DNA of 64,000 nucleotides from Thermoanaerobaculia bacterium. Its GTDB lineage: Bacteria; Acidobacteriota; Thermoanaerobaculia; Multivoradales; JAHZIX01. Made by a program: the position numbers and the translations under genes. Shown here piece by piece: positions 1 through 64,000 of this stretch (position 1 is the first letter of the stretch; the number at the start of each line of letters is the position of its first letter). The DNA is taken from contig JALXFE010000073.1 of assembly GCA_027069135.1 (NCBI GenBank), forward strand, positions 16,629 to 80,628, in the 5' to 3' direction. Under the pieces are notes generated by a model. That model did not search any database. It was not told the origin of the DNA and worked only from the letters and a program-made list of their open reading frames with translations.

Positions 1-1
1 G

Positions 2-2440
2 GGTGCCGAGGTCGAGAACCTGATCGGTTTTTTCGTCAACACATTGGTGCTGCGGGTGCGGATGGAGCCGGAGCTTTCCTTTCTGGAGCTGCTTGGAGGG
101 GTCAAGGAGACGACGGTCGATGCCTACGAGCATCAGGATGTACCCTTCGAGAAGCTGGTCCTCGAGCTGAACCCGAAGAGGGACCTCAGTCATAGTCCTC
201 TGGTGCAGGTGTTGTTCTCCTTACAGAATATTCCGACCTTGCAGGAGGTCTTGACGGCAGGAGGGGAGACCGCCGCGGCGCCGACCCAGAGCCCGGATGG
301 CCACACGGGAACCGCGAAATTCGATTTCGCGATGTTTGTCTCCGAGGTCGGCGATGGGATCCAGGCTTCGGTGGAATTCAATACGGATCTATTCTCGATG
401 GAGACGATCGAGGAGATTTGTGGCTATTTCACAGCCTTGCTCGAGGGAATCACGGAGAATCCCGAGGCGAGTATCTCGTCTTATCCACTGATGAGCGCGG
501 AGGAGCGGGCTCGGTGTCTCGAGAGCTCCCGGGGCAGCATCCACCGTTTCTCGGAAACGAAGGGGTGCCATCATCTCTTCGAGGATCAATGCCGGAAGAC
601 ACCCGAGGCGGTGGCCGTGGCGTTTGATTCCGAGGGCTCGAGCCAGCAGCTCACGTACGCCGAGCTCAACGCCCACGCCAACCGCATGGCCCACTACCTG
701 AGGGTGCGCGGCGTCCGGGCCGGGGATTGTGTGGCCCTCTGCATTCCCCGGGGCCCTCTGCAGATCGCCGCCGTACTGGCGATCGTGAAGTCCGGAGCCG
801 CATACGCCCCCTTGGACCCGGAGTTCCCGCAAGAACGGCTTCGATTTATCTTGGGGAACGTCAACGCGCCGTGGGTGTTGATCTCCGAAGACACCCGGAT
901 AGAGCTCGATGATTCGGTCCAGGTCCTCATTCTGGAGGAGAAAGAGAAAGAGATCGGCGGACAGAGTGCGGAGGACCTGGAATGGGAGCTTTCCCCCGAG
1001 ACACCCCTCTATGTCATCCATACCTCGGGATCGACGGGGCGGCCCAAGGGCGTCGCCATGCCCCACAGATCCATCGTCAACCTGGTGGAATGGCAGGCCA
1101 GGGCATCGGCCGCCGAATTCGGCGCCACCACGTTGCAATATGCATCCCTGAGCTTCGACGTGGCCAGTCAGGAGATCTTCTCGACCCTGACGTCCGGCGG
1201 CTGTCTACAATTGATCGATGAGAACGTTCGGCGGGAGAGTCCCCGGCTACTGGAGTTCCTCCGCAGCCACGAGGTGAGCCGGCTCTTCTTGCCGCCGGTG
1301 GCCCTGGAGCAGCTCGCCCTGGCGGCGGACGCAAAGAAGCTACCGTTGGACCACATTCGAGAGGTCATTGTCGCCGGCGACAAGCTTCAGATTACCGACA
1401 GCGTTCGGGAGCTCTTCGAAGGTATGCCCCAGGCCCGGTTGGTCAATCAATACGGGCCGACGGAGAGCCATGTGGTTTCCGCCCACACCTTGGAAGGCCC
1501 CGCCTCGGACTGGCCGGTCCATCCGCCCATCGGCCGGCCCATCGACAATGTTCAGCTCTATGTGCTGGACGAGGGGCTGGAGCCGGTGCCGCCGAAGGTT
1601 GCCGGCGAGCTCTACATCGGCGGCGTGGCGGTGGCCCTCGGCTATCTCAATCTGCCGGAGGAATCGAGGGAACGATTCATCGAGAATCCCTTCGAGGAGG
1701 GAGGTGGGGCGCTGTACCGGAGCGGGGACGTCTGCCGCTACGATCGGGACGGTGCGCTGGTCTTTCTCGGAAGGGCGGACCAGCAAATCAAGCTGCGGGG
1801 TTTCCGCATCGAGCCTGGGGAGGTGGAGGTTGCCCTCAAGGGGCACCCGGGGGTCGAGGACGCGGTGGTGGTGAAGCGGCGGTCCAAGCAGGGGGACGAC
1901 CAGCTGGCGGCCTACCTGGTGATGGAGGAAGGGGCCGAGCTGGACAAGAGCTCCCTGCGCGCTCACTTGGCCGAGAGGCTTCCCGTCTACATGATTCCAA
2001 CGCACCTATTACCGCTCCTGAGCTTCCCATTGACCAGCAGTGGCAAGATCGATCGCCGCGGGCTGCCGGAGCCGCTGGAGGAGGAGCTGACCAAGGAGCG
2101 GGAGCGCAGCTATGTGGCACCGCGCACACCGGTCGAACAATTTCTTGCGGACTGTTGGTGCGAGCTGCTGCAGATCGAAAGGGTCGGGATCTACGAGAAT
2201 TTCTTCGAGCTGGGGGGCCACTCCTTGTCGGCGACCCAGCTCGTTTCGCGCATTCGCGATCATTTCGGCCTCGAGCTGCCCCTCTTTCGGATCTTCGAGC
2301 GGCCGACCATCGAGCTGCTGGGATTGGAGATCGTCCAGCTGCTCGCCGCCCAGGAAGAGCGAGAGGAGATGGAAGCCCTCCTCAGCGAGCTGGAGGGTCT
2401 CTCGGAGGAGGATTCCATGGCACTCCTGTCTCATACCTGA
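2..2440 (+). CDS. Non-ribosomal peptide synthetase, 5'-truncated by the window: end of C domain, A domain (proline-like code), PCP, C-terminal acidic tail; no TE
   Basis: The frame is open from base 2 (GAEVENLIGFFVNTLVLR, a C-domain motif). A-domain core motifs: YVIHTSGSTGRPKG, FDVAS, NQYGPTE, LYRSGD, GRADQQIKLRGFRIEPGEVE, LTSSGKIDR. PCP motif FFELGGHSL. Confidence 0.97.
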   Translation, partial: GAEVENLIGFFVNTLVLRVRMEPELSFLELLGGVKETTVDAYEHQDVPFEKLVLELNPKRDLSHSPLVQVLFSLQNIPTLQEVLTAGGETAAAPTQSPDGHTGTAKFDFAMFVSEVGDGIQASVEFNTDLFSMETIEEICGYFTALLEGITENPEASISSYPLMSAEERARCLESSRGSIHRFSETKGCHHLFEDQCRKTPEAVAVAFDSEGSSQQLTYAELNAHANRMAHYLRVRGVRAGDCVALCIPRGPLQIAAVLAIVKSGAAYAPLDPEFPQERLRFILGNVNAPWVLISEDTRIELDDSVQVLILEEKEKEIGGQSAEDLEWELSPETPLYVIHTSGSTGRPKGVAMPHRSIVNLVEWQARASAAEFGATTLQYASLSFDVASQEIFSTLTSGGCLQLIDENVRRESPRLLEFLRSHEVSRLFLPPVALEQLALAADAKKLPLDHIREVIVAGDKLQITDSVRELFEGMPQARLVNQYGPTESHVVSAHTLEGPASDWPVHPPIGRPIDNVQLYVLDEGLEPVPPKVAGELYIGGVAVALGYLNLPEESRERFIENPFEEGGGALYRSGDVCRYDRDGALVFLGRADQQIKLRGFRIEPGEVEVALKGHPGVEDAVVVKRRSKQGDDQLAAYLVMEEGAELDKSSLRAHLAERLPVYMIPTHLLPLLSFPLTSSGKIDRRGLPEPLEEELTKERERSYVAPRTPVEQFLADCWCELLQIERVGIYENFFELGGHSLSATQLVSRIRDHFGLELPLFRIFERPTIELLGLEIVQLLAAQEEREEMEALLSELEGLSEEDSMALLSHT

Positions 2441-2545
2441 GCTCCCTCCTGCCGATCCGAAGGAAAGGCGGGAGTTTGCGAGCTTGAAACTCGGCGGATT
2501 GTCAATCCAATTGCCAATCTGCCGTCTGAGCGATAAGCTCTTCCC

Positions 2546-3745
2546 ATGTTCATTCCCCGGCTCGCCGAGGCGACCCTCCTCGGCCTTCTTCGCGGCTACC
2601 CCCTGGTAGCGGTTACCGGGCCGCGCCAGTCGGGAAAGACCACCTTGGTTCGGGCGATGCTTCCGGACAAGCCCTACGTGAGCCTCGAAAGCCTCGACCA
2701 GCTCGAGTTCGCGACCGAGGACCCGCGGGGATTCCTCGGCCAATTCCCCGACGGGGCTATCCTCGATGAAGTGCAGCGCTGCCCGGCTCTCTTCTCCTAT
2801 CTCCAGACCTTGGTGGACGAGGACGGCCGCATGGGGCTCTTCGTGTTGACCGGATCGCAGCAATTCGAGCTTCTTTCGAAGATCACGCAAAGCCTCGCCG
2901 GTCGCATGGTGATCGTGCGCCTCCTACCGTTCTCCCTGGCGGAGCTTCAGATGGCGGGCAAGGCTCCCGAGGGGATCGACCAGCTACTCTTCACCGGGCT
3001 CTATCCACCGATCTACGACCGCCACCTCGATCCCCACATCTGGTACGGCGGCTACGTCAGCAGCTACCTCGAGCGGGACGTTCGGCAGTTGATCAACGTC
3101 CGTGATCTGAGTGCTTTTCAGCGCTTTCTGCGCATGTGCGCCGCCCGTACCGGCCAGCTCTTGAACTTGAGCTCAATCTCCAACGACTGCGGTATCACAC
3201 ACAACACGGCTCGCTCCTGGCTATCGGTGCTGGAGGCGAGCTACGTCGTCCACTCGCTCCAGCCCCACCACCGCAATTTCAACAAGCGGCTGATCAAGAG
3301 CCCGAAGATCTACTTCCTGGATCCGGGCCTCGCCGCCTGGCTCATGGGGATCCAGAATCCGGAGCAACTTTCGATCCACCCCCACCGGGGTGAGCTCTTC
3401 GAGACCTGGGTGGTCGCCGAGCTGCTCAAGGCCCGCTTCAACGCCGCCCTCGCCTCGAATCTCTACTTCTGGCGGGACCGTTCCGGGCTCGAGGTGGATG
3501 TCCTCATCGAACAAGGAGCCACCCTCGTGCCGGTCGAGATCAAATCCGGCCAGACCCTGGCGCGGCAATTTTTCACCGGTCTGGAGCGATGGCAGGATTT
3601 GGCGGGGGAGTCGGCGGGTCGGCCCTGGCTGGTCTACGGCGGCGAGGAGCGGCAGGGGCGATCACAGGTGGAAGTCGTGCCCTGGAAGGCGATCCAAGAC
3701 CTCGGTGCCGAGGCCACGAATTCGGGTGTAGGACCCCCGGGCTAG
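2546..3745 (+). CDS. AAA+ ATPase with DUF4143 C-terminal domain (COG1373 family)
   Basis: Walker A GPRQSGKT, Walker B ILDEVQ, LTGSQ, YLERDVRQL, KRLIKSPKIYFLDPGL, and a C-terminal EVDVLIE..VPVEIKSG nuclease-like motif. Confidence 0.9.
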   Translation: MFIPRLAEATLLGLLRGYPLVAVTGPRQSGKTTLVRAMLPDKPYVSLESLDQLEFATEDPRGFLGQFPDGAILDEVQRCPALFSYLQTLVDEDGRMGLFVLTGSQQFELLSKITQSLAGRMVIVRLLPFSLAELQMAGKAPEGIDQLLFTGLYPPIYDRHLDPHIWYGGYVSSYLERDVRQLINVRDLSAFQRFLRMCAARTGQLLNLSSISNDCGITHNTARSWLSVLEASYVVHSLQPHHRNFNKRLIKSPKIYFLDPGLAAWLMGIQNPEQLSIHPHRGELFETWVVAELLKARFNAALASNLYFWRDRSGLEVDVLIEQGATLVPVEIKSGQTLARQFFTGLERWQDLAGESAGRPWLVYGGEERQGRSQVEVVPWKAIQDLGAEATNSGVGPPG

Positions 3746-4353
3746 GGCGCCGCGAGCTCTGCCGCTTTGGCTGCGAATCTCTCGGCATCCAGGCGGCGAG
3801 CGGCGAAGCCCCGGCCGAGGGAACCCAATTGGTGCTCCCACCAATCCGGCTTCGGCGCTTCGACGCCCCAGGTTACACCGGGGGAGTAGACCATCCAGAA
3901 ATCCCAGGCCGGCTCCTCGAGGTCGGGGACGAAAGGCTGTACCGCGCCGCCGACCCGACGCTCGCCGTCCCAATAATGAGAGACCCGGTCGCCCTTCATG
4001 AGCTTCATGGCGTTTGCCGTATCTTTTTCCTGGGCCCCGAGCTGGCTGGAGGAGATGACGAAGACCGAGAGATTGGAGATTCCCTGGGCTTTGAGAGCCT
4101 TGTCGACTTCGGAGACCCCCCGAAGACAGACGCCTCACGTGGGGCCCACGAGAAGCACGGCGCGGACGTCCCCGGCGGCGCCGTTGAAGGCCGAACGAAA
4201 GGGTTCGAGATCGGCGCCGACGAGCTCGTAGCCGTCCGGGGCAGCGTCCATGGATCCGGAGGTCCCGGAGGTCGCCCAGCTGAAGACGCCGAAAAGAGCG
4301 ATGCCCAAAACGAGAATGAGGAGCTCGACTTTCAGATAGCGTAGAACCTTCAT
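3742..4353 (-). CDS. Predicted selenoprotein (203 aa): N-terminal membrane anchor plus thioredoxin-like fold with UxxC (U73-G-V-C76), read through TGA at 4135-4137
   Basis: ORFs 4135..4353 and 3742..4008 are in the same frame, and the only stop between them is one TGA. Translation across it reads VRAVLLVGPT-U-GVCLRGVSEV...NAMKLMKGDRVSHYWD. A hairpin follows the UGA directly. Confidence 0.85.
4102..4131 (-). promoter_or_regulatory. Candidate bacterial SECIS element
   Basis: The mRNA after UGA reads GGC GUC UGU CUUCGGG GGGUC UCCGAAG UC GAC. Upper stem CUUCGGG/UCCGAAG, lower stem GUC/GAC, G-starting apical loop 16 nt after the UGA. Folded by eye. Confidence 0.7.
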
Positions 4354-4356
4354 GGA

Positions 4357-4725
4357 TCAAACCCTCCCGGTCAGGAGTTGAACGACGTTGGCCATCACAG
4401 CGAGGGCCCAGAGGATGGCGGAGGACCAGAGCACCCAGCGAACGGCCCGGGGGCGCCGGGTAGAGCAGACCCCTACAGCCTCGGCCCGCTGGCGGTAGAC
4501 GGCGAAGAAGCCGTAGGCCAGGGAGAGGCCCGAAAGGGCGAGGATGGGCAAGCTATAGGGTTTCAGCCCCGCCGCCCAGACGGAGCCGCTGACCCCCAGG
4601 ACACTGACCAGCAGGGGAGCCAGGATCGGCACACAGCACGCGCTGGCGGCGGTGGCCAGGACGGCGGCTCCGGCCCCGGTGGTGGCGGCGCCCCAGGTCT
4701 GAAGGTCCTTCTTTCGGGACTTCAT
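4357..4725 (-). CDS. MerT-like mercuric/heavy-metal transport membrane protein
   Basis: Three hydrophobic segments, a Cys pair in TM1 (ASACCVPIL) and a further loop Cys (GVCST). Start reassigned to ATG 4725, which overlaps the upstream stop (ATGA). Confidence 0.75.
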   Translation of the reverse strand: MKSRKKDLQTWGAATTGAGAAVLATAASACCVPILAPLLVSVLGVSGSVWAAGLKPYSLPILALSGLSLAYGFFAVYRQRAEAVGVCSTRRPRAVRWVLWSSAILWALAVMANVVQLLTGRV

Positions 4726-5159
4726 GAGCTTCCCTTTCTTTTCTTGGCTTCGTCCACGACTCTCCGTACGTTTTTGAGGCAGCATTTCCCCGTCGGGTTG
4801 CGCACCTCGCAGGCGCAGCTCTTTTCCAATACCTGGGCGCGGATGGACTCGAGAATCGAGCTCTCTCCCGTGGCGAGAACCTCCTCTTCGACTTCCGAGT
4901 AGAGATGGCGAAAGCAGTGGCAGACCAGCTCCGGCTCCCAGCGGACCTGCGCCGTCGAGAGCTTGAGCCCTCGGTCCCCGAAGTAGACGACGTCACACTC
5001 CGGGTTGGGGCACAGCCACGTCCCCTGTCGCGGCGGCACAGCTCCTCGGCTAAGAGCCGCGATGGTCAACCATTTGACGGCCTCACCCGTTTCGCCCGAC
5101 TCCGGGCAAGTGGGAGCCCGGGGCGCGACAGCCCCCAGGGCGCAGCAGTCCATGCTCAT
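4722..5159 (-). CDS. Cys-rich putative Fe-S/Zn metallochaperone, resembling the N-terminal domain of Archaeoglobus CopZ (BFD-like [2Fe-2S] family)
   Basis: Motifs MDCC, CPESG, WLCPNPECDVVYF, VCHCF and CACEVRNPTGKCC. Start at ATG 5159 overlaps the merR stop (ATGA). Confidence 0.8.
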   Translation of the reverse strand: MSMDCCALGAVAPRAPTCPESGETGEAVKWLTIAALSRGAVPPRQGTWLCPNPECDVVYFGDRGLKLSTAQVRWEPELVCHCFRHLYSEVEEEVLATGESSILESIRAQVLEKSCACEVRNPTGKCCLKNVRRVVDEAKKRKGSS

Positions 5160-5563
5160 GGTGTGTCCTCTTGAAGAAGCGCGAGGATCGGACATACCCC
5201 GAGGGAGCCCGTCGACTCGCAGCGGCTATGAAGCTCCTCCAACGCACCCCGGATCCGCCGAAGGTCAGCGATGCGTTCCCCGATATCGTCGATTTTCGTC
5301 GCGATCTGCCTCTTCACGTCCGGGCAAGCCGGCTCCGGCGCCTCTCGCAGCGCCAGGAGCTCGGCCACTTCGGCGAGGGAGAATCCCAGCTCCTTGGCCC
5401 GGCGGATGAACCTCAGACTCCGCACCGCATCAGCCGAGTACTGGCGGTAGCCGGAGGCCTTCCGTGGCGGTTCAGCAAGGAGACCCCGTCTCTCGTAATA
5501 GCGCACCGTCTCAACCCCGACGCCAACCTCTCGCGCTAGTTTTCCGATGGTCAGGTGCCTCAT
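5156..5563 (-). CDS. merR: MerR-family metal-responsive regulator, Hg(II)-type Cys pattern
   Basis: N-terminal LTIGKLAREVGVGVETVRYYERRGLL wHTH. From ATG 5563 the Cys residues are C80, C115 and C124 (spacing 35 and 9, as for C82/C117/C126 of Tn21/Tn501 MerR). Confidence 0.85.
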   Translation of the reverse strand: MRHLTIGKLAREVGVGVETVRYYERRGLLAEPPRKASGYRQYSADAVRSLRFIRRAKELGFSLAEVAELLALREAPEPACPDVKRQIATKIDDIGERIADLRRIRGALEELHSRCESTGSLGVCPILALLQEDTP

Positions 5564-5573
5564 GATGGTCCCC

Positions 5574-5605
5574 ATCATAAACCCCGTACCTAAGAACGGG
5601 GTCAA
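5574..5605 (-). promoter_or_regulatory. MerR-type promoter/operator
   Basis: -35 TTGACC (5605-5600), 20-bp spacer, -10 TATGAT (5579-5574). The dyad CCCCGTtC-TTAG-GTACGGGG resembles the mer operator CCGTAC-N4-GTACGG. Confidence 0.85.
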
Positions 5606-5971
5606 GGCTGCTTACCTGACGGAAGTCCAAGGTCTGCGACCCCTGCGACGAAGGCGCCAGTCAACCGAGGGGCTGCGAAGAATAGAGCGAAAGATGAGCC
5701 AGGCGAACTCTCCACCGTCGTTGTCGAGGAGGAGAAAGGTGCTGATACCGGCTCGGGCGTCGAGTTGGATGTAGTGACTGGCCAGGTCCGTTCTGTAGGG
5801 TCAGCAAAATTCCAGTTGAAGTAGGAGGCGTTAGCGGTTTTCTGAAGGTGCTGGAAACTTGGTGTTCGGTGCGCAAGCCTAGTGCCGCGAGGCCTAGAAG
5901 GAGTGCTGTTGGTGTTGGCGATGTGGGCGGTGAGCATGCGGGTGGGCTTCTTTTTCCGCCATAATGTGCCC

Positions 5972-7033
5972 ATGACGACCCAAGACCTCGACTCTCTGCG
6001 CCGCCAAATTCGGGAATTGGACGACCGATTGGTAGAGCTCGCGGCCCAGCGCCAGGACCTGGCTCGGCAAGTGGGGGAGGAGAAGCGGCGGCGGGGGCTG
6101 CCGACGGTGAATTTCGCTCAGGAGCGGGACGTCCTGGAGCGGGCGCGGCGGCGGGCCGAAGAGAGGCGATTGGATCCGAGCCTGGCGGAGGATCTTATGC
6201 TCCGCCTGATCCGGGCTTCGGTGACGGCGCAGGAGGAAGACAGCCTCCGCCATGCCGCCACCGGTGCCGGAGAACAGGCGGTGGTGGTCGGTGGTGCCGG
6301 TCGTATGGGGCGGTGGATCACCCGATTTCTTGAAGCTCAAGGTTTTTCAGTCGCGGTGCTCGATCCTCTGAGGGCGGGCGAGGTGGAGGCTGCCGAAGCC
6401 CTGCTGCCGACGGCACAGCTCGTTCTTTACGCCACACCGCCGGGCCAGACGGCACGGCTCTATCGTGAGCTATGCTCCGCGCCGCCGACGGGCGTCGTAG
6501 CCGACCTGGCCAGCATCAAGACCCCGCTCCTCGAGTCGATCCGAGAGTTGCAGCGGGCGGGGGGGCGAGTGGCGTCGTTTCATCCAATGTTCGGCCCGTC
6601 GACCCTGGTCCTGCGGGACGCCGATGTGCTGATTTGCGAGACCGGCGACCCTTCAGCGACAGCGGCGGTGGAGGCTCTTTTCGAGCCCACGGCGGCCCGC
6701 CGGGTGCATCTGCCGCTGATCGATCACGACCGCCTCATGGCGGACCTCCTGAGCCTCGCCCACGCCACCGCCATCGCGTTCTCGCTAGCACTACCGGACG
6801 CCAACCATCCGGTCCGTAGTACCACGTTCCAGGCCCTCGAGGGGCTGGCTTCGGCGGTCGTGCGGGAGAGCCCGGATCTCTACTACGAGATCCAGGCGGA
6901 CAATCCCCATTCCCTGGCGGCGGTGGAGCGATTGAGGGCGGCGGTGGAGCAGTTGGTGACGGTCGTACGGGCCCGCAGCGTGGACGACTTCCGGGCTTTG
7001 GTAGCAGAGGGCCGCCGCCGCACGGGCCATTAG
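5972..7033 (+). CDS. tyrA: Bifunctional chorismate mutase / prephenate dehydrogenase
   Basis: N-terminal AroQ-like LDSLRRQIRELDDRLVELAAQR..VGEEK; Rossmann VVGGAGRMG; DLASIK, SFHPMFGP, HDRLMA. Start taken at MTTQDL (5972). Confidence 0.9.
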   Translation: MTTQDLDSLRRQIRELDDRLVELAAQRQDLARQVGEEKRRRGLPTVNFAQERDVLERARRRAEERRLDPSLAEDLMLRLIRASVTAQEEDSLRHAATGAGEQAVVVGGAGRMGRWITRFLEAQGFSVAVLDPLRAGEVEAAEALLPTAQLVLYATPPGQTARLYRELCSAPPTGVVADLASIKTPLLESIRELQRAGGRVASFHPMFGPSTLVLRDADVLICETGDPSATAAVEALFEPTAARRVHLPLIDHDRLMADLLSLAHATAIAFSLALPDANHPVRSTTFQALEGLASAVVRESPDLYYEIQADNPHSLAAVERLRAAVEQLVTVVRARSVDDFRALVAEGRRRTGH

Positions 7034-7045
7034 GACGGTTCCCGA

Positions 7046-8131
7046 TCAACCGCCGAAGTGGTAGCCGCCCCGGGCCCGGACCTGGAATTCATCGCTCACC
7101 GTGCGCACCGCCACCCCGCGGTACCCTCCGCCCTCGACGGGCTGTTCACTGCGAAAGCTCAGGAGGTAGAAGCCGCTGTTCTGGCGGGAGATCCGGCGTA
7201 GAGGATCGAGGACGTCCTGGAATCTGAAGAGGTACTCGCCACCGGTCTCCCGAGCCAGGAAATCCAGGCTCTCCTGATGACCCCGCCGGGTCACCCCGAT
7301 GGTGTAGACGGCCACATTGGCGGCGTTGAACGTCTCGATGGCGGTGTCGAGGGCCTTTTCGGTCTTGATCGAGCCGTAGCCGGGCACATCGACTCCGAAG
7401 ACGATGAGGTTCTTTCGACCCGGAACCGCTTCGAGCTCCGCTGCCAGGGTGGTCAGGGCTTCGACGAAATCTGAAGGTGCCTCCCGATCTTCGTCCTGGA
7501 CGAAGGCGGCGAGGGTCACGCCGGGGCTGCGCGGACCGCTCCGGGAGGGCCACCGGGAGTCCGGCGCCTTACCCCGGGAAGCACTGTAAAGAGCCCGACC
7601 GAGGCGGCCCCGGTCTCGGGTGAAATCGTGATGAAGCCGAAGGCGGGTGTCGAAGCCGGCAACGGCTACATGGTCGCTGGGCAGGAGCTCTTCCATGAGC
7701 CATTGGTAGGCCAGCTTTCCCGCCCGGGGGAGGCGGAGATAGAGACGGTTGTCGCCCTGCGTGCCCACCGGCGGCCGGTAGAAGAGCAGCACGAAATACC
7801 GATCCTCCGGAACCTGAAAGGTCTGAGCCTCGAGGTCTGCTTCGACGGCGGAGGCCGGGGTCGCCCCGGCGGCTCCGAGATAGATTCGGTTGCTGTAGAA
7901 GGAGACACTCTCCACCGGCACAGTCCGCCCTTCGTCTTCGACGACGAAATCGTCCCGGTCCAGGCCGATGATGACGTTGCCCTCGCCATCCGTGACCAAG
8001 ACGTCGAGCAGGACCTCGCGAACTTCCAGCTCTTCTTGGAACGGGGCGGGCTCGGGATCCTGGGCCCAGGTCGAGAGCGTTGGGAGTGTGGAAGCTACGA
8101 GAAGCGCGACGGCAGTGGAGAACGGTCTCAT
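7046..8131 (-). CDS. Secreted VWA-domain protein of the Acidobacterial VWFA-related type
   Basis: Signal peptide; VLLDVLVTDGEGN..GLDRDDFVVEDEG; GRKNLIVF; LARETGG; FYLLSF; VRARGGY C-terminus. Start taken at 8131. Confidence 0.8.
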   Translation of the reverse strand: MRPFSTAVALLVASTLPTLSTWAQDPEPAPFQEELEVREVLLDVLVTDGEGNVIIGLDRDDFVVEDEGRTVPVESVSFYSNRIYLGAAGATPASAVEADLEAQTFQVPEDRYFVLLFYRPPVGTQGDNRLYLRLPRAGKLAYQWLMEELLPSDHVAVAGFDTRLRLHHDFTRDRGRLGRALYSASRGKAPDSRWPSRSGPRSPGVTLAAFVQDEDREAPSDFVEALTTLAAELEAVPGRKNLIVFGVDVPGYGSIKTEKALDTAIETFNAANVAVYTIGVTRRGHQESLDFLARETGGEYLFRFQDVLDPLRRISRQNSGFYLLSFRSEQPVEGGGYRGVAVRTVSDEFQVRARGGYHFGG

Positions 8132-8222
8132 CCTGCGGGTTCCTCCCCGGTGGGTGGGTGTGCGAAGTGACAAACAACCCTAACACGGGGTCTCAATAAG
8201 GGGCGGGCCTCGCCCCGGGCGG

Positions 8223-8876
8223 CTATGGGGAGGGAGGTGACTCCTCCCCGAGGGCAGCGCCGTCGCTGAGGGTGGAGGCGAGGAGGTACTCCTTGTAGCC
8301 ATGTCGTAGCAGGAAACACCGTCGAACCTCGAAAGAGCCTCTGAGAAGGCGCAAAAGGTGGGGTTCCTTATACTCCGGACAAGGCCGGAGCACCCGCGAC
8401 GGCACGCTGTAGGAGAGGGATCCCGGATCCAGAATCTGGAAGGAGAGGGGATGGGCCGGGAGCTGGTGACGGATTGAGATCAGCGAGAAGAGAAACGTCC
8501 GCCGTCGGCAATAACCCCTCAGATGCCGGGCCAGAGTTCGGATCTCCTGCTCTGAGAAGTAGTTCAGGAGATCCCAGGTGAGGATCAGATCGAAGGAGGT
8601 GCTCGACGGGTCCGGCAGCATCCGCGAGCAAGCCCGTTCGAAGACGGCGGGATCCTCTCGGCTCCGTTCCCCGGTTTCAGAGAGGCTGCGATAGAGATCT
8701 GCGACGTGGAGCCTCGCTCCCATCTCATGGAAGAAGCTCAAGTTGCTGCCGGAAGCAGGCCCCAGGTCGAGGATCGAAGGGGCAGAACTCGGCCCGTTTT
8801 GATCGAACCAGGCCTTGAGGCCGAGGCTTCGATATCGCCCCTCCTCCGGCTCCGATAGTTTCAATCGACTCCGCAC
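8223..8876 (-). CDS. Class I SAM-dependent methyltransferase-like protein
   Basis: ILDLGPASGSN (motif I-like) and FDLILTWDLLNY (motif II/IV-like). Confidence 0.6.
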   Translation of the reverse strand: MRSRLKLSEPEEGRYRSLGLKAWFDQNGPSSAPSILDLGPASGSNLSFFHEMGARLHVADLYRSLSETGERSREDPAVFERACSRMLPDPSSTSFDLILTWDLLNYFSEQEIRTLARHLRGYCRRRTFLFSLISIRHQLPAHPLSFQILDPGSLSYSVPSRVLRPCPEYKEPHLLRLLRGSFEVRRCFLLRHGYKEYLLASTLSDGAALGEESPPSP

Positions 8877-8947
8877 AGGATCTCCTTAGTGAGGATTGCG
8901 GGGATTGGGTCAGAAATTGTCCATTGGGGTCCGGGGAGCAGAAGGCC

Positions 8948-9412
8948 TCACGGTCTCTTAGCGGAGCCCGGCGGACGGTGGCTGGCTAAGGGGTGACTGC
9001 CGTTGCTCGCTCCCATATCGATGCTGCCCTTGAAGGTGGATCCGTTTTCGAGGCTGACGCGGGGTGCGGTGATATTTCCGGAGACGGTTCCAGTCGCCTG
9101 GATGACGACCGACTCGCTGCCGAATAGATTGCCGTGGACCTTGCCTTCCACCCGGATGCTCTTGCCGTAAATATCCGCCTTGGCGTTTCCGCTACGGCCG
9201 ATCGTCACGTTGTGTTGTTTCAACGACACCTCGCCTTCGACATGTCCCTCGATGAGGAGGTCCTCCTTGCCGGAGACGTCTCCTTTGATCTGAATCGAGG
9301 GACCGATGATGGCAGGTCCTTTCGAGCTTGAGCCGGAGCGCTTAGGAGGCGAGGCCGGCCCGGCGGTTGGGGACGCGGCGGGGGGATTGGACTCTTCAGA
9401 TTTCTTCCACAC
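8948..9412 (-). CDS. Bactofilin (polymer-forming cytoskeletal protein)
   Basis: AIIGPSIQIKGDVSGKEDLLIEGHVEGEV..VTIGRSGNAKADI..VEGKVHGNL..GNITAPRVSLENGSTFKGSIDM beta-helix repeats; GTG start. Confidence 0.92.
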   Translation of the reverse strand: MWKKSEESNPPAASPTAGPASPPKRSGSSSKGPAIIGPSIQIKGDVSGKEDLLIEGHVEGEVSLKQHNVTIGRSGNAKADIYGKSIRVEGKVHGNLFGSESVVIQATGTVSGNITAPRVSLENGSTFKGSIDMGASNGSHPLASHRPPGSAKRP

Positions 9413-9558
9413 AGGGCGTGACCCTCCAGGTATGTTGCATCAAAATATCGGAATAAAGCTATGATGGCCCGAAACATAAGTCAATAGCAGAATCGCCCGC
9501 GAGGAACCTCCCTCCGGACGATGTTTCTGAGCCTGCGAAGAAGGGGGAATCGTAGGGA

Positions 9559-10503
9559 TCAGGGAGCTGCCTCGACGAGGATTGAGGTTTCGGCGAAGGT
9601 GACCAGGCGTCCCCCGTCTCGGCGCCGAACCCGCAGCGTCAACTCCCCTACGGGGAAAGCTTCGATGGGAAGGCGGGCCTGGAACCGGGAGTCCCCGAGG
9701 GGAGTCAGTGCGCTTCCGCGCCAAAGCCTTCGGCCGACGGAATCCAGGACGTCGATCTCCGCGGGGCCTTCCGGGGGGGGGCCGTCGAAGGCGAAGGTGA
9801 GCTCCACTTCTGAGGTCCGCGCTTCCAATCGGAGCACCGAGGCTCCTTCATCGAAGGTTCCGGAGCTCGCCGCAATCACCCGAAGTCCGGATTCCGAGCC
9901 TGCCGGCAGGCTGATTCCGGGGCCCTCCAATCCTGCCGTGGCCGGACCTGTGTCGCCCACGGTTCCGGCGGTGGAGCCGAGATTCCACAACCAATAGCCC
10001 GCGGCCAAGATCGCCAGGAGGCTCGCCGCAATGGCACCGAGCTGCCAGCCCTGGGCCGAGCGGGACTGTGATCGGCGAAAGGGTGATCGGCGAAAGGGTG
10101 ATCGGCGAAAGGGTGATCGGCGAAAGGGCAGGGCTGCCGGAATCTCAGCGGCAGGGGTCTCGAAGCTCACGTCCATGTCTTCGTGTTGCCGATCTCGGCT
10201 GGCCTCGACGAGCTTAAGCTCCTCGGCACATCTCGAGCAGATTCTCAAATGGTCTTCAAGCAGAGTCCGTTCCGGTCCCATGGACACCTGGTGAAAGGCG
10301 TATCGGACGAGTTGGTCAGCGGTAGCGTGAGTATTGAAAGCCGCTGCGGCGAAGGAGGTGTCCCGATGCTCCTGTCGACACCCGGGGCAAGACTCCATGT
10401 GAGCCTCGAGAGCAGCGGATTCTTCCTGGCCGAGGGTACCGTTGAGATACCATGGGAGGAGTTCAGCGGCGGAGCCGCAGTCGATGGCTAGGTTCTTCAT
10501 CAC
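9559..10503 (-). CDS. Anti-sigma factor: two zf-HC2-like zinc fingers, TM helix, extracytoplasmic domain
   Basis: LLPWYLNGTL..EAHMESCPGC and LEDHLRICSRC (HxxxCxxC twice); TM LGAIAASLLAILAAGYWLW; lies directly downstream of the ECF sigma gene. Confidence 0.85.
   Translation of the reverse strand: MMKNLAIDCGSAAELLPWYLNGTLGQEESAALEAHMESCPGCRQEHRDTSFAAAAFNTHATADQLVRYAFHQVSMGPERTLLEDHLRICSRCAEELKLVEASRDRQHEDMDVSFETPAAEIPAALPFRRSPFRRSPFRRSPFRRSQSRSAQGWQLGAIAASLLAILAAGYWLWNLGSTAGTVGDTGPATAGLEGPGISLPAGSESGLRVIAASSGTFDEGASVLRLEARTSEVELTFAFDGPPPEGPAEIDVLDSVGRRLWRGSALTPLGDSRFQARLPIEAFPVGELTLRVRRRDGGRLVTFAETSILVEAAP
10068..10127. repeat. Perfect tandem repeat, 4 x 15 bp (GTGATCGGCGAAAGG), encoding (PFRRS)4 in the anti-sigma factor
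   Basis: Units at 10068, 10083, 10098 and 10113, read directly. Confidence 0.97.
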
Positions 10504-10533
10504 GTTATAAACGGCGACTTGGGGTTCGCTTCG

Positions 10534-11103
10534 TTACACTCCTGCGCTTTCTTCGAGCAAATTATCACGCACCGCGACGGCCTTCTTGCGGCACCGGAGC
10601 ACCCGAACCCGGAGCGTGGCCTCCGATACCCCCAACTGCTGGCTCATCTCGCGGTAGCTATACCCTTCGAGCACCAGCTGCCATAACTTGTGGCAGTCTT
10701 TCGAGGTTTGGGACACGACTCGGAGCATCAGGTCTCGAAATTCGTTGCGCACACCCTGGCGCGCACCTTCCGCCAAGACACCGCGGTGGTCGAGGTCGTC
10801 AAGACCTTGCCATCGCCACCGAGACCGGCGACGGAGCCGATCGATGCAGGTGTGATTCACGACTCTCCAGAGGTAGGTCTTGAGGCTCGAGTCGCCCCGA
10901 AAGCTGCCCCGGCGGAGCAAGCGAGTGAGCTCCAGGCGAATTTCCTGGAGGATGTCCTCCCAATCCTCGGAGAGCCTTTGACGAAAACTCCAGGCCGCCT
11001 GGGAAATCCACGTATCGACTTCACGAATCGCTTCTCCATCGCCGACGAGGAAGAGCTGAACCAGGTCCGAGTCCCGGGAGGAAGTGGGGGGTATTTCCGT
11101 CAT
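10534..11103 (-). CDS. ECF RNA polymerase sigma factor
   Basis: Region 2: EDILQEI..FRGDSSLKTYLWRVVNHTCIDRLRR. Region 4: GYSYREMSQQLGVSEATLRVRVLR. Confidence 0.93.
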   Translation of the reverse strand: MTEIPPTSSRDSDLVQLFLVGDGEAIREVDTWISQAAWSFRQRLSEDWEDILQEIRLELTRLLRRGSFRGDSSLKTYLWRVVNHTCIDRLRRRSRWRWQGLDDLDHRGVLAEGARQGVRNEFRDLMLRVVSQTSKDCHKLWQLVLEGYSYREMSQQLGVSEATLRVRVLRCRKKAVAVRDNLLEESAGV

Positions 11104-11219
11104 GTCGATGCTTCAGATGCTCGCTGACCTCAAGCAGATAGTCAAGGGCGACTCAGGGTCTCTCCTACTTCATCCCAAGGCCGGAGGGGATCCCGGCGGC
11201 GTGGGGTCCCGGCACGCTC

Positions 11220-14200
11220 TCAGGCGTCGGCGGGTTCTAAGGGTCCAGCCTCCGCGGAGCGCTCCGGAGTCTCCTGGGAGGGTTGAGCTTCCCCGTCTTG
11301 CTCCGGCTCGAGATCGTGCTCCCGGGCCCAGAGATCGAGTTTGGAGAAGACATAGGGGCAGATCGGAGAGAAAGCCTCTCGCAGGAGGCCCAAGACCTGC
11401 CCTAGGACCGCGGGGGAGGGAGTCTGCGGCATCTCGCCCTCCTCGGTCCCTTCGGCGCAGCGGCGTCCGTAGGTGCGCAGATCTTCGACCGCGGAGACCA
11501 TTTCCTTGGCGGCCTGGGAGAGACGCAGCTCGCGATAGGCGAGGGTGGTCGCCCGGCCCGAGGCCATCGCTTGCTCCAAGATCCAACGGTCCGCCGCCGA
11601 AGTGGGGGAGCTGGTGCCTCGTCGGGAGAGCCGATAGAGGCCGGCTACCTGAGCCGGAAGGCGGTGGAGGGTGCGCCGTGCCTGACGCAGGGCTCCCTCC
11701 GAGAAGGTCACGACTTCCGGCCGGTGGCTTCCCAGGCATAGGAGGCTGCCCAGGCGCAGAGCATCGGCTCCGAAGCGGCGTACCAAGGTCGCCGGCTCGA
11801 CGACGTTGCCCAGTTGCTTGCGCATGGGCCGCAAGGTCGAGCGATAGTGAAAGCGTTCCTCGTCGAGGGCGTCCGGGGGCGCACCTTCAAGCTCCACGAG
11901 ATCTCGGTCGACGATGTGGAGGGCGCCGTGGACGGCGATCTTCCGGAAGGCGGGCCTCCCGAAGAGCTTGAGGGAGATCAGCTGGGAGGGAACGATCCAC
12001 CGTAGCAGGAGGTCGGGGTTGACGAAGACCTCATCCACCGGTGTCGGAGCCGGGGCTTCCGGCCAGCCCATGGCGACCATCGACCAGGCGATGAGGGAGA
12101 ACCAGGTTGAGAAGACCTCCTCCGGGCGATCCGGAATCTCATGCCCCCACCACTGTTGGCGAGAGATGCACAGAGGTTCCAGCGCCTCGAGGTGTTGCTC
12201 GACCTTGTCGCGCCACCGTGAGTCCTCGAATTGGACCGCACCGGAGCGAATGGCGGTCGTGAGACTGCTCGCGAAAGGGCGCAGGCGGAGGAAGACCTGG
12301 TCCGAGACGAGGGGTAAGACCATGGATTCGCAGCGTCGGCAACGTCGAGCATCGAGGGACCAGCCACCCTCTACCGTCGTCGCCCGCGAATCGAGGGCCT
12401 CGAGGATTTGCCGACGTGCCGTTTGGCGATCCACCGCTCGGCGCGCGGCCGAGCTCTCGAGGACCAAGAGCACCCGACCGCGATCATCGAAAACCGGGGG
12501 GAATTCCTCGAGGCCATGCTGGCGGGCGAGGCGTTCGTCGGAACCCCGATAGGAGGGCACCAGGAAGGAGGCGTCCGAGTCCAGGGCGTCGACGGCCACG
12601 ATGGGCAGGGGGTCGCCGGTCAGCGGGTGCAGGGCCGTCCCGCCGACGGCTTCCGCATGGGGGCCGTCGGAGCGGACGGTGACGGCGACGGCACCTACCA
12701 GAAGCTCCGGGAAAAAGGTGAAAGTATCGATGCCGGGTTGGCGGGCGTCCCGCCGCTCGAAGCGAAGCCGGTATCCACGCTCGATGCGGATCCGCGTCGG
12801 TTTGATCTCCGAGGCCACCAGGACCGTTCGACAGCGGGGGCAATGGTGGCCGAGGCGTTGTTCCCGGTGCAGGAGCCCGGCGTCTTTGAGGGCGTAGTAG
12901 AGGAGGCGCACCGCTCGGCTTCCGGCCCCACCCATGGGGTCGAGCCACCGCCGCGGGTCGAAGTCCACCCCGGCCTCGTGGAGTTGTTCCCGGACCGCCG
13001 CGTCGTTGTCCCGATGGAGATCCTCGCAGGCCTCGGTGAACTCCCCACGACCGGTCTCCTCCCGCTCGTAGGGCAGGGAACGCTCGACGGCCAGCTGTAG
13101 GGTGAGTCCGCCATGGTCCGAACCCAGGACCCGGCGGCAAGGGCCGCCTTCGGAAAGCTCCAGGGACCGGGCTCGGATGTCGGCCAAGAGCGCTGAGAAG
13201 AAACTGTCGAGGCTAGGCCGTGACGCCGTCGATAGGGGGCCGGCGGCGACGGAGGTCCGGGCGCCATCGAAACGGCCGGGTTGTTTCCAGCGCAGCCGAA
13301 TCTCGGCCTCGTCGAGGGCCGGAGTGAAGATCGGTGCAGGCCGCGGTGGGGCGTCGGGCCGTGGCGGCAGGTGCCATCCGCTCGAGATCAGGTGATCGAT
13401 GATCCGACGGCCCCGATGGCCCAGTTGGGGATGTAGCTCGCAGGCGGCGATATCCGCCAGCTCATCCGCCGCCGCCGTCGTGGTGGTCACCAGATTTCGG
13501 GCGTGGCGAAGAATCCGCAGCGTGTCCGGGTAGAGGCGCTGGGCCGCGATCTGAACGTCCTGCGCCAGATAGCCCTGCCACTCGTCCGCACAATTGGTGA
13601 TGCCCATGCGGTTGCAGACGTAATCCGGAACGAAGGCGATGCCCCGTTCCTTCAAGCGCTCCGCATCTCTGGGCTCGCCGAGGATGTTGTTGGCCGCTCC
13701 GCAGACCAAACGAGCCTTGAGCGTCGGGATTGTCGTGACGTTGATCTGGTCGCCGATGGCACAGGGTGCCAGGATGTCCACCTCGAGGGCGAGGATGTCT
13801 TTAGGTGGCACGACGCGGATTTGAGGTCTTTCTTCCGAGAGCTGGGCCAAGACCTCTTCGTTGACGTCACAAGTCCAGACCTGGGCCCCGGCGTCGTCGA
13901 GAAGGCGGATCAGGACTCCGCCGACGTTGCCGGCGCCCTGCACCGCGACCTTCACGCCCTGGAGCCGCTCACTTCCCGTCAGGAATCGCCACGCCGCCTG
14001 CATGGCCCAGAAGACCCCGCGGGCCGTCGCCGGGGAGGGGTTGCCGCTTCCCCCTACCAGAGCGGAGATACAGGTTTGAAAGCGGTTCTGGGAGAGCATG
14101 GCATCCATGTCGGAGGTCTTGGTGCCGATGTCTTCGGCGGTGTAGTAGACGCCGTTTAAGCTCGCCACGAAGCGGGCGTAGGCCTTGAAGACCTCCAGCC

Positions 14201-14681
14201 GCCGGGGGGCGCCGGGAGTTAGGTATTGCGGATGGTTCATCTGCGGCGTTCTGGGGAGGATGCCCTTGCCTCCGCCCCACCACAAGCCCGCCAGGGCGTT
14301 CTTGCGGGTCATGCCCCGGGAGAGTCTCAAGCCGTCCTCGAGGATCGAGGCCACGTTGTCGTAGGTCCGGTACCGCAGCCCCCCCTGCGAAAGCCCCCGC
14401 CGCGTATCGTGGACAAAAGCGAAGAAAAGGGTGGGTATGTCGGTCTCGGTGCCGATGAAGATCGCCTCGTGACGGGCAAAATCCTGGGAGAGCTCCACGA
14501 AGGCCCGGAGGGGGGCGAGAAGCTGGGGGTGGGAGAGGGTCAGATGGCCGTTTTCATAGACGATGAAGGCCCGCTCCACCCCTTCCTGACGGAAGCTCTC
14601 CAGGAGCTCCGTGAGGGGCATCCCCCGGACCTCACGGGCGAGGTCCCGACGGCGAAGATCGGCGTTGCGCTGGTTCGGCAT
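11220..14681 (-). CDS. Fusion of a Glu/Leu/Phe/Val dehydrogenase (LeuDH-like) domain with a degenerate valyl-tRNA synthetase-like domain
   Basis: N-terminal part: MTRKNA, GGGKG, TAEDIGT, GSGNPSPATARGV, QGAGNVG, APCAIG, CGAANN, PDYVCN. C-terminal part: GSDHGGLTLQLAVER, CISRQQWWGHEIP, FSTWFS, LGNVVEP..RFGADALR, ADRWIL. HIGH and KMSKS are not intact. Confidence 0.9.
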   Translation of the reverse strand: MPNQRNADLRRRDLAREVRGMPLTELLESFRQEGVERAFIVYENGHLTLSHPQLLAPLRAFVELSQDFARHEAIFIGTETDIPTLFFAFVHDTRRGLSQGGLRYRTYDNVASILEDGLRLSRGMTRKNALAGLWWGGGKGILPRTPQMNHPQYLTPGAPRRLEVFKAYARFVASLNGVYYTAEDIGTKTSDMDAMLSQNRFQTCISALVGGSGNPSPATARGVFWAMQAAWRFLTGSERLQGVKVAVQGAGNVGGVLIRLLDDAGAQVWTCDVNEEVLAQLSEERPQIRVVPPKDILALEVDILAPCAIGDQINVTTIPTLKARLVCGAANNILGEPRDAERLKERGIAFVPDYVCNRMGITNCADEWQGYLAQDVQIAAQRLYPDTLRILRHARNLVTTTTAAADELADIAACELHPQLGHRGRRIIDHLISSGWHLPPRPDAPPRPAPIFTPALDEAEIRLRWKQPGRFDGARTSVAAGPLSTASRPSLDSFFSALLADIRARSLELSEGGPCRRVLGSDHGGLTLQLAVERSLPYEREETGRGEFTEACEDLHRDNDAAVREQLHEAGVDFDPRRWLDPMGGAGSRAVRLLYYALKDAGLLHREQRLGHHCPRCRTVLVASEIKPTRIRIERGYRLRFERRDARQPGIDTFTFFPELLVGAVAVTVRSDGPHAEAVGGTALHPLTGDPLPIVAVDALDSDASFLVPSYRGSDERLARQHGLEEFPPVFDDRGRVLLVLESSAARRAVDRQTARRQILEALDSRATTVEGGWSLDARRCRRCESMVLPLVSDQVFLRLRPFASSLTTAIRSGAVQFEDSRWRDKVEQHLEALEPLCISRQQWWGHEIPDRPEEVFSTWFSLIAWSMVAMGWPEAPAPTPVDEVFVNPDLLLRWIVPSQLISLKLFGRPAFRKIAVHGALHIVDRDLVELEGAPPDALDEERFHYRSTLRPMRKQLGNVVEPATLVRRFGADALRLGSLLCLGSHRPEVVTFSEGALRQARRTLHRLPAQVAGLYRLSRRGTSSPTSAADRWILEQAMASGRATTLAYRELRLSQAAKEMVSAVEDLRTYGRRCAEGTEEGEMPQTPSPAVLGQVLGLLREAFSPICPYVFSKLDLWAREHDLEPEQDGEAQPSQETPERSAEAGPLEPADA

Positions 14682-14817
14682 GGCAGCTCCTTACCCGGCG
14701 ACGGGCTCTGCGAACGAACGAATCCCTCGGACCGGCTGCGGCGTTCCAAGGGCCCGGGGACGTTGCTCAGAAAAGATCAGAATGCTCGGCGTCCCGGTGT
14801 GGACACCAGGACTCCGA

Positions 14818-14846
14818 ATTCTATCTTCACCACTCGATCTTGCCAA
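14818..14846 (-). promoter_or_regulatory. Putative sigma-70 promoter for the LeuDH-ValRS-like gene
   Basis: TTGGCA (14846-14841), 17-bp spacer, TAGAAT (14823-14818). Confidence 0.5.
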
Positions 14847-14851
14847 GCGCG

Positions 14852-15220
14852 TCAGAGAAGGGCTTCATCGCCGGCGGCGAGAACCTCGAGGAGGGTCTCC
14901 TCGTAGAGGGCTTCCATCGCAGGAGTCGAGCCTTGATGACCGAGGAAAACGCTGCGGTTCTTGTCGATTTCATCGCCCAGGCGCTGCCGGAGGTCGCCCT
15001 GCCGTCTCCCTTCAGCGACTTTTTCAGGATCCCTCAGGAGGATCTCCGTGAGCAGATACCAGGCGTGGGTTTCCGGCCTGCGTAAATCTTGGTGGGGCTT
15101 GGGTGGGAGGGCGAGACCATGGCGGTGCAGGCGGGCGGTACGCAAGCCGGAGATGATCGTCGGTAAGAAGACCACCAGCACGACGATCGCGACGAACATC
15201 CAAGCGAGGTTTCGGCTCAT
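14852..15220 (-). CDS. Small single-pass membrane protein, hypothetical
   Basis: TM LAWMFVAIVVLVVFLPTII followed by a helical segment (LLTEILLRDPEKVAEGRRQGDLRQRLGDEIDKNR). Start taken at ATG 15220. Confidence 0.6.
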   Translation of the reverse strand: MSRNLAWMFVAIVVLVVFLPTIISGLRTARLHRHGLALPPKPHQDLRRPETHAWYLLTEILLRDPEKVAEGRRQGDLRQRLGDEIDKNRSVFLGHQGSTPAMEALYEETLLEVLAAGDEALL

Positions 15221-15407
15221 GAAGGAAATCCTATCGCAGTCACAAAATCCCGGCCACAAAGCTCCCCTATCCGCCCCGAGCAGCTCCTCCTAGGATAGGC
15301 CTTCGCCCTTGCGGGTCTGGGCGCCCAAGTATGCGGCGACGGTAGAGGTTATACTCTTAAAAAATACCTCTGAGCCAGCATTCCCAAGAAAAGGGAGGGT
15401 CTTCTTC

Positions 15408-17471
15408 ATGCGTTTCAGGTCACTGCTTTCTCAATTCCCCGCCAAGGCGTTCTTGACCACCTTGGCGACTGTAGCGATCCTCCTCCCGAATCCGGCTCAG
15501 GCGAGCGGTGAAGTCTGGGAAGCCTTGCAAGGAGAGGCCTCGGCACAGCCGGCGGATCCCTGGATCGAAGCGAGCGCTTACCGGGCTTTCCGCCTGGATT
15601 GGGGGCCCTTGGAAGGTGTGCTGGCGCGGGCGCCGGAGGAGGGGCGGACCGCTGCCGACGGCGGCGATGTCGTCTTGCGGCTGCCGCTGCCGGACGGACG
15701 CTTCGAGAGCTTCTCGATCGAGAATTCACCCATTATGGAAGAGGGGTTGGCGCGGAAATTTCCTCAGTTGAGGACCTTTCGAGGCTTGGGGCTCGATGAT
15801 CCGAGCGCTCTCGTCCGTTTCGACGTCACCCCCCATGGGTTTCACGCCATGATCCTGCGGGCCGGGGAGACGGTGTTCATCGATCCTTGGGAGCAGGGGG
15901 ATCGACAACGCTACATCAGCTACTTCAAGAGCGCGGCTGTGCCCCGTCCCGGGAATACCTTTACCTGCGGATTTGAAGCCGGGGAGCTCGGGGAGCCTTT
16001 GGGCTCTCGGGATCGGGGAGAGTCCCCTCGCGTGCCGTCGGGCACGAATCTGCGCACCTATCGCCTGGCGCTTGCCGCCACCGGCGAGTACACCGCTTTC
16101 CACGGCGGCACCGTTGGCGATGGAATGGCTGCCATCGTGACGGCGATGAATCGAGTCAACGGAATCTATGAGCGGGACGTCGCGATTCGCATGACCTTAA
16201 TCGCCAACAACGACCTGGTGGTCTATACAAACGGTGGCACGGACCCTTATTCAAACAACAGCGGCGGTGCCATGCTGGGGCAGAATCAGACCAATCTGGA
16301 CAATGTCATCGGTTCCGCCAACTACGATATCGGCCATGTATTTAGCACCGGCGGCGGTGGTGTCGCCAACTTGGGGGTTCCCTGCCGCGCCGGGGCCAAG
16401 GCCCGGGGCGTCACCGGCCTAAGCTCTCCGGTAGGAGACCCCTTCTACGTCGATTTCGTGGCCCACGAGATGGGGCATCAATGGGGTGGAACCCATACCT
16501 TCAACGGAACGACGGGCAGTTGCTCGGGGGGTAACCGCACGGGTTCTACGGCCTACGAGCCCGGCAGCGGGACGACCATCATGGCCTACGCGGGGATTTG
16601 CGGTAGCCAGGATATCCAGAACAATAGCGATGACGACTTTCACATCGCGAGCATCGATCAGATCGTGGCCTACTCGACCGCCGGTTCCGGGAACGGCTGC
16701 CCGGTGACGACAGCCACGGGAAATACGATTCCGACGGTCGATGCCGGTGCCAACTTCACGGTCCCCGCCAACACTCCCTTCGAGCTCTGCGGCACCGCCT
16801 CGGATCCGGATGCTGGCGCCCTCCTGACCTACGATTGGGAAGAGTTCGACCTTGGCCCCGCCGGTGCTCCCAATTCACCGGTAGGCGACGCGCCGATCTT
16901 CCGTTCCTTCGTCTCGACCACGAATCCTTGTCGGACCTTTCCCCGATCCCAGGACCTGCTCAACAACACCCAAACGCTCGGCGAGCTGCTGCCCGCCGTC
17001 TCGCGGACCATGACCTTCCGGCTGACCGCGCGGGATAACCAGCCCGGCGGTGGTGGGGTGGACCATGACAGCATGTCCCTTTCCGTCGCGGGCGGCGCCG
17101 GCCCGTTCTTGGTCACCGCCCCCAACACTGCCCTGAGTTGGCCCGGCGCCAGCTCCCAGACCGTCAGCTGGGATACCGCCGGGACGGCGGCAGCGCCGGT
17201 GTCCTGCGCCATGGTCGACATCCTCCTGTCATCGGACGGCGGCCTGACTTTCCCGCAGACCCTGCTTGCTGGCACCGCCAACGATGGGACTGAGATAGTG
17301 ACGGTTCCCAACGGACCGATCGCTGCGGCTCGGATCCGAGTCCAATGCACCGGCAATGTCTTTTTCGACGTCTCCGACGCGAATTTCGAGATCACTTTCA
17401 GCGGAGATCCCATTTTTTCCGATGGCTTCGAATCCGGGGATACCAGTGCCTGGTCTGCGACCTCCCCGTGA
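15408..17471 (+). CDS. Secreted reprolysin-like (M12B) zinc metallopeptidase with a C-terminal IFSDGFESGD motif
   Basis: Signal peptide; prodomain Cys (FTCG); LRTYRLALAATGEY; zinc site AHEMGHQWGGTH; EPGSGTTIMAYAGIC Met-turn. Start taken at 15408. Confidence 0.92.
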   Translation: MRFRSLLSQFPAKAFLTTLATVAILLPNPAQASGEVWEALQGEASAQPADPWIEASAYRAFRLDWGPLEGVLARAPEEGRTAADGGDVVLRLPLPDGRFESFSIENSPIMEEGLARKFPQLRTFRGLGLDDPSALVRFDVTPHGFHAMILRAGETVFIDPWEQGDRQRYISYFKSAAVPRPGNTFTCGFEAGELGEPLGSRDRGESPRVPSGTNLRTYRLALAATGEYTAFHGGTVGDGMAAIVTAMNRVNGIYERDVAIRMTLIANNDLVVYTNGGTDPYSNNSGGAMLGQNQTNLDNVIGSANYDIGHVFSTGGGGVANLGVPCRAGAKARGVTGLSSPVGDPFYVDFVAHEMGHQWGGTHTFNGTTGSCSGGNRTGSTAYEPGSGTTIMAYAGICGSQDIQNNSDDDFHIASIDQIVAYSTAGSGNGCPVTTATGNTIPTVDAGANFTVPANTPFELCGTASDPDAGALLTYDWEEFDLGPAGAPNSPVGDAPIFRSFVSTTNPCRTFPRSQDLLNNTQTLGELLPAVSRTMTFRLTARDNQPGGGGVDHDSMSLSVAGGAGPFLVTAPNTALSWPGASSQTVSWDTAGTAAAPVSCAMVDILLSSDGGLTFPQTLLAGTANDGTEIVTVPNGPIAAARIRVQCTGNVFFDVSDANFEITFSGDPIFSDGFESGDTSAWSATSP

Positions 17472-17551
17472 GGTCTCCGGCGATCGAGTCCCCGGCATGA
17501 CCAGATGGTAGACTCCGCCGAGTTGTCAAAATATCGCTACGGGGGAACGAG

Positions 17552-19252
17552 ATGCTGAGCTTTTTGGAGCGCCTCGCGGAGGCAATTTCTGCAATTTTTT
17601 CGACCTATCTGGAGCCCATCGCCTCGTTTCTCGAGGGCTACGTCTGGAATTGGCCGTCCTCGGCGCCGCTCCTGGCAGTCGTCCTTCTGGGCACCGGGCT
17701 CTTCGTCACACTACGGCTGGCTTTCGTCCAGGTGCGGGGCTTCAAGCATGCCCTCGATATCACCCGGGGCAAATATGACAACCCGGAAGACGCTGGGGAC
17801 CTCAAGCATTATCAGGCCCTGACCACGGCCCTCTCCGCCACCGTCGGCATCGGAAATATTGCCGGCGTGGCCCTGGCCATCCGCATGGGCGGCCCCGGCG
17901 CTCTCTTCTGGATGTGGGTGACAGCGTTCTTCGGAATGGCTCTGAAATTCGCCGAGTGCACCCTGGCCCTGCGTTTTCGCAAGGTGCATGCGGACGGCTC
18001 CGTCTCCGGTGGTCCCATGTACTACATCGAGCTCGGCCTGGGGAAGAGCTGGAAGTGGATGGCCATGACCTTCGCGGGCCTGGCGGCGATCTGCTCCTTC
18101 GGCAGCGGCAATATGAACCAGAGCAACACCATGGCGGTGTTGATGGAAGGGGATTTCAACGTGCCGCGAGTGGCGACGTCGTTGATCTTCGCGGCGGTGG
18201 TGGCCATGGTGATCATCGGCGGCATCAAACGCATCGGCCGGGTAACGTCGTTTCTGGCTCCGTCGATGGCCGCCCTCTATGTCCTCGGCGCCCTGATCAT
18301 CCTCATGATCAATTATCGGGAGATCCCCTCCGGCGTGGCCCTGATCTTCAGTCAAGCCTTCGCTCCGGAACCCTTGGTCGGCGGCGGCGTCGCCTCCTTT
18401 CTCATGACCCTCATGTGGGGGGTCCGACGAGGATTGTTCAGCAACGAGGCCGGCCAGGGCTCCGCCCCCATCGCCCATGCCACCGCCAAGACGACGGAGC
18501 CGGTACGGGAAGGTCTGGTGGCCTCTCTGGGTCCTTTCATCGATACCCTGGTGATCTGTACGATGACCGGATTGGTGATTGTCACCAGCGGCGCCTACAA
18601 AGACAAAGTGGAGCAGAATCTCGCGTCGGTCACAGCCCTCGAAGTGGTCATGGCCGACAGTGGGGCCTCGGATGGGGACATCATAGGTTTGAGGGAGAGT
18701 CGCACCGCTGGCACCGTGACGGTTCGCGACGGAGCCCTCGAGGGTGCACACCTGGTTCACATGGACGCTCTGGTGGCGAATGCCCGCTTGACGGACAGTG
18801 ACGGCAACGCCTGGAACGGCGTCCTCAACGTGGCGGCGAATGGCAGTATCTCGGCGGGGGAGAACGCACCGGTGGTCACCGGGGAAGCCCTTCATACCGG
18901 GGCGGAGCTGACCTCCTGGGCCTTCAAGAAGGGTCTGGGCAGCACCGGAGGCTTCATCGTGACCCTGGCGGTGCTGTTATTTGCCGTGTCCACGGCCATT
19001 TCCTGGTCCTATTACGGCGACCGGGCGACGGAGTATTTGCTCGGCAGCCGGTTCATCCCGATCTACCGCTGGGTATTCGTCTTCTTCTTCTTTCTCGGAG
19101 GGATCCTGCCCCTACGGGCGGTGTGGATTATGGGCGACGTAGCCCTGGGGTTGATGTCTTTTCCCAACCTGATCGCGTTGGTCTTGCTTTCCGGCGCGGT
19201 GGTGGGCATGAGCAAGGACTACTTCTCTCGGGAGCAAAAGCCCTATAAGTAG
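17552..19252 (+). CDS. Alanine/glycine:cation symporter (AGCS/AlsT family)
   Basis: ALSATVGIGNIAGVALAI, GGPGALFWMW, GGPMYYI, GVRRGLFSNEAGQGSAPIAHA, FIDTLVICTMT, SWSYYG. Confidence 0.95.
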   Translation: MLSFLERLAEAISAIFSTYLEPIASFLEGYVWNWPSSAPLLAVVLLGTGLFVTLRLAFVQVRGFKHALDITRGKYDNPEDAGDLKHYQALTTALSATVGIGNIAGVALAIRMGGPGALFWMWVTAFFGMALKFAECTLALRFRKVHADGSVSGGPMYYIELGLGKSWKWMAMTFAGLAAICSFGSGNMNQSNTMAVLMEGDFNVPRVATSLIFAAVVAMVIIGGIKRIGRVTSFLAPSMAALYVLGALIILMINYREIPSGVALIFSQAFAPEPLVGGGVASFLMTLMWGVRRGLFSNEAGQGSAPIAHATAKTTEPVREGLVASLGPFIDTLVICTMTGLVIVTSGAYKDKVEQNLASVTALEVVMADSGASDGDIIGLRESRTAGTVTVRDGALEGAHLVHMDALVANARLTDSDGNAWNGVLNVAANGSISAGENAPVVTGEALHTGAELTSWAFKKGLGSTGGFIVTLAVLLFAVSTAISWSYYGDRATEYLLGSRFIPIYRWVFVFFFFLGGILPLRAVWIMGDVALGLMSFPNLIALVLLSGAVVGMSKDYFSREQKPYK

Positions 19253-20136
19253 TCCCGGTGCAAGCGGTAGCCGAGGCATTTGTAGACCAGGCGGGCGGCG
19301 GTGAAGTCGCTGGCGTGAAGGCCGGCCTGGGGTGAGAGCTCGACGACGTCCATGGCCACTACCTCTTTGCCCACGAAGAGCTCCCGCAGGAGCCGCATCG
19401 TGGGCCACCATGTCCCTCCGCCGGGTTCCGGTGTTCCGGTTGCCGGGAGGAGGGACGGATCGAAGAAGTCCAGATCGAAAGTGAGATAAATCTTCCTCGG
19501 AAGGCGCTCCAGGGCGTCGCGCCAGATCTTGGCGGTGAGGCCTTCGAGCTCATGTCCCCAGATCACCGGCAGCCGACGCCGGTGGATCAGCTCCCGCTCT
19601 TCCCGTGAGATCGACCGAACACCCACCGCCAGAGTCTGGAGCCCGAGGTCTTCAACGATCCGGCGCATGACACAGGCGTGGCTGTTCGGAGATCTAAGGT
19701 ATGCGTCCCGAAGATCCCCGTGAGCGTCGAATTGCACGACGCCCAGGTCTTGGTGAAGGCCGGCGGCGGCCCGGACCGTTCCGAGGGTTAGACTGTGCTC
19801 ACCCCCCAACGTGACTAGAAATTTTCCGGCTTGGAGGTGGGGGAGGGCCGAGCTTTCGATCTCAGCGATGGCGGCCGCCATATCCTCGGACCGGGGGCGA
19901 AGGTAGGGCAAGGTATGGATCCCTTGCCGGTTGGGCTCCAGCCCCAACTCCTCGTCGTACCACTCGACCTGGTGAGAGGCTCGTAGGATTGCCGCGGGTC
20001 CTTCGGCGGTGCCTTTCCCATAGCTCGTGGTGCGCTCGAAGGGGATTGGAAGAATCACGCTCCCGCAGCGAGCGTAGTCTCGGTGCTCCTCTTCCAAGAA
20101 AGTGAGGTGGGTCGGCTCTGGAGCTTTGCCCGTCAT
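19243..20136 (-). CDS. speB: Agmatinase
   Basis: LGGEHSLT, QFDAHGDLRD, SHAC, TFDLDFFDPS..PATGTPEPGG, DVVEL; adjacent to an arginine decarboxylase. Confidence 0.93.
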   Translation of the reverse strand: MTGKAPEPTHLTFLEEEHRDYARCGSVILPIPFERTTSYGKGTAEGPAAILRASHQVEWYDEELGLEPNRQGIHTLPYLRPRSEDMAAAIAEIESSALPHLQAGKFLVTLGGEHSLTLGTVRAAAGLHQDLGVVQFDAHGDLRDAYLRSPNSHACVMRRIVEDLGLQTLAVGVRSISREERELIHRRRLPVIWGHELEGLTAKIWRDALERLPRKIYLTFDLDFFDPSLLPATGTPEPGGGTWWPTMRLLRELFVGKEVVAMDVVELSPQAGLHASDFTAARLVYKCLGYRLHRDYL

Positions 20137-20140
20137 AGGC

Positions 20141-20698
20141 TCACGGGAGGAGAACGGACGCGGCGATGACGGTGGTCCAGAGGCCGTCCTCGTTGCCTCT
20201 GGCGTGTTGGGTCAGGGCAGAGGTGCGAACGATCTGACCGGAGATCTTCCACAGCTCCCGTTTTTCGTCGTAGGAGCGGTCCGGATCGAAATCGACCCCG
20301 AGGGTGGTGGCAAGCATCGTCGCGGCGAGGTCTTCGGCATAGTCGCTGGCGGTACGAACGTTCTCACCGAAGGCGTGGTGCTCCGAGAGATAGCCGTATT
20401 GCTCCGGATCTCTGGGCTGGGCCACTCCCACGGAAGCCACCAGGTTGCGATAGGGCTCGTTGGTGGCGGCCTCGGCGACGACGCAGGGAACCACGGCCCC
20501 GGCGGGAAGGAGTTTTACTCCCTTGGACCTGGGGATGACCTTACAATGGGGGGGGAAGATGCTCGAGACGCGGATGATGTTGATGGCGGCGATGTCCGCG
20601 CTGCGCAGCGCCATCTCGAAGCTGGTGAGCTTCTCCCGATGGACGCCGACGCCCTTGGTCAAGAACATCTTGCTCGGCACGAATAGAAGACTCGTCAT
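20141..20698 (-). CDS. pdaD: Pyruvoyl-dependent arginine decarboxylase
   Basis: LTSFEMALRSADIAAINIIRVSSIFPP (Ser-Ser self-cleavage site), YGYLSEHH, AEDLAATMLATTLG, WTTVIAA. Confidence 0.92.
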   Translation of the reverse strand: MTSLLFVPSKMFLTKGVGVHREKLTSFEMALRSADIAAINIIRVSSIFPPHCKVIPRSKGVKLLPAGAVVPCVVAEAATNEPYRNLVASVGVAQPRDPEQYGYLSEHHAFGENVRTASDYAEDLAATMLATTLGVDFDPDRSYDEKRELWKISGQIVRTSALTQHARGNEDGLWTTVIAASVLLP

Positions 20699-20813
20699 GT
20701 GGATTCCTCCGATGGGCAGGACGAAAGCCCAGCGGTTCTAGCAGCCGCCGCGGAGCGATGTCAACGGAAACTTAGGAAATGGGCCTCCCACGAAGAGGCT
20801 GGGGAAACGGAAG

Positions 20814-21431
20814 ATGAGCATTGAAATGAATCGGCAACAGGCCTGGGAGACGGTTTGTGAATTCGTCAAGGATCCGGGCCTTCGGCGTCATATGGTGTCG
20901 GTCGAGGCGGCCATGCGAGCCTATGCGGAAGAATTGAAGGGGGATCCGGATCGGTGGGGGCTGGCGGGTCTCCTCCACGACTACGATTGGGAGATCCATC
21001 CGACCCTCGAGGGTCATCCCCGAGAGGGGGCCTCCCTTCTACGCGAGCGCGGCTGTCCGGAGGACGTCGTCCAGGCGATCTTGTCTCACAACACGGCGGG
21101 TACCGGTGTTGAGCGCAAGAGTGCGATGGATTTCGCTTTGCTGGCCTGTGACGAGATCACCGGGCTGATCATCGCTGCCACGTTGGTGCGGCCCCATAAG
21201 GACATCCGCAAGATTAAGGTCAAATCTATCAAGCGGAATTGGAAGGACCGCCTGTTCACGGCGGCGGTGAGTCGGGAGGAGGTCGCCGAAGCCGTCGAGG
21301 ATTTGAGCCGGGAACACTTCGACGGCAAATTGGAACTCTGGCAGCATACCGGCAGAGTTCTGGCCGCCATGCAGGGGATTGCCGAGGATTTGGGTCTCGA
21401 CGGCCGTCTGGCTTCCCCGGCTTCTTCATAG
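20814..21431 (+). CDS. HD-superfamily hydrolase (HDIG-type)
   Basis: LRRHMVSVEAAMR, GLLHDYDWE, AILSH, ACDEITGLI..LVRP. Confidence 0.85.
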   Translation: MSIEMNRQQAWETVCEFVKDPGLRRHMVSVEAAMRAYAEELKGDPDRWGLAGLLHDYDWEIHPTLEGHPREGASLLRERGCPEDVVQAILSHNTAGTGVERKSAMDFALLACDEITGLIIAATLVRPHKDIRKIKVKSIKRNWKDRLFTAAVSREEVAEAVEDLSREHFDGKLELWQHTGRVLAAMQGIAEDLGLDGRLASPASS

Positions 21432-21494
21432 GCCCTGCCTTCAGGGGCGAAAGCCTTGCAAGATCTCGGGACGACTTGCCGTCCTAAGAGATGA

Positions 21495-21528
21495 GAGCCT
21501 CCACACTCAGGTCGGAGGCTCCATTTTT
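21495..21528 (+). terminator. Putative intrinsic terminator after the HD gene
   Basis: Stem GAGCCTCC/GGAGGCTC (21495-21502 and 21514-21521) followed by cattttt. Confidence 0.5.
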
Positions 21529-21542
21529 CTTGGGAGGCGAGG

Positions 21543-22247
21543 ATGACCCAATCGATCTTGAAATTGGTGGATCTACCGGCCGAGGAGCGGCCGCGGGAGC
21601 GGCTCCTGGAGCACGGTGCCGCGACGTTGAGCGATGCTGAGCTACTAGCCGTTCTTCTGCGGACGGGAAAGCCGGGCAAACCGGTGTTGGAGTTCGCCCG
21701 CGAGCTCTTGGAGGAGCTATCCGGCCTGTCGGGATTCGAAGCGGTGAGCTATTCCGATCTTCGCCGCGAGGGCCTCGGGGCCGCAAAGGGTGCGGTCGTT
21801 TTGGCCGCCATCGAGTTGGGGCGGCGCCTGGCAGCGTCGAAGATCCCGAATCGGAAGATTCTCAGCCGCCCTTCCGCCGTAGCGAGCTACCTATGTCTGC
21901 GCTTCGCCCGCCGGGAACAAGAGGTCATGGGGGCTGTCTTTCTCGACGACCGCCACCGGATGGTGGGCTCAAAGGAGTTCTTTCGGGGCACTCGCACCCG
22001 CACTTCCGTCGAGCCGCGGGTGGTCTTGAAGGAAGCCTTGCTGCGCGGCGCCGACGGATTGTTGCTCTTCCACACTCATCCCAGCGGCGATCCGTCACCC
22101 AGTATCGAAGACCTGCTCTTCACTCGGCGCATGGTCCTGGCGGCCGACGTCCTGGGAATGACCCTCGTTGACCATATGATTCTCGGTTCTGCCGGCAGCT
22201 GGGTCTCCCTGCGCCAGCGAGGGGAGTGTGAGTTGCCGAAGGTCTAG
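21543..22247 (+). CDS. radC: RadC family JAB-domain protein
   Basis: ERPRERLLEHGAATLSDAELLAVLLRTG; GLGAAK HhH; JAB motif HTHPSGDPSPSIED; LVDHMI. Confidence 0.95.
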   Translation: MTQSILKLVDLPAEERPRERLLEHGAATLSDAELLAVLLRTGKPGKPVLEFARELLEELSGLSGFEAVSYSDLRREGLGAAKGAVVLAAIELGRRLAASKIPNRKILSRPSAVASYLCLRFARREQEVMGAVFLDDRHRMVGSKEFFRGTRTRTSVEPRVVLKEALLRGADGLLLFHTHPSGDPSPSIEDLLFTRRMVLAADVLGMTLVDHMILGSAGSWVSLRQRGECELPKV

Positions 22248-22296
22248 CCCGGTGAGATGCGGAGGATGTAGCTAAGTGGAGAAGGGTACGACGTAA

Positions 22297-22929
22297 GGGA
22301 AGGACGAAAGGGCCTCGGCGGCGCGGGCCCTAGCCCGGGCTGGGTGGATCCTGCGGGATTCTGGACGGTCGGAGGAAGTCCGCAAGATCCTCCTCCGTGC
22401 TTTGGGGCTTGAACCGGGAGATCGAGAATCGTTGCACCTCCTGGGAACCCTCGATGAAAAGCTCGGTGAATATGGCTCTGCTGTGCGCTTCTCTTCTCGG
22501 ATTCTGAAGATCGATCCGGAGGATTCGAGAGCGACGCTCCGCCTTGCCCTGACGCTAGCTCGGATGGGCGGCGGCAGAGGGGCGTGAGAGCATTCTTGAG
22601 AGATCCTGGAGGGCAAGACCTCGGGGCTGGAGACCGCCCTGTCCCTGCAATCATTCCTTTCGCCAACGGAGGTGGAGATCGAGTGGCATCATCTGTCGCG
22701 CTGCATCCGAGAAACCGGAGGACGCAGCTTGCAGGCGAACTCGCCCCAAGAGATCCGCAGCGCTCTCAAGGAAAACCTTCGGGAGCTTCAGGACCAATAT
22801 GCCTTGGGCTACTACCGCGAGCCTGTTGGAGGTGGCCGATGGCTTCCGCTGAAAGTGAAGGTGCATGGGGCGTGCCTCAATGTGCGAGCACCGGAAGGGT
22901 ATTACTCACTCGCCGTCGAAACTCCCTGA
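22297..22929 (+). pseudogene. Decayed TPR plus Acidobacterial VWA C-terminal fragment
   Basis: One frame gives TPR-like repeats (RALARAGWILRDSGRSEEVRKILLRALGLEPGD..LGEYGSAVRFSSRILKIDPED), two in-frame TGA (22585, 22597), then a VWA-family C-terminus (ETGGRS..LRELQDQYALGYY..LKVKV..VRAPEGYY). No plausible start; upstream stops at 22273 and 22294. Confidence 0.65.
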
Positions 22930-23062
22930 GGCTCCTGCGCCAGATGTTCTATCTTTCGAGCGTCGGCGAAATAACTGCCTTCACATAGGTTTGGAGGTCT
23001 GCTATAGTAAGAACGTGCATCTCTGAATTTTACTAGCTGCAGGCCCAGCGGTTGCAATTTTC

Positions 23063-25000
23063 TTGAAGGCTAGCCTGAAGGGAGATTTTCGAGAAATGGG
23101 GGGCGAGATGAGAAGGACGAGCACGGGGATTTCGACCAGTAACTTGGTCCGTACGGCCCTGGTATTATCAATCCTATGGATCCCGGCGGGAGTTCTTTGG
23201 GGTCAGGAGTCAGAAACTTCGCTCTATCGATTGAATCCAGAGAAGGGGGCGACTCTGGTAGCATCAGGCCAGTCGTTCGAGCGGAAACTCTTCAGCAGCT
23301 ACTGGTCTTGGTCTAAAGGAAGTAATGTCTATCTTGAGATTACGAATAATTCATCAATACCCCGCGCCGTCCAACCTGTACTGAGGATTTACGGAAGAGA
23401 AGAGGTTCAGCTGCCACGGATAGTCGTCGACTCAGGCAGCACCAGCCAGGTAGAGATCGGCCCAAGTGTGGCTAGTTTCTCAAACGATGGAATTTGGGGC
23501 TCGCTGGTCCTGACCGGGGACACGAGGGGCCTCATCGGGTGGGTAGTATCAGAGAATGTGGCAAGGAGATTCTCGATGACCAGCCGCCTGGTCCGGCCCA
23601 GCAGCGCCGGTCAATCCATCGTTGGCCATTGGTGGAGACCCAGCAATACCACGAAAGTTCTCGCAGTACTCCAAAATGTCTCAGAGTCGCAGGTAACTGC
23701 ACGCTGTTGGCAGCAGGCTGGAGGATCTACAAGAACCCCCATGTCTCCGATCTTGCTGCCTCCTTTCTCCTCTGCGGTAGTGGAAGTCCCGCACTCTCCC
23801 GTGTCTCCGCTCGGCACATCGAACCCAGGGACTGCAGGTGCTGTGAGGTGCGACTCAGAAGACGGCGAAGCTTCGCTGCTCGGTCGCACTCTGATGCTTG
23901 AGCCTAAGGTTGGTCTATCTCTCGCGGCCGAGATGAGTATTCTAGATCACAGGAGGTCTAGAATAGTGCAGATGGCCGGCGGACCAGGTGGCATTCCCGG
24001 AGAAAGTTGGGGGTGGCCAAGTGAGTCAATTTTTTCGACCGCGCTCGTACTGACTAATCACTCTTTAGAGCCCATGATGTTGATGCCCACAATGCATTGG
24101 TCCGATGGTAAAGGAGCCTTTCGAAGTGTAGCTGGATTCGGGATCGAGCTTGGAGCCGGGGAGATTCGCCTTCTTTCTAGTACCGACCTAAACCTCGTCG
24201 ACACTTTACCCGCCGATGGATTCTTTGCGCTGACAATTCAGCATACCGGAATGCCCAAGGATTTCAGTGCGACGGGATTCATCGCGGACAATGCCGGACG
24301 CTTCGCAATGGCATGCCCTGCTCTTGATACTGAGCTAGTAGGAACGCACAAATTCGCGATCAGTTTCGACCTCGATCGCGGACGGAATACACTATTGCTA
24401 CTTCGAAACGTGGCGGCCCGAAAGACCAATGCCAGATTCCTGGTTTCCTATACTGCTGAAGGTTTGCCACATTACTATTACTCCAGGGACTTCGTCCTCG
24501 AGCCCGGTGAGTTGAAGGTTGTCAATTTGAAGGAAATTCGGGAACGGGGGATTGAAGGAGCTAATGGCGAGATTCTGCCTTATTCTCTAATAAGGGGGAG
24601 CGTTATTGCCGGGGCCGATGATCCTGTTCTTCTCGGGGCAGATCCGACAATCGATCTTGATACCCAATCGATGAAACTTTGCGAGGAATACTGCTCCCAA
24701 GACTCGGCAGGGTACGGTATTCCTGGTTGTGCCGAGCCAGTGGGATTCGACTCAGTCATCATGGTTCATCCGAGCATCAACTACACTCTCGCCCTTAGCC
24801 AGCAGACGGCCTACGGCTCATGGGACTGCAGGTTCTCAGGCTGTGGGACTGGGAGATGTCAACGTGGCGGCTTCTGGGCACGTAATCGCCCCTATTGCCC
24901 TCTAGGAGTCCAAGGTATGGTCTTTAGCGTGAGTTGGCTCATCTTCGTCCGCTGCGAAGTGTTTGTGGTTCGGGAATTCTTCTCTCAACGTCCCTGCTAG
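23063..25000 (+). CDS. Hypothetical secreted protein with Cys-rich C-terminus
   Basis: Long ORF in a visibly more AT-rich stretch; signal-like LVRTALVLSILWIPAGVLWG (real start probably ATG 23096 or 23108); beta-rich body; at least 9 Cys in the last about 110 aa. No family recognised. Confidence 0.7.
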   Translation: MKASLKGDFREMGGEMRRTSTGISTSNLVRTALVLSILWIPAGVLWGQESETSLYRLNPEKGATLVASGQSFERKLFSSYWSWSKGSNVYLEITNNSSIPRAVQPVLRIYGREEVQLPRIVVDSGSTSQVEIGPSVASFSNDGIWGSLVLTGDTRGLIGWVVSENVARRFSMTSRLVRPSSAGQSIVGHWWRPSNTTKVLAVLQNVSESQVTARCWQQAGGSTRTPMSPILLPPFSSAVVEVPHSPVSPLGTSNPGTAGAVRCDSEDGEASLLGRTLMLEPKVGLSLAAEMSILDHRRSRIVQMAGGPGGIPGESWGWPSESIFSTALVLTNHSLEPMMLMPTMHWSDGKGAFRSVAGFGIELGAGEIRLLSSTDLNLVDTLPADGFFALTIQHTGMPKDFSATGFIADNAGRFAMACPALDTELVGTHKFAISFDLDRGRNTLLLLRNVAARKTNARFLVSYTAEGLPHYYYSRDFVLEPGELKVVNLKEIRERGIEGANGEILPYSLIRGSVIAGADDPVLLGADPTIDLDTQSMKLCEEYCSQDSAGYGIPGCAEPVGFDSVIMVHPSINYTLALSQQTAYGSWDCRFSGCGTGRCQRGGFWARNRPYCPLGVQGMVFSVSWLIFVRCEVFVVREFFSQRPC

Positions 25001-25490
25001 TGGACCGTAACCGTTGAATCGAAAGTCTTCATCCTCCTCGAAACATCCCGATAGGTCCACTTGTAGGGCTCGGCAGTCTTGTTGTGGCGGCGAATGAATT
25101 TCAGGATCTTTCGATCGAGATCCTTGACCGATTTGAAAGTTCCACGAGTGAGGACATTCCGCTTGAGCTTCGAGAACCAAATCTCGATCCGGTTGAGCCA
25201 GGAAGAATGGGTCGGTGTGTAGTGCATGTGGACATTAGAATTCTGCTCGAGAAAATCGCGAACTCTTTGTGTCTTGTGGGTCGAAAGATTGTCGGCGATC
25301 ACGTGAATCTCCTGTCCCTCAGGTTGATGGGCAACCAGTTCTTCGAGGAAGGCGATAGACTCTGCGCTGGTGTGGCGGCTCACTGTCTTGCCGCGCACCG
25401 TACCTGTCTGCACATCCAGCGCGGCGAGCAGCGACAACGTACCGTGGCGCTTGTACTCGAATCCATGGCGTTCAGAGCGAGGAGTCTTCG
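24997..25490 (-). mobile_element. IS630-family transposase remnant (C-terminal DDE part only)
   Basis: EYKRHGTLSLLAALDVQTG, IHVIADNLSTHK, HYTPTHSSWLNRIEIWF, FKSVKDL, PYKW. The reading frame ends in the TAG of a CTAG tetramer, the usual IS630 target/end. No N-terminal HTH and no left end were found. Confidence 0.88.
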
Positions 25491-25670
25491 AGCCGACTTG
25501 AGGCCAAGAAACCGCAGTCAATTCAGGGATTGTCAGGATTTGACAACGAAGATTCCCCAGGAAAGAACCCCTCGGAGCGCTGCTCGAGCCCTGCCACCGG
25601 CTGGTCGGGTAGAAAGAGGATTGGCGACGCGCGGTGTGTTTGCCTTTCAGGGGGTCCGGGGAGACTTCAA

Positions 25671-26564
25671 ATGAAACCGTTTGAAATTCACAAAGTCCAC
25701 TGGGAATCACATGATTTTTGGGACGATGATACTCATGGTGATCCCCTTAGCGTGGCCGATTCTGAAACTACCAGTGATGATCTTCGTGGTCTGGCTCTAT
25801 ATACCTGTCGTCTCCGCAAGAGAGATACAGCAGTTGAGGTTGCTTTCCGCCTTCTCGAGCCAGTTGTCGCTACGGCGGAGTCTCCCGACACAAGCATTCC
25901 TCAGTGGGCAGAAGAGGCGGTTGAAGTGATCGCATCGTTGGGCAGCCCGCAGGCGCACCAGAAGTTAGCCACGGCCGTCAAGAAGTCCCGGAGCTTGATG
26001 ATCGCAGCTGCGCTGAGACTTGGCATGCATGGCAGCCGGTATGCGGAGGAACTGTTACTTCGGACTGCTACCGCCGCTGGAGCGGAGCCGCTCCTCAGGT
26101 CCCGAGCCGCTGCGATGCTCCTGAACGGTTACGGCCGGAGGGAAGGCCTGTTGTCCTTGGCTCCCGGTTTGTCGAGCCTCTCGGAGAGCTCGTTCGGGGT
26201 TGCCTTCGACGCACTGGCTCAGGTGGATCCCCATCTCCGGAAAGAATGGTACCTCGAGCTTGTTGTGGAAGCCTTGGGCAGGCAGTCGATCCCGGACAGT
26301 CGAGCGCAGCTGGCTCTCCTGATGGCCCACTCGCCTCACTTGGGGGCGGTAGCGACACAGGTCCTACTTGACCTTCTCGAGGACCGGAGCCCGGCGGGCA
26401 TCCGGATGAGCCGCCGCCGGCTGCGTGGAGAGGTCAGGCACTTCGCGACTCTGGCACTTCTCAGCCACACAGAGGCTAAGAGCGCTGTATCTCTCGCTCG
26501 TTGGTGGAAGGTTCCCGGAGTCCGCACTCTTTTCCTGTGGCGGGCGAAACGTGTCGGGCAATAG
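25671..26564 (+). CDS. Hypothetical alpha-helical (HEAT/PBS-lyase-like) protein
   Basis: Repeated amphipathic helices (WAEEAVEVIASLG, AAALRLG, RSRAAAMLL, VAFDALAQV). Start taken at ATG 25671. Confidence 0.5.
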   Translation: MKPFEIHKVHWESHDFWDDDTHGDPLSVADSETTSDDLRGLALYTCRLRKRDTAVEVAFRLLEPVVATAESPDTSIPQWAEEAVEVIASLGSPQAHQKLATAVKKSRSLMIAAALRLGMHGSRYAEELLLRTATAAGAEPLLRSRAAAMLLNGYGRREGLLSLAPGLSSLSESSFGVAFDALAQVDPHLRKEWYLELVVEALGRQSIPDSRAQLALLMAHSPHLGAVATQVLLDLLEDRSPAGIRMSRRRLRGEVRHFATLALLSHTEAKSAVSLARWWKVPGVRTLFLWRAKRVGQ

Positions 26565-26831
26565 GTCAAGTAGCGGCCACGGCCGCGACGCCCTTCGGAG
26601 TCGTTGGCGGTCTGCGTGAAAACGCCGGTGGGGCAGGGGATTCTCCGGGAAGCGTGGTAGCTTTGGCGCTTCCGGTCGCCCGATCCGTCCTCGGATTGGG
26701 TCCATCCCAGGAGAGAGCTCAGAACTAAGAATGAACGAGCCTTGGGCCGGTGCCGACGGAGAGTGGCCCACGATAGCGGTGGGTCTCCTCCGGAGCCTTC
26801 GCCAACGAGCAGATCCTAAGAGGACCCCGGC

Positions 26832-28832
26832 ATGAGCCGCTACTACATTACGACCCCCATTTACTATGTCAACGACCGGCCCCACATCGGGCATATCTAC
26901 ACCACCGCGGTGACGGACACCCTGGCCCGATACCACCGGCTCGTGGGAGACAAGGTTTTCTTTCTCACCGGCACCGACGAGCACGCGACCAAGGTTCTGG
27001 ATTCAGCGACGGAGCACGGGATGACGGCCCTCGAGTGGGCGGATCGAAATGCGGCGGCGTTTCGGGACACCTTCGAGCGTCTAGGGTTCTCCCACGACGA
27101 TTTCGTGCGCACGACGGAGCAGCGCCACAAGGAACGGGTGCGTCATTATGTGAAGCAGCTGATCGAGAGTGGGGATGTCTACCTCGGGGAGTATGAAGGG
27201 TGGTACGACGCCGGTCAGGAAGAATACGTTCCGGAGGCCAAGGCGAAGGAATCCGATTACAAGAGCCCCATCAACGGCAAAGCCCTGGTGCGCAAGAAAG
27301 AGAAGAACTATTTCTTCCGCCTCAGCCGCTACGGAGACGAGCTTCAGGCTTTGCTCGAAGACGGCTCCCGATTCGAAGTCCGTCCCAAGGCCCGCAGCAA
27401 CGAGGTGCTCGGCAGAATCCGTGAGGGCTTGAACGACGTTCCGATGAGCCGTACCGGGGCCGGGGATTGGGGCATCAAAGTCCCGGGAGACGATGAGCAC
27501 ACCATCTACGTCTGGATCGACGCTCTATTCAACTATCTGAGCATCATGGATACCGAGGGCCGTCGGGCGTTCTGGCCACCTTCAGTCCAATTCATTGCCA
27601 AGGACATCCTGTGGTTCCACGCGGTGATCTGGCCGGCGTTGCTCCTGGCCCTTCGCAAGCTGCCCGGCAACGAGTGGATCGAGCTTCCCCGGTTGCTCTA
27701 CTGCCATAGCTTCTGGATCCGGGAAGGCCAGAAGATGAGCAAATCTTTGGGCAATTTCGTGGACCTAGAAGAGATCGACCGTTACGTCGAGACCTTCGGA
27801 CTGGACGGCCTGCGCTTCTTTCTGGCGAGCGATGGGCCCTTGGGGACCACGGATAGCGATTTTTCCCTGGAGCGCTTCATCGAGGTTTACAACAGCGAGC
27901 TGGCCAACACCTTGGGCAATTGCCTGAGCCGGGTGGTCAGCATGACCCACAGTTATTTCGGGGGAAAGCTGCCGGAGAAAGGGCCCCGGGTACCGAATAC
28001 CGAAGAGTACGACGGCACCGCGCAGCGTTGCCTCTCGACCTATCGGCGGGCCTTCGAACGTTCAGATCTCTCCGCCGCCGCTGCCGCCGCCATGGATTTG
28101 GTCAAAGCGGTGGACAGCTACATCGCCCGCACCAGCCCGTTCAAATTGGCCAAAGATGAGGAGCAGCGGCCGGTGGTGGGGAGCATTCTCTACAACTCTG
28201 CGGAAGCCCTTCGCATCGCCGCCGTCATGCTCTTGCCCCTCATTCCGGAGCGGGCCGGAGAGCTGCTTCGACGTCTCGGCTGCGGCACCTATGGGGAGGC
28301 CTTGGCGGATGGAGGGAGCGGAGATTTCGAAGAGTGGACGAAGTGGGGGCTCCTCGAGGCAGGTACCCAGATCGTCAAGGGTGCGGCGCTTTTTCCCCGC
28401 ATGGACAAGAAGCGGACCCTCACTCGATTCGGTGTCGGTGAGCCGGCTCCGGAGGAAGCGAAATCGAAATCGAAACCGCAACCCAAAGCAGAGCCGGAAC
28501 CTCCGGAAGAGATCGGTATCGAGCAATTCTTCGAAACCCAGCTCAAAGTGGGGCTGGTGCAGGCTGCCGAGAAGTTGCCGAAATCCTCGAAGCTTCTGAA
28601 GCTCACGGTGGACGTCGGTGAGGATTCCCCCCGTACCATCGTCGCGGGTCTCGCCAAGGCCTACACGCCGGAAGATCTGGTGGGCCGGCAGGTGGTCGTG
28701 GTCGCCAACCTCAAGCCCGCGAAACTCATGGGGGTTGAGTCCCAGGGCATGGTCCTAGCGGCGTCTCTCGACGGCAAGCCGGTGATCCTACGTCCGATCG
28801 ACACGGTGCCTCCCGGCACCCAGGTTCGCTGA
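26832..28832 (+). CDS. metG: Methionyl-tRNA synthetase with C-terminal tRNA-binding domain
   Basis: YITTPIYYVNDRPHIGH (HIGH), YVWIDAL, QKMSKSLGN (KMSKS), C-terminal OB fold LKVG..VANLKPAKLMGVESQGMVLAA. Confidence 0.98.
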   Translation: MSRYYITTPIYYVNDRPHIGHIYTTAVTDTLARYHRLVGDKVFFLTGTDEHATKVLDSATEHGMTALEWADRNAAAFRDTFERLGFSHDDFVRTTEQRHKERVRHYVKQLIESGDVYLGEYEGWYDAGQEEYVPEAKAKESDYKSPINGKALVRKKEKNYFFRLSRYGDELQALLEDGSRFEVRPKARSNEVLGRIREGLNDVPMSRTGAGDWGIKVPGDDEHTIYVWIDALFNYLSIMDTEGRRAFWPPSVQFIAKDILWFHAVIWPALLLALRKLPGNEWIELPRLLYCHSFWIREGQKMSKSLGNFVDLEEIDRYVETFGLDGLRFFLASDGPLGTTDSDFSLERFIEVYNSELANTLGNCLSRVVSMTHSYFGGKLPEKGPRVPNTEEYDGTAQRCLSTYRRAFERSDLSAAAAAAMDLVKAVDSYIARTSPFKLAKDEEQRPVVGSILYNSAEALRIAAVMLLPLIPERAGELLRRLGCGTYGEALADGGSGDFEEWTKWGLLEAGTQIVKGAALFPRMDKKRTLTRFGVGEPAPEEAKSKSKPQPKAEPEPPEEIGIEQFFETQLKVGLVQAAEKLPKSSKLLKLTVDVGEDSPRTIVAGLAKAYTPEDLVGRQVVVVANLKPAKLMGVESQGMVLAASLDGKPVILRPIDTVPPGTQVR

Positions 28833-28846
28833 GGTTCGGGCGTTTC

Positions 28847-29680
28847 ATGAGCAAGAAGAACCACATCCCCGGAGGCATAGAAGGCCTCGGCGGCGAGATC
28901 CTTATAGATTCCCATTGCCATCTTCAATCTCTAGATCAAGGGGAGCGTCTCGACGCCGTCGAGGCGGCTCGGGAACGGGGGGTGCAGGGGTTTCTGATCC
29001 CTGGAATTGAGCTCGACGAGGCGGATGACATCCTCGCCTTATGCCACTCCCAGAAGGGAATCTGGTGTGCCCTGGGCGTCCATCCCCACCAGGCCAAGGG
29101 CTGGACGGGAGCATCTGCGGCTCGCCTGGAATCGTATCTGGACGACCCCAAGGTGGTGGCGGTGGGGGAGTGCGGCCTCGATTTCTTCTACGACCACGCG
29201 CCGCGATCGGTGCAGGAAGAAGCCCTGCGCACCCAATGGCATATCGCTCAGGAGCGGGATCTTCCCGTGGTGGTCCACAATCGGGACAGCAACGAGGAGA
29301 TGTTGGAGGTCCTCGCGAGCGGTGAGTTCAAGAATCTCAAGGCCGATTTTCACTCCTTCGCCGGCGGCTTGGAGATGGCCCAGGAGCTCATCCGCCGGAA
29401 CTTCTACCTCGGCTTTACCGGCATGGTGACCTTCAACCGAGCCGACAACGTCCGGGAGGTTCTGCCGCAGCTTCCCAAGAAACGGGCGCTCGTCGAAACC
29501 GACACCCCGTACCTGGCCCCGGTCCCCTACCGTGGCCAGCCCAACCGCCCCGCTTACGTCTATGAAGTCGCCCAGCGGGTAGCCCAGGAGTGGGAGATGT
29601 CCCTACCGGACCTCGCTCGCCTGACCTCCGAGAATTTCTTCCGTTGCTTCCCGAAAGCAGCGAGCTCGGTCTCGGGCTGA
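28847..29680 (+). CDS. TatD-family hydrolase/DNase
   Basis: IDSHCHL, ALGVHPH, AVGECGLD, VVVHNRD, HSFAG, VETDTPYLAPVPYRG. Confidence 0.95.
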   Translation: MSKKNHIPGGIEGLGGEILIDSHCHLQSLDQGERLDAVEAARERGVQGFLIPGIELDEADDILALCHSQKGIWCALGVHPHQAKGWTGASAARLESYLDDPKVVAVGECGLDFFYDHAPRSVQEEALRTQWHIAQERDLPVVVHNRDSNEEMLEVLASGEFKNLKADFHSFAGGLEMAQELIRRNFYLGFTGMVTFNRADNVREVLPQLPKKRALVETDTPYLAPVPYRGQPNRPAYVYEVAQRVAQEWEMSLPDLARLTSENFFRCFPKAASSVSG

Positions 29681-29728
29681 GAACCTACCGTGCGTCGCCG
29701 GTCTCGCAGCCCGAGAGTCTAGGAACTC

Positions 29729-30787
29729 TCAGGGCGTTCCTGCCTCGAGGCCCAGGGTCTTCCGGATAGGCTTCTTGCGGACCTTCCAGATGAGGCCATC
29801 GACCACATAGTGGTGGAAGTTGATGGTCTGGTAGGCGATGAGGAAGAGGGGGAGGGTGGAGCGGCTCTTGAGGACCACGAGGACCTGGTCCAGGCCGAAG
29901 TAGGCGACGGTGGACAGACCCAGGCAGGTGAGGAAATACCATGGCCAATTGCGCCGCTGACTGAGAGCCGACAACAGCCGGGCCTTGGGCTCGATGCCCT
30001 TCTTGAAGCGGCTGGCGTTGAAATGCCAGACAAAGAGAATGTATTGGGCGTTGTGCCAGACGTTGGCCACCAACCAACCGTGGTTGAGGTCGGCGATCAC
30101 CACGTAGCCCACAGTGAAGATCAGCAGGTGGCTGAGCAGGAATAGGCTATGGCCCTGGACCGCCTCGCCCCGGCTCAAAGAACGAACCCACTGAGAGAGC
30201 CACCACAGGGTGAGGGCCGCTGCTAGGGCCCCGGAAGCCGCGACCATCCACCCGGCGACGGGCAAGGTCTTGAGCTCGATGCCGAGGAAGGTCTCCGGTG
30301 ACTGGTAGCTGCGATAGAGGATGCCCCACAGCGGCACGGCGTAGAGCAACCAGCGGGTGGGCCGCTCAGCGCCGGGAACACTGCCGCCGGCCCGTCGGCG
30401 ATAGACCCTCTCGATGCCATAGCTCTGGCGGGTGTAGTGGAACCACTGCCAGTAGAGGTAGGTGGTCGATAGGATCCAGCCGCCGAAAACCGCTACGGCA
30501 CCGAGGACGGCGCCGAGTACCAGAATGGGCAATCCCAGCACAAGAAAGCGATGGGTGGTAAAGCTCTCGCGATCGAAGGCCAGCCGGGTGAAGGTCGAGA
30601 CCACGTGGTGGTAGCCCAACAACCAGAGATCTAGAAAGAGCAACACCGGAAACAACGCCGGCTGTGCTACAGCGAGCCCGCCGGAGGCCAGGGCCAAGAC
30701 TGCCACCCCGATGATCAGGGTCAAGTCATAGCTTGGGCTGCGCAGCCAGCCGCGGGGATTGCTGAGGGCGAGTTCGGTAGTCGTCAT
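29729..30787 (-). CDS. Multi-pass membrane protein with several His motifs, function unknown
   Basis: About 9 hydrophobic segments; GYHHVVST, QWFHYTRQ, NVWHNAQY, NFHHYVVDG. Start taken at ATG 30787. Confidence 0.7.
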   Translation of the reverse strand: MTTTELALSNPRGWLRSPSYDLTLIIGVAVLALASGGLAVAQPALFPVLLFLDLWLLGYHHVVSTFTRLAFDRESFTTHRFLVLGLPILVLGAVLGAVAVFGGWILSTTYLYWQWFHYTRQSYGIERVYRRRAGGSVPGAERPTRWLLYAVPLWGILYRSYQSPETFLGIELKTLPVAGWMVAASGALAAALTLWWLSQWVRSLSRGEAVQGHSLFLLSHLLIFTVGYVVIADLNHGWLVANVWHNAQYILFVWHFNASRFKKGIEPKARLLSALSQRRNWPWYFLTCLGLSTVAYFGLDQVLVVLKSRSTLPLFLIAYQTINFHHYVVDGLIWKVRKKPIRKTLGLEAGTP

Positions 30788-30869
30788 CGTCGGATCCGAA
30801 GGAGGGTGCGGGCATCCTAGCATGGTGAAGGACCGGCGAACCAGAGGCGGTGTAGGATGCGCCCTGGCC

Positions 30870-32069
30870 ATGAATCGCCCACCCGCATCCTCAACCGCGG
30901 ACCGAGTCCGCGACTATCTCTCGATCGCCCGTGTTCCTTCGGCTTTGCCGGTGTTGGACGGACTCCGAGCGTTGGCGATTCTCATGGTCCTGGCGCGGCA
31001 CGGGGTACGAGTGGTCAGCCGGCGGGGTGGGCCGGTGTTGCCGTTGGGCGCCTGGGACGGGGCGGCAGCATTTTTCAACGGGTGGGCCGGGGTGGACCTT
31101 TTCTTCGTCTTGTCGGGGTTCCTCATCACCTACCACCTGAGCCGACGTTGGCGTCCGGGGGCGGCCCGCGCGTCGCTCAAACAATATCTGCTGAAGCGGA
31201 TCCTGCGGATATTTCCGGCCTACTACGCCTTCCTACTCTTCGTCGTCCTGGTGGGTGTTCCGGGGTTTTCCGTCGATCCTGAAAACCTCGGTTGGCGGGT
31301 CGGGTACCACCTGCTTTACCTGCAGGACTACCTGGACTCGAACATCGTGGTCGCCTTTTGGTCCCTGGGGCTGGAGGAGAAGTTCTATCTCTTGGCCCCC
31401 TTGCTGGTGGTTCCTTTTCTCGGGGGCGCTCACCGGCGGCTGCGGGGAGGTGTGCTTCTGGCCTTGGTGGCCTTGCCCGCCGTCTTCAGGTTCGTCGGAT
31501 ACCTGGGGGAGCCCGGAGCCGCGACCTATGGGGTCTATTTCGAGACCCTGCGCAGCCCTTTCCATATGAGTTTCGAAGGATTCGTCATCGGGAGCGCCTG
31601 TGCCTTCTTCTTTTTGGAACGGGAGGAGTGGGGGGAGCAGATGCGGCGGCGGCGGGGATTGCAGCTGCAGATCCTGGGGATGGCGCTATTACTCCTGCTC
31701 CTGCTGCCGGCTCCGCTGGTCGAGAACGTGAGTCTCGTCGAAGCCACCCTGGTGGGCACCCTCCTGGCCCTGGGCTTCGGAGCCACGATGCTGGGATTGC
31801 TGTTGACGTCGACCCGACTCAAGTCCTGGTTGGAGTCGAGGCGGTGGCTCTTTTTCTCCCGCATTTCCTACTCCCTGTACCTGGTCCACCTGACCCTGAC
31901 AGAGGTCACCTACCAGAGCTTGGACCGACTCCTGGGACTCTCCGGGCTGAGCGCGGCGGCCCAACTCGGCATCTACCTGCCGGTTTTCTGCGGGGTGTCG
32001 ACGGCAGCGGCTCTGGCCCTTCACTACCTGGTGGAAAAGCCGTTCTTGCGACTCAAGGAGCGACTTTAG
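30870..32069 (+). CDS. Acyltransferase-3 (OafA-like) membrane O-acyltransferase
   Basis: LDGLRALAILMV, GVDLFFVLSGFLI, KRILRIFPAYY, FWSLGLEEKFY, SYSLYLVH, HYLVEKPF. Start taken at ATG 30870. Confidence 0.93.
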   Translation: MNRPPASSTADRVRDYLSIARVPSALPVLDGLRALAILMVLARHGVRVVSRRGGPVLPLGAWDGAAAFFNGWAGVDLFFVLSGFLITYHLSRRWRPGAARASLKQYLLKRILRIFPAYYAFLLFVVLVGVPGFSVDPENLGWRVGYHLLYLQDYLDSNIVVAFWSLGLEEKFYLLAPLLVVPFLGGAHRRLRGGVLLALVALPAVFRFVGYLGEPGAATYGVYFETLRSPFHMSFEGFVIGSACAFFFLEREEWGEQMRRRRGLQLQILGMALLLLLLLPAPLVENVSLVEATLVGTLLALGFGATMLGLLLTSTRLKSWLESRRWLFFSRISYSLYLVHLTLTEVTYQSLDRLLGLSGLSAAAQLGIYLPVFCGVSTAAALALHYLVEKPFLRLKERL

Positions 32070-32078
32070 CCGGGAATA

Positions 32079-32834
32079 TCAGACTGGGTTGGGGACGTCG
32101 ATGAATTTGACGTCGAGGCCGAAGGTCTCCACCAGGTGATCGCCCAGGGCTTTGATGCCGCAGCGCTCCGTGGCGTAGTGGCCGCAGGCGAGAAAATGAA
32201 TGCCTCCCTCGCGGGCGACGTTCATCACGATCTCGGTGGATTCTCCGGAGATGAAGGCGTCATAGCCTTCGTCTAAGGCTCGTTGGATCTCCTTGGGCGC
32301 TCCGCCGCTGACCAGGGCCACGGAGCGGATGGGATCCGGGCCGTGAAGAAAGGTCAAGGCCTCTTGGCCGTAGAAGGCTTCCGCTCGGCGGACGAGCTCC
32401 TCGGGGGAGATCGGTTCCGCGAAGGTCCCGCCGAAGCCCACCGAGTGGCCTTCGTGGAAGGCGAAGGGGACGAGTTCTCCGAGGCCCAAGGCCTTAGCCG
32501 CGATGGCGTTGTTGCCTAAGGTGTCGTGGCGATCCAGGGGAAGGTGGTAGGCCAGGAGGTTGATGCCCTCCCGGATGAGTGTGGCGACGCGGCGGTAGTG
32601 TAGCCCGGTGAGAGGGTAGGGCATACCGAACCAGAAGAGCCCGTGGTGGACGATGACCGCGTCAGCACCGGCCTGCCGGGCACGCTCGAAGAGCTCCTGG
32701 CAGGCCGATACACCGGTGACGACTTTGCGAATCTCAGACCGCCCTTCCACCTGGAGGCCGTTGGGGCAGTAATCTGCCCCAACCCTTGCCTGCAGGGTCT
32801 CATCCAGATATCGGAGGAGGCGAGAGCGGTCCAT
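32079..32834 (-). CDS. Nif3-like dinuclear metal centre protein (YbgI family)
   Basis: DYCPNGLQVEG, VTGVSA, IVHHGLFW, YHLPLDRH, GHYATERCG, FIDVPNPV. Confidence 0.93.
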   Translation of the reverse strand: MDRSRLLRYLDETLQARVGADYCPNGLQVEGRSEIRKVVTGVSACQELFERARQAGADAVIVHHGLFWFGMPYPLTGLHYRRVATLIREGINLLAYHLPLDRHDTLGNNAIAAKALGLGELVPFAFHEGHSVGFGGTFAEPISPEELVRRAEAFYGQEALTFLHGPDPIRSVALVSGGAPKEIQRALDEGYDAFISGESTEIVMNVAREGGIHFLACGHYATERCGIKALGDHLVETFGLDVKFIDVPNPV

Positions 32835-32846
32835 CAGGGAAGAGGC

Positions 32847-35099
32847 CTAGCGGCGACCGCCGCGACCCCCCCGGCTGGGTCCGCGGCCACGACCGCCCCG
32901 GTCACCGCCGCGCCCCCGGCCTCCACGGTCACCGCCTCGGTCGTTGCGGGGACCACGATCCCGGGAGGGCTCCGGAGCGCCCATGCCTTCGTAGTCGGCC
33001 GGATTGTAGTCCGGGGACTCCATGATTACGGCCTTGCGGGAGAGGCGGATCTTGCCACTGTCCGGATCCATGTCGATGACCTTGACGGTGATCTCCTCGC
33101 CCTCCTGGCAGATATCCTCGACCTGGCCGACCCGGTACGGGGCGAGCTCACTGATGTGGCACAGACCCTCGGTGCCCGGCATGATCTCGACGAAAGCGCC
33201 GAAGCCTTCCACCCGAGTCACCTTACCCGTGTAGACGGCGTCGATCTCCGGCTCCGCCGTGAGGCTCTCGATGATCTCGATGGCCCGCTGGGCCGCCGGC
33301 TTGTCCGGCGAGGCGATGATGACGTTGCCGTTGTTCTCGATCTCGATGTCGCACCCGGTCTCTTCGATGATCGACCGAATGGTCTTGCCACCGGGGCCGA
33401 TAACGTTGCGGATCTTGTCCTTGGCGATCTCCAAGGTGTAGAGCCGCGGAGCGTATTGGGACAGCTCCTCGTTCGGGGCCGCGATGTGCTGCTCCATGAT
33501 GTCGAGAATATGCATCCGGCCGATCTTGGCCTGAGCCAGAGCGGTGCCCATGATCTCCGGGCTCACGCCGGCAATCTTGATGTCCATCTGGAGGGCGGTG
33601 ATGCCGTCGCGGGTACCGGCGACCTTGAAGTCCATGTCCCCATGGTGATCTTCCTGGCCGGCGATATCACTCAACACGGCATAGTCGTCACCGACCTTGA
33701 TCAATCCCATGGCCACTCCGGCTACCGGCGCCCGCATGGGGACACCGGCGTCGAAGAGGGCTAGGGATGCACCGCATACCGTCGCCATGGAGGAGGAACC
33801 GTTGGATTCCATGATGTCCGAGACCACCCGTACGGTGTAGGCGAAGTCGTCCTCGTGGGGAAGCATGGGGGCCAAGGCTCGGCGGGCGAGCACGCCGTGG
33901 CCGATCTCTCGGCGACCGGGGCCTCTCAAGAAGCGGACCTCACCGACGGAGAAGGGGGGAAAGTTGTAGTGCAGGAGGAATTTCTGGAGGCTCTCGCCTT
34001 CATATTCTTCGATGATCTGAGCGTCCCGGCGGGTGCCGAGGGTCGCGGTCACCAAGGCCTGGGTTTCTCCCCGGGTGAAGAGAGCAGACCCGTGGGTGCG
34101 CGGCAGCAGGCCGGTCTCGACGGAAATATCGCGGATTTCCGAGAGACGACGGCTGTCGAAGCGGATCTGCTCCTTGAGCACGACCTCTCGTAGGATCTCG
34201 TCTTCCAGCGTGTCGAAAATCTTCTTGACCTTCCCCGGGGTCTCCTCGTCGTCTTCCGGGAGGGTGGCGAGGTAGGCCTTCTGAACCACCTTGCAGGCCG
34301 CCTTGCGAGCGAACTTTTCCTTGGTAAAGAGCGCCTTCTTGAAGTCGTCGTAGACAGCCTTCTTGACGGTCTCGAAAAGCTCTGCACTGTAGGGCTCCGG
34401 AGTTTCCCAGACGGGCTTCTGGAGGTTGCTGCGGCGGAACAGCTCGTGTTGGGAATGGATGATCGTCCGGATCACCTCGTGGGCCTTGAAGATACAGTCG
34501 AGGATGACATCTTCGGAAACTTCGTTGGCCGCTGCTTCGACCATGGCGACGGCTTCTTCGGTGCCGACCACCACGAGGTCCAGATCGGACACGTCCCGCT
34601 GGCTGTTGGTGGGATTGAAGATGACATCACCTTCGATGAGACCGACTCGGACTGCACCGATGGGGTTGTAGAAGGGGATCTCAGAAAGCACCAGGGCGGT
34701 CGAAGCGCCGTTGATGGCGAGAATGTCGGTGTCGTTTTCTCCGTCGGCGGAGAGAACGAAGGAGATGATCTGGGTCTCCGAGAAGTAACCCTCGGGAAAG
34801 AGCGGACGCAAGGGCCGGTCGATGAGCCGGCAGGTGATGGTTTCCTTCTCGCTGGGACGGCCCTCGCGCTTGAAGAAACCGCCGGGAATTCTGCCGGCGG
34901 CGGAGCTGTACTCGCGGTAATCGACCGTCAGTGGGAGGAAACCTCGGGGAGTCGCCTCACCCTTGGCCATGGTGGCCGTCGTCAGGACGATGGTGTCTCC
35001 GATTCGAATCGTGCAGGAACCGTCGGCTTGCCGAGCGATTTTGCCGGACTCGATGACCATTACGTCGTCGCCGATGGCGATCTCTTTCATCAATTTCAT
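32847..35099 (-). CDS. pnp: Polyribonucleotide nucleotidyltransferase (PNPase)
   Basis: [69 protein letters not shown]; KH and S1 domains; RGG-rich tail. Confidence 0.99.
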
Positions 35100-35322
35100 T
35101 TCTTTTCCTTTTTTCTTCTTCTGTAGGGAGAGCTTTCAAGCTCTCGGCTTGCCTGCCTCGTTCCTGGCCGCCCGGTTCTGCTGGCCACAGGGCCGCAGCG
35201 ATGAGGCGATCCACTCGCTCCTGAGGCACATCGGTGTCCTCAGGGCAAGCCGGAAATCCGGACGGAGGTCCGGCATCGGGCAGGGAGCACTTGGGCCGCG
35301 CCGTGGATCGGCGCGGCTTGAC

Positions 35323-35592
35323 TTATTTGCGGAGCCCTAGGCGCTTGATCATGCTCCGGTAGCGCTCGATGTCCTGTCGGGCCATGTAATCGAGCAACCG
35401 GCGGCGGCGGCCGACGAGCTTGAGCAGCCCGCGGCGGCCGTGGTGGTCTTTCTTGTGAATTTTGAAATGCTCTGTCAGCTCCACGATGCGCTTCGTGAGC
35501 AAGGCGACCTGCACTTCCGGCGAACCCGTATCGTGCTCGCCGAGCTGGTACTCATCGATGACTGCCTTCTTGGCTTCGGTTGTAAGGGGCAA
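35323..35592 (-). CDS. rpsO: 30S ribosomal protein S15 (TTG start)
   Basis: [47 protein letters not shown]. Confidence 0.99.
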
Positions 35593-35672
35593 CGTAAACT
35601 CCTCCGTCTCTTCTTTTTATCCGCGCGAGTCTAGCATACGCGGGGCGGTTTTTCTTCTTTGGTACGAGTGCT

Positions 35673-36602
35673 TCAAGGGCCTTCCTGAAAGACCACTTTG
35701 GGTTGTATGACGCCGACCCCACGACTTCCAATCCGTTCGACGACGGAGCCGACGGCCACGAATTGTCGACGCTGGGAAACCAACTTGACCCAATCCCCTT
35801 CCTCGCCTTCCAAGTCCCGCACGAGAATCGTCTGACCGTGGAGCAGTCGACCCTCCTGCTGGGCGTCGGTGACGATCTGGGGAAAGGGCATGGGGATTTC
35901 GTCAAAGGGGATGAAGGAAGCACCGAGCGCTTCTCCCCCTCCCTCGCCCCCCGGTTGGAAGCGCTCTTCGATCGCTTCCATGGTTAGGGCTTGAGCGATC
36001 TTGAACGTTCCTACCTGGAGCCTTCGCAGGCTCGAGAGATTGGCGCCGCAACCGAGGCCCTGGCCGACGTCGTGGGCGAGAGATCGGGCATAGGTACCGG
36101 AAGAGCAGCCGAGGCGGAAATGGATTCGGTCCTCCCGGAGCGGCCCCGTCGGCAAGAATTCATAGACGGTCACCGGCTTGGTCTCCTGAGGTACCTCTTC
36201 GCCGCGGCGGGCTAGCTCATAGTACTTCTGGCCTCGAATCTTCTTGGCCGAGTAGCGCGGCGGAGCTTGTTGGATCTCGCCCTCGAAGGTCGCCATCATG
36301 TCGGCGACCGCCGCTTCGGTGACCTCCGCGGTAGATCTTTCGGCCACGGTTTTGCCGCTGGCGTCGTAGGTGTCGGTCTCGCGGCCGAGGTGGATCTCAC
36401 CTTCGTAGACCTTCGGCGCCCGGATCAGAAATCGGGTGAGGCGCGTCGCGCGACCGAGGGTCAAAAGGAGAAGGCCCGTGGCACTCGGGTCGAGGGTGCC
36501 GCAGTGGCCGATCTTCTTCTGACGAAGAACTCGCCGACATTGCTGGACGATGTCGTGGGAGGTACAGCCTCCGTGTTTGTCGACGAGGAGCAATCCATCC
36601 AT
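35673..36602 (-). CDS. truB: tRNA pseudouridine(55) synthase
   Basis: LLVDKHGGCTSHD, KIGHCGTLDPSATGLL, PPRYSAKK, CSSGTYARSLAHDVG. Confidence 0.97.
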   Translation of the reverse strand: MDGLLLVDKHGGCTSHDIVQQCRRVLRQKKIGHCGTLDPSATGLLLLTLGRATRLTRFLIRAPKVYEGEIHLGRETDTYDASGKTVAERSTAEVTEAAVADMMATFEGEIQQAPPRYSAKKIRGQKYYELARRGEEVPQETKPVTVYEFLPTGPLREDRIHFRLGCSSGTYARSLAHDVGQGLGCGANLSSLRRLQVGTFKIAQALTMEAIEERFQPGGEGGGEALGASFIPFDEIPMPFPQIVTDAQQEGRLLHGQTILVRDLEGEEGDWVKLVSQRRQFVAVGSVVERIGSRGVGVIQPKVVFQEGP

Positions 36603-36608
36603 GATGAG

Positions 36609-37589
36609 CTATTCCAACGCGCCTCTGAGGGCGGTGACGATCAACGTTTCTACTTCTTCGGGGGTGCCGGTGAGCTTGCAGCCAGCCGCATTATTATGCC
36701 CACCGCCGTCAAAGCCGCGAGCGACGAGCTCGACATTGGCTCGGCCGCGGCTTCTCAGGGAGGCTTTGACCTGGCCCTCCTCGAGGTTGCGAAGAAGAGC
36801 GACCACCTCGACTCCGGCAATGGATCTTGGAATATCGATGAGGCCTTCAGCGTCTCCCGGAGCGGCACCGCTCGCTTCGAACATCGCAGGCGTCAACCAC
36901 GCGGTGGCCACCTCGCCGTCGCCGTGCAGCCGCAGGCTCGAGATCATCTGGCCCATGAGCCGTATGGTCGCCGGTGGCTGACTCTCGTAGACCCATTGGG
37001 CCACCCGTTCCGGTTTGGCCCCGCTCTCCACCAGCCTCGCCGCGGCTCGAAAGGCAGCGGGGGAGGCGTTTGAAAAACGGAAGCCGCCGGTGTCCGTCAC
37101 CAGGGCCACCAGGAGCAGGGTCGCCGTCTCGGCGTCGATCGGCGCTCCGAGAGCGTCCGCCAGCCGGAGAACCATCTCGCCGACCGCCGGCGCAGCGGGT
37201 TCCACCCATGGATCCTCGCCGTAGAAGGAATTTCCCAGGTGATGGTCGATATTGAGCAGGGGAGCCAAACGGAGATGTTCTTCGAGGCCGCTACGGTCCA
37301 AGGTCGGGCATTCGAGGACGACGACCCGTTGGTAGCTCTCCGGATAGCCCACCGGCGGATCGGGCCCCAAGTGGATCGTCGAGGCACCGGGAAGGGCCTG
37401 GTAGATGCTCGGGGGCGGGTCGCGGAGCCACACCCGGGAGGTTTTCCCAAGACTTTCGAGAATCCGCGCGAGGCCCAGGGAGGTGCCGACGGCGTCGCCG
37501 TCCGGGTGAATATGGCTGGTGATGAGGACGTTCTCGGCCTCCTCGAGGAGACCGACCAAACGCTCAGGAGGAGGGCTCGGGACGGACAT
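36609..37589 (-). CDS. nrnA: DHH-family bifunctional oligoribonuclease/PAP phosphatase
   Basis: SHIHPDGDAVG, NIDHH, LVTDTGGF, KASLRS, GGGHNNAAG. Confidence 0.92.
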   Translation of the reverse strand: MSVPSPPPERLVGLLEEAENVLITSHIHPDGDAVGTSLGLARILESLGKTSRVWLRDPPPSIYQALPGASTIHLGPDPPVGYPESYQRVVVLECPTLDRSGLEEHLRLAPLLNIDHHLGNSFYGEDPWVEPAAPAVGEMVLRLADALGAPIDAETATLLLVALVTDTGGFRFSNASPAAFRAAARLVESGAKPERVAQWVYESQPPATIRLMGQMISSLRLHGDGEVATAWLTPAMFEASGAAPGDAEGLIDIPRSIAGVEVVALLRNLEEGQVKASLRSRGRANVELVARGFDGGGHNNAAGCKLTGTPEEVETLIVTALRGALE

Positions 37590-37920
37590 CCAACTCCTCC
37601 AACAATTCCGAGATCCGCTGACTGTGCTCAGCGCCGCGGTCGAGCTCCAGGACCAACTCCGGTGTCGTTCGCAGGCGCAAGCGGCGGGCGAGCTGGGTTC
37701 GCAGAAATCCTGCGGCGTGGGTCAGACCCTCCAACGCTGATGTCCGGTCCTCGTCTTCTCCTAACACGGAGACCTTGACCCGAGCGCGGCTCAAATCCCC
37801 GGTGACCTCGACGCTGACGACGGTGGCGAGACGGACGCGAGGGTCCTTGAGCTGGTGAAGGATCAGATCGTTGAGCTCCGTACGGAGAAGCTCGGCGACT
37901 CGGTCGGTACGGCGGGTCAT
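37564..37920 (-). CDS. rbfA: Ribosome-binding factor A
   Basis: RTDRVAELLR..LKDPRV..VEVTGDLSRARV..AAGFLRTQLARRLRLRTTPEL. Confidence 0.96.
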   Translation of the reverse strand: MTRRTDRVAELLRTELNDLILHQLKDPRVRLATVVSVEVTGDLSRARVKVSVLGEDEDRTSALEGLTHAAGFLRTQLARRLRLRTTPELVLELDRGAEHSQRISELLEELDVRPEPSS

Positions 37921-38231
37921 GGTGAAAGATACTCGCTGTTGGATTCCATGGTGAGGATCTCGGGGTTCCAGACGGTTACGAAGGCTTCCGGCTCCGCTTC
38001 TACGACCGATCTCAAATCTTCGAGAAGGTGTTCGATTTCCTGCTCTCGTTGACCCACGGCGGCCAAGGAAATCTCGGCTCGCTGGTGGAGGTCGTGGAAA
38101 TCCGTTTCGGCGGTGGAAATCCTGTAACGTTTGTGAAGCCTCTCAATCAGGCTTTTGACGATCTTCCTCTTTCCTTTGAGCGAACGCACTCCGGGAAGGT
38201 GAAGCTCACACACTGCGACTCCGACCACCAT
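37917..38231 (-). CDS. DUF503 (YlxP-like) protein
   Basis: LHLPGVRSLKGKRKIVKSLIERL..ISTAETDFHDLHQRA; conserved position between infB and rbfA. Confidence 0.9.
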   Translation of the reverse strand: MVVGVAVCELHLPGVRSLKGKRKIVKSLIERLHKRYRISTAETDFHDLHQRAEISLAAVGQREQEIEHLLEDLRSVVEAEPEAFVTVWNPEILTMESNSEYLSP

Positions 38232-38264
38232 AGTGAACTTCGCTCGTCCGCCCTAGCCCTCGGA

Positions 38265-40793
38265 TCAGAGGGTGGCTGCTACCTCTTCGCGAGTGAACGC
38301 CTCGATGACATCGCCCGGTTTGAAGTCCTGGTACCGCTCGAGAGCGATACCGCAATCGAAGCCGTTTCGAACCTCGGCTGCATCGTCCTTGAAACGACGC
38401 AGAGAAGCGACTTTGCCCTCGTAGACGACGACGCTGTCGCGGACCAGCCGTACCGCAGAATTTCGGCGTACCAGGCCCTCCACCACGTGACAGCCGGCGA
38501 TGGCACCGAATTTTGGGACCTTGAAGGTGTCGCGGACCTCGGCCCGACCCTGGCTGACCTCCTTGATCGTAGGCTCCAAGAGTCCGGCCATGGCCATACG
38601 AAGCTCGTCCACAAGCTCGTAGATGACCGTATGAAGGCGGAGGTCGACTTCTTCTTTGTCCGCCAGGTCGCGGGCGTTGCGCTCGGGTCGGACGTTGAAT
38701 CCCAGGACCACCGCGTTGGAAGCTGAGGCCAGAAGGACGTCGTTGGTGGAGATACCACCGATCCCGGTGCTGATGACCCGCACCTTGACCTTGTCCGTCG
38801 CCAGCTTGTGGAGAGTGTCCTTGAGCACTTCTATCGAGCCCTGGACATCGGCCTTGAGGACGACGGGAAGCTCCTTGATCTCACCGGTCTCGATTTGGCT
38901 GAAGAGTTGATCCAAGGAGAGCTTCGCCGGGGCGCCGCTCAAGATCCGTTGCCGATCCTCATGTTTGCGGAACCCGGCGATGCTGCGAGCCTTGGCCTCA
39001 TCCTCGAGGACCTGAAAGGTGTCGCCAGCAGCGGGGATGTCGTTGAGGCCGGTGATTTCCACCGGCGTCGCCGGTCCCGCCTCCGTGATCCGCTCTCCGA
39101 GATCCGTCGTCATGGCTCGCAGACGGCCGTAGGTCTTGCCGGAAACGAAGCTGTCTCCGATGCGCAAAGTGCCGTTCTGAACCAGCAGGGTAGCGATGAT
39201 TCCGCGACCGATCTCCTTGCGAGCCTCGATGACGAAGCCCTGGGCGGGAACCTCCGTGCTCGCTTTGAGCTCGAGGATTTCCGCGTTGAGGAGAATCATC
39301 TCCAAGAGCTCCCCGATGCCTTCGTTCTTGAGCGCGGAAATCGGCACCGAGACGGTGTCGCCACCCCAATCCTCGACCAGGAGGTTGTGGTCTGCGAGCT
39401 CTTTCTTGACCCGGTCCGGGTTGGCGTTGTCCTTGTCGATCTTGTTGATGGCAACGATGATCGGGACGTCCGCCGCCCGGGCATGATCGATGGCCTCGAT
39501 GGTCTGCGGCATGACTCCGTCGTCCGCCGCCACCACGAGGATGACGATGTCCGTAACCTTGGCTCCACGGGCACGCATCGAGGTGAAGGCCTCATGACCG
39601 GGGGTGTCGAGGAAGACGATTTTCTTGCCTTCGTGCTCCACGGCATAGGCACCGATGTGCTGCGTGATCCCCCCGAACTCGCCCTCGGTGACCTTGGAGG
39701 AGCGGATGGCGTCGAGAAGGGAAGTCTTGCCGTGGTCGACGTGACCCATGATGGTCACCACCGGCGCGCGGGGCTCCGTCTTGGCACTTCCGGATTCGCC
39801 CAGCTCGGCTTCGTGGTGGAATTGGGCTTCTTCTTCGAAGCTGACCACCATGGTCTCGACGTTGAGGTCCGCGGCGACTTGTTCCGCCAGCTCGGTGCTC
39901 AACACGTTGTTGATGTTGGCCATCACGCCCCGCTGGAATAAGGTCTGGATCAAGTCCTTCGACTTGACGCCGAGTTTTTCCGCGAACTCACGCACGGTCA
40001 TCCCTTCGGAGAGGAGAACCGGTCCCTCGGGCGCCGAACCCTTGAACTCGAGCTTCTTGGGCGGCAAGGTCGGACGAGGTTCCTTGCGGCGCTCGTGACG
40101 CCGACGTCCGGGACGAAATCTGTTGCCACCGGGGCGGCGCCGGGCGATGGTCGCCGAAGGCCGGATAGGAGCCGAGGGGGTAGCCCGCTGCACCGGATCC
40201 TTGCTGACCGTGGCCCGTTTCAGATGGCGCCCTTGATCCTTTTCTTTCGGAGCCGCGGGTTTGGGAGAGGCGGTGGAAGCCGCCTTCTGTGGCGCCGGTG
40301 AGGCCGGAGTGCTCTTGCCGGCCGGAGGAACCGCGATCGAGGGCTTGTCGGCTTGCACCGGAGCCTGCTCGATGGGCGCTTTGGCCGCCGGGGCTTGCGC
40401 TGCCGGAGCGGCCACCTCGGCGGGAGCTTCCACGACGGGGGGCGGAGCGGGTTGAGCCCTCTCCGTCACCGGCAGAGTCTTGATCCTCGACTCGACCTTC
40501 TGAATCACCGACCGGGGTCGGCTCGGGCGAAGCGGATTGGTCGGCGGACGCCGTGGCGGCAAGACCGGAGGACGCCGTACGCCGGGGCCCATCGGGGCAC
40601 TCTCGCCATCACGAAGGATAACCTCACGGGGATGGGGAAGTTGTTTGCCCTTCAGGATGGCCTGGAGGGTGTCCGTGTCGATTTGTGCATCATCACCCTC
40701 GATGCGCACGCCGATCGACTTCAGCTTGAACATCAGGTCCTGGTGGGGAATCCCCATCATTCGGGCCAGGTCTTGGATCGGAATCTTTCCCAT
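38265..40793 (-). CDS. infB: Translation initiation factor IF-2
   Basis: [58 protein letters not shown]. Start taken at [11 protein letters not shown] (40793). Confidence 0.99.
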
Positions 40794-40887
40794 CAGTCGG
40801 TTAGGTCTCCAGTCTTCATTTTCTTCGCTCTGCAGTCTCAGCGGTTGGCCCGGTCGGCTTGCCGCCGAGCCCGATTGCCAGAATCTC

Positions 40888-42432
40888 TTAGCCTTCACCC
40901 TCTGCGGGCTCGGTCTTCTTCGCGTCATCCGCTTCGGTTTCCACTTCGCCGCCGGCCGGCTCTTGGAGCTCCTCGCTCTCTTGGAAGGCTCGGCTCAAGG
41001 CCGCCATGAAGTCATCGTCGGCCATGGCATTCGAGGCCGGTGCCTCGTCATCCTCCTGGGCCAGCTGGAACTCTGCCCCGATCCCGTCGTGGTCCCGTTG
41101 AGCGTCTCTCTCAAGGGCCCATTCGAGAATGCCTTCGGCGAGCTTGGGGCCGATCCCTTCGATCTCCCGGAGATCTTCTGAAGTCGCCTCGAGGAGAGCG
41201 TTGAGGGTTCCCAGTCCCGTCGCCTGCATGGCCTCGGCGGTCTTGTCGCCAACGCCGGGAATGTCACTCAAGGTCAGCTCGATGTCCGGCTTGCGGACGG
41301 GTTTTGGCCCTTCTTCCTCGCCCGCCAGGGCAGTCTGCAGCATGCGAGCCAGGGCGTCGGCCACCTCGTCCTTGACGTCCGATTCGCTCTTGATATCGAT
41401 GCGGGCACCGATGAGCTCGGAGGCCAGACGGACGTTCTGGCCTCGTTTTCCGATCGCCAGGGAAAGTTGCTCGTCTTCCACGATGACGTCGAGATGCGGG
41501 TATTCGCCGTGGTGGGTGACGGAGACACGGGTGATCTTCGCCGGTGCCAAGGCACTCTGAGCGAAGGTCACCAGGTCGTCACTGAATTCGATGATGTCGA
41601 TCTTCTCGCCACGGAGCTCCCGGATGATGGATTGCACTCGGGAACCCTTCATCCCGACGCAGGCCCCGACGGGGTCGACGTCCCTTTCACGGCTGAAGAC
41701 GGCGACCTTAGCGCGCTCCCCGGGCGCCCGCACGGCACTCTTGATGACCACCGTCGCATCGTAGATTTCAGGGACTTCCATTTCGAAGAGCTTGACGAGG
41801 AGTCTCGGATCGGTGCGGGAGAGGATGATCTGGGGGCCCTTGGGCAGGGTGTGGACATCGACGATCACGCCCCGGATGCGTTCTCCCTGACTGTAACGTT
41901 CGTGGCGCGACTGCTCGTTGCGGGGTACGACGGCTTCGGTCCGGCCGAGGTCGACGATGACGTCACCTCTCTCGAAACGCTTGACCGTACCGTTGAGGAT
42001 TTCTCCCACCCGGTCGATGTACTCGCCGTGGATTTTTTCCCGCTCTGCCTCCCGAATCCGCTGATATAGGACCTGCTTTGCAGATTGAGCCGCGATGCGG
42101 CCGAGCCCTTCCGTCGAGACCGGGATGAGAACTTCGCCGCCGACCTCGACCTCGGTCTCCGGGTCATGCTCCCGGGCTTCCTCCAAAGTCCACTCCGCGA
42201 GAGGGTCCTCGACTTCTTCCACGATGGTCCGGACGATGAAAGCGTCCATCTTGCCGGTTTCGGTGTTGAGAGTCGCCCGAACCGGCTCCTTGATCCGATG
42301 TTGCTTCTTCGCCGCCGACGCCATGGCGTCTTCTAAGGCGCGGATCCAGCGCTCGAGGTCGATATCTTTCTCTCGAGACACCTGCTGGAGGATGTCGTGC
42401 AGATTGATCTCAGCGGTCTGTGCTTGAGCCAT
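40888..42432 (-). CDS. nusA: Transcription termination/antitermination factor NusA with C-terminal HhH extension
   Basis: GRIAAQSAKQV, S1 domain, LSRTDP, RAPGERAKVAV, DPVGACVGMKGSRVQ, SLAIGKRGQNVRLAS. Confidence 0.99.
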   Translation of the reverse strand: MAQAQTAEINLHDILQQVSREKDIDLERWIRALEDAMASAAKKQHRIKEPVRATLNTETGKMDAFIVRTIVEEVEDPLAEWTLEEAREHDPETEVEVGGEVLIPVSTEGLGRIAAQSAKQVLYQRIREAEREKIHGEYIDRVGEILNGTVKRFERGDVIVDLGRTEAVVPRNEQSRHERYSQGERIRGVIVDVHTLPKGPQIILSRTDPRLLVKLFEMEVPEIYDATVVIKSAVRAPGERAKVAVFSRERDVDPVGACVGMKGSRVQSIIRELRGEKIDIIEFSDDLVTFAQSALAPAKITRVSVTHHGEYPHLDVIVEDEQLSLAIGKRGQNVRLASELIGARIDIKSESDVKDEVADALARMLQTALAGEEEGPKPVRKPDIELTLSDIPGVGDKTAEAMQATGLGTLNALLEATSEDLREIEGIGPKLAEGILEWALERDAQRDHDGIGAEFQLAQEDDEAPASNAMADDDFMAALSRAFQESEELQEPAGGEVETEADDAKKTEPAEGEG

Positions 42433-42447
42433 CGCTGTAGCGTCTTC

Positions 42448-42927
42448 CTATAGTTCAATTTCTAGCCGGGCCTTCTCGATGTCCACCAAACGGACGGAGA
42501 AGGTATCCCCGGCAATATCGCCACGTTTCGTCGTCCGCTCTTCCTGCAGCGTGACGATCTCACCATCAAATCCCTGAAGCCGCCCTACCAAGGTAGAACG
42601 GGCACCGTCTTCCGGATGGCGCACTGTAAGACGAGCGAGGTGCCCCTCGAAACGTCCGTAGTCTTCCGGACGGTAGAGAGGACGGTCCAAGCCTGGAGAT
42701 CCGACCTCCAGAACGTACTTGCGGGGACCAAAGTCCAGGACGTCGAGCATCGCCGAAGCCTGCCTCGAGACCCGCTCGCAGTGGCTGAGGGTAACACCAT
42801 CTGGCCGATCGAGGATCAAGCGAAGAGTACCGCCTTGAAATTCGGCGTGGACGAGCTCACACTCCTCCCCTTGGGCGATCGCTGTCAGCTCCTCCAAGAG
42901 GGCTGGATCGAAATCCTTCTGTGCCAT
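42448..42927 (-). CDS. rimP: Ribosome maturation factor RimP
   Basis: GVTLSHCERVSR..YVLEVGSPGLDRPL; first gene of the nusA-infB operon. Confidence 0.96.
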   Translation of the reverse strand: MAQKDFDPALLEELTAIAQGEECELVHAEFQGGTLRLILDRPDGVTLSHCERVSRQASAMLDVLDFGPRKYVLEVGSPGLDRPLYRPEDYGRFEGHLARLTVRHPEDGARSTLVGRLQGFDGEIVTLQEERTTKRGDIAGDTFSVRLVDIEKARLEIEL

Positions 42928-43009
42928 GGCTCGCGTCTCTACGTACTCGTCGGCTCTGTCGCGGGCCCGTGCAGCAGCGTCTCGATGCTGGAAGCAGTTG
43001 GATCCGTGA

Positions 43010-43112
43010 AGGCTGCCCTTCCTGAAGGCAATAAACTTAAAGGCTGCCTTTTCTAGGAGGCTGCCTCTCCTAAGAGGCTGCCTCTCCTAAGAGACTGCCT
43101 TTCCTAAGAGAC
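43010..43112. repeat. 17-bp tandem array in the rimP leader (4 contiguous units plus 1 upstream degenerate unit)
   Basis: Units: 43041 AGGCTGCCTTTTCTAGG, 43058 and 43075 AGGCTGCCTCTCCTAAG, 43092 AGACTGCCTTTCCTAAG; related copy at 43010 AGGCTGCCCTTCCTGAAG. Confidence 0.92.
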
Positions 43113-43114
43113 AA

Positions 43115-43140
43115 TAAAAAAGTGGGCAACCTCGCCCACC
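43115..43140 (-). terminator. rimP-leader attenuator hairpin
   Basis: GGTGGGC-GAGGTT-GCCCAC followed by TTTTTT upstream of rimP; matches the GGGC..GCCC rimP-leader terminator pattern. Confidence 0.75.
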
Positions 43141-43173
43141 GGACCCCCTCCCGCGAGGCGAGCCTAAGCCGGG

Positions 43174-43202
43174 AGTATAGACTGGTACCCAGGCAAGTTC
43201 AA
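43174..43202 (-). promoter_or_regulatory. Sigma-70 promoter of the rimP-nusA-infB operon
   Basis: TTGAAC (43202-43197), 17-bp spacer, TATACT (43179-43174). Confidence 0.7.
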
Positions 43203-43509
43203 CCGTCTCCTTTCGCGTCCAAGCCGGAGCATTCCTGGGCGGGATCGCCGTCTCGGAGGCTACTTCATCCGCCTCGGGGCCCTGGGAGGCTGCCAAAATG
43301 ACGCTTCAGGGCAGCGGTCGGCCGCGGAAAAGGCTCGCCGGGTGCTGCTATCGGCCCGGAAACGGCACAAAATCTTGGGAAGTCGCCGAAGGTTTCTTCC
43401 CTTTCGGCGGATGGCAAGCAGCTTGCATCGGGTCAAGAACCGGAAGGCCGGAACTCGGCAAGGCCGTTTTCGATCCTAAAGCGACGAGAATCAAACCACC
43501 AGGGAGATA

Positions 43510-45039
43510 ATGAGCACCATGGACAACCAACCTCGCAGCCGTCAATTCGCGACGATGATGCTGCTCTTCGGAGCCGTGATCTTTGGCATGGTGTTAGCGG
43601 GTAGCGCCGGTCTCACGCCAGTGGCCGTCAGCGGCCCGGTCAGTGTCGAGGCGACGATGCCGGCGGCGGCATCCGTAGCCATCGGGGCCAGCAGCGTACC
43701 GAGCTTCGCCGATCTCGCGGAAGCCGTTCAACCGGCGGTCGTTTCGATTCAGGCGACTTCCTTCAAACGCAGTCGCCGTCGTCAGGGAGTGGATCCTTTC
43801 GAATTCTTTTTCGGTCCCCGGAGACGGCCCGGTGGCCCCGGCCGGCAGCCATCGGAGCCGGAGGGGGAGGGGGAACGTTCCGACTCCGGAGGCAGTGGTT
43901 TTCTGGTCAGTGCCGACGGTCTGGTGGTCACCAATCATCACGTGATTCGGGACGCCAGCGAGCTCAAGGTGCAGGTCAACGACCGGGAATACAAAGCGAC
44001 GGTGAAGGGCATGGACCCGGACACCGATTTAGCGCTCTTGCAAATCGAATCGGAGGAGGCCTTTTCCTACCTTTCCCTCGGCGACAGCGAAGCGCTTCGA
44101 GTCGGTGATTGGGTCATGGCCATCGGCAGCCCACTAGCTCTGGACCACACCGTCACGGTGGGCGTGGTGAGCGCCAAAGGCCGTTCCATCGGCATTTCGG
44201 ATCGTTCCTTCGAGAATTTCATCCAGACGGACGCGGCCATCAACTTCGGGAATTCCGGCGGTCCGCTGGTGAATCTTCGTGGAGAGGTGGTCGGAATCAA
44301 CACGGCGATCAATTACGGTGCGGAGAATATCGGCTTCGCCGTTCCCGTCAGCACCCTGAAGCAGATCCTGCCGCAGCTGCGCTCCGAAGGACGGGTCAGC
44401 CGGGGTTATCTCGGCGTCGCTATCGAGAACCTGGATTACCGTTCAGCAAAGGCCTTCGGTCTCGATGCGCCGGACGGCGCTTTGGTCTACCAAGTCACTC
44501 CGGATTCCCCGGCGGAACGGGCCGGTCTGCGCCACGGCGACATCATTCTAAAAGCCGATGACCATAAGGTCTTGGAGACCCGTGACCTCATCGACTACAT
44601 CTCGAGCCGTGGCCCCGACGCGGACGTCAAGCTGACCATCCTCCGGGGTGGTAAGCGGATCCGAGAGACCGTCAAGCTGAGTGAGCGGGGCGACTTCAGT
44701 CAGGCGGCAGCAGAGCCCGAAGACGACGCCGGTGGCATCGATTGGCTGGGCATCGGCTACCGAAGCCTGACGCCGGAGCTCAAGTCTCAGCACGGAGCAC
44801 CGGAGGATCTTCAAGGGGTCTGGCTCACCCGGGTCGCCCAATCCAGCCCTCTCTTCGAGCAGGGTGTCCAACCGGGAATGGTGGTGACCGAAGTCAATGG
44901 TCAGGCGACTCCGGACGCCAAGACCTTCGAAGCGGTGGTCAAGGCCGCCAAATCCGGATCCTTCCTGCGAATTTACTGGCGAGCCTTCGACGCCCAAGGG
45001 AATACCACCGGGCGCTACGCCTTCGTCGAAGTTCCCTGA
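43510..45039 (+). CDS. Do/DegP-family periplasmic serine protease with two PDZ domains
   Basis: GSGFLVS, VTNHHV (His), DTDLALL (Asp), IQTDAAINFGNSGGPL (Ser); SRGYLGV and WLGIG PDZ starts. Confidence 0.95.
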   Translation: MSTMDNQPRSRQFATMMLLFGAVIFGMVLAGSAGLTPVAVSGPVSVEATMPAAASVAIGASSVPSFADLAEAVQPAVVSIQATSFKRSRRRQGVDPFEFFFGPRRRPGGPGRQPSEPEGEGERSDSGGSGFLVSADGLVVTNHHVIRDASELKVQVNDREYKATVKGMDPDTDLALLQIESEEAFSYLSLGDSEALRVGDWVMAIGSPLALDHTVTVGVVSAKGRSIGISDRSFENFIQTDAAINFGNSGGPLVNLRGEVVGINTAINYGAENIGFAVPVSTLKQILPQLRSEGRVSRGYLGVAIENLDYRSAKAFGLDAPDGALVYQVTPDSPAERAGLRHGDIILKADDHKVLETRDLIDYISSRGPDADVKLTILRGGKRIRETVKLSERGDFSQAAAEPEDDAGGIDWLGIGYRSLTPELKSQHGAPEDLQGVWLTRVAQSSPLFEQGVQPGMVVTEVNGQATPDAKTFEAVVKAAKSGSFLRIYWRAFDAQGNTTGRYAFVEVP

Positions 45040-45067
45040 CCCTCCCCGCTAAGAAGTGCAGCCTTTG

Positions 45068-45098
45068 AGGGCCGGTCGTTCTCGCGACCGGCCCTTTT
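45068..45098 (+). terminator. Intrinsic terminator after the DegP-like gene
   Basis: AGGGCCGGTCG-ttctcg-CGACCGGCCCT followed by TTT. Confidence 0.75.
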
Positions 45099-45116
45099 CG
45101 TATAGGGTTACGGACT

Positions 45117-46490
45117 ATGAGTGACAAGCAGAGAAGTGTTCGGGCTACGGTCCTCGTGGTCGACGACGAAGCCGCGATTCGAGAGAGTCTACGAATGATT
45201 CTCGAGTACGAAGGGTATCGGGTGGAGGAAGCCTCCGGGGGCGGAGACGCTCTGTCTCGGGTGGCGCGGGGCCGCCCGGACGCCGTGCTCCTCGATATCA
45301 AGATGCCCGAGATGGACGGTCTGCAGGTCTTGGAGGCCTTCAGAGCCCGAGGCTACGACATGCCGGTGTTGATGATCACCGGCCATGGTGACGTGGACAC
45401 CGCCGTCGAAGCGACCCGGGCCGGAGCCTTCGATTTCTTCGAAAAGCCCCTACAGCGGGATCGGGTTCTTCTCTCACTACGCAATGCCGTCGAGAGCTTT
45501 CAGCTGCAGCGGGAAAATCGGACGCTGCGCCATGAACCGGACGAGCTCATCGGCTCCGGACCCGCTATGGATCGCCTCCGGCAAATCATAGAGCGCGCTG
45601 CCCCGACCCCGGCGACGGTGCTCATCACCGGCGAGAGCGGTACCGGCAAGGAATTGGTGGCCCGGGCCATCCACCGTCAAAGCCAGCGGCGGGATATGGC
45701 ATTCGTGCAGGTCAATTGTGCTGCCATCCCCGACGAGTTGATCGAGTCGGAGCTCTTCGGCCATGAGAAGGGTAGCTTTACCGGTGCGGTTCGCAAGCAG
45801 GCGGGGAAATTCGTGGCTGCCGACGGCGGCACGATCTTTCTCGACGAGATCGGAGACATGTCTCAGCGAACGCAGGCGAAGGTTCTGCGGGTTCTCCAGA
45901 ACGGGGAGGTGGAACCGGTCGGTGCAGCGGGAAGTGTTCAGGTCGACGTCCGGGTGGTGGCGGCGACCCATCGGGATCTGGAGGAGGAGATCTCCGAAGG
46001 GCGCTTTCGAGAGGATCTCTTCTACCGCCTGAACGTCGTGCCGATTCGCAGCCCTCCTCTGCGGGACCGATTGAACGACATTCCTCTCCTGGTCGATTAT
46101 TTTGTTCGCCGCTATGACGAAGCCAACAACTACCGGCCCAAGGAATTTTCCGACGAGGCCCTGGAAACCCTCAAATCCTTCCCCTGGCGGGGCAATGTTC
46201 GGGAGTTGAAGAATCTCGTTGAGCGTTTGCTCATCCTCGTTCCGGAGGACGTCCTGACCCGCGAGCACATCATCAAGGCCGCGGGAGGAGCGCGCCCGGA
46301 GCTCTCCGGAGCCTTGATGGCGATCCGGACCCTGCGGGAGTTCCGCGAAACGGCGGAGCGCCTCTTTCTGATCCGAAAGCTCGAAGAGAACTCCTGGAAC
46401 GTCACCCAGACCGCCCAGGCGGTCGATACCCCGCGCAGCAATCTCTACAAGAAGATGGAGCAGTACTCGATCAAGCGCGGCGAAAGCTAG
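45117..46490 (+). CDS. Sigma-54-dependent response regulator (REC-AAA+-Fis HTH; NtrC/NtrX-like)
   Basis: VVDDE, LLDIKMP, FEKP; GESGTGKE, ESELFGHEKGSFTGA, FLDEIGD, FREDLFYRLNV, WRGNVRELKN; HTH SNLYKKM. Confidence 0.96.
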   Translation: MSDKQRSVRATVLVVDDEAAIRESLRMILEYEGYRVEEASGGGDALSRVARGRPDAVLLDIKMPEMDGLQVLEAFRARGYDMPVLMITGHGDVDTAVEATRAGAFDFFEKPLQRDRVLLSLRNAVESFQLQRENRTLRHEPDELIGSGPAMDRLRQIIERAAPTPATVLITGESGTGKELVARAIHRQSQRRDMAFVQVNCAAIPDELIESELFGHEKGSFTGAVRKQAGKFVAADGGTIFLDEIGDMSQRTQAKVLRVLQNGEVEPVGAAGSVQVDVRVVAATHRDLEEEISEGRFREDLFYRLNVVPIRSPPLRDRLNDIPLLVDYFVRRYDEANNYRPKEFSDEALETLKSFPWRGNVRELKNLVERLLILVPEDVLTREHIIKAAGGARPELSGALMAIRTLREFRETAERLFLIRKLEENSWNVTQTAQAVDTPRSNLYKKMEQYSIKRGES

Positions 46491-46566
46491 CTCGAAGGGA
46501 ATGCGAACCCTCGAGCACCTTTCTCGAAGACCATGACGTCGCCGCCCTGCTGCGTCAGGATCGCTG

Positions 46567-46767
46567 CTAGGGGGCCGCGTTTTCCAGGAAGATCTCCTCG
46601 ATGGGCCTCTCAAACAGCCGGGCGATGCGGAAAGCCAGGGGAAGGCTGGGGTCGTATTTTCCGGTTTCCAAGGCGTTGACGGTCTGGCGGGAGACGTCGA
46701 GCTCCTGAGCCAGCCGTGCCTGAGTCCAATCGCGTTCTGCGCGAAGCGTTTTTAGACGATTCTTCAT
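46567..46767 (-). CDS. XRE-family HTH transcriptional regulator
   Basis: MKNRLKTLRAERDWTQARLAQELDVSRQTVNALETGKYDPSLPLAFRIARLF; ATG 46767 overlaps the upstream TGA. Confidence 0.92.
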   Translation of the reverse strand: MKNRLKTLRAERDWTQARLAQELDVSRQTVNALETGKYDPSLPLAFRIARLFERPIEEIFLENAAP

Positions 46768-47198
46768 GAATAGCGCCGCTGGCCGATGAACACACCGATG
46801 CCGTGGGAGAAGAGCATCGCCACGATGATCCACAGGCCGTCGAAGGATTCGAGGGCTCCGGTGAGGACGAGGAGCCAGGCGGTCAGGCCTCCGAGGACAC
46901 CGATTCCCACCGCGGCGGCTAAGGCCTCGAGCTGGATCTTGCGGTGCAACTCGTCGGCTTCAAGCAGGAATCGCCGATAGGCGGCCAGGGCGAAGAGGCC
47001 GAGGACGGCGGAAAGAATGGTGAGAGTAGTTGCCAGGAGCCCCTGGGGCAGCCAGTCGAAGCGCAATGCCATGATGATCGCGAGCCAGGACCCCATCCAG
47101 CTGAGAAGCCAGGCCCTCATCCGGCGCTTGTTTCGTCTGTCCGTCGCCGTGCCGCTGCACGCGATGTCCCAAAAACCCTGTCTGGTCTCGTCCGTCAT
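46764..47198 (-). CDS. Small four-TM membrane protein cotranscribed with the XRE regulator
   Basis: Hydrophobic helices plus DELHRKIQLEALAAA, a pattern typical of membrane partners of these HTH genes. Start taken at ATG 47198. Confidence 0.7.
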   Translation of the reverse strand: MTDETRQGFWDIACSGTATDRRNKRRMRAWLLSWMGSWLAIIMALRFDWLPQGLLATTLTILSAVLGLFALAAYRRFLLEADELHRKIQLEALAAAVGIGVLGGLTAWLLVLTGALESFDGLWIIVAMLFSHGIGVFIGQRRYS

Positions 47199-47256
47199 GT
47201 TTTGTCTCCTTTGGCTAGATAGAGCTTTGACTGAGTAAAGCGTCCTTGTCAAGGAG

Positions 47257-47285
47257 AGCATAGGTCCGTCCCGTAGATATGTCAA
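47257..47285 (-). promoter_or_regulatory. Sigma-70 promoter of the membrane protein-XRE operon
   Basis: TTGACA (47285-47280), 17-bp spacer, TATGCT (47262-47257). Confidence 0.7.
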
Positions 47286-47413
47286 GGTTCTTTGTCTTTT
47301 CCTGGGAGAATCCCCGAATCCTGGGGCGGGACGCAACTCGCTGTGAGCACAGGATCATTCCAGTGGGAGATTGCATCCCGCGTCTTGGCCGGCCTTTGGT
47401 ATCATTCGCGGCA

Positions 47414-48364
47414 ATGGCAAAACCACTTGAATACAACGCGACATTGGTGGCGAGGGTCGACCTCACACCTTCCCTTTCGATCTTCAAGGTCCAGGGAGAT
47501 CCCGACATCCGTCCTCACCATGAGAGCTTCGTGGCGGGCCAGTACGTCGTCCTGGGACTCAACAACGAGGAGACGCCGGATCTGGGATCCGTTCGACGAC
47601 CCATGTCCATCGTCTCGGCGCCGGAGGAAGACGGTCCTCTGGAGTTCTATATCCGTTACGTCAATCATCCGGAGTCGAAAAACCCCCTGACCCACCTGCT
47701 GTGGAAGATCGGTGAGGGGGCACGGATGTACTGCAGCCCACGCATCGTGGGAAAGTTCACGTTGGAGGACACCGTCGGGGCCGACGATGCTCGGATCAAG
47801 ATCTGCGTCGCTGCCGGAACCGGGCTGGCTCCTTTCCTGAGCTATGTGCGCAGCGCCTGCCGGCGGGATCCGGACCGTCGCCTCGACGATTTCGTCATCC
47901 TCCACGGGGCGTCCTATCCGGCAGATCTGGGCTACCGAGAGGAAATGGAGAAGCTGGCGGCCCAGAAGGGGTTGCAGTATTTTCCGACCATCAGTCGTCC
48001 CAAAGAAGCTCCGAATTGGCGAGGGGATACGGGGCGGGTGGAGGATTTTTTCCTCCCGGAGAGATTGCTGGATCTGGAGCGGCGTATCGGCAAGCCGGAA
48101 GGGGGTTTGCGACCGAGCTCAGCGACGGTCTTTATTTGCGGGCTCCAGGGGACCATCGCCAAGACCTTCCTAGGGTTGCTGCCCCGGGGCTTCGTGCCCG
48201 AGAGTCGCCGACTCAGGCGGGCCCTCGAGGCCGAATCGATCGAGCCGAGTCTCTTCTTCGAGCAATACGATTCGAGCCCGGTGGTCGATCTCAGAAACGA
48301 AGAGCTGATGGCAGACCTACGCCGGCAGCTGCGAGAGGCGTTGGCCGACGAACCGGTACTTTGA
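47414..48364 (+). CDS. Ferredoxin-NADP+ reductase-like FAD/NADPH oxidoreductase
   Basis: FVAGQYVVLG, RRPMSIVS, LEFYIR, AAGTGLAPF, LHGASY, PTISRP, FICGLQG, FEQY. Start taken at ATG 47414. Confidence 0.85.
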   Translation: MAKPLEYNATLVARVDLTPSLSIFKVQGDPDIRPHHESFVAGQYVVLGLNNEETPDLGSVRRPMSIVSAPEEDGPLEFYIRYVNHPESKNPLTHLLWKIGEGARMYCSPRIVGKFTLEDTVGADDARIKICVAAGTGLAPFLSYVRSACRRDPDRRLDDFVILHGASYPADLGYREEMEKLAAQKGLQYFPTISRPKEAPNWRGDTGRVEDFFLPERLLDLERRIGKPEGGLRPSSATVFICGLQGTIAKTFLGLLPRGFVPESRRLRRALEAESIEPSLFFEQYDSSPVVDLRNEELMADLRRQLREALADEPVL

Positions 48365-48379
48365 AGGAGAACCGAGCGC

Positions 48380-49858
48380 ATGAAGATTCAAGTTTCAAGA
48401 ATTAGGTGGACGGCCCTGGCAGGCCTCGCCACCCTCGGGGTCATGACCCTTGGCGGATGCTCCGTCAATCCCGCCACCGGAAAGCCGCAGGTGATGCTCA
48501 TTTCCGAAGCTCAGGAGATCGCCATAGGCCGGGAAGCGGACCCTGAGATCCGAGCTTCCATGGGCGAGTACGACGACCCGGAGCTGCAAGAGTATGTTGC
48601 AAGCCTAGGGCAGGAGCTAGCAGCGAAATCCGAGCGGGCACACCTGGAATGGCATTTTGCCGTGCTGGACGATCCCCTGGTCAACGCCTTCGCCCTGCCC
48701 GGCGGCTATGTCTACATCACCCGCGGCATTCTGGCGCATTTCAACTCAGAGGCGGAGCTGGCGGCGGTCTTGGGCCATGAGATCGGCCACGTGGTGGCAC
48801 GGCATGGCGCCAACCAGATGAGCAAGCAGCAGCTTGCGGGGATCGGTCTCGCCGTGGGCTCCATCGCTCTCGATCCGGGGAATCGGACCGGCCTCGCGGA
48901 TCTGGCCGGACAGGGCATGCAACTCGCCTTCCTGAAGTTCGGAAGGGACGACGAACGCCAGGCGGACAATCTGGGGCTGCGCTACATCGACCGGGTGGGC
49001 TACGACCCTCGCCCCATGGCCAATGTCTTCCAAACCCTCGGGCGGGTCAGCTCCGCCGCCGGGGCACCGGCGGGACCCAATTGGTTCTCCACCCATCCCG
49101 CTCCCGAGAACCGCATAGAGTTGCTCAACTCCGCCATGCAGCGCATGGATGGAGATTTCAACGGCCGACCGGTGCGTCGCAACGAATACCTGACGCGCCT
49201 GGGAGGGTTGACCTTCGGCGAGAATCCCCGGGAAGGCTTCTTCGAGGAAAACGTCTTCTACCATCCGGACCTGGGCTTCCAACTAACCTTTCCCGCCGGC
49301 TGGAAGACCCAGAATTCTCGTTCTGCGGTGGCCGCCACGAGCCCGGAGAAAGACGCCGTCATGATGATGACGCTGGAAGATGCGGAGTCTCTCGAAGCGG
49401 CGGAAGAGAAGTTCTTTACCGACACCAAGGCCAAGAGAGGCCGTCGCTTCGAGACCGGGATCCGTGGATTGCAATCCCTAGGAACCTATTTCGAGGTGGA
49501 TCTAAAAGACCAACAACCCTCTCGCAGGATCCTCGGCCAGGTCTCGTTCATCGACCATGACCAGCGCATCTATCGCCTGCTCGCCTATGGCAAAGACGAG
49601 GACTACCGTAACCATGACCGAACGTTAGAAAACGCGGTGGGCAGCTTTCGCCGGCTCACGGACAAGAAGATCCTCAGCGTCCAACCCGCCAAGATGAAAT
49701 TGGTGCGCTTGGATCGGGCCATGACCTTGGAGGAATTCGACGAGCGATATCCCTCCACCGTCGACCTCAAACAGCTGGCGATCCTCAACAGCGCCGAAGC
49801 GGACACCCGCTTCGAGCGCGGCGATTACGTGAAGCGGGTCGTCGGCGGCAGACCCTAG
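48380..49858 (+). CDS. M48-family zinc metalloprotease lipoprotein (BepA/YfgC-like) with LysM-like C-terminus
   Basis: Lipobox-like LGGCSVNPATG; VNAFALPGG; GHEIGH; ERQAD; FSTHP. Confidence 0.92.
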   Translation: MKIQVSRIRWTALAGLATLGVMTLGGCSVNPATGKPQVMLISEAQEIAIGREADPEIRASMGEYDDPELQEYVASLGQELAAKSERAHLEWHFAVLDDPLVNAFALPGGYVYITRGILAHFNSEAELAAVLGHEIGHVVARHGANQMSKQQLAGIGLAVGSIALDPGNRTGLADLAGQGMQLAFLKFGRDDERQADNLGLRYIDRVGYDPRPMANVFQTLGRVSSAAGAPAGPNWFSTHPAPENRIELLNSAMQRMDGDFNGRPVRRNEYLTRLGGLTFGENPREGFFEENVFYHPDLGFQLTFPAGWKTQNSRSAVAATSPEKDAVMMMTLEDAESLEAAEEKFFTDTKAKRGRRFETGIRGLQSLGTYFEVDLKDQQPSRRILGQVSFIDHDQRIYRLLAYGKDEDYRNHDRTLENAVGSFRRLTDKKILSVQPAKMKLVRLDRAMTLEEFDERYPSTVDLKQLAILNSAEADTRFERGDYVKRVVGGRP

Positions 49859-49872
49859 GCGTCGTAGATCCC

Positions 49873-50385
49873 GTGGAGATCGGTTCCGTCGAGGCCTTCC
49901 TTGCCTATTACCGTCGCATTCGGCAGCGGACGATGCGGGTCGTCCGCTGCATTCCACCGGAGCGCATCGAGTGGACCTACCGGTCGGGGAAATGGACCCT
50001 TGGGGATTTGGTCCGCCACCTCGGAGCCCTCGAGCGGCAGATGTTCGCCGAGAACGTTCAAGGGAAGCCCAGTCGATACAGTGGCTGTGGACCAGAGCTG
50101 GCACAAGGCTATGAAGCGGTCGTAGCCTTCCTCGAGCGCACCCACGCCGAGACGTTGGAAATCCTCTCGTCCCTCTCGGAGGAGGACCTACAGGTCAAGT
50201 GCACCACTCCCGGCGGCGCCGAGATTACCGTCTGGAAATGGCTGCGGGCGATGGTGGAGCATGAGATCCACCATCGCGGCCAAATCTACCTGTACCTTGG
50301 AATGTTGGACATTCCCACCCCGTCCCTCTACGGCCTGACTGCGGAAGAAGTGGAGGAGCGCTCGACGGGCGCTGCTCAGGGCTGA
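49873..50385 (+). CDS. DinB-family protein
   Basis: WTLGDLVRHLG and MVEHEIHHRGQ. Confidence 0.88.
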   Translation: MEIGSVEAFLAYYRRIRQRTMRVVRCIPPERIEWTYRSGKWTLGDLVRHLGALERQMFAENVQGKPSRYSGCGPELAQGYEAVVAFLERTHAETLEILSSLSEEDLQVKCTTPGGAEITVWKWLRAMVEHEIHHRGQIYLYLGMLDIPTPSLYGLTAEEVEERSTGAAQG

Positions 50386-50475
50386 GAGCTCGACCAGGCG
50401 GCGGTATTTCCGGATGGACCGCTGCTCGGTGGGCGCCGCGGGGCTGAGATACTCCCAGCGAAATCTCGTCAGCTG

Positions 50476-51567
50476 CTACCGCACCCGCTCCCGGCGGTTG
50501 CGGATGTAGTCGGAAAGAATGAACTCCCCCAGGTTGTAGGGGGAAGCAAAGTAAGCCCGGCCGCGGTTGATCCGCGTCATCTTCTCCACAAATTCCGTCA
50601 GGAGGGGATCCGTGGCGATCATGAAGGTCGTGATGACCACCTTCCGGCGCCGGCAGGTGTCGGCCTCCTCGAGGGTGCGGTTGACGATACGCATATCGAG
50701 GCCGAAGGGGTTCTTGTAGATCTGCCCCCCCTGGGTTATGGCGGAAGGCTTGCCGTCGGTGATGAGGAAGATCTGTTTATTCGGCTGACGCTGGCGGGCG
50801 AGCAGAGCTCGGGACATCTCCAAAGCTTCGGCGGTGTTGGTGTGGAAGGGGCCGGCCTCGATGTAAGGGAGGTCCGTGAGCTTGATCTGCTCCGCCCGGT
50901 CGCCGAAGAGGATCACACCCAGATGATCTTTAGGATATTTGGAGGTGATCAGCTCCGTTAAGGCCAGGGCGACGGTTTTTGCCGGCGTGATGCGATCCTC
51001 GCCGTAGAGCACCATGGAATGGCTGATATCGATGGCGACGATGGTGGCGCAGGAGGTCTGGTGCTCGGTCTCGTGGACCTCCAGGTCGTCTTCCGTGAGA
51101 TGGAGACTCAACCCCGAGGAACGGCGCAAGGCATTTTGGAGCGAGCGGGCGGCGTCCAAACCGTGGACGTCGTCGCCGAAACGGTAGGGGCGGGTTTCCG
51201 GCAGCCCCTCCTGGCCCTCGCCGACGGCCCTCACCGGGTGATACCCGGGTCCGCCTCGGGAGAGGCCGGAAAAGACTTGCTCGAAGGCCGACTTGCGGAT
51301 CCGGCGTTCGCCGCCGCTGGTGAGGGAAAGGCCCCCTTCGCTATTGCGGGCGACCTGGCGGTTTTCCTCCAGCTGGGCAAAGAAGGCCTCGAGGTCGACG
51401 CTTTCGTCGATATAGCCCTCCTCTTGCAGCTGCCGCATCCACTCCATCGCTTGCTCCACATCCCCCCCGGCCGCCAAGGTCAGCTGGTTGAAGACTCGCT
51501 GCAGCTCCTCTCCGGCCAGGAGTGCCTTCAAGAGCTCCGGATCCAGATAGTGAAAGCGGTGGCGCAT
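50476..51567 (-). CDS. VWA-domain protein, partner type of the ChlI-like ATPase
   Basis: MIDAS elements IDISHSM, TNTAEAL, FLITDGKPSA; ETRPYRFGD. Start taken at ATG 51567. Confidence 0.88.
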   Translation of the reverse strand: MRHRFHYLDPELLKALLAGEELQRVFNQLTLAAGGDVEQAMEWMRQLQEEGYIDESVDLEAFFAQLEENRQVARNSEGGLSLTSGGERRIRKSAFEQVFSGLSRGGPGYHPVRAVGEGQEGLPETRPYRFGDDVHGLDAARSLQNALRRSSGLSLHLTEDDLEVHETEHQTSCATIVAIDISHSMVLYGEDRITPAKTVALALTELITSKYPKDHLGVILFGDRAEQIKLTDLPYIEAGPFHTNTAEALEMSRALLARQRQPNKQIFLITDGKPSAITQGGQIYKNPFGLDMRIVNRTLEEADTCRRRKVVITTFMIATDPLLTEFVEKMTRINRGRAYFASPYNLGEFILSDYIRNRRERVR

Positions 51568-51688
51568 GGGAGAAGAGTCTATCGGTAAATGGAGGGAAGG
51601 CAAGAGTCGAGGGGGAAGATGAAGGATGCCGGCGCCCGGGTAGGGCACCGGTGAAAAGGATCCTTCAGAATGAGGGAGAGGCGAGAAC

Positions 51689-52021
51689 TCAGAAATCCGG
51701 AAGGCAGAGGTTGATCCTGCCCCCATTCCAGCATTTGCAGTTTTCACAACAGCCCTGCCAGCACTGACAGTAAAGGCCCGGGTAGGGGCCGAAACACTCA
51801 TCGGTCCAGGAAGCGGTCGTCGTCTCCAGGGGATCTTCGGACACACACACCAGGACCGGCGCCTCGGCCGTGAGATCCTGGGAGGGTTCCGCGATCTTGG
51901 CTGTGTCTTTGGCTACCGGTGTCGTCGAGTCTGCGGGCTCGCTTGATTCCATCGCCGACGATGGCATCGCCAGGAAACCGAGGGCGAGGGTGAGCATGAG
52001 GGTGAGAAGAATTTTCTTCAT
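51689..52021 (-). CDS. Secreted Cys-rich peptide precursor 1 (110 aa: signal, acidic pro-region, 8-Cys core)
   Basis: SD GAAGGAGG then MKKILLTLMLTLALGFLAMPSSA; core CFGPYPGLYCQCWQGCCENCKCWNGGRINLC; paralogous to the upstream gene. Confidence 0.85.
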   Translation of the reverse strand: MKKILLTLMLTLALGFLAMPSSAMESSEPADSTTPVAKDTAKIAEPSQDLTAEAPVLVCVSEDPLETTTASWTDECFGPYPGLYCQCWQGCCENCKCWNGGRINLCLPDF

Positions 52022-52073
52022 GGGGCCTCCTTCAAGAAAGAAGTGATGAGAGACGAGGGGAATCCGTGGGGAC

Positions 52074-52469
52074 TTACAAGGTCGTGTCGACGCATTTAGC
52101 GATATTGCCGGAGTGCCAGCACCGACAGTTCTCGCAGCACCCACCGCAGGTGCAGTAGGCGGGGGGCAGGGGAGGACGAAAGCAGGGGTGGGTGGGCATG
52201 AGGAATTCCGGATCTTCGGTGCCGATGGCCGGCTCGGGAGCCGGTTCGGTGGAGATCGCCGTCTCAGGGGAGAGCACTGTCTCGAGAGACACCTTCAATT
52301 GGCAAGTTTCAGCTGGAGATAGGGTGTCCTGACGCTCTGGGTTTGCCTCTCGGTTTCCCTCAAGGCGGGTCGGCGTTTCCGCCAGCTCGCTGGCGAAGAC
52401 TCCCGATCCGGCGACCAGGAAAGCGGTCACCATCACACAACTCATCCGGACTAAAGAGGATCGGCTCAT
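52074..52469 (-). CDS. Secreted Cys-rich peptide precursor 2 (131 aa)
   Basis: SD AAGGAG then MSRSSLVRMSCVMVTAFLVAGSGVFA; core CFRPPLPPAYCTCGGCCENCRCWHSGNIAKC. Confidence 0.85.
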   Translation of the reverse strand: MSRSSLVRMSCVMVTAFLVAGSGVFASELAETPTRLEGNREANPERQDTLSPAETCQLKVSLETVLSPETAISTEPAPEPAIGTEDPEFLMPTHPCFRPPLPPAYCTCGGCCENCRCWHSGNIAKCVDTTL

Positions 52470-52504
52470 GCTGTACTCCTTCCAAGAAATCAATCGTTGG
52501 ACGG

Positions 52505-52534
52505 AGTGTACATGTAAAGTTTCGATAATGTCTA
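52505..52534 (-). promoter_or_regulatory. Putative promoter of the peptide pair
   Basis: TAGACA (52534-52529), 18-bp spacer, TACACT (52510-52505), in an AT-rich patch; palindrome CTCACCGCGGTGAG upstream at 52551-52564. Confidence 0.45.
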
Positions 52535-52571
52535 TAGCTCGGAGTCGTTTCTCACCGCGGTGAGCCTCTTC

Positions 52572-54059
52572 TTAGTTAACGTCCCGGTCTCCTCGCTTGC
52601 GGCGGGGTTTGAGCAGATGAAATTTGACCAGCTCCTTGTAGGAGATATGGCTGTCCATGTCTTCCCGGGCGAGCTTCAGGTGCTGGTGGAGGCCCTCGAG
52701 GATGACCTCCGCGCCGAGGGCCCGATCCTGGGGAGTCTCACCGAAGCTTTCCGCCAAATCCAGGAGGCCTGGAACCCGATCCAGCGCCCCCTGATACTCC
52801 TCGAAGGTCTGGTCGTCAGAGACCGTGATGGAACCGCCCGCGGCGAACCATTGGACCATCGAGGCATAAGGGCCGGTATCGTCCTCTCCGCCGCTCCCGA
52901 CCTCGCGGCCGACCTCCGGAAAACGCTCATCGAAAATCTTCTTCACGGCCTGGCCGATAATCTGTCGGGCGACGAGCTCGGGGCCCTGCTGCTCGCCCTC
53001 GTAGACCACCTCCACCTTGCCGGTGATGGCCGGGAGCAACATATGCAGATCGCTGAGCCGGGCGCTGACGTCCTCTTCGCCGTGGGCCAAAGCACGGCGT
53101 TCGAGGTTGGAGGCTAGAAGCTCCAGGCCGGCGATGGCCACCCGGGCACTGACTCCGGAAGTTTGATCGACCAGATCGCTTCCCCGGGCGGCGAAGGTGA
53201 TCTCTTCCACCAGGTGGCGAACCGCATCGCTGATCCGCACCCCGGGGATGTCGCGATCCGTCCAGGCCTCCTGCCGAGTAATCTGGGCGGCCACTTCTAT
53301 CCCGGCGGGGTAGTGGGTGAGGATCTGGGAGGAGATGCGGTCTTTGAGCGGCGTGATAATGCTGCCCCGATGGGTGTAATCCTCCGGGTTGGCAGAAAAG
53401 ACCATCAACATATCGAGGGGAATGCGAACGGGAAAGCCCCGAATTTGGAGGTCCCGTTCCTCCAGAAGATTCAGCAGACCGACCTGGATGCGAGGGGCTA
53501 GGTCCGGGAGCTCGTTGATGGCGAAGATGCCCCGGTTGGTGCGGGGAACGATGCCGAAGTGGATCACTTCCGGATCCGCGAAGGTGAGCTTGCGGGTCGC
53601 CGCCTTGATGGGGTCGATATCCCCCAGGAGGTCGGCGATGGAGACGTCCGGGGTGGCGAGTTTCTCCCCATACCGATCCTCCCGGGCCAACCAGCCGATG
53701 GGGGCTTCGTCCCCGGTCTCCGCCAGGTGCCGCTGGGCCCACACGGAGATGGGAGCCATGGGATCGTCGTTGAGCTCGGATCCTTCCAGCACCGGCACCT
53801 CCGGGTCCAGGAAACGCACGAGGCCCCGCAGCAGTCGCGTCTTGGCCTGGCCGCGCAGCCCTAAGAGGATGAAGTCATGGCCGGCGAGGACGGCGTTGAG
53901 GATTCCGGGGATCACCGTGCGGTCGTAGCCGAGAATTCCCGGGAAAAGCTCCTCACGGTCCTTGATGGCCCGGCGCAGATTGGCCCGTAGCTCCTCTTTG
54001 ACAGTGCGGGGTCGGTAGCCCGAGGCCCGGAGCTCGCCAAGGGACCTGGGCCTCGCCAT
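52572..54059 (-). CDS. Magnesium-chelatase ChlI-like AAA+ ATPase
   Basis: LLGLRGQAKTRL, GEKLATPD, FAINELPDLAPRIQVGLLN, FSANPEDYTHRGSIITPLKDR; ATG 54059 overlaps the trxB stop. Confidence 0.88.
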   Translation of the reverse strand: MARPRSLGELRASGYRPRTVKEELRANLRRAIKDREELFPGILGYDRTVIPGILNAVLAGHDFILLGLRGQAKTRLLRGLVRFLDPEVPVLEGSELNDDPMAPISVWAQRHLAETGDEAPIGWLAREDRYGEKLATPDVSIADLLGDIDPIKAATRKLTFADPEVIHFGIVPRTNRGIFAINELPDLAPRIQVGLLNLLEERDLQIRGFPVRIPLDMLMVFSANPEDYTHRGSIITPLKDRISSQILTHYPAGIEVAAQITRQEAWTDRDIPGVRISDAVRHLVEEITFAARGSDLVDQTSGVSARVAIAGLELLASNLERRALAHGEEDVSARLSDLHMLLPAITGKVEVVYEGEQQGPELVARQIIGQAVKKIFDERFPEVGREVGSGGEDDTGPYASMVQWFAAGGSITVSDDQTFEEYQGALDRVPGLLDLAESFGETPQDRALGAEVILEGLHQHLKLAREDMDSHISYKELVKFHLLKPRRKRGDRDVN

Positions 54060-55012
54060 CAGTCCTGCTCCTCGAGCCAACGCTCGGCATCGATGGCCGC
54101 GGCACAACCGGAACCCGCGGCAGTGATCGCCTGGCGGTAGGTCGGATCCATCGCGTCACCACACGCGAAAACACCCTCTACGCCCGTCGTGGTGGAGGGG
54201 GACTTCACCTCGATGTAGCCGACTTCATCGAGGTCGAGCTGACCTTCGAAAATCTCGGTATTGGGCTTGTGGCCGATGGCCATGAAGATGCCCTGGGTTT
54301 GGAAGGTACTCTCCTCGCCGGTCTTCGTATCCTTGAGCCGAAGGGCATGGACACCTTCCTTCCGGCTGCCGAGGATCTCCGCCACATTCTTGTTCCAGAG
54401 GAATTCCACCTTATCGTTCTTGAGCGCCCGTTCCTGCATGATCTTCGAGGCCCGAAGCTCCTCGCGGCGATGGATGACGGTGACCTTGGAAGCGAATTTC
54501 GTCAGGTAGGTCGCTTCTTCCATGGCGGAATCACCGCCGCCGACCACGGCGATCTCCTTCCCCTTGAAGAAGAAACCGTCGCAGGTGGCGCAGGCGGAGA
54601 CCCCGTAACCCATCAGGTGCTCTTCGGAAGGTAGCCCGAGAAGGCGGGCCGCCGCACCGGTAGCGATGATGAGCGAATCCGCCAGATACTGCCCCTCGTC
54701 AGTGCGGATCGTGAAGGGACGCTTGGAGAGGTCCACCTCGTTGGCGAGCTCGAATTTCACCGAAGCACCGAAGCGTTGCACCTGCTGCCGCATCCGGTCC
54801 ATGAGCTCCGGGCCGAGGATTCCTTGAGGGAAGCCCGGGAAATTCTCCACATCCGTCGTGATGGTCAGCTGACCTCCCGGTTGCAGGCCTTCCAGCACCA
54901 GGGGCTCGAGACCGGCTCGGGCGTTGTACAGGGCGGCGGTGAGGCCGGCGGGGCCGGATCCGAGGATGACGACGCGGTGGCGAGTTGGATCTTGTGCAGT
55001 GTCTGCAGACAT
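54059..55012 (-). CDS. trxB: Thioredoxin-disulfide reductase
   Basis: [34 protein letters not shown] (CxxC), [24 protein letters not shown]. Start taken at ATG 55012. Confidence 0.98.
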
Positions 55013-55173
55013 ATCTTTGGGGTGCTCCTGATGCTTTTTGGGAGAGCGGCGGGCAAACATCGCCGGGGTTCAACGGAGGGCGGAAGTATACCAGCGCTTC
55101 GAGCTGCTGGCAGCCCACGACCCGTACCGCTACAATCCACCGCGGCCCGACCACCGGGCCTTCAGGAGGTTGT

Positions 55174-56556
55174 GTGGCCATCAGTGTATTCGATCTGTTC
55201 TCTATCGGTATCGGTCCCTCGAGCTCCCACACGGTAGGGCCCATGCGGGCAGCTTTGATGTTCGTTCAGCGGTTGGAACGTCGAGGAATGTCAGCTCGCG
55301 TCGCTCGGCTCCGGGTGGAGCTCTACGGCTCCTTGGCGCTCACCGGCAAAGGGCACGGCACGGACCGGGCAGTACTTTTGGGACTTCTCGGAGAAACGCC
55401 CCAGGGGATCGATCCGGACACTTCGGAAGATCGCCTGGCAGCTCAAAAGGAGCGGGGCATTCTCGAGCTTCCGGGAGGTTTCTCAGTGCCTTTTAAGGAG
55501 AAGAGAGACCTCCTCTTCCACCGTCGACAATCGCTGCCGGCCCACCCCAACGGAATGCGGTTCACCGCCTGGGAGGAGGGTCGGGAGGACCCTTTGGAAG
55601 AGAGGATCTATTACTCCATCGGCGGCGGCTTCGTGGCCAACGAAGTGGCGGCGGACGAAGATCGTCTGGTGCCGGACCGCACCGAGCATCCCTTGCCCTT
55701 CACCAGCGGTGCCGAGCTCCTGGCCCTCGGGGAGGAGCGAGGCTTAGCCTTCCATCAGATCATGCTCGAGAACGAGCGGGTCTGGCGCTCCGAGGAGGAG
55801 ATTCGCCGAGGGCTGCTCGATATTTGGCAGGCGATGCAGGCCTGCGTGCGTCGGGGGATTCGCCAGCGGGGAGTCCTCCCGGGTGCGCTCAAAGTACCTC
55901 GCCGCGCTCCCCGCCTCTACGAAGAGCTATGCCAGAGGCCGGAGGAGGGCCTCTCAGATCCGCTGACGGTCCTCGATTGGGTGAACCTCTACGCTCTGGC
56001 GGTCAACGAAGAGAACGCCGCCGGTGGCAAGGTCGTCACCGCTCCCACCAACGGCGCCGCGGGCATCCTGCCGGCGGTTCTGCACTACTACCACCGCTTT
56101 GTACCCGGAGCCGATGACGAAGGGGTCTTGAGATTCCTCCTCACCGCCGGAGCTATCGCCTTGCTTTTCAAGGAGAACGCCTCGATCTCCGGGGCGGAAG
56201 TTGGCTGTCAGGGAGAGATCGGCGTCGCCTGCTCGATGGCGGCGGCGGGGCTGGTGGCCGCCCTCGGCGGCTCCAACCGGCAGATCGAGAACGCTGCCGA
56301 GATCGGCATGGAGCACAATTTAGGGCTAACCTGCGATCCGGTCGCGGGCCTGGTGCAGATTCCTTGCATCGAGCGCAACGCCATGGGGGCCGTCAAGGCA
56401 ATCAACGCAGCGCGCATCGCCCGCCGGGGCGACGGTGCGCAGAAGGTCAGCTTGGACAAGGTCATCAAGACCATGCGCCAGACCGGGGCCGACATGAAGA
56501 CCAAGTACAAGGAGACCTCGCGCGGGGGGCTCGCCATCAACGTCATCGAGTGCTAG
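55174..56556 (+). CDS. sdaA: L-serine ammonia-lyase (Fe-S dependent)
   Basis: [68 protein letters not shown]; GTG 55174 with AGGAGG SD. Confidence 0.97.
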
Positions 56557-56568
56557 ATCGAGTGCTAG
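56545..56568. repeat. Perfect 2 x 12 bp tandem duplication spanning the sdaA stop codon
   Basis: ATCGAGTGCTAG at 56545 and 56557. Confidence 0.9.
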
Positions 56569-56575
56569 GTCGGTT

Positions 56576-57541
56576 CTAGGAGACCATCCCCGGCTGGAGC
56601 AGGCCTTCGGCGATGCGCAGAGCGTTGAGGGCGCTGCCCAGGGTCAGGTTGTCGACCACGGCCCAGAGGCGATAGATACCGGCGGCGCCGGGCTCGCGGA
56701 CGATCTCTCCGATGACCATTTCGTCCTGGGAGGCGATGTCGATGGGGCCGAGAAGGGGCTCCTCGTCCTCCAGACGCAGAACCGGGCTGGCCTCGAGAGC
56801 TTCCCGCACGGCAGCCTCACCAGGATCATCCCGGAGGCGCACGAAGAGACTGACGGAGATGCCGTGGAAGATGCCCCCTTGGAGGACGTGGAGAGCGATC
56901 TCCGCGTCGGTGCCGAGGAGATTCCGGGTTTGGGCTCCGAGACCGGGGAGAGGGCAGGCCAGGGGCAGAAGATTGAAGGCCAATTGCCGTTGAAACACGT
57001 CTTCCGGCCGGTCGCCGGAGAAGACCAGGATCCGGCGGGTCTGTTCGAAAAGCTCGTCGACGCCCGCTTCGTCGTACATGGAAGCCGGCTGCACGACCGT
57101 CGCGACGGCCGTCGTGGGGCCAAAGGCGGCGAGGGGGTAGAGCAGGTGGCAAATCGCCACCACGGCCGGGTGAGGACTGACGAGAATCCCGCCTTCGGCC
57201 AGGGCCGCGGCATTGATTCCAGCGATCGCGGCAGGACCGTCGGTCTCCTCGGCGTCGGGAGCCAGGAGGATGCCGGTCGCGGTCCCCGGGATGGCCTCTA
57301 AAGCCGGCCCGAGGTTGTCTCTCGGGCCACAGAGGAAAACCACCTCCGCATCTTGCAACAGTTCCCCATCAAATTCCTGAACGACGACGGCACCGCCCGC
57401 GACCTCCGTTAGGCGCCCGGCCTCGTCCGGGTGGGTCGAGAGCAGGCGCAGGTCCTGCCACAGATCCCGACGCGCTCCGAGGCGGTCCCGAAGCTCCTTC
57501 CCGACCAAGGTCGAGGGGTTGATGATGGCCAATACGCTCAC
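56576..57541 (-). CDS. Aspartate-semialdehyde dehydrogenase-like protein, apparently catalytically inactive
   Basis: Asd fold landmarks ([36 protein letters not shown]), but SPHPAV in place of NPNCST and no GxxG dinucleotide motif. Confidence 0.8.
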
Positions 57542-57551
57542 GGGTGCTCCT

Positions 57552-58352
57552 TCATTCGTGCTCTTCCACCGGAGGCTTCGCCGTCGCTTGATCTTCGCTG
57601 CCGGAAGTCGGTCTGCGGAGGCGGTTGATCAGCCATAGGGTGGGTGGCGGCGCAGTGTACAGAATTGCCATCGAAAGGAAAAAGGCTTCCGGTCGCAACG
57701 CGACCATCGTGACGATGGCGAACATGGGCAAGACCACCCGGTAGCTCCAGGGGCGGCGCAGGTCGAATCTCTTGAAGCTGAGATAGCGGAAGGTCGAGAC
57801 CATCAAAGCCCCCAGGGCGATGAGGGATGCCAAGACGACCACGGTTAAGACCTTGCTCCAAAAGGCGGGGACTTCGCCGAGGGAGGGGAAGGCGAAGATG
57901 ATCGAGCTGAAGGAGCAGGCTGCCGCCGGGGCCGGCATGCCGACGAAGAAGCGGCTGTCCGCAGGCCCGTCCTGGATGTTGAACCGAGCCAGCCGCGTGG
58001 CACAGCAGACGACGAAGAAGAGGGGCACGATCCAGCCGACTCGGGGAAGCTCCTGCAAGCCCCAGAAGAAGGCCAGGAGCGCCGGGGCCGTCCCGAAGGT
58101 CGTCAGATCGGCCAAGGAATCGTATTCCCGGCCGAAATCGCTCTCGGTGTGGGTCATGCGAGCGATTCGGCCGTCGAGCATATCGATGACCGTGGCGATG
58201 AAGATCATGGCGGCAGCGGTCGCAAAGCGCTCCCTAAACCCTAGGATGATGGCGTAGAAGCCCAGCAGAAGGTTGCCGGTGGTAAAGAGGCTCGGCAGGA
58301 TGAAGACACTCTTTCGTAGCCGCTGCTGTAGCCCCTTGGAAGGTCGTCTCAC
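57552..58352 (-). CDS. pssA: CDP-diacylglycerol--serine O-phosphatidyltransferase
   Basis: LPSLFTTGNL; CDP-alcohol motif DMLDGRIARMTHTESDFGREYDSLAD; RLARFN; FVGMPAP. Confidence 0.95.
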   Translation of the reverse strand: MRRPSKGLQQRLRKSVFILPSLFTTGNLLLGFYAIILGFRERFATAAAMIFIATVIDMLDGRIARMTHTESDFGREYDSLADLTTFGTAPALLAFFWGLQELPRVGWIVPLFFVVCCATRLARFNIQDGPADSRFFVGMPAPAAACSFSSIIFAFPSLGEVPAFWSKVLTVVVLASLIALGALMVSTFRYLSFKRFDLRRPWSYRVVLPMFAIVTMVALRPEAFFLSMAILYTAPPPTLWLINRLRRPTSGSEDQATAKPPVEEHE

Positions 58353-59002
58353 GATCCTGCTCCCGAGCTCTCGGGGCCGCCCCGGGCCATCACCGTCTCG
58401 CCGTTGCGCATACGGTCCCCCTTCTTGACCAGGACCTCATAGGAAGCCGGTACCAGCAGATCTACCCGAGAGCCGAACTTGATCAGACCCAGAGATTCTC
58501 CCCGGGCGACTTGCTGGCCGGGGTGCAGACGGCAGACGATGCGCCGAGCGATGAGGCCGACGATTTGCCGGATGCCGATGCGATCTCCGCCCTGTCGCCG
58601 GATGACCGTCAGATGCCGTTCGTTGATGCGGTCCAGGCCTTTCTTGAAGGCGGCTTCCTTGCGGCCGCTGGTGAGCTGTGAGTGGGTGACTTCCCCCGCC
58701 ACCGGAGTACGTTGAACGTGGACGTTGAACACCGAGAGGAAGGTCACGATACGGATGTAGTCGCCGGTCCCGACCTCCGGATCTTGGACCGTATCGATGG
58801 AGAGGATGACGCCGTCTGCCGGAGCCAAGACAGCTTCGGCGTCACCGTCGTAGTGGCGATGGGGGTCGCGAAAAAAGAGCAGGATCAGGATCGCCAACAC
58901 CACCACGGCGATCACTGCCGGCCAATACCGGAACCACCCCAAGGCCGCTGCAAGCCCCAGCAACGGCAGCACGAAGGGCCAGGCCTCTTTGGCGAATTTC
59001 AT
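58349..59002 (-). CDS. psd: Phosphatidylserine decarboxylase proenzyme
   Basis: FFRDP, APADG, FLSVFNVHV, QIVGLIARRI, GLIKFGSRVD (Gly-Ser cleavage). Confidence 0.96.
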   Translation of the reverse strand: MKFAKEAWPFVLPLLGLAAALGWFRYWPAVIAVVVLAILILLFFRDPHRHYDGDAEAVLAPADGVILSIDTVQDPEVGTGDYIRIVTFLSVFNVHVQRTPVAGEVTHSQLTSGRKEAAFKKGLDRINERHLTVIRRQGGDRIGIRQIVGLIARRIVCRLHPGQQVARGESLGLIKFGSRVDLLVPASYEVLVKKGDRMRNGETVMARGGPESSGAGS

Positions 59003-59182
59003 CGATCTTCCCTCGTGAGGGAGAGCAGCCTCCCGGTTATCTTCAGTTTTTCTTGAAACAGGTTGGCTCCCACGCCGTCGAGCCTACTCTCAAAAAGACT
59101 TCGAGAGGGGACAAAAACCCCCTCTCGAGACTTATCCATTCCCTCTGAATTCGCCCCCCCCGGCCCTTCCGGGAGGGGAGCC

Positions 59183-59419
59183 CTATACGGCGGAAGCGGT
59201 GGCGGCGGAACGCATCCGCAGCATCTCTTCCATCTGGTCTTTCAATCGAAGCTTGTGCAGCTTGATCCGTTTCTCCTCGATCTCGTCCTCTGGGGAACGC
59301 AGCGACTTTCGGCAAAGCTGATCCAATCGCCGTTCGGAATCCTGGTGCTCGTCCAGCAAACGGCGGAATGCGTCGTCGGTTTCGGCCAGCTCTTCCTTGA
59401 GCGCGGAACGTTCGGACAT
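59183..59419 (-). CDS. YdcH/DUF465-family small coiled-coil protein
   Basis: MSERSALKEEL..DAFRRLLDEHQ..EEKRIKLHKLRLKDQM; SD AAGGAGG. Confidence 0.85.
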   Translation of the reverse strand: MSERSALKEELAETDDAFRRLLDEHQDSERRLDQLCRKSLRSPEDEIEEKRIKLHKLRLKDQMEEMLRMRSAATASAV

Positions 59420-59459
59420 ACTCTCATCCTCCTTCTCGGTCGGGAAGTTCGGTCTGGAA

Positions 59460-59596
59460 GTGATGTCTCCGCCAACGGGGCGGGAAAGGTGAGGTCGAAG
59501 CGCCAACCAGGACGCCCCCGCCGCACCGCATCGAGGGCGGCGATCATCGGGGGGCCATGTTGTGTAAGGCGCCTGAACATCTCGTTGTAGGAGACC
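59460..59596 (-). ncRNA. Candidate rod-shaped structured RNA (6S-like) upstream of the DUF465 gene
   Basis: Non-coding stretch behind a promoter-like TTGATT-17-TATCTT. Minus-strand stems by eye: GUCUCC/GGAGAC, CAACG/CGUUG, GUUCAGGCGCC/GGCGCUUCGAC (with G-U pairs), CGCCGC/GCGGCG, plus an unpaired UUACACAACAU bubble. Confidence 0.35.
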
Positions 59597-59634
59597 AAGA
59601 TACCACCCGATCCGAGGGCAATCAAGGTGTGCGA

Positions 59635-60093
59635 TCAAGGATTCAGCTCCAGGGAATAGATCAGGGCCCGGGAGCCGTCCGGGTAATAGCCGGGTCTTTC
59701 GCCCACTTCTCGAAAGCCCAGGGCGCGGTAGAGGTTCCGCGCGCCTCGGTTGTCGGGGCGGACTTCGAGGAAGCAGACCCGAGCTGAGGCCTCGCGAAGG
59801 CGCCCAAGGCCCGTTCGCAGCAGGTTCCGGGCGAGACCTCGGCGCCGAAGCTCCGGTGCCACCGCGACCCGCAGGAGCTCCGCCTCGTGGGCGCAGATCC
59901 GCCAGGCCGCGTAGCCGGCCAGGGAGGCCTCCTTCGAGGCTCGGGCCAGGAGAAAGAGATCCTCCTGCCGCTGTAGCTCCGCGGCCAGGGCCTCCCGGGT
60001 CCAGGGAGGCTCGAAGCCTTGGGCTTCGAGGTGGGCAAGGTCCTCGAGATCTTCCACGGCAGCGTCGAAGAACGAAAACTCCGATCCTTTCAC
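59635..60093 (-). CDS. rimI: Ribosomal-protein-alanine N-acetyltransferase
   Basis: PWTREAL, EAELLRVAVAPELRRRGLA, FLEVRPDNRGARNLYRALGF..RPGYY. Confidence 0.92.
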   Translation of the reverse strand: MKGSEFSFFDAAVEDLEDLAHLEAQGFEPPWTREALAAELQRQEDLFLLARASKEASLAGYAAWRICAHEAELLRVAVAPELRRRGLARNLLRTGLGRLREASARVCFLEVRPDNRGARNLYRALGFREVGERPGYYPDGSRALIYSLELNP

Positions 60094-60106
60094 CTCCGGG
60101 TTACCG

Positions 60107-60814
60107 TCACCGCTTAGGCCTGGTTACCGAAGGGGGGCGGAAGTAGAGGGGGCGGGTGAGGGCTGCGGCGTCCCAGGGGAGAGATCGTCCGAAAGGTGCC
60201 ATGGCCGCGATAGCGGCGAGCGGTGGCGGTTCCTGCGCTGAGATGCCATTCCAGTCGGCATCTTGTCCCGGGAGGCCGGAAACCCCGAAGCCGAGGACCG
60301 TCGCCGAGGCCTCCGAAGCTTGCGTTGCGAATTCCTTCGTCAATTCAGGAACCTGCGCCGATGAGCATCGCTGAGACGCCGCTAGGGGTTCTCGGGGGTG
60401 GGCCGAAAAGGGCCGGAGAACCCATTCTTCCCGACGGGCGTCGATGGCGGCCACCACGATGCCCTCGGCCCGCGAGGCCCCCGCTAAGACCTCCAGGGTG
60501 GGGAGCGTTCCGGCGGCGATGCCGGTGGCCTGGTGCAGGCCCAGAATCGTCGCCAGGCCCACCCGCAAGCCGGTGAAGCTCCCCGGTCCCGCCAAGGCGA
60601 GGAGCCCGTCCACATCCCGTAGCTTCAAGCCGCTACGTTTCAGAACCTGATCCACCGCCGGCAGGAGTGCGCGGGAGCTGCTCGCCTGAGGCAGAGAGCG
60701 ACTCGCCACCACCTGGCCGTCGATGGCGATCGCGACGCTGACCTGGGGAGAGCCCGTGTCGAGAGCCAAGACCGGCCCGCCGGAATACTCGCCGGAGCGA
60801 GAAGAAGAGAGCAT
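60107..60814 (-). CDS. tsaB: tRNA threonylcarbamoyladenosine biosynthesis protein TsaB
   Basis: VLALDTG, LLPAVDQVL, AGPGSFTGLRVG, AIDARREE, PLYFRP. Confidence 0.93.
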   Translation of the reverse strand: MLSSSRSGEYSGGPVLALDTGSPQVSVAIAIDGQVVASRSLPQASSSRALLPAVDQVLKRSGLKLRDVDGLLALAGPGSFTGLRVGLATILGLHQATGIAAGTLPTLEVLAGASRAEGIVVAAIDARREEWVLRPFSAHPREPLAASQRCSSAQVPELTKEFATQASEASATVLGFGVSGLPGQDADWNGISAQEPPPLAAIAAMAPFGRSLPWDAAALTRPLYFRPPSVTRPKR

Positions 60815-60951
60815 TGGCGGAGTATATGCGTCCCGGACCGGAGCCAGGCGTTGAATCTCCCGTGCAAGTTCGCTACCGTCTCTTTAAAGTCTGGGCCAGC
60901 TCCCGACTCCGAATCCTGAGAGGCCCGAATCCCAAGAGGAATGATCGACCC

Positions 60952-63618
60952 GTGCTCAAACCGCCCGTGCTCAAACCGAAGGTAGCCCAAAGCGCCGACC
61001 GTGATCCGGCGCCCCGCCGTCCGCCCAAGCTGACGCCGATGATGCGCCAGTATCTGGAAGTCAAAGAAGCGCATAAAGACACCATTCTTCTGTACCGCAT
61101 GGGGGATTTCTTCGAGATCTTCTTCGAGGATGCCATAAAGGCGGCACCGATCCTCGAGGTGACTCTGACGGCCCGGCAGAAAGGTACGGAGAACGAGGTT
61201 CCCATGTGCGGCGTGCCGCACCATGCCATCGACGGCTACATCGGCAAGCTGCTCAAGGCCGGGCTGCGGGTGGCGATCTGTGATCAGGTCGAGGATCCGG
61301 CGCAGGCCAAGGGGTTGGTCCGGAGGGAGGTCACCCGGGTGGTGACCCCGGGAACGGTGAGTGAACCGACCCTCCTAGAAGGCAAGGAAGACAACCTCCT
61401 GGCGAGCCTCCTCTGGGAAGGGGAACGCGGCGCCGGCGCCTTCCTCGACGTCTCCACCGGGCGTTTCTTCGTCCGTCGTTGGGAAACTGCGGCGCAAGCG
61501 GTCGACGACCTACGGCTTCAAGCTCCCCGGGAGGCCCTCTACGAGGAAGGCGGCCTGCCGGAGGAGCTCGAGGCTTTTCTCGCAGCGGAGATCCTCTGCC
61601 GAACCTCCCTCGCTTGGGATCGCCTCTTCGATCCCAAGCGAGCGGCCGAGCTTCTGGAGCGTCAGCTCGAAGCTTCCACCCTGCGCGGTTTCGGCCTAGA
61701 TGACCAGGAACCGGCGGTGCGGGCGGCGGCGGCGGCGTTGGCCTACGCCCAAGAAACCCAGCACAGCGACCTGGACCACATCCGGGAGCTCTCGGTGCGT
61801 CAATCCGGGGATGCCCTGATCCTGGATGCGACCACCCTCACCAATCTCGAGGTCTTTCGCAACCTGCGCCAGGGAGGCCGCAAGGGAACCCTGCTTTCCG
61901 TTCTCGACAAGACCGTCACCGCCCCCGGGGGCCGGACCCTGAGGGATTGGCTGCGGCGTCCCCTACGCAGCCCGGAGGCCATCCGGGAGCGCCATCTGGC
62001 GGTGGGGGAGTTGGTCGCTCGGGGAGAAGATCGGACCGAGCTGCGGGAGCTGCTGCGAGAGGTCACGGATCCGGAGCGGCTGCTCTCCCGGGCGGTCTTG
62101 GGCACCTTGGCCCCGAGGGAAGCCGCGGCGCTACGCGACAGCCTGGCCCGGATCCCGGAGATCCTAGAGCGTCTGCGCGGCATGAAGAGTGGCCTGCTGC
62201 TCGAGTTGAGCACGGTGGACCCCCTGGCGGATCTGCACCGCGAGCTGGCTCGGGTGGTCGACGCCGAGCCAGCGGCCACGCTCAAGAACGGTGGGGTCAT
62301 CGCCGCTGGCGTCGACGCCGACCTGGATCATTTCCGGTCTCTGGCCAAGGGAAGCAAGCAGCATATGCTGGGCCTCGAAGCGAGGGAGCGGGAGGCGACC
62401 GGCATCACCTCGCTCAAAATCCGCTACAACAAGGTTTTCGGGTACTACCTGGAGGTGACCAAGGCCAACCAGCACCTGGTGCCGGATCATTACGTGCGCA
62501 AGCAGACCTTGGTCAACGCCGAGCGCTACATCACGCCGGAAATCAAGGAGCTGGAGGATGAGGTCCTCAACGCCGAGGAACGGCAGCTGGCCCTCGAGGA
62601 AGAGATCTACCGAGCCCTCGTCGGCCGGGTCGCCGAGGCCCGGGGTCTGCGGGACCTAGCCCAAGCTCTGGGCCGGCTCGATACCCTGGCAGCCCTGGCC
62701 GAAGTCGCCGTCACGAAACGCTACACCCAACCCACCATGGAGGCTCTGGGCTCTCCTCTCATGGTCAAGGAAGGCCGCCATCCGGTGGTGGAGGGGTCGA
62801 CTCAGGAGCCCTTCGTCCCCAACGACATCGAGCTCGATTCCGAAAGCTCCCAGATCGTGCTTCTTACGGGGCCCAATATGGGGGGCAAATCCACCTACTT
62901 ACGACAGGTCGCGTTGATCGCCTTGATGGCGCAGGCAGGAAGTTGGGTGCCCGCCGAGCAGGCCACCCTCGGGGTGGTGGACCGCATCTTTACCCGGGTC
63001 GGCGCCAGCGACGACCTGGCCCGGGGCGAGTCGACCTTTATGGTGGAGATGATCGAAACGGCGAATATCCTCCATCACGCGACGGAGAATAGCCTGGTCG
63101 TGCTCGACGAGGTGGGCCGCGGCACGGCCACCTTCGACGGTCTATCCTTGGCCTGGGCCATCGTCGAGTACCTCCACGAGCACCGCCGTCCCAAGACTCT
63201 CTTCGCGACCCACTACCACGAGCTCACGGAGCTCGCGACGATGCTGCCGCGGATCGTCAACCGGACCCTCTCGGTCAAGGAGTGGGGGGAGCGGATCATC
63301 TTCCTGCGCCGGGTGATCCCCGGTGCCGCGGCCAAGAGCTTCGGTATTCAAGTGGCCCGCCTCGCCGGCCTGCCGTCCAGCGTGCTCGAACGGGCGACGG
63401 AAGTCCTCGCCAACCTGGAAGCCCAGGAGTACGACGTCGCTGGCAAACCGACCCGTGCCCGGGGCCACGCCCCGGAAGCCCCACCACCCCCTCAGATGAG
63501 CCTCTTCACCCCCATCGAGACCACCGTCGCCGAGCTTCTGCGGGATGCCGACCTCGACCAGCTCACGCCGCTGGCAGCCCTGAATCTGCTCCACAGCCTG
63601 AAGTCCCGCCTGGGGTAA
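60952..63618 (+). CDS. mutS: DNA mismatch repair protein MutS (start uncertain; ORF open from 60814)
   Basis: TPMMRQY, YRMGDFFEIF, PMCGVP, GRHPVVE, TGPNMGGKSTY, FTRVGASDDL..STFMVEM, DEVGRGT, ATHYHEL, SFGIQVARLAG. Confidence 0.98.
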   Translation: MLKPPVLKPKVAQSADRDPAPRRPPKLTPMMRQYLEVKEAHKDTILLYRMGDFFEIFFEDAIKAAPILEVTLTARQKGTENEVPMCGVPHHAIDGYIGKLLKAGLRVAICDQVEDPAQAKGLVRREVTRVVTPGTVSEPTLLEGKEDNLLASLLWEGERGAGAFLDVSTGRFFVRRWETAAQAVDDLRLQAPREALYEEGGLPEELEAFLAAEILCRTSLAWDRLFDPKRAAELLERQLEASTLRGFGLDDQEPAVRAAAAALAYAQETQHSDLDHIRELSVRQSGDALILDATTLTNLEVFRNLRQGGRKGTLLSVLDKTVTAPGGRTLRDWLRRPLRSPEAIRERHLAVGELVARGEDRTELRELLREVTDPERLLSRAVLGTLAPREAAALRDSLARIPEILERLRGMKSGLLLELSTVDPLADLHRELARVVDAEPAATLKNGGVIAAGVDADLDHFRSLAKGSKQHMLGLEAREREATGITSLKIRYNKVFGYYLEVTKANQHLVPDHYVRKQTLVNAERYITPEIKELEDEVLNAEERQLALEEEIYRALVGRVAEARGLRDLAQALGRLDTLAALAEVAVTKRYTQPTMEALGSPLMVKEGRHPVVEGSTQEPFVPNDIELDSESSQIVLLTGPNMGGKSTYLRQVALIALMAQAGSWVPAEQATLGVVDRIFTRVGASDDLARGESTFMVEMIETANILHHATENSLVVLDEVGRGTATFDGLSLAWAIVEYLHEHRRPKTLFATHYHELTELATMLPRIVNRTLSVKEWGERIIFLRRVIPGAAAKSFGIQVARLAGLPSSVLERATEVLANLEAQEYDVAGKPTRARGHAPEAPPPPQMSLFTPIETTVAELLRDADLDQLTPLAALNLLHSLKSRLG

Positions 63619-63637
63619 TCCGTCGTAAGAAATTATC

Positions 63638-63653
63638 GTAGGGGCGCCCCTAC
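63638..63653. repeat. Perfect 16-bp palindrome GTAGGGGCGCCCCTAC (GTAG REP-like) between convergent mutS and ssb
   Basis: Read directly; GTAG/CTAC ends. Confidence 0.75.
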
Positions 63654-63664
63654 AAGACCCGTGA

Positions 63665-63717
63665 CGGCCAGAAATTGACCGGCCAGAAATGGACCGGCCC
63701 GGAAGGGGACGGCCCGG
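63665..63717. repeat. Degenerate 15-bp tandem repeat
   Basis: CGGCCAGAAATTGAC / CGGCCAGAAATGGAC / CGGCCCGGAAGGGGA / CGGCCCGG. Confidence 0.7.
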
Positions 63718-63735
63718 GTGGGATGATTCCGGCGG

Positions 63736-63999
63736 CTAGAACGGAATATCGTCGTCCCCGAAGTCGGCGCCGTCCGAACCCGGAGCCGAGCCGCCGTCTG
63801 CGCCGCCCTCACCGGAAGGGCTTCCGCTGGCCTCACCGGAGGCGCCCCCGCCGCCACCGTAGGAACCGCCGCCACCACCGCCTCCACCGTAGGAGCCTCC
63901 ACCGCCACCGCCGTAGGAGCCACCACCACCGCCGTAGCCCCCGCCACCGCCGCCGCCATCGCGACCACCGAGCATTTTGAAGTACTCACAAACGATTTC
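63736..63999 (-). CDS. ssb: Single-stranded DNA-binding protein, 3' part (runs off the window)
   Basis: EIVCEYFKMLGGR (end of OB fold), Gly-rich linker, canonical C-terminal DDDIPF. Confidence 0.92.
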   Translation of the reverse strand, partial: EIVCEYFKMLGGRDGGGGGGGYGGGGGSYGGGGGGSYGGGGGGGGSYGGGGGASGEASGSPSGEGGADGGSAPGSDGADFGDDDIPF

Positions 64000-64000
64000 C

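Follow-up and report, generated by a model that had tools for sequence, protein, structure and literature searches.

A conserved family of dehydrogenases fused to a ValRS-like body without synthetase motifs, with a possible ligand-sensing role

One gene of a Thermoanaerobaculia bacterium joins an NAD-dependent dehydrogenase to a body with the fold of valyl-tRNA synthetase (ValRS). It lies in a stretch of 64,000 nucleotides, here called the window, and its product is named P0001. The locus raises a simple question: what is a synthetase-like body that lacks the catalytic motifs of a synthetase doing on a dehydrogenase?

Layout of the fusion and its dehydrogenase half

The gene occupies positions 11220..14681 of the minus strand (all features below are on this strand). 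As the first-pass annotation had described, it is one uninterrupted open reading frame, with 1153 aminoacids plus a stop. Full-length homologues are 46-77% identical to it. The ATG is preceded, at a distance of about 137 nt, by a promoter-like TTGGCA-17-TAGAAT (14818..14846). This is a consensus match only, with 2 such matches found against 0.4 expected.

Residues 1-437 (13371..14681) form a dehydrogenase module of the ELFV type, recognised by Pfam, PDB, fold and key residues. It is followed by the Pro-rich linker LPPRPDAPPRPAP (aa 438-451, 13329..13370; the quoted letters cover 438-450), which had been pointed out before, and stand-alone dehydrogenases stop exactly at this linker. The ValRS-like body (aa 452-1125, 11307..13328) contains a Rossmann fold, Zn knuckles, CP1, SC-fold and a helix bundle. 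In terms of Pfam domains, ELFV_dehydrog_N (aa 89-198, score 44.0 with a gathering score of 25.3), ELFV_dehydrog (71.5 with 23.4) and tRNA-synt_1 (aa 495-850, E 1e-28) all pass gathering, while the Anticodon_1 match is weak (E 0.0096). Sequence searches of the PDB matched leucine dehydrogenase (LeuDH) 6acf over aa 87-410 (E 1.7e-71) and Thermus thermophilus ValRS 1gax (E 3.5e-45). Both the domain search and an AlphaFold2 model had been proposed as checks, and the full chain was modelled confidently (pLDDT 91.4, pTM 0.89). In this model the ValRS-like body is confidently predicted to pack with the dehydrogenase as a single rigid particle.

The motifs taken as hallmarks of LeuDH are each present at the place given to them: MTRKNA (124-129), GGGKG (136-140), TAEDIGT (181-187), GNPSPATARGV (213-223) and GAGNVG (249-254). 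K127, K139, D184, N331 and N332 are found in 105/105 family members and D272 in 101/105, and the G249xG251xxG254 pattern is present. With every catalytic residue intact, the dehydrogenase half looks active.

The fold matches LeuDH and phenylalanine dehydrogenase (PheDH; 6ACF, 1LEH, 1C1D) with a TM of 0.80-0.89, at 39% identity to 6acf. Common to all are the catalytic Lys pair, the Asp, the Asn-Asn, GxGxxG with an acidic residue for NAD, and GGSGNPSP. Unlike these enzymes, P0001 has an N-terminal extension of about 60 aa, also seen in stand-alone relatives, the subfamily motifs HDTRRGL[AS]QGG and MTRKNALAGLWWGGGKG, the residues R94 and R95 adjoining the pocket, and about 700 further residues fused on. 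The hydrophobic side-chain pocket of LeuDH is made of L40, A113, V291 and V294 (B. sphaericus / Geobacillus numbering). When aligned with 6acf, the pocket reads Q99, A182, I361 and C364, with two of the four changed (L40 to Q99, V294 to C364) and both replacements invariant. None of the NCBIfam equivalog cut-offs is reached by the dehydrogenase, the best being Trp_DH_ScyB with 215 bits against 600.

Because the pocket is not that of LeuDH, the name “leucine dehydrogenase” expresses a family resemblance and no assignment, and valine as a substrate is a guess for the same reason. The earlier label of “LeuDH-like” stands for the ELFV family and the catalytic set; it does not extend to LeuDH proper. 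Most likely, this half is a distinct LeuDH/PheDH-related subfamily. Furthermore, 35 positions are fixed in the fusion-clade dehydrogenases and different in stand-alone relatives. Many of these changes are polar-to-hydrophobic, as would be expected for a buried interface.

Lost motifs and retained pocket of the ValRS-like half

The collinearity with ValRS, noted before, is seen both in the alignment and in the structure. The half has the fold and domain order of T. thermophilus ValRS, from the N-terminal helix through the helix bundle, and 1gax is its best Foldseek match (E 3.5e-33, TM(target) 0.64, 730 columns, 25% identity). In the alignment, ValRS GTDHAG is GSDHGG (aa 520-525, 13107..13124), WCISRQxWWG is retained as the class Ia active-site motif LCISRQQWWG (aa 837-846, 12144..12173), and GADALR is shared. 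The Zn knuckles of Thermus ValRS, CPRC and CxxC, are kept as CPRC (614-617) and CRRC (781-784), and flank the CP1 editing-domain homologue (aa 626-775, 12357..12806). The helix bundle (aa 995-1121, 11319..11699), a homologue of the anticodon-binding domain, is supported by profile, PDB and AlphaFold2.

On the contrary, HIGH, KMSKS, the editing residues, GTG, the junction domain and the coiled coil of ValRS are all lost in P0001, and the dehydrogenase is always fused in front. The HIGH-equivalent is AAGPLSTASRPSLD (aa 479-492, 13206..13247), which has no histidine. In none of the 105 aligned members is there a His at either HIGH His position (R57/S23 and others at one, L102 at the other), and the family consensus is AA[AT]P[IV]S[AT]AxxPxL. 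The KMSKS-equivalent is PMRKQLGNVVEP (aa 952-963, 11793..11828), with PMRKQ at the site itself (952-956). Across the family this site reads P94/M103/R96/x/x (n=105), within the consensus RRPMRxxLGNVVEP. Ahead of it lies a family-specific insert of about 24-29 aa (923-951, 11829..11915), seen in the alignment and modelled as a beta-hairpin, with a conserved DEERF. HIGH and KMSKS are missing from all 105 aligned members. The valS equivalog scores of P0001 are also low, with 197 against 704 bits for PRK05729 and 163 against 612 for TIGR00422. Having neither HIGH nor KMSKS, the body should be unable to form an aminoacyl-adenylate by the class I mechanism.

As for editing, the CP1 residues of ValRS are the Thr and Arg of TTRPET, GTG, Lys270/Thr272 and Asp276/Asp279 (T. 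thermophilus numbering). In P0001, TTRPET has become TFFPEL (655-660), GTG is deleted, and only the Asp279 equivalent, Asp715, is kept (D in 72/91 members having CP1). P0001 stops about 150 aa short of the ValRS end, so that the coiled coil is absent. After the helix bundle there is a disordered acidic/Pro tail of 28 aa (1126-1153, 11223..11306), which replaces the junction domain and the coiled coil. Judged from these residues, it is impossible for the ValRS-like half to work as a synthetase, and its editing site is dismantled. The first-pass annotation had read the HIGH, KMSKS and TTRPET replacements, the insertion of about 25 aa, the missing coiled coil and the dead synthetase in the same way.

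The amino-acid side of the old site tells a different story. Mapped on 1gax, Asp81 corresponds to D522 (D71/E26, acidic in 97/105 members) and Asp490 to D890 (acidic in 93/105), while Trp456 and Trp495 correspond to W860 and W895, each kept in 104/105. W860, D890 and W895 all lie in the segment STWFS ... NPDLLLRW (aa 858-895, 11997..12110). ISRQ is retained as well. Within the ValRS-like half, conservation is highest in the active-site segments, ahead of CP1 and the bundle.

We therefore propose, tentatively and at a level that falls somewhat short of even, that the body is a non-catalytic ligand sensor through which the dehydrogenase responds to the status of valine or tRNA-Val. What the body keeps of the synthetic site is its amino-acid half, with the Asp/Glu for the alpha-amino group, both pocket Trp residues, ISRQ and the acidic residue that binds ribose. 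The expected ligand would therefore be valine or something closely analogous to it, or possibly tRNA-Val bound by its aminoacyl-adenosine end. The body would act as a ligand-sensing or regulatory domain, and the rigid interface would control the timing of the interconversion between amino acid and 2-oxo acid by the dehydrogenase. If true, amino-acid catabolism or synthesis would be tuned to the needs of ValRS. Retained pocket residues and the enrichment of ValRS genes nearby speak for a regulatory role. Against the sensor, the Asp81 equivalent is not strictly invariant, and the reduced relative P0138 has lost GSDHGG.

The same cleft also holds new near-invariant arginines (R894, R951, R954), which could indicate a different, anionic ligand. 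These residues, together with the strong conservation of the replacement motifs (AA[AT]P[IV]S[AT]A..P.L and DEERF..R..RRPMR..LGNVVEP), would suit a body turned into a new catalytic or substrate-holding cleft. Such a cleft could, for example, hold the substrate on which the dehydrogenase then acts (2-oxo acid, aminoacyl-adenylate or aminoacyl-tRNA), so that both halves would serve one reaction path in place of an enzyme with its regulator. In the tree, the fusion-clade dehydrogenases sit on a long stem (1.07 substitutions per site), pointing to a shift of function at the time of fusion, and Q99 is invariant in the fusion clade only. However, 103 dehydrogenase positions, with the whole catalytic set, are common to stand-alone relatives, which favours an unchanged reaction with a free amino acid. 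K127, the lysine to which the free carboxylate is bound in LeuDH and PheDH, is invariant, and no ELFV dehydrogenase is known to use esterified or adenylated amino acids. We consider a new cleft very improbable.

Family spread and selection

Assemblies from NCBI, JGI, ENA and Logan yielded over 120 protein clusters with the same fusion, in which the proteins are labelled “class I tRNA ligase family protein”. Around 46 independent genome assemblies, in at least 8 phylum-level groups, carry it, and its carriers include many uncultured bacteria. The architecture had been thought undescribed. Our literature search found no paper describing a dehydrogenase-pseudoValRS fusion, but the proteins themselves were already in databases. 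The fusion is covalent in all members. ValRS-like sequences found outside a fusion were 5'-truncated fragments, with no true stand-alone protein among them.

Variation within the family is concentrated in a few parts. Of the 120 family clusters retrieved, 26 lack CP1 entirely, and the CP1-less form was still modelled confidently, with a pLDDT of 85 and a pTM of 0.79. The coiled coil is absent across the whole family, and the C-terminal junction domain in about half of it, P0001 included. No member lacks the helix bundle, and even the minimal forms, with about 1000 aa, retain it. As CP1 and the C-terminal domain are each absent in part of the family, the conserved core consists of the Rossmann body and the helix bundle.

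Omega values for 12 pairs range between 0.02-0.10 in the dehydrogenase and 0.05-0.28 in the ValRS-like half, with the helix bundle being the least constrained part (up to 0.31). By this measure, purifying selection is acting on every subdomain, the ValRS-like body included. In the tree, the ValRS-like halves are monophyletic and form their own clade, with a stem of 2.15 substitutions per site; the clade is ancient. The fusion-clade dehydrogenases are likewise monophyletic.

The trivial explanation would be that the assembly is chimeric, or that the fusion arose recently and its ValRS half is on the way to becoming a pseudogene. Motif losses alone could suggest decay, and we found nothing else in its favour. 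The spread over databases and phylum-level groups, dN/dS well below 1 in every subdomain, the monophyly of both halves and the confident model of the whole chain stand against it, and as far as sequence data reach we reject it as negligibly probable. The first-pass annotation had called for dN/dS and a search of other genomes, and had named beforehand the observations that would count against it. No homologue with intact HIGH/KMSKS and no chimera was found, and the ValRS-like half is conserved in relatives.

The fusion is most likely a member of a conserved, uncharacterised family, composed of an active dehydrogenase and a non-catalytic bacterial ValRS paralogue. It has what marks a pseudo-synthetase: the synthetase fold without catalytic motifs, purifying selection and a covalent tie to an enzyme. 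New here are the monophyletic, ancient ValRS-like halves, the dispensable CP1 and C-terminal domain, the surviving pocket residues and the valS neighbours.

Synthetase neighbours and comparison with known systems

A ValRS gene is present within 10 kb in 19/34 informative loci. The remaining 15, with the P0001 locus among them, have no nearby synthetase. Nearby ValRS genes, which belong to three types, often abut or overlap the fusion gene: at L043 and L045 the two abut or overlap by 4 nt, and at L033, L034 and L049 they abut. In four genomes the “type-2” valS beside the fusion is the sole valS found. Two dehydrogenase-only members of the fusion clade directly precede a ValRS gene, and in one genome ileS ends 3 nt ahead of the fusion gene. 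The trees of the ValRS-like half and of the adjacent valS have the same groupings. The ValRS-like clade lies outside the neighbouring valS clade; since it is not nested there, adjacency is more than a recent tandem copy.

The source genome, its nearest relatives and all Sericytochromatia loci have no ValRS gene near the fusion, which counts against the sensor. In the source genome the canonical valS, whose presence elsewhere was one of the proposed checks, was found on another contig (1058 bits).

This neighbourhood could be explained by a scaffold, in which the dead body senses no ligand and docks the dehydrogenase on ValRS (or IleRS) or on the translation machinery. Valine from reductive amination of 2-oxoisovalerate would be passed to the synthetase, or surplus valine cleared locally. 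The abutting gene pairs, the sole “type-2” valS genes, the matching tree groupings, the dehydrogenase-only members ahead of valS and the single ileS case all fit such docking. The many loci without a synthetase do not, and the high conservation of active-site segments in a dead body would be left unexplained. Moreover, ValRS is, to our knowledge, a monomer with no partner of this kind, and the source genome has two IlvE-type transaminases, so the dehydrogenase is not needed for making valine. Overall, we consider a scaffold unlikely.

The first-pass annotation had suggested a coupling to the tRNA charging state, and a tRNA sensor on the model of GCN2 would provide it. GCN2 is a eukaryotic kinase in which a dead HisRS-like domain, in the same chain, switches the kinase by binding uncharged tRNA. 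Here the dead body would bind charged or uncharged tRNA-Val through the bundle and the acceptor-end pocket, and switch the dehydrogenase. Like GCN2, the fusion has a catalytically dead synthetase-like domain joined to an enzyme in one chain. The bundle kept even in minimal forms and the frequent valS neighbours are consistent with this. So is the net charge, with +2.6 for the SC-fold/KMSKS region and +2.9 for the bundle, against -2 and -5 in the genome's own ValRS. With the ribose-binding D890 and D522, the residue for the alpha-amino group, both kept, the aminoacyl-A76 end could still dock. On the other side, GCN2 is eukaryotic, class II and a kinase, and several of the parts with which ValRS contacts tRNA are lost or can be dispensed with in the fusion: the coiled coil everywhere, CP1 in 26 clusters and the junction domain in about half of the family. 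The bundle is also the least constrained part. A tRNA switch of this type seems rather doubtful.

A further version, quite unlikely in our view, would have the body dock the aminoacyl-adenosine end of charged tRNA-Val, or a released adenylate, through D522, W860, W895 and D890, either to report charging or to present a substrate. If charging status is reported to the dehydrogenase, the fusion would be a bacterial, class I counterpart of GCN2. If an activated amino acid is presented for oxidative removal, it would be a new non-hydrolytic quality control, or a tRNA-linked chemistry, tied to ValRS.

The ligand sensor that we favour follows a logic known from HisG and its partner HisZ, or from GCN2 with its HisRS-like domain. 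HisZ is a bacterial HisRS paralogue without aminoacylation, tied to the ATP phosphoribosyltransferase HisG, an enzyme in the pathway of its cognate amino acid, and thought to sense through its old amino-acid site. Both HisZ and the fusion are synthetase paralogues kept by selection and physically tied to a metabolic enzyme. HisZ is class II, a separate subunit and regulates a biosynthetic transferase, whereas the fusion is class I and covalent, with a dehydrogenase as its partner. The HisZ system is discussed in PMC9437257. Lastly, the always-kept, slightly basic helix bundle fits tRNA binding equally well.

Architecture and occurrence of the fusion protein

The fusion gene is a single uninterrupted frame of 1153 codons with an ATG start (11220..14681, minus strand), as the first-pass annotation had described it. 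Some 137 nt ahead of it is a promoter-like site, TTGGCA-17-TAGAAT. In terms of Pfam domains, ELFV_dehydrog_N and ELFV_dehydrog (aa 89-373) are followed by tRNA-synt_1 (aa 495-850) and, weakly, by Anticodon_1 (aa 1031-1113). The best NCBIfam match is a Trp/Leu-type dehydrogenase model (215 bits vs a cut-off of 600), and the valS models stay far under their cut-offs (197 vs 704 and 163 vs 612 bits). A search of solved structures paired the first half with leucine dehydrogenase (LeuDH) 6acf (E 1.7e-71, aa 87-410) and the second half with Thermus thermophilus valyl-tRNA synthetase (ValRS) 1gax (E 3.5e-45); the helix bundle also matches IleRS.

The dehydrogenase occupies aa 1-437, the Pro-rich linker aa 438-451 and the ValRS-like body aa 452-1125. 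Stand-alone relatives of the dehydrogenase have their C-terminal end exactly at position W436. Confidence is high along the full chain in an AlphaFold2 model based on 105 family members (mean pLDDT 91.4, pTM 0.89); disorder is confined to aa 1130-1153, and a single compact particle is predicted. The top Foldseek hit is ValRS 1gax (E 3.5e-33, 730 columns, 25% identity), followed by IleRS structures and then by LeuDH and PheDH structures (TM 0.80-0.89).

The same two-part architecture turned up in at least 120 clusters when 5.8 billion proteins were searched by word index. The clusters, which share 46-77% identity, derive from NCBI, JGI, ENA and Logan assemblies. Their only names are "class I tRNA ligase family protein" or, at JGI, [quoted passage not shown], and with such automatic labels a genome can seem to own an extra ValRS. 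With one genome scanned for each GTDB species, 163 relatives came up; of the best 80, about 46 are full fusions. These full fusions come from Acidobacteriota, Sericytochromatia/Blackallbacteria, Planctomycetota, KSB1-type lineages, Calditrichota, Cloacimonadota and Wallbacteria, and the host phyla are mostly uncultured. No cultured host was found among family members on large contigs. The gene is patchily distributed in the order to which this genome belongs (5 of 41 genomes).

Over 12 pairs, the dehydrogenase has a Nei-Gojobori dN/dS of 0.02-0.10 and the ValRS-like half one of 0.05-0.28; each subdomain is below 0.4, showing that every part of the protein is under selection. Chimeric assembly and a recent decaying fusion, the two artefacts the first-pass annotation had in mind, are therefore ruled out: the fusion recurs in at least 120 clusters and some 46 independent genome assemblies, and its ValRS-like half is not drifting as a pseudogene would. 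When 1.84 billion representatives were searched exhaustively with HMMER, the ValRS-like part was never found on its own or joined to a different partner. The short matches that seemed to be exceptions are 5'-truncated fragments that lack a start Met or begin within the dehydrogenase. The scores leave a gap, with the family above 350 bits and genuine ValRS below 165.

Retained and lost features of the two modules

As for the dehydrogenase, K127, K139, D184, N331 and N332 are invariant in 105 members and D272 is nearly so (101/105), and on these residues the module looks active. An acidic residue follows the GxGxxG strand, which we take, from the fold, to indicate NAD rather than NADP. The LeuDH pocket L40/A113/V291/V294 reads Q99/A182/I361/C364 in the alignment to 6acf, and the likeness to LeuDH is therefore taken as one of family, not of substrate. 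The module falls into a distinct subfamily marked by HDTRRGL[AS]Q and MTRKNALAGLWWGGGKG. Members of about 440 aa that stand alone are known from Myxococcota, Ignavibacteriota, Aminicenantes, Calditrichota and Gammaproteobacteria, where they often adjoin M13 or M3 peptidases.

In the tree, the fusion dehydrogenases and three true stand-alone proteins (loci L047, L048 and L051) form one clade with support 100 and a stem of 1.07 substitutions/site. We found 35 positions fixed within the fusion clade and different in the stand-alone dehydrogenases, and 103 further positions, all catalytic ones included, common to both. Many of the 35 changes are polar-to-hydrophobic (E to A111, Q to L97, Q to I333, Q to W368, K to V243), as expected if a once exposed surface had become buried.

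This genome also carries other ELFV dehydrogenase genes outside the window (contigs C224:16053-16484 and C73:8139-8723), one with an open frame of about 353 aa, the size of LeuDH; the fusion is therefore not its sole enzyme of that type. Two IlvE-type transaminases are present as well, which rules out the dehydrogenase as the only route to valine here.

The ValRS-like body was aligned to this genome's own ValRS and to 1gax, and conservation was counted over 105 aligned members. The motifs quoted in the first-pass annotation all fell into place, and the alignment bears out the loss of HIGH and KMSKS, the insert of about 25 aa, the change of TTRPET to TFFPEL and the missing coiled coil. The HIGH segment reads AAGPLSTASRPSLD and the KMSKS position PMRKQ; KMSKS occurs in none of the 105 members, nor does a His at either of the HIGH positions. 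Just before the KMSKS position stands the insert, a beta-hairpin with a conserved DEERF. The CP1 editing domain (aa 626-775) has lost the GTG loop and retains only the universal Asp, D715. A short acidic tail stands in place of the ValRS junction domain and coiled coil. Judged by these motifs, the body is shown to be synthetase-dead and editing-dead, and neither kind of catalysis would be left in it.

Other features are retained, namely both zinc knuckles (CPRC, aa 614-617, and CRRC, aa 781-784), WCISRQxWWG with both pocket tryptophans, and, after the KMSKS position, GADALR and the helix bundle. GTDHAG of ValRS becomes GSDHGG. Asp81, Trp456, Trp495, Asp490 and ISRQ of 1gax line the amino-acid/adenosine pocket. 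Here Asp81 corresponds to D522 (Asp in 71/105, Glu in 26/105), Trp456 and Trp495 to W860 and W895 (104/105 each) and Asp490 to D890 (acidic in 93/105), and ISRQ is kept. The active-site segments are the best-conserved stretches within the second half of the fusion proteins.

We tentatively propose that the body is a sensor or regulator, a reading we consider quite possible though short of probable. The amino-acid half of the old synthetase site would sense valine or tRNA-Val status, and this sensing would then be coupled to dehydrogenase activity. The lost motifs themselves have conserved replacements, AA[AT]P[IV]S[AT]AxxPxL at the HIGH site and RRPMRxxLGNVVEP at the KMSKS site. These new Arg-rich motifs speak for another reading, in which the old cleft has taken on a new substrate-holding or catalytic role, but we regard it as improbable.

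Comparison across the family indicates which parts are dispensable. Twenty-six clusters of about 1000 aa are without exactly aa 626-775, that is CP1, and a hairpin joins the two zinc knuckles; the model of this form is still confident (pLDDT 85.4, pTM 0.79). About half of the family has a C-terminal junction domain (60-100 aa), which this protein lacks, and the coiled coil is missing in every member. What stays constant is a core of dehydrogenase, Rossmann body and helix bundle. The bundle, kept in all members and slightly basic, could suggest a tRNA sensor of the GCN2 kind; however, three tRNA-contacting parts of ValRS are dispensable, and we think this unlikely. A still more reduced member, P0138 (901 aa), has an intact dehydrogenase and no CP1. 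In it ASGGDA replaces GSDHGG, so the Asp81 equivalent is lost in that branch.

Should the dead body indeed sense valine or tRNA-Val, bacteria would have in it a direct connection, at the protein level, between the turnover of branched-chain amino acids and the charging of tRNA. The family, in which CP1 and the C-terminal domain are present in some members and absent from others, would then also serve as a natural experiment to tell which synthetase parts are required for ligand recognition after catalysis is lost.

Link to ValRS genes and relation to known pseudo-synthetases

Of the 34 loci having enough flank, 19 have a ValRS gene no more than 10 kb from the fusion gene, a closeness that is non-random. 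Three kinds are found. Type-2 ValRS, a divergent bacterial kind, is directly downstream, often abutting or with a 4-nt overlap (L007, L010, L012-L016, L024, L031, L033, L034, L039, L041, L043, L045, L049, L051; e.g. L013 18219-20912). An archaeal-type ValRS is near the fusion in L032 and L029, and a canonical one is upstream of it in L037. Type-2 ValRS scores above the valS cut-offs and carries PPPNATGTLH[LT]GHA, PGTDHAAIATE and GTSRPETKLGD, with AHSxVDF for HDPND and KMSKSKPETCVDP for KMSKSKGN. In four genomes (MAGs) no other valS was found; in four more, a canonical copy exists elsewhere as well.

L047 and L051, both stand-alone dehydrogenases within the fusion clade, are 61 and 162 nt ahead of a ValRS gene, so that the dehydrogenase-ValRS link does not require the dead body. 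In the tree, the ValRS-like halves form a monophyletic group (support 100, stem 2.15) outside canonical and type-2 bacterial ValRS, with the caveat of a long branch. This separate clade, together with the archaeal-type and canonical valS genes that also adjoin the fusion, rules out adjacency as the remnant of a recent tandem duplication. As a further alternative to the sensor reading, the body might be a docking module for ValRS or IleRS, which we hold to be rather unlikely.

In locus L093 (4788-7997, plus strand, of record OZ375331.1, 12.2 Mb), a type-2 IleRS of 1069 aa with a DUF5915 tail (684 bits vs an ileS cut-off of 621) ends 3 nt before the fusion gene start. Adjacency to IleRS or LeuRS as a general rule is rejected, this being the sole case among the loci examined. 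A further ValRS paralogue is divergently transcribed from the fusion gene in L032 (7340-9838, minus) and L043 (7198-9801, minus). It has an intact HIGH (LHIGHA), RMSTAR or RMSTSR for KMSKS and GLG for GTG, and scores 740 and 698 bits, above the valS cut-off.

Few synthetase paralogues without catalytic activity act as regulators of metabolism. The best known are HisZ and the HisRS-like domain of GCN2, both descended from the class II enzyme HisRS; we know of no described pseudo-ValRS. In contrast to these two, the fusion body is a full-size class I pseudo-synthetase, and its partner is an amino-acid dehydrogenase, covalently joined and repeatedly in a predicted operon with a working ValRS. Full-text searches of the literature, reviews of synthetase paralogues included, found no description of this architecture. 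We class the body as a putative regulatory pseudo-synthetase, of a kind already known but here in class I form and with a dehydrogenase as partner, both of which are new.

Genomic neighbourhood of the fusion gene

The canonical valS of this genome, whose presence the first-pass annotation had suggested checking, is on another contig (1058 bits, HIGH and KMSKS intact). There is no synthetase gene within 10 kb of the fusion gene here, and a MetRS with a C-terminal tRNA_bind domain, 12 kb away (26832-28832, plus), has no evident link to it. The only Rfam match in a search for an RNA leader or riboswitch around the gene was sub-threshold and within the ORF. Across phyla, no neighbour other than valS is conserved; the clusters seen (histidine kinase, CAP-domain protein, NifU, M20 peptidase, SDR) reflect lineage synteny.

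Two divergent genes stand upstream (15309-19252, plus), one for a reprolysin-like (M12B) metallopeptidase of 720 aa that looks secreted, the other for a transporter of the Na:alanine symporter family. The peptidase recalls the M13 and M3 peptidases beside stand-alone dehydrogenases in other phyla. Lastly, downstream of the fusion gene there is an ECF sigma/anti-sigma pair and a bactofilin. The ECF sigma gene (10534-11103) is followed by that of the zf-HC2 anti-sigma factor (9559-10503, minus), which contains a four-fold tandem repeat of the peptide SPFRR.

Follow-up and report, generated by a model that had tools for sequence, protein, structure and literature searches.

A tandem gene pair from an acidobacterial genome encodes predicted Sec-exported, eight-cysteine mini-proteins of a tiny, lineage-restricted family

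The locus described here raises the question of whether two short paralogous reading frames, pepA and pepB, are real genes and, if they are, what kind of product they specify. Both lie within a window of 64,000 nucleotides, the whole stretch of DNA analysed, from a contig of a Thermoanaerobaculia bacterium (JALXFE010000073.1, assembly GCA_027069135.1). An initial annotation had read the pair as precursors of secreted, disulfide-rich peptides with a toxin- or defensin-like architecture and had assigned them to an unrecognised bacterial family of four-disulfide mini-proteins. Its description of the genes themselves holds. Two small paralogous genes with strong Shine-Dalgarno sequences are found where it placed them, on the minus strand; each precursor joins a signal peptide, an acidic spacer with one cysteine and an eight-cysteine core; and the core positions that it gave (51689..51796 and 52074..52184) agree with those in Table 1 once the stop codons are counted.

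The start codons are an ATG at 52469 for pepA and an ATG at 52021 for pepB, and the sequences ahead of them are predicted to serve as strong ribosome-binding sites. A promoter scan upstream of pepA returned one site where 0.3 was expected, a match to a sigma-70-like consensus that says nothing on function, and the local G+C of the locus is not atypical. Signal peptides were called by rules that consider the n-, h- and c-regions and the residues at -3 and -1. By these rules every one of the 18 family sequences described below has a basic N-terminus followed by a hydrophobic run, with an AxA-like site at residues 18-33, and a cleavable Sec signal is accordingly predicted in 18/18. The twin-arginine motif is absent from the family's signals, which are Sec-type. 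In pepB, AlphaFold predicts a helix at residues 3-17 (pLDDT about 80), in the signal region.

Table 1. Coordinates of pepA, pepB, their parts and the adjoining genes (positions within the window)
Feature	Position	Strand	Description	Basis
AAA_5 / Mg-chelatase-like ATPase	52572..54107	-	upstream neighbour	Pfam AAA_5, E 5.3e-5
pepA promoter match	52505..52534	-	weak upstream sigma-70-like match, TAGACA-18-TACACT	consensus scan
pepA Shine-Dalgarno	52476..52483	-	GGAAGGAG, 6 nt 5' of ATG	read off sequence
pepA (P0001, A-type member)	52074..52469 including stop	-	131-aa precursor	ORF and translation
pepA predicted signal peptide	52392..52469	-	residues 1-26, cleavage between VFA and SE	rule-based
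pepA acidic Pro/Thr/Glu-rich spacer/pro-region	52185..52391	-	residues 27-95, 69 aa	composition
pepA 8-Cys core	52077..52184	-	residues 96-131, CFRPPLPPAYCTCGGCCENCRCWHSGNIAKCVDTTL	Cys positions
pepB Shine-Dalgarno	52026..52033	-	GAAGGAGG, 4 nt 5' of ATG	read off sequence
pepB (P0002, B-like member)	51689..52021 including stop	-	110-aa precursor	ORF and translation
pepB predicted signal peptide	51953..52021	-	residues 1-23, cleavage between SSA and ME	rule-based; AlphaFold helix
pepB acidic spacer/pro-region	51797..51952	-	residues 24-75, about 52 aa	composition
pepB 8-Cys core	51692..51796	-	residues 76-110, CFGPYPGLYCQCWQGCCENCKCWNGGRINLCLPDF	Cys positions
VWA-domain protein	50476..51567	-	downstream neighbour	Pfam VWA_2, E 1.9e-9

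Between signal and core, both precursors carry a spacer rich in Pro, Thr, Glu and Ala. That of pepA contains 10 Pro, 9 Thr and 12 Glu, has a net charge of -10 and is weakly conserved across relatives; its single cysteine is residue 56 (52302..52304). The pepB spacer, in which the single cysteine is residue 59 (51845..51847), comes to 43 residues with a net charge of -7 in a crude screen that used a later cleavage site, and AlphaFold models it without secondary structure at pLDDT 43-56. Spacer length across the family is 38-69 residues by a crude split.

The cores share the framework C-x8/9-C-x-C-x2/3-CC-x2-C-x-C-W-x8-C, with cysteines at residues 96, 106, 108, 111, 112, 115, 117 and 126 of pepA and 76, 85, 87, 91, 92, 95, 97 and 106 of pepB, and are 53% identical to each other (BLASTP, E 2e-10). 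Eight core columns are invariant in the family, namely a Pro, six Cys and a Trp, and the invariant Trp together with a Pro-Pro motif points to a packed fold. With net charges of -1 to +3 the cores are nearly neutral, unlike typical antimicrobial peptides, which are cationic.

The likeness of pepA and pepB is not a matter of chance, because about 16 more sequences, from other genomes, show the same layout and cysteine framework. The search of Acidobacteriota and metagenomes for family size, which had been put forward as a check, brought the total to about 18 distinct sequences, all from Acidobacteriota MAGs of one order; the JGI metagenome contigs scanned contained no relative. The signal, spacer and Cys-core layout is kept in 18/18, and reading frame, layout and framework are retained across at least three genera and two GTDB families. 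Relatives of pepA were recovered at E 1.8e-16 to 2.7e-4 from 1.84 billion representative proteins, pepB matches the family profile at E 4.3e-16, and every public copy bearing a source name is annotated 'hypothetical protein'. A word-indexed search of 5.8 billion clustered proteins with P0002 matched only P0002 itself, and a core-restricted search with P0001 returned only the query. Samples of 401 genomes from the class and 401 from the phylum enlarged the set by just two, which belong to a single further family within the order. Neither P0001 nor P0002 matches any Pfam family at E <= 1, nothing credible was matched in NCBIfam, RiPP precursor models included, and neither a profile search nor Foldseek gave a credible match in the PDB. 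We found no paper on the pepA/pepB family and none mentioning the source-MAG accessions, and the habitat was not recovered. The term 'unrecognised' in the initial annotation is therefore borne out by Pfam and NCBIfam, but 'bacterial family' is too broad for about 18 sequences from a single order. Together these comparisons argue for a family that is real but tiny, lineage-restricted and previously undescribed.

Substitution patterns separate the spacer from the core: in each pair compared, dN is lower in the core (0.25-0.56) than in the spacer (0.73-1.5). Between sequence pairs, dN/dS of the core spans 0.24-0.96, which is not uniformly low, and since synonymous sites are saturated only the contrast in dN between core and spacer is usable. 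A tree of the cores was weak and yielded neither the position of pepB nor a date for the A/B duplication. Strong ribosome-binding sites, open frames, a conserved layout and the lower dN of the core jointly support pepA and pepB as real genes.

As to the state of the cysteines, the core holds eight in 16 of the 18 sequences and six in the other two. These two, which belong to different genera and subtypes, lack both Cys1 and Cys6 (Fisher p 0.0065, counting sequences, not evolutionary events). That both residues are lost together suggests that one of the disulfides is Cys1-Cys6. Besides a VKOR-DsbA (VKOR-Thioredoxin_4) fusion, the genome encodes two other DsbA-like proteins. The Sec-type signal, these oxidation genes and the joint loss of Cys1 and Cys6 make four disulfides plausible, and judged from sequence the core is most likely locked by four.

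Structure prediction, another check that had been proposed, gave a small three-stranded sheet at low confidence and identified neither a knottin nor any other fold. Mean pLDDT was 51.8 for the core alone and 59.8 for the full-length chain, whose core stretch scored 62-66. Three short strands are predicted in the pepB core (residues 91-93, 96-99 and 102-105), and a core helix appears in neither of these low-confidence models. Foldseek against the PDB returned one meaningless match (E 9.6) and no fold match. We tentatively describe the core as a small, proline-capped three-stranded beta mini-domain.

The neighbouring genes offer little guide to function, as the family members occupy six different neighbourhoods with no common partner, modifying enzyme or immunity gene. 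These contexts are AAA/VWA; Ser/Thr kinase-TPR; FG-GAP/GNAT; imuB-dnaE2/pyrophosphatase; FtsX/M3 peptidase; and esterase/DUF11. Placement between AAA and VWA genes is limited to one genus. Of 80 AAA/VWA loci drawn from many phyla, most have the two genes directly adjacent, 4-150 bp apart, and in other Acidobacteriota the gap contains unrelated cargo. A functional tie to the ATPase and VWA genes was rejected, as those two adjoin each other elsewhere and the family occurs in five other contexts. The flanking genes are thus probably not functional partners, and the position of pepA and pepB can be read as an insertion into an intergenic spot that is permissive in this genus. The lack of an adjacent RiPP-modifying enzyme, noted at the outset, extends further: no peptide-modifying enzyme lies within about 10 kb of pepA/pepB, nor in any of the six contexts. 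No immunity gene was found beside the pair or in those contexts either, which speaks against a bacteriocin active on the producer's own kind. Sec export takes a protein of a diderm cell no further than the periplasm, and no outer-membrane export system linked to the family genes was identified.

On balance, we favor the reading of pepA and pepB as real, stand-alone genes for a lineage-restricted, target-binding mini-protein of ~35 residues that is exported by Sec and oxidised by DsbA to a four-disulfide form. The precursor would be exported by Sec and then cut by signal peptidase I at the AxA-like site. In the periplasm, VKOR-DsbA would oxidise the eight core cysteines to four disulfides, with Cys1-Cys6 among them, and the product may resemble the proline-capped three-stranded mini-domain of the low-confidence model. 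The acidic spacer, disordered and carrying a single conserved cysteine and a short hydrophobic patch, may aid oxidative folding and then be removed, so that the core mini-protein is possibly released from it, or it may stay attached as a flexible tail. The folded core is expected to bind a target outside the cytoplasm and could act, for example, as an inhibitor, as an antagonist of other organisms or as an effector toward a host or prey.

The main rival to the four-disulfide reading is metal binding, which we regard as unlikely. Here, the product would be an exported mini-domain, metallothionein-like or holding Cu, Zn or Fe-S, whose thiolates bind metal, perhaps together with the MoxR-like AAA/VWA pair. 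Such a site would fit the packing of seven cysteines into 12 residues of the core (CxCxxCCxxCxC), and the poor AlphaFold model is what might be expected of a metal-dependent fold. The genes of one genus do sit inside an AAA/VWA pair, and pairs of this kind often act in metal-cofactor insertion, although the linkage is absent outside that genus. The sole PDB profile match is to the cluster-binding CRCWRSGxxxxC stretch of the plant NEET (CDGSH) protein 3s2q, at a chance-level E of 0.21 and sharing only C-x-C-x8-C spacing with the family. Against metal binding, a Sec signal without a twin-arginine motif means that the chain would cross unfolded into an oxidising VKOR-DsbA compartment; neither a metallothionein nor a zf-CDGSH match appears in Pfam even at E <= 1; and the His ligand and CDGSH signature are absent. 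Cys6, the first of the CDGSH-like triad, is dispensable and is lost only with Cys1, as disulfide pairs behave, and the invariant Trp and the aromatics are atypical of metallothioneins. It is comparably improbable, in our estimate, that the whole post-signal chain is the mature protein, a Cys-rich binding module on an acidic stalk in the periplasm or envelope whose ninth cysteine links it to a partner or second copy; it might then serve, for example, as an inhibitor or structural adaptor. The precursors show neither a dibasic nor any other recognisable cleavage site, they come with no dedicated protease gene or linked outer-membrane export system, and both flanks are ordinary genes in six contexts, all of which would suit a retained stalk. 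So would the odd ninth cysteine in the spacer of about 11 of the 18 sequences, but about 7 of the 18 do without it, and the spacer is nearly free in sequence and length (dN up to 1.5), as is typical of discarded pro-regions. Free evolution of a spacer is also compatible with a linker.

Far less probable is that the two genes encode RiPP precursors, with an N-terminal leader and cysteines modified to thioethers or sactionine-type links by enzymes encoded elsewhere. A Cys-rich C-terminal core behind a long, variable N-terminal part has that general shape, and a lanthipeptide-like precursor occupies the same AAA-VWA gap in other Acidobacteriota. All 18 sequences have canonical Sec signals with AxA sites, however, no radical-SAM, LanB/C/M, YcaO or peptidase-ABC gene occurs in the window flanks or the six contexts, and the NCBIfam precursor models are unmatched. 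We give hardly any credence to the idea that the frames are functionless, whether as ORFs that arose by chance in a G+C-rich intergenic insert or as remnants decaying there. The extreme rarity of the family, with P0002 alone among billions of clustered proteins and none in the JGI contigs, would be in keeping with it, yet eight invariant core columns, the frame, the signal and the ribosome-binding sites are kept across genera saturated at synonymous sites, and the tandem A+B arrangement is preserved in a second genome.

The comparison with known peptide classes departs from the initial annotation in one respect, its defensin- or knottin-like label. The CS-alpha-beta cysteine pattern, tested as C-x(2,18)-C-x3-C-x(2,10)-[GAPSIDERYW]-x-C-x(4,17)-C-x-C (a Zhu-type expression), matches 0/18 family sequences, the core has no predicted helix, and the low-confidence models, which hold strands only, contain no helix-sheet unit tied by two parallel disulfides. 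A modified version of the Zhu-type defensin expression has been used to describe bacterial cis-defensins, which are rare and patchy, fall into five classes (e.g., xanthusin-1 of Myxococcus xanthus) and include one reported member from Acidobacteria (PMC11561630). Cis-defensins resemble the family in having a signal, a tail without structure at the N-terminus and a C-terminal domain stabilised by disulfides (predicted ones in the family), but have a cysteine-stabilised alpha-helix motif, CxxxC ... CxC over helix and sheet, that the family lacks. Knottin and conotoxin precursors share with it the signal/pro-region/Cys-core layout, tandem gene duplication and fast-changing loops on a fixed Cys scaffold, and the family's six invariant cysteines form the knottin C-C-CC-C-C sub-framework. 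In knottins the disulfides join I-IV, II-V and III-VI, the third threading the ring formed by the other two. The early inter-Cys loops of knottins are typically longer than those seen here; the inhibitor cystine knot has about 3-7 and 4-6 residues in its loops ahead of CC. Those of the family measure 1 and 2-3, less than the usual knot would take, which speaks against a knottin assignment; the family also has two extra cysteines and no homology to knottins.

The STa toxin of Escherichia coli has a Sec signal, a pro-region and a short C-terminal Cys core with three disulfides in under 20 residues, is oxidised by DsbA without dedicated enzymes, and has a known outer-membrane route and receptor. 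The family is like it in being a stand-alone bacterial gene with signal, pro-region and Cys-rich C-terminal core, and differs in host lineage and ecology; nothing in the family indicates toxicity. Membership of Enterotoxin_ST was rejected, as neither P0001 nor P0002 matches Pfam at E <= 1. With metallothioneins, which are cytoplasmic, aromatic-poor thiolate cluster proteins, and with CDGSH proteins the family has in common a dense run of CxC, CC and CxxC, and the CDGSH ligand spacing is that of the family's C-x-C-W-x-S-G-x4-C. CDGSH proteins are defined by C-x-C-x2-(S/T)-x3-P-x-C-D-G-(S/A/T)-H, in which one His and three Cys serve as ligands; the family has neither the DG(S/A/T)H segment nor the His, and two members also lack the first Cys, so this class was set aside. 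Metallothionein membership was likewise discarded (no Pfam or NCBIfam match; Sec signal and invariant Trp present), as was the class of RiPP precursors (Sec-signal N-terminus; no linked enzyme or NCBIfam precursor model).

In our view the pair represents another orphan family specific to its lineage and not a new principle, with its main value as a catalogue entry and expression candidate, one of several families of the same format in the genome. If the four-disulfide core does fold by itself, it would represent a new Cys framework and an added scaffold among the few enzyme-independent disulfide-rich peptides of bacteria; such scaffolds are of interest to peptide engineers and bear on how uncultured Acidobacteriota deal with the organisms around them. 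That Cys1 and Cys6 are lost jointly also provides a concrete and readily testable prediction of connectivity. A bolder and rather doubtful extension is that this is an unseen four-disulfide fold, lacking any solved relative and made without a dedicated enzyme, and one of a lineage repertoire of genes with signal, acidic spacer and Cys core. In such genes a short hydrophobic patch of the spacer (such as FLxP/G-T/S) plus a single Cys would form a shared handle for folding and processing. Such a repertoire would be a bacterial counterpart of the venom-peptide gene superfamilies, supplying secreted binding proteins directed at competitors, prey or an animal host. The same genome contains 13 other, unrelated ORFs in the same general format.

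The two neighbouring genes pepA and pepB encode precursors with a common three-part layout. In each, the N-terminus is basic and leads into a hydrophobic stretch and then an AxA-like site (VFA followed by SE in pepA, SSA followed by ME in pepB). The spacer that follows is acidic, rich in Pro, Thr, Glu and Ala, and carries one Cys; in pepA it spans 69 aa with a net charge of -10, and in pepB it covers residues 24-75 (about 52 aa), or 43 aa with net -7 when the later cleavage site of a crude screen is used. The C-terminal core of 35-36 residues holds eight cysteines (Cys1 to Cys8) in the arrangement C-x8/9-C-x-C-x2/3-CC-x2-C-x-C-W-x8-C, and the two cores share 53% identity (E 2e-10). Upstream of pepA there is a weak sigma-70-like match. 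The initial annotation, which described the pair as toxin/defensin-like tandem precursors, was correct in its coordinates and in every detail of the two genes; its observation is confirmed, and its interpretation is supported in part only.

Features of the pepA-pepB locus and of related loci (window coordinates unless a contig or locus is named)
Feature	Location	Strand	Remarks
VWA protein gene	50476..51567	minus	~360 aa
pepB (P0002)	51689..52021	minus	110 aa
pepB Shine-Dalgarno GAAGGAGG	4 nt before ATG	minus	strong
pepA (P0001)	52074..52469	minus	131 aa
pepA Cys115-Cys126	52092..52127		NEET-like stretch
pepA patch FLMPT	52197..52211	minus	residues 87-91
pepA Shine-Dalgarno GGAAGGAG	6 nt before ATG	minus	strong
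AAA_5 / Mg-chelatase-like ATPase gene	52572..54107	minus	~500 aa
VKOR-DsbA fusion	G000 (own genome), C576:10021-11259	minus	477-aa frame with VKOR and Thioredoxin_4 (DsbA-like) domains
13 other Cys-rich ORFs	G000 contigs C97, C137, C182, C239, C241, C290, C342, C393, C447, C465, C603, C611, C626		
~200-aa gap ORF	L027 ~5850-6450; L028 ~5900-6470; L030 ~3880-4470	plus	

The sequence family that these genes represent is new, as is its cysteine framework, and its distribution is very narrow. Searches of Pfam and NCBIfam gave no match to pepA or pepB at E <= 1; the two lines that NCBIfam gave for pepB cover the signal peptide only and fall far under their cut-offs. With pepA as query, HMMER run over all 1.84 billion representative proteins returned six true relatives (E 1.8e-16 to 2.7e-4) and a seventh match, a repeat protein that we judged spurious; profile searching of 5.8 billion clustered proteins brought in a few further members. 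Those that carry a source name are 'hypothetical protein' entries assigned to Acidobacteriota MAGs, apart from P0010 from the same-genus genome G001 (locus L011 on contig C41), which is assigned to Deltaproteobacteria, probably in error, since its relatives carry the name Acidobacteria. Whole-genome searches placed one to three copies in four of the six species genomes of the window's GTDB family and a member in two genomes of one other family of the same order. Beyond that order, no credible member was found in 401 sampled genomes of the class or 401 of the phylum, and none was found in JGI metagenome contigs. The proposal of an unrecognised bacterial family stands as regards Pfam and NCBIfam, with the qualification that the family is very small and that the members found come from only two families of one acidobacterial order.

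The approximately 18 distinct sequences, all 105-131 aa long and all of the same layout, fall into three subtypes with the core motifs GGCC..CRCW..G.[IL]AKC (A), G[SQ]CC..CKCWQGY.LALC (B) and CECGFCCIDCGCWQTR.PVPC (C). In an alignment of 16 cores, the columns that never vary are one Pro of the Pro-Pro motif, six Cys and the Trp. In all eight orthologue comparisons the core had the lower dN (0.25-0.56, against 0.73-1.5 for the spacer), which, despite saturated synonymous sites, indicates that the genes are under selection and combine a fixed scaffold with loops and a spacer that change fast.

We propose that the core cysteines would form four disulfides, one of them between Cys1 and Cys6. The signal peptides of the family are of the Sec type and lack a twin-arginine motif, and the genome has a gene for a VKOR-Thioredoxin_4 fusion, which probably serves as the organism's main enzyme for forming periplasmic disulfides, along with genes for two further DsbA-like proteins. 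The most telling support is the paired loss of two cysteines. Only two members, the A-type P0009 of genus g3 and the divergent member in genome G056 of another GTDB family, have six core cysteines, and each lacks exactly Cys1 and Cys6, the joint absence that a Cys1-Cys6 disulfide predicts. Both residues are present in 16 sequences, neither in two and only one in none (Fisher p 0.0065, a count of sequences behind which lie two evolutionary events). The invariant Trp and the Pro-Pro motif also count on this side.

We also weighed whether the core instead binds metal through its cysteines, as the crowding of seven Cys into 12 residues and the weakness of the structure models might suggest. The sole PDB profile match (E 0.21) falls on the segment of a plant NEET (CDGSH) protein, 3s2q, that binds its 2Fe-2S cluster; the corresponding pepA segment, C-R-C-W-H-S-G-N-I-A-K-C, shares with it the C-x-C-x8-C spacing and several identical residues. 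We judge this likeness to be chance because neither the His ligand nor the CDGSH signature is present and the dispensable Cys6 takes the first position of the NEET-like triad. For the disulfide-bonded core that we favor, structure prediction gives only a hint of a small beta mini-domain. AlphaFold modeled the 16-row core alignment as a single hairpin (mean pLDDT 51.8), and full-length pepB (17 rows) with a confident signal helix (pLDDT ~80), a disordered spacer (43-56) and a core of three short strands (62-66). A PDB search with Foldseek found nothing meaningful.

The pair would fall within a known class, the enzyme-independent exported disulfide-rich mini-proteins. The label 'defensin-like' does not survive comparison: these are not bacterial cis-defensins as described in PMC11561630, because the CS-alpha-beta pattern is absent from all 18 sequences and no helix is predicted in the core. 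Likeness to knottins is partial, in that the six invariant cysteines follow the same C-C-CC-C-C order but the first loops are short, at 1 and 2-3 residues. The heat-stable enterotoxin of E. coli is made as a pre-pro form, exported by Sec, oxidized by periplasmic DsbA and freed of its pro-region. In mode of production it would, to our knowledge, be the closest bacterial analogue, although it has no sequence relationship to the family, in which nothing hints at toxicity.

Stand-alone genes that occur as one to three paralogues per genome, frequently in tandem, would fit a secreted or periplasmic binding effector, as would the rigid Cys scaffold with its fast-evolving loops and the acidic spacer. 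The core is near-neutral (-1 to +3), which, with the lack of an adjacent immunity gene, would argue against the classical cationic antimicrobial among the roles first suggested, and against a bacteriocin that targets the producer's own relatives; an inhibitor, also suggested, or an effector against organisms unlike the producer fits somewhat better. The single spacer Cys, conserved in about 11 of 18 sequences, could act as a tethered thiol during oxidative folding, as the Cys of the BPTI pro-region reportedly does, or could form an intermolecular bond.

The pair lies between the ATPase and VWA genes, all on the same strand. G001 has the same placement with one A-type gene, and GCA_020439705.1 has A and B in tandem as in the window. 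Elsewhere, members neighbor a Ser/Thr kinase-TPR protein, an FG-GAP/ASPIC protein and GNAT, an imuB-dnaE2 cassette and pyrophosphatase, an FtsX permease and M3 peptidase, or an esterase and DUF11 protein. These contexts have nothing in common, be it a modifying enzyme, a dedicated exporter, a protease, an oxidoreductase or an immunity-like small gene, which extends the earlier remark that no RiPP-modifying enzyme is adjacent. The ATPase-VWA pair itself is tightly linked and usually contiguous (gap 4-150 bp; loci L023-L102). It is conserved in Acidobacteriota, Planctomycetota, Spirochaetia, Bacteroidota, Ignavibacteria and other groups at 45-75% identity, and both proteins score below the curated cut-offs of all specific NCBIfam models. 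Its gap carries other cargo in some Acidobacteriota, G+C around the pair is ordinary, and the wider neighborhood consists of housekeeping genes. We conclude that pepA and pepB are stand-alone genes inserted into a permissive intergenic site.

In the closest such loci of other Acidobacteriota MAGs (L023, L027, L028, L030), the gap is widened to 0.5-1.1 kb and encodes on the opposite strand (~5500-6550 in locus coordinates) a 6-Cys peptide of ~57 aa, MKKRNLKLxLSxETLR...GG..CxFTCTxS...CCATGGxANSCPC. Its leader bears a weak resemblance to NF038153, the NCBIfam model of a class I lanthipeptide leader, scoring 20 bits where the cut-off is 22 (E 5.5e-4). The spot has thus gained unrelated Cys-rich peptide genes more than once. 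Widened gaps also hold a ~200-aa ORF beginning MAIAQTKPxLSPAEYLEIERAAETKSEYIEGEMYAMSGASY, without a significant NCBIfam match, which we take to resemble a Uma2/DUF820-type endonuclease.

A crude screen of the window's own genome returned 15 small ORFs, pepA and pepB among them, that combine a signal-like N-terminus with six or more Cys in the last 45 residues. Several of the 13 others have a similar acidic Pro/Thr/Glu/Ala-rich spacer; homologues of the C342 protein (at least 16 Cys) occur in several of the order's families, and the C393 protein is an orphan. The lineage seems to possess a whole repertoire of Cys-rich mini-proteins destined for export, of which the pair would be one example of a common but unstudied format. 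Four unrelated Cys-rich precursors, pepA and those on C342, C393 and C611, share a spacer motif F[LF]x[GP][TS] (DPEFLMPT, APFLAGT, PVFLAGS, PAFLPGT), found in 4 of 667 other small signal-bearing ORFs (p 1.3e-5, inflated because the motif was defined post hoc from these sequences). We regard this patch, hydrophobic within an otherwise hydrophilic acidic spacer, as a possible lead and not a result. Most members of the pepA-pepB family, and the C342 family as well, show looser F/W-L patches.
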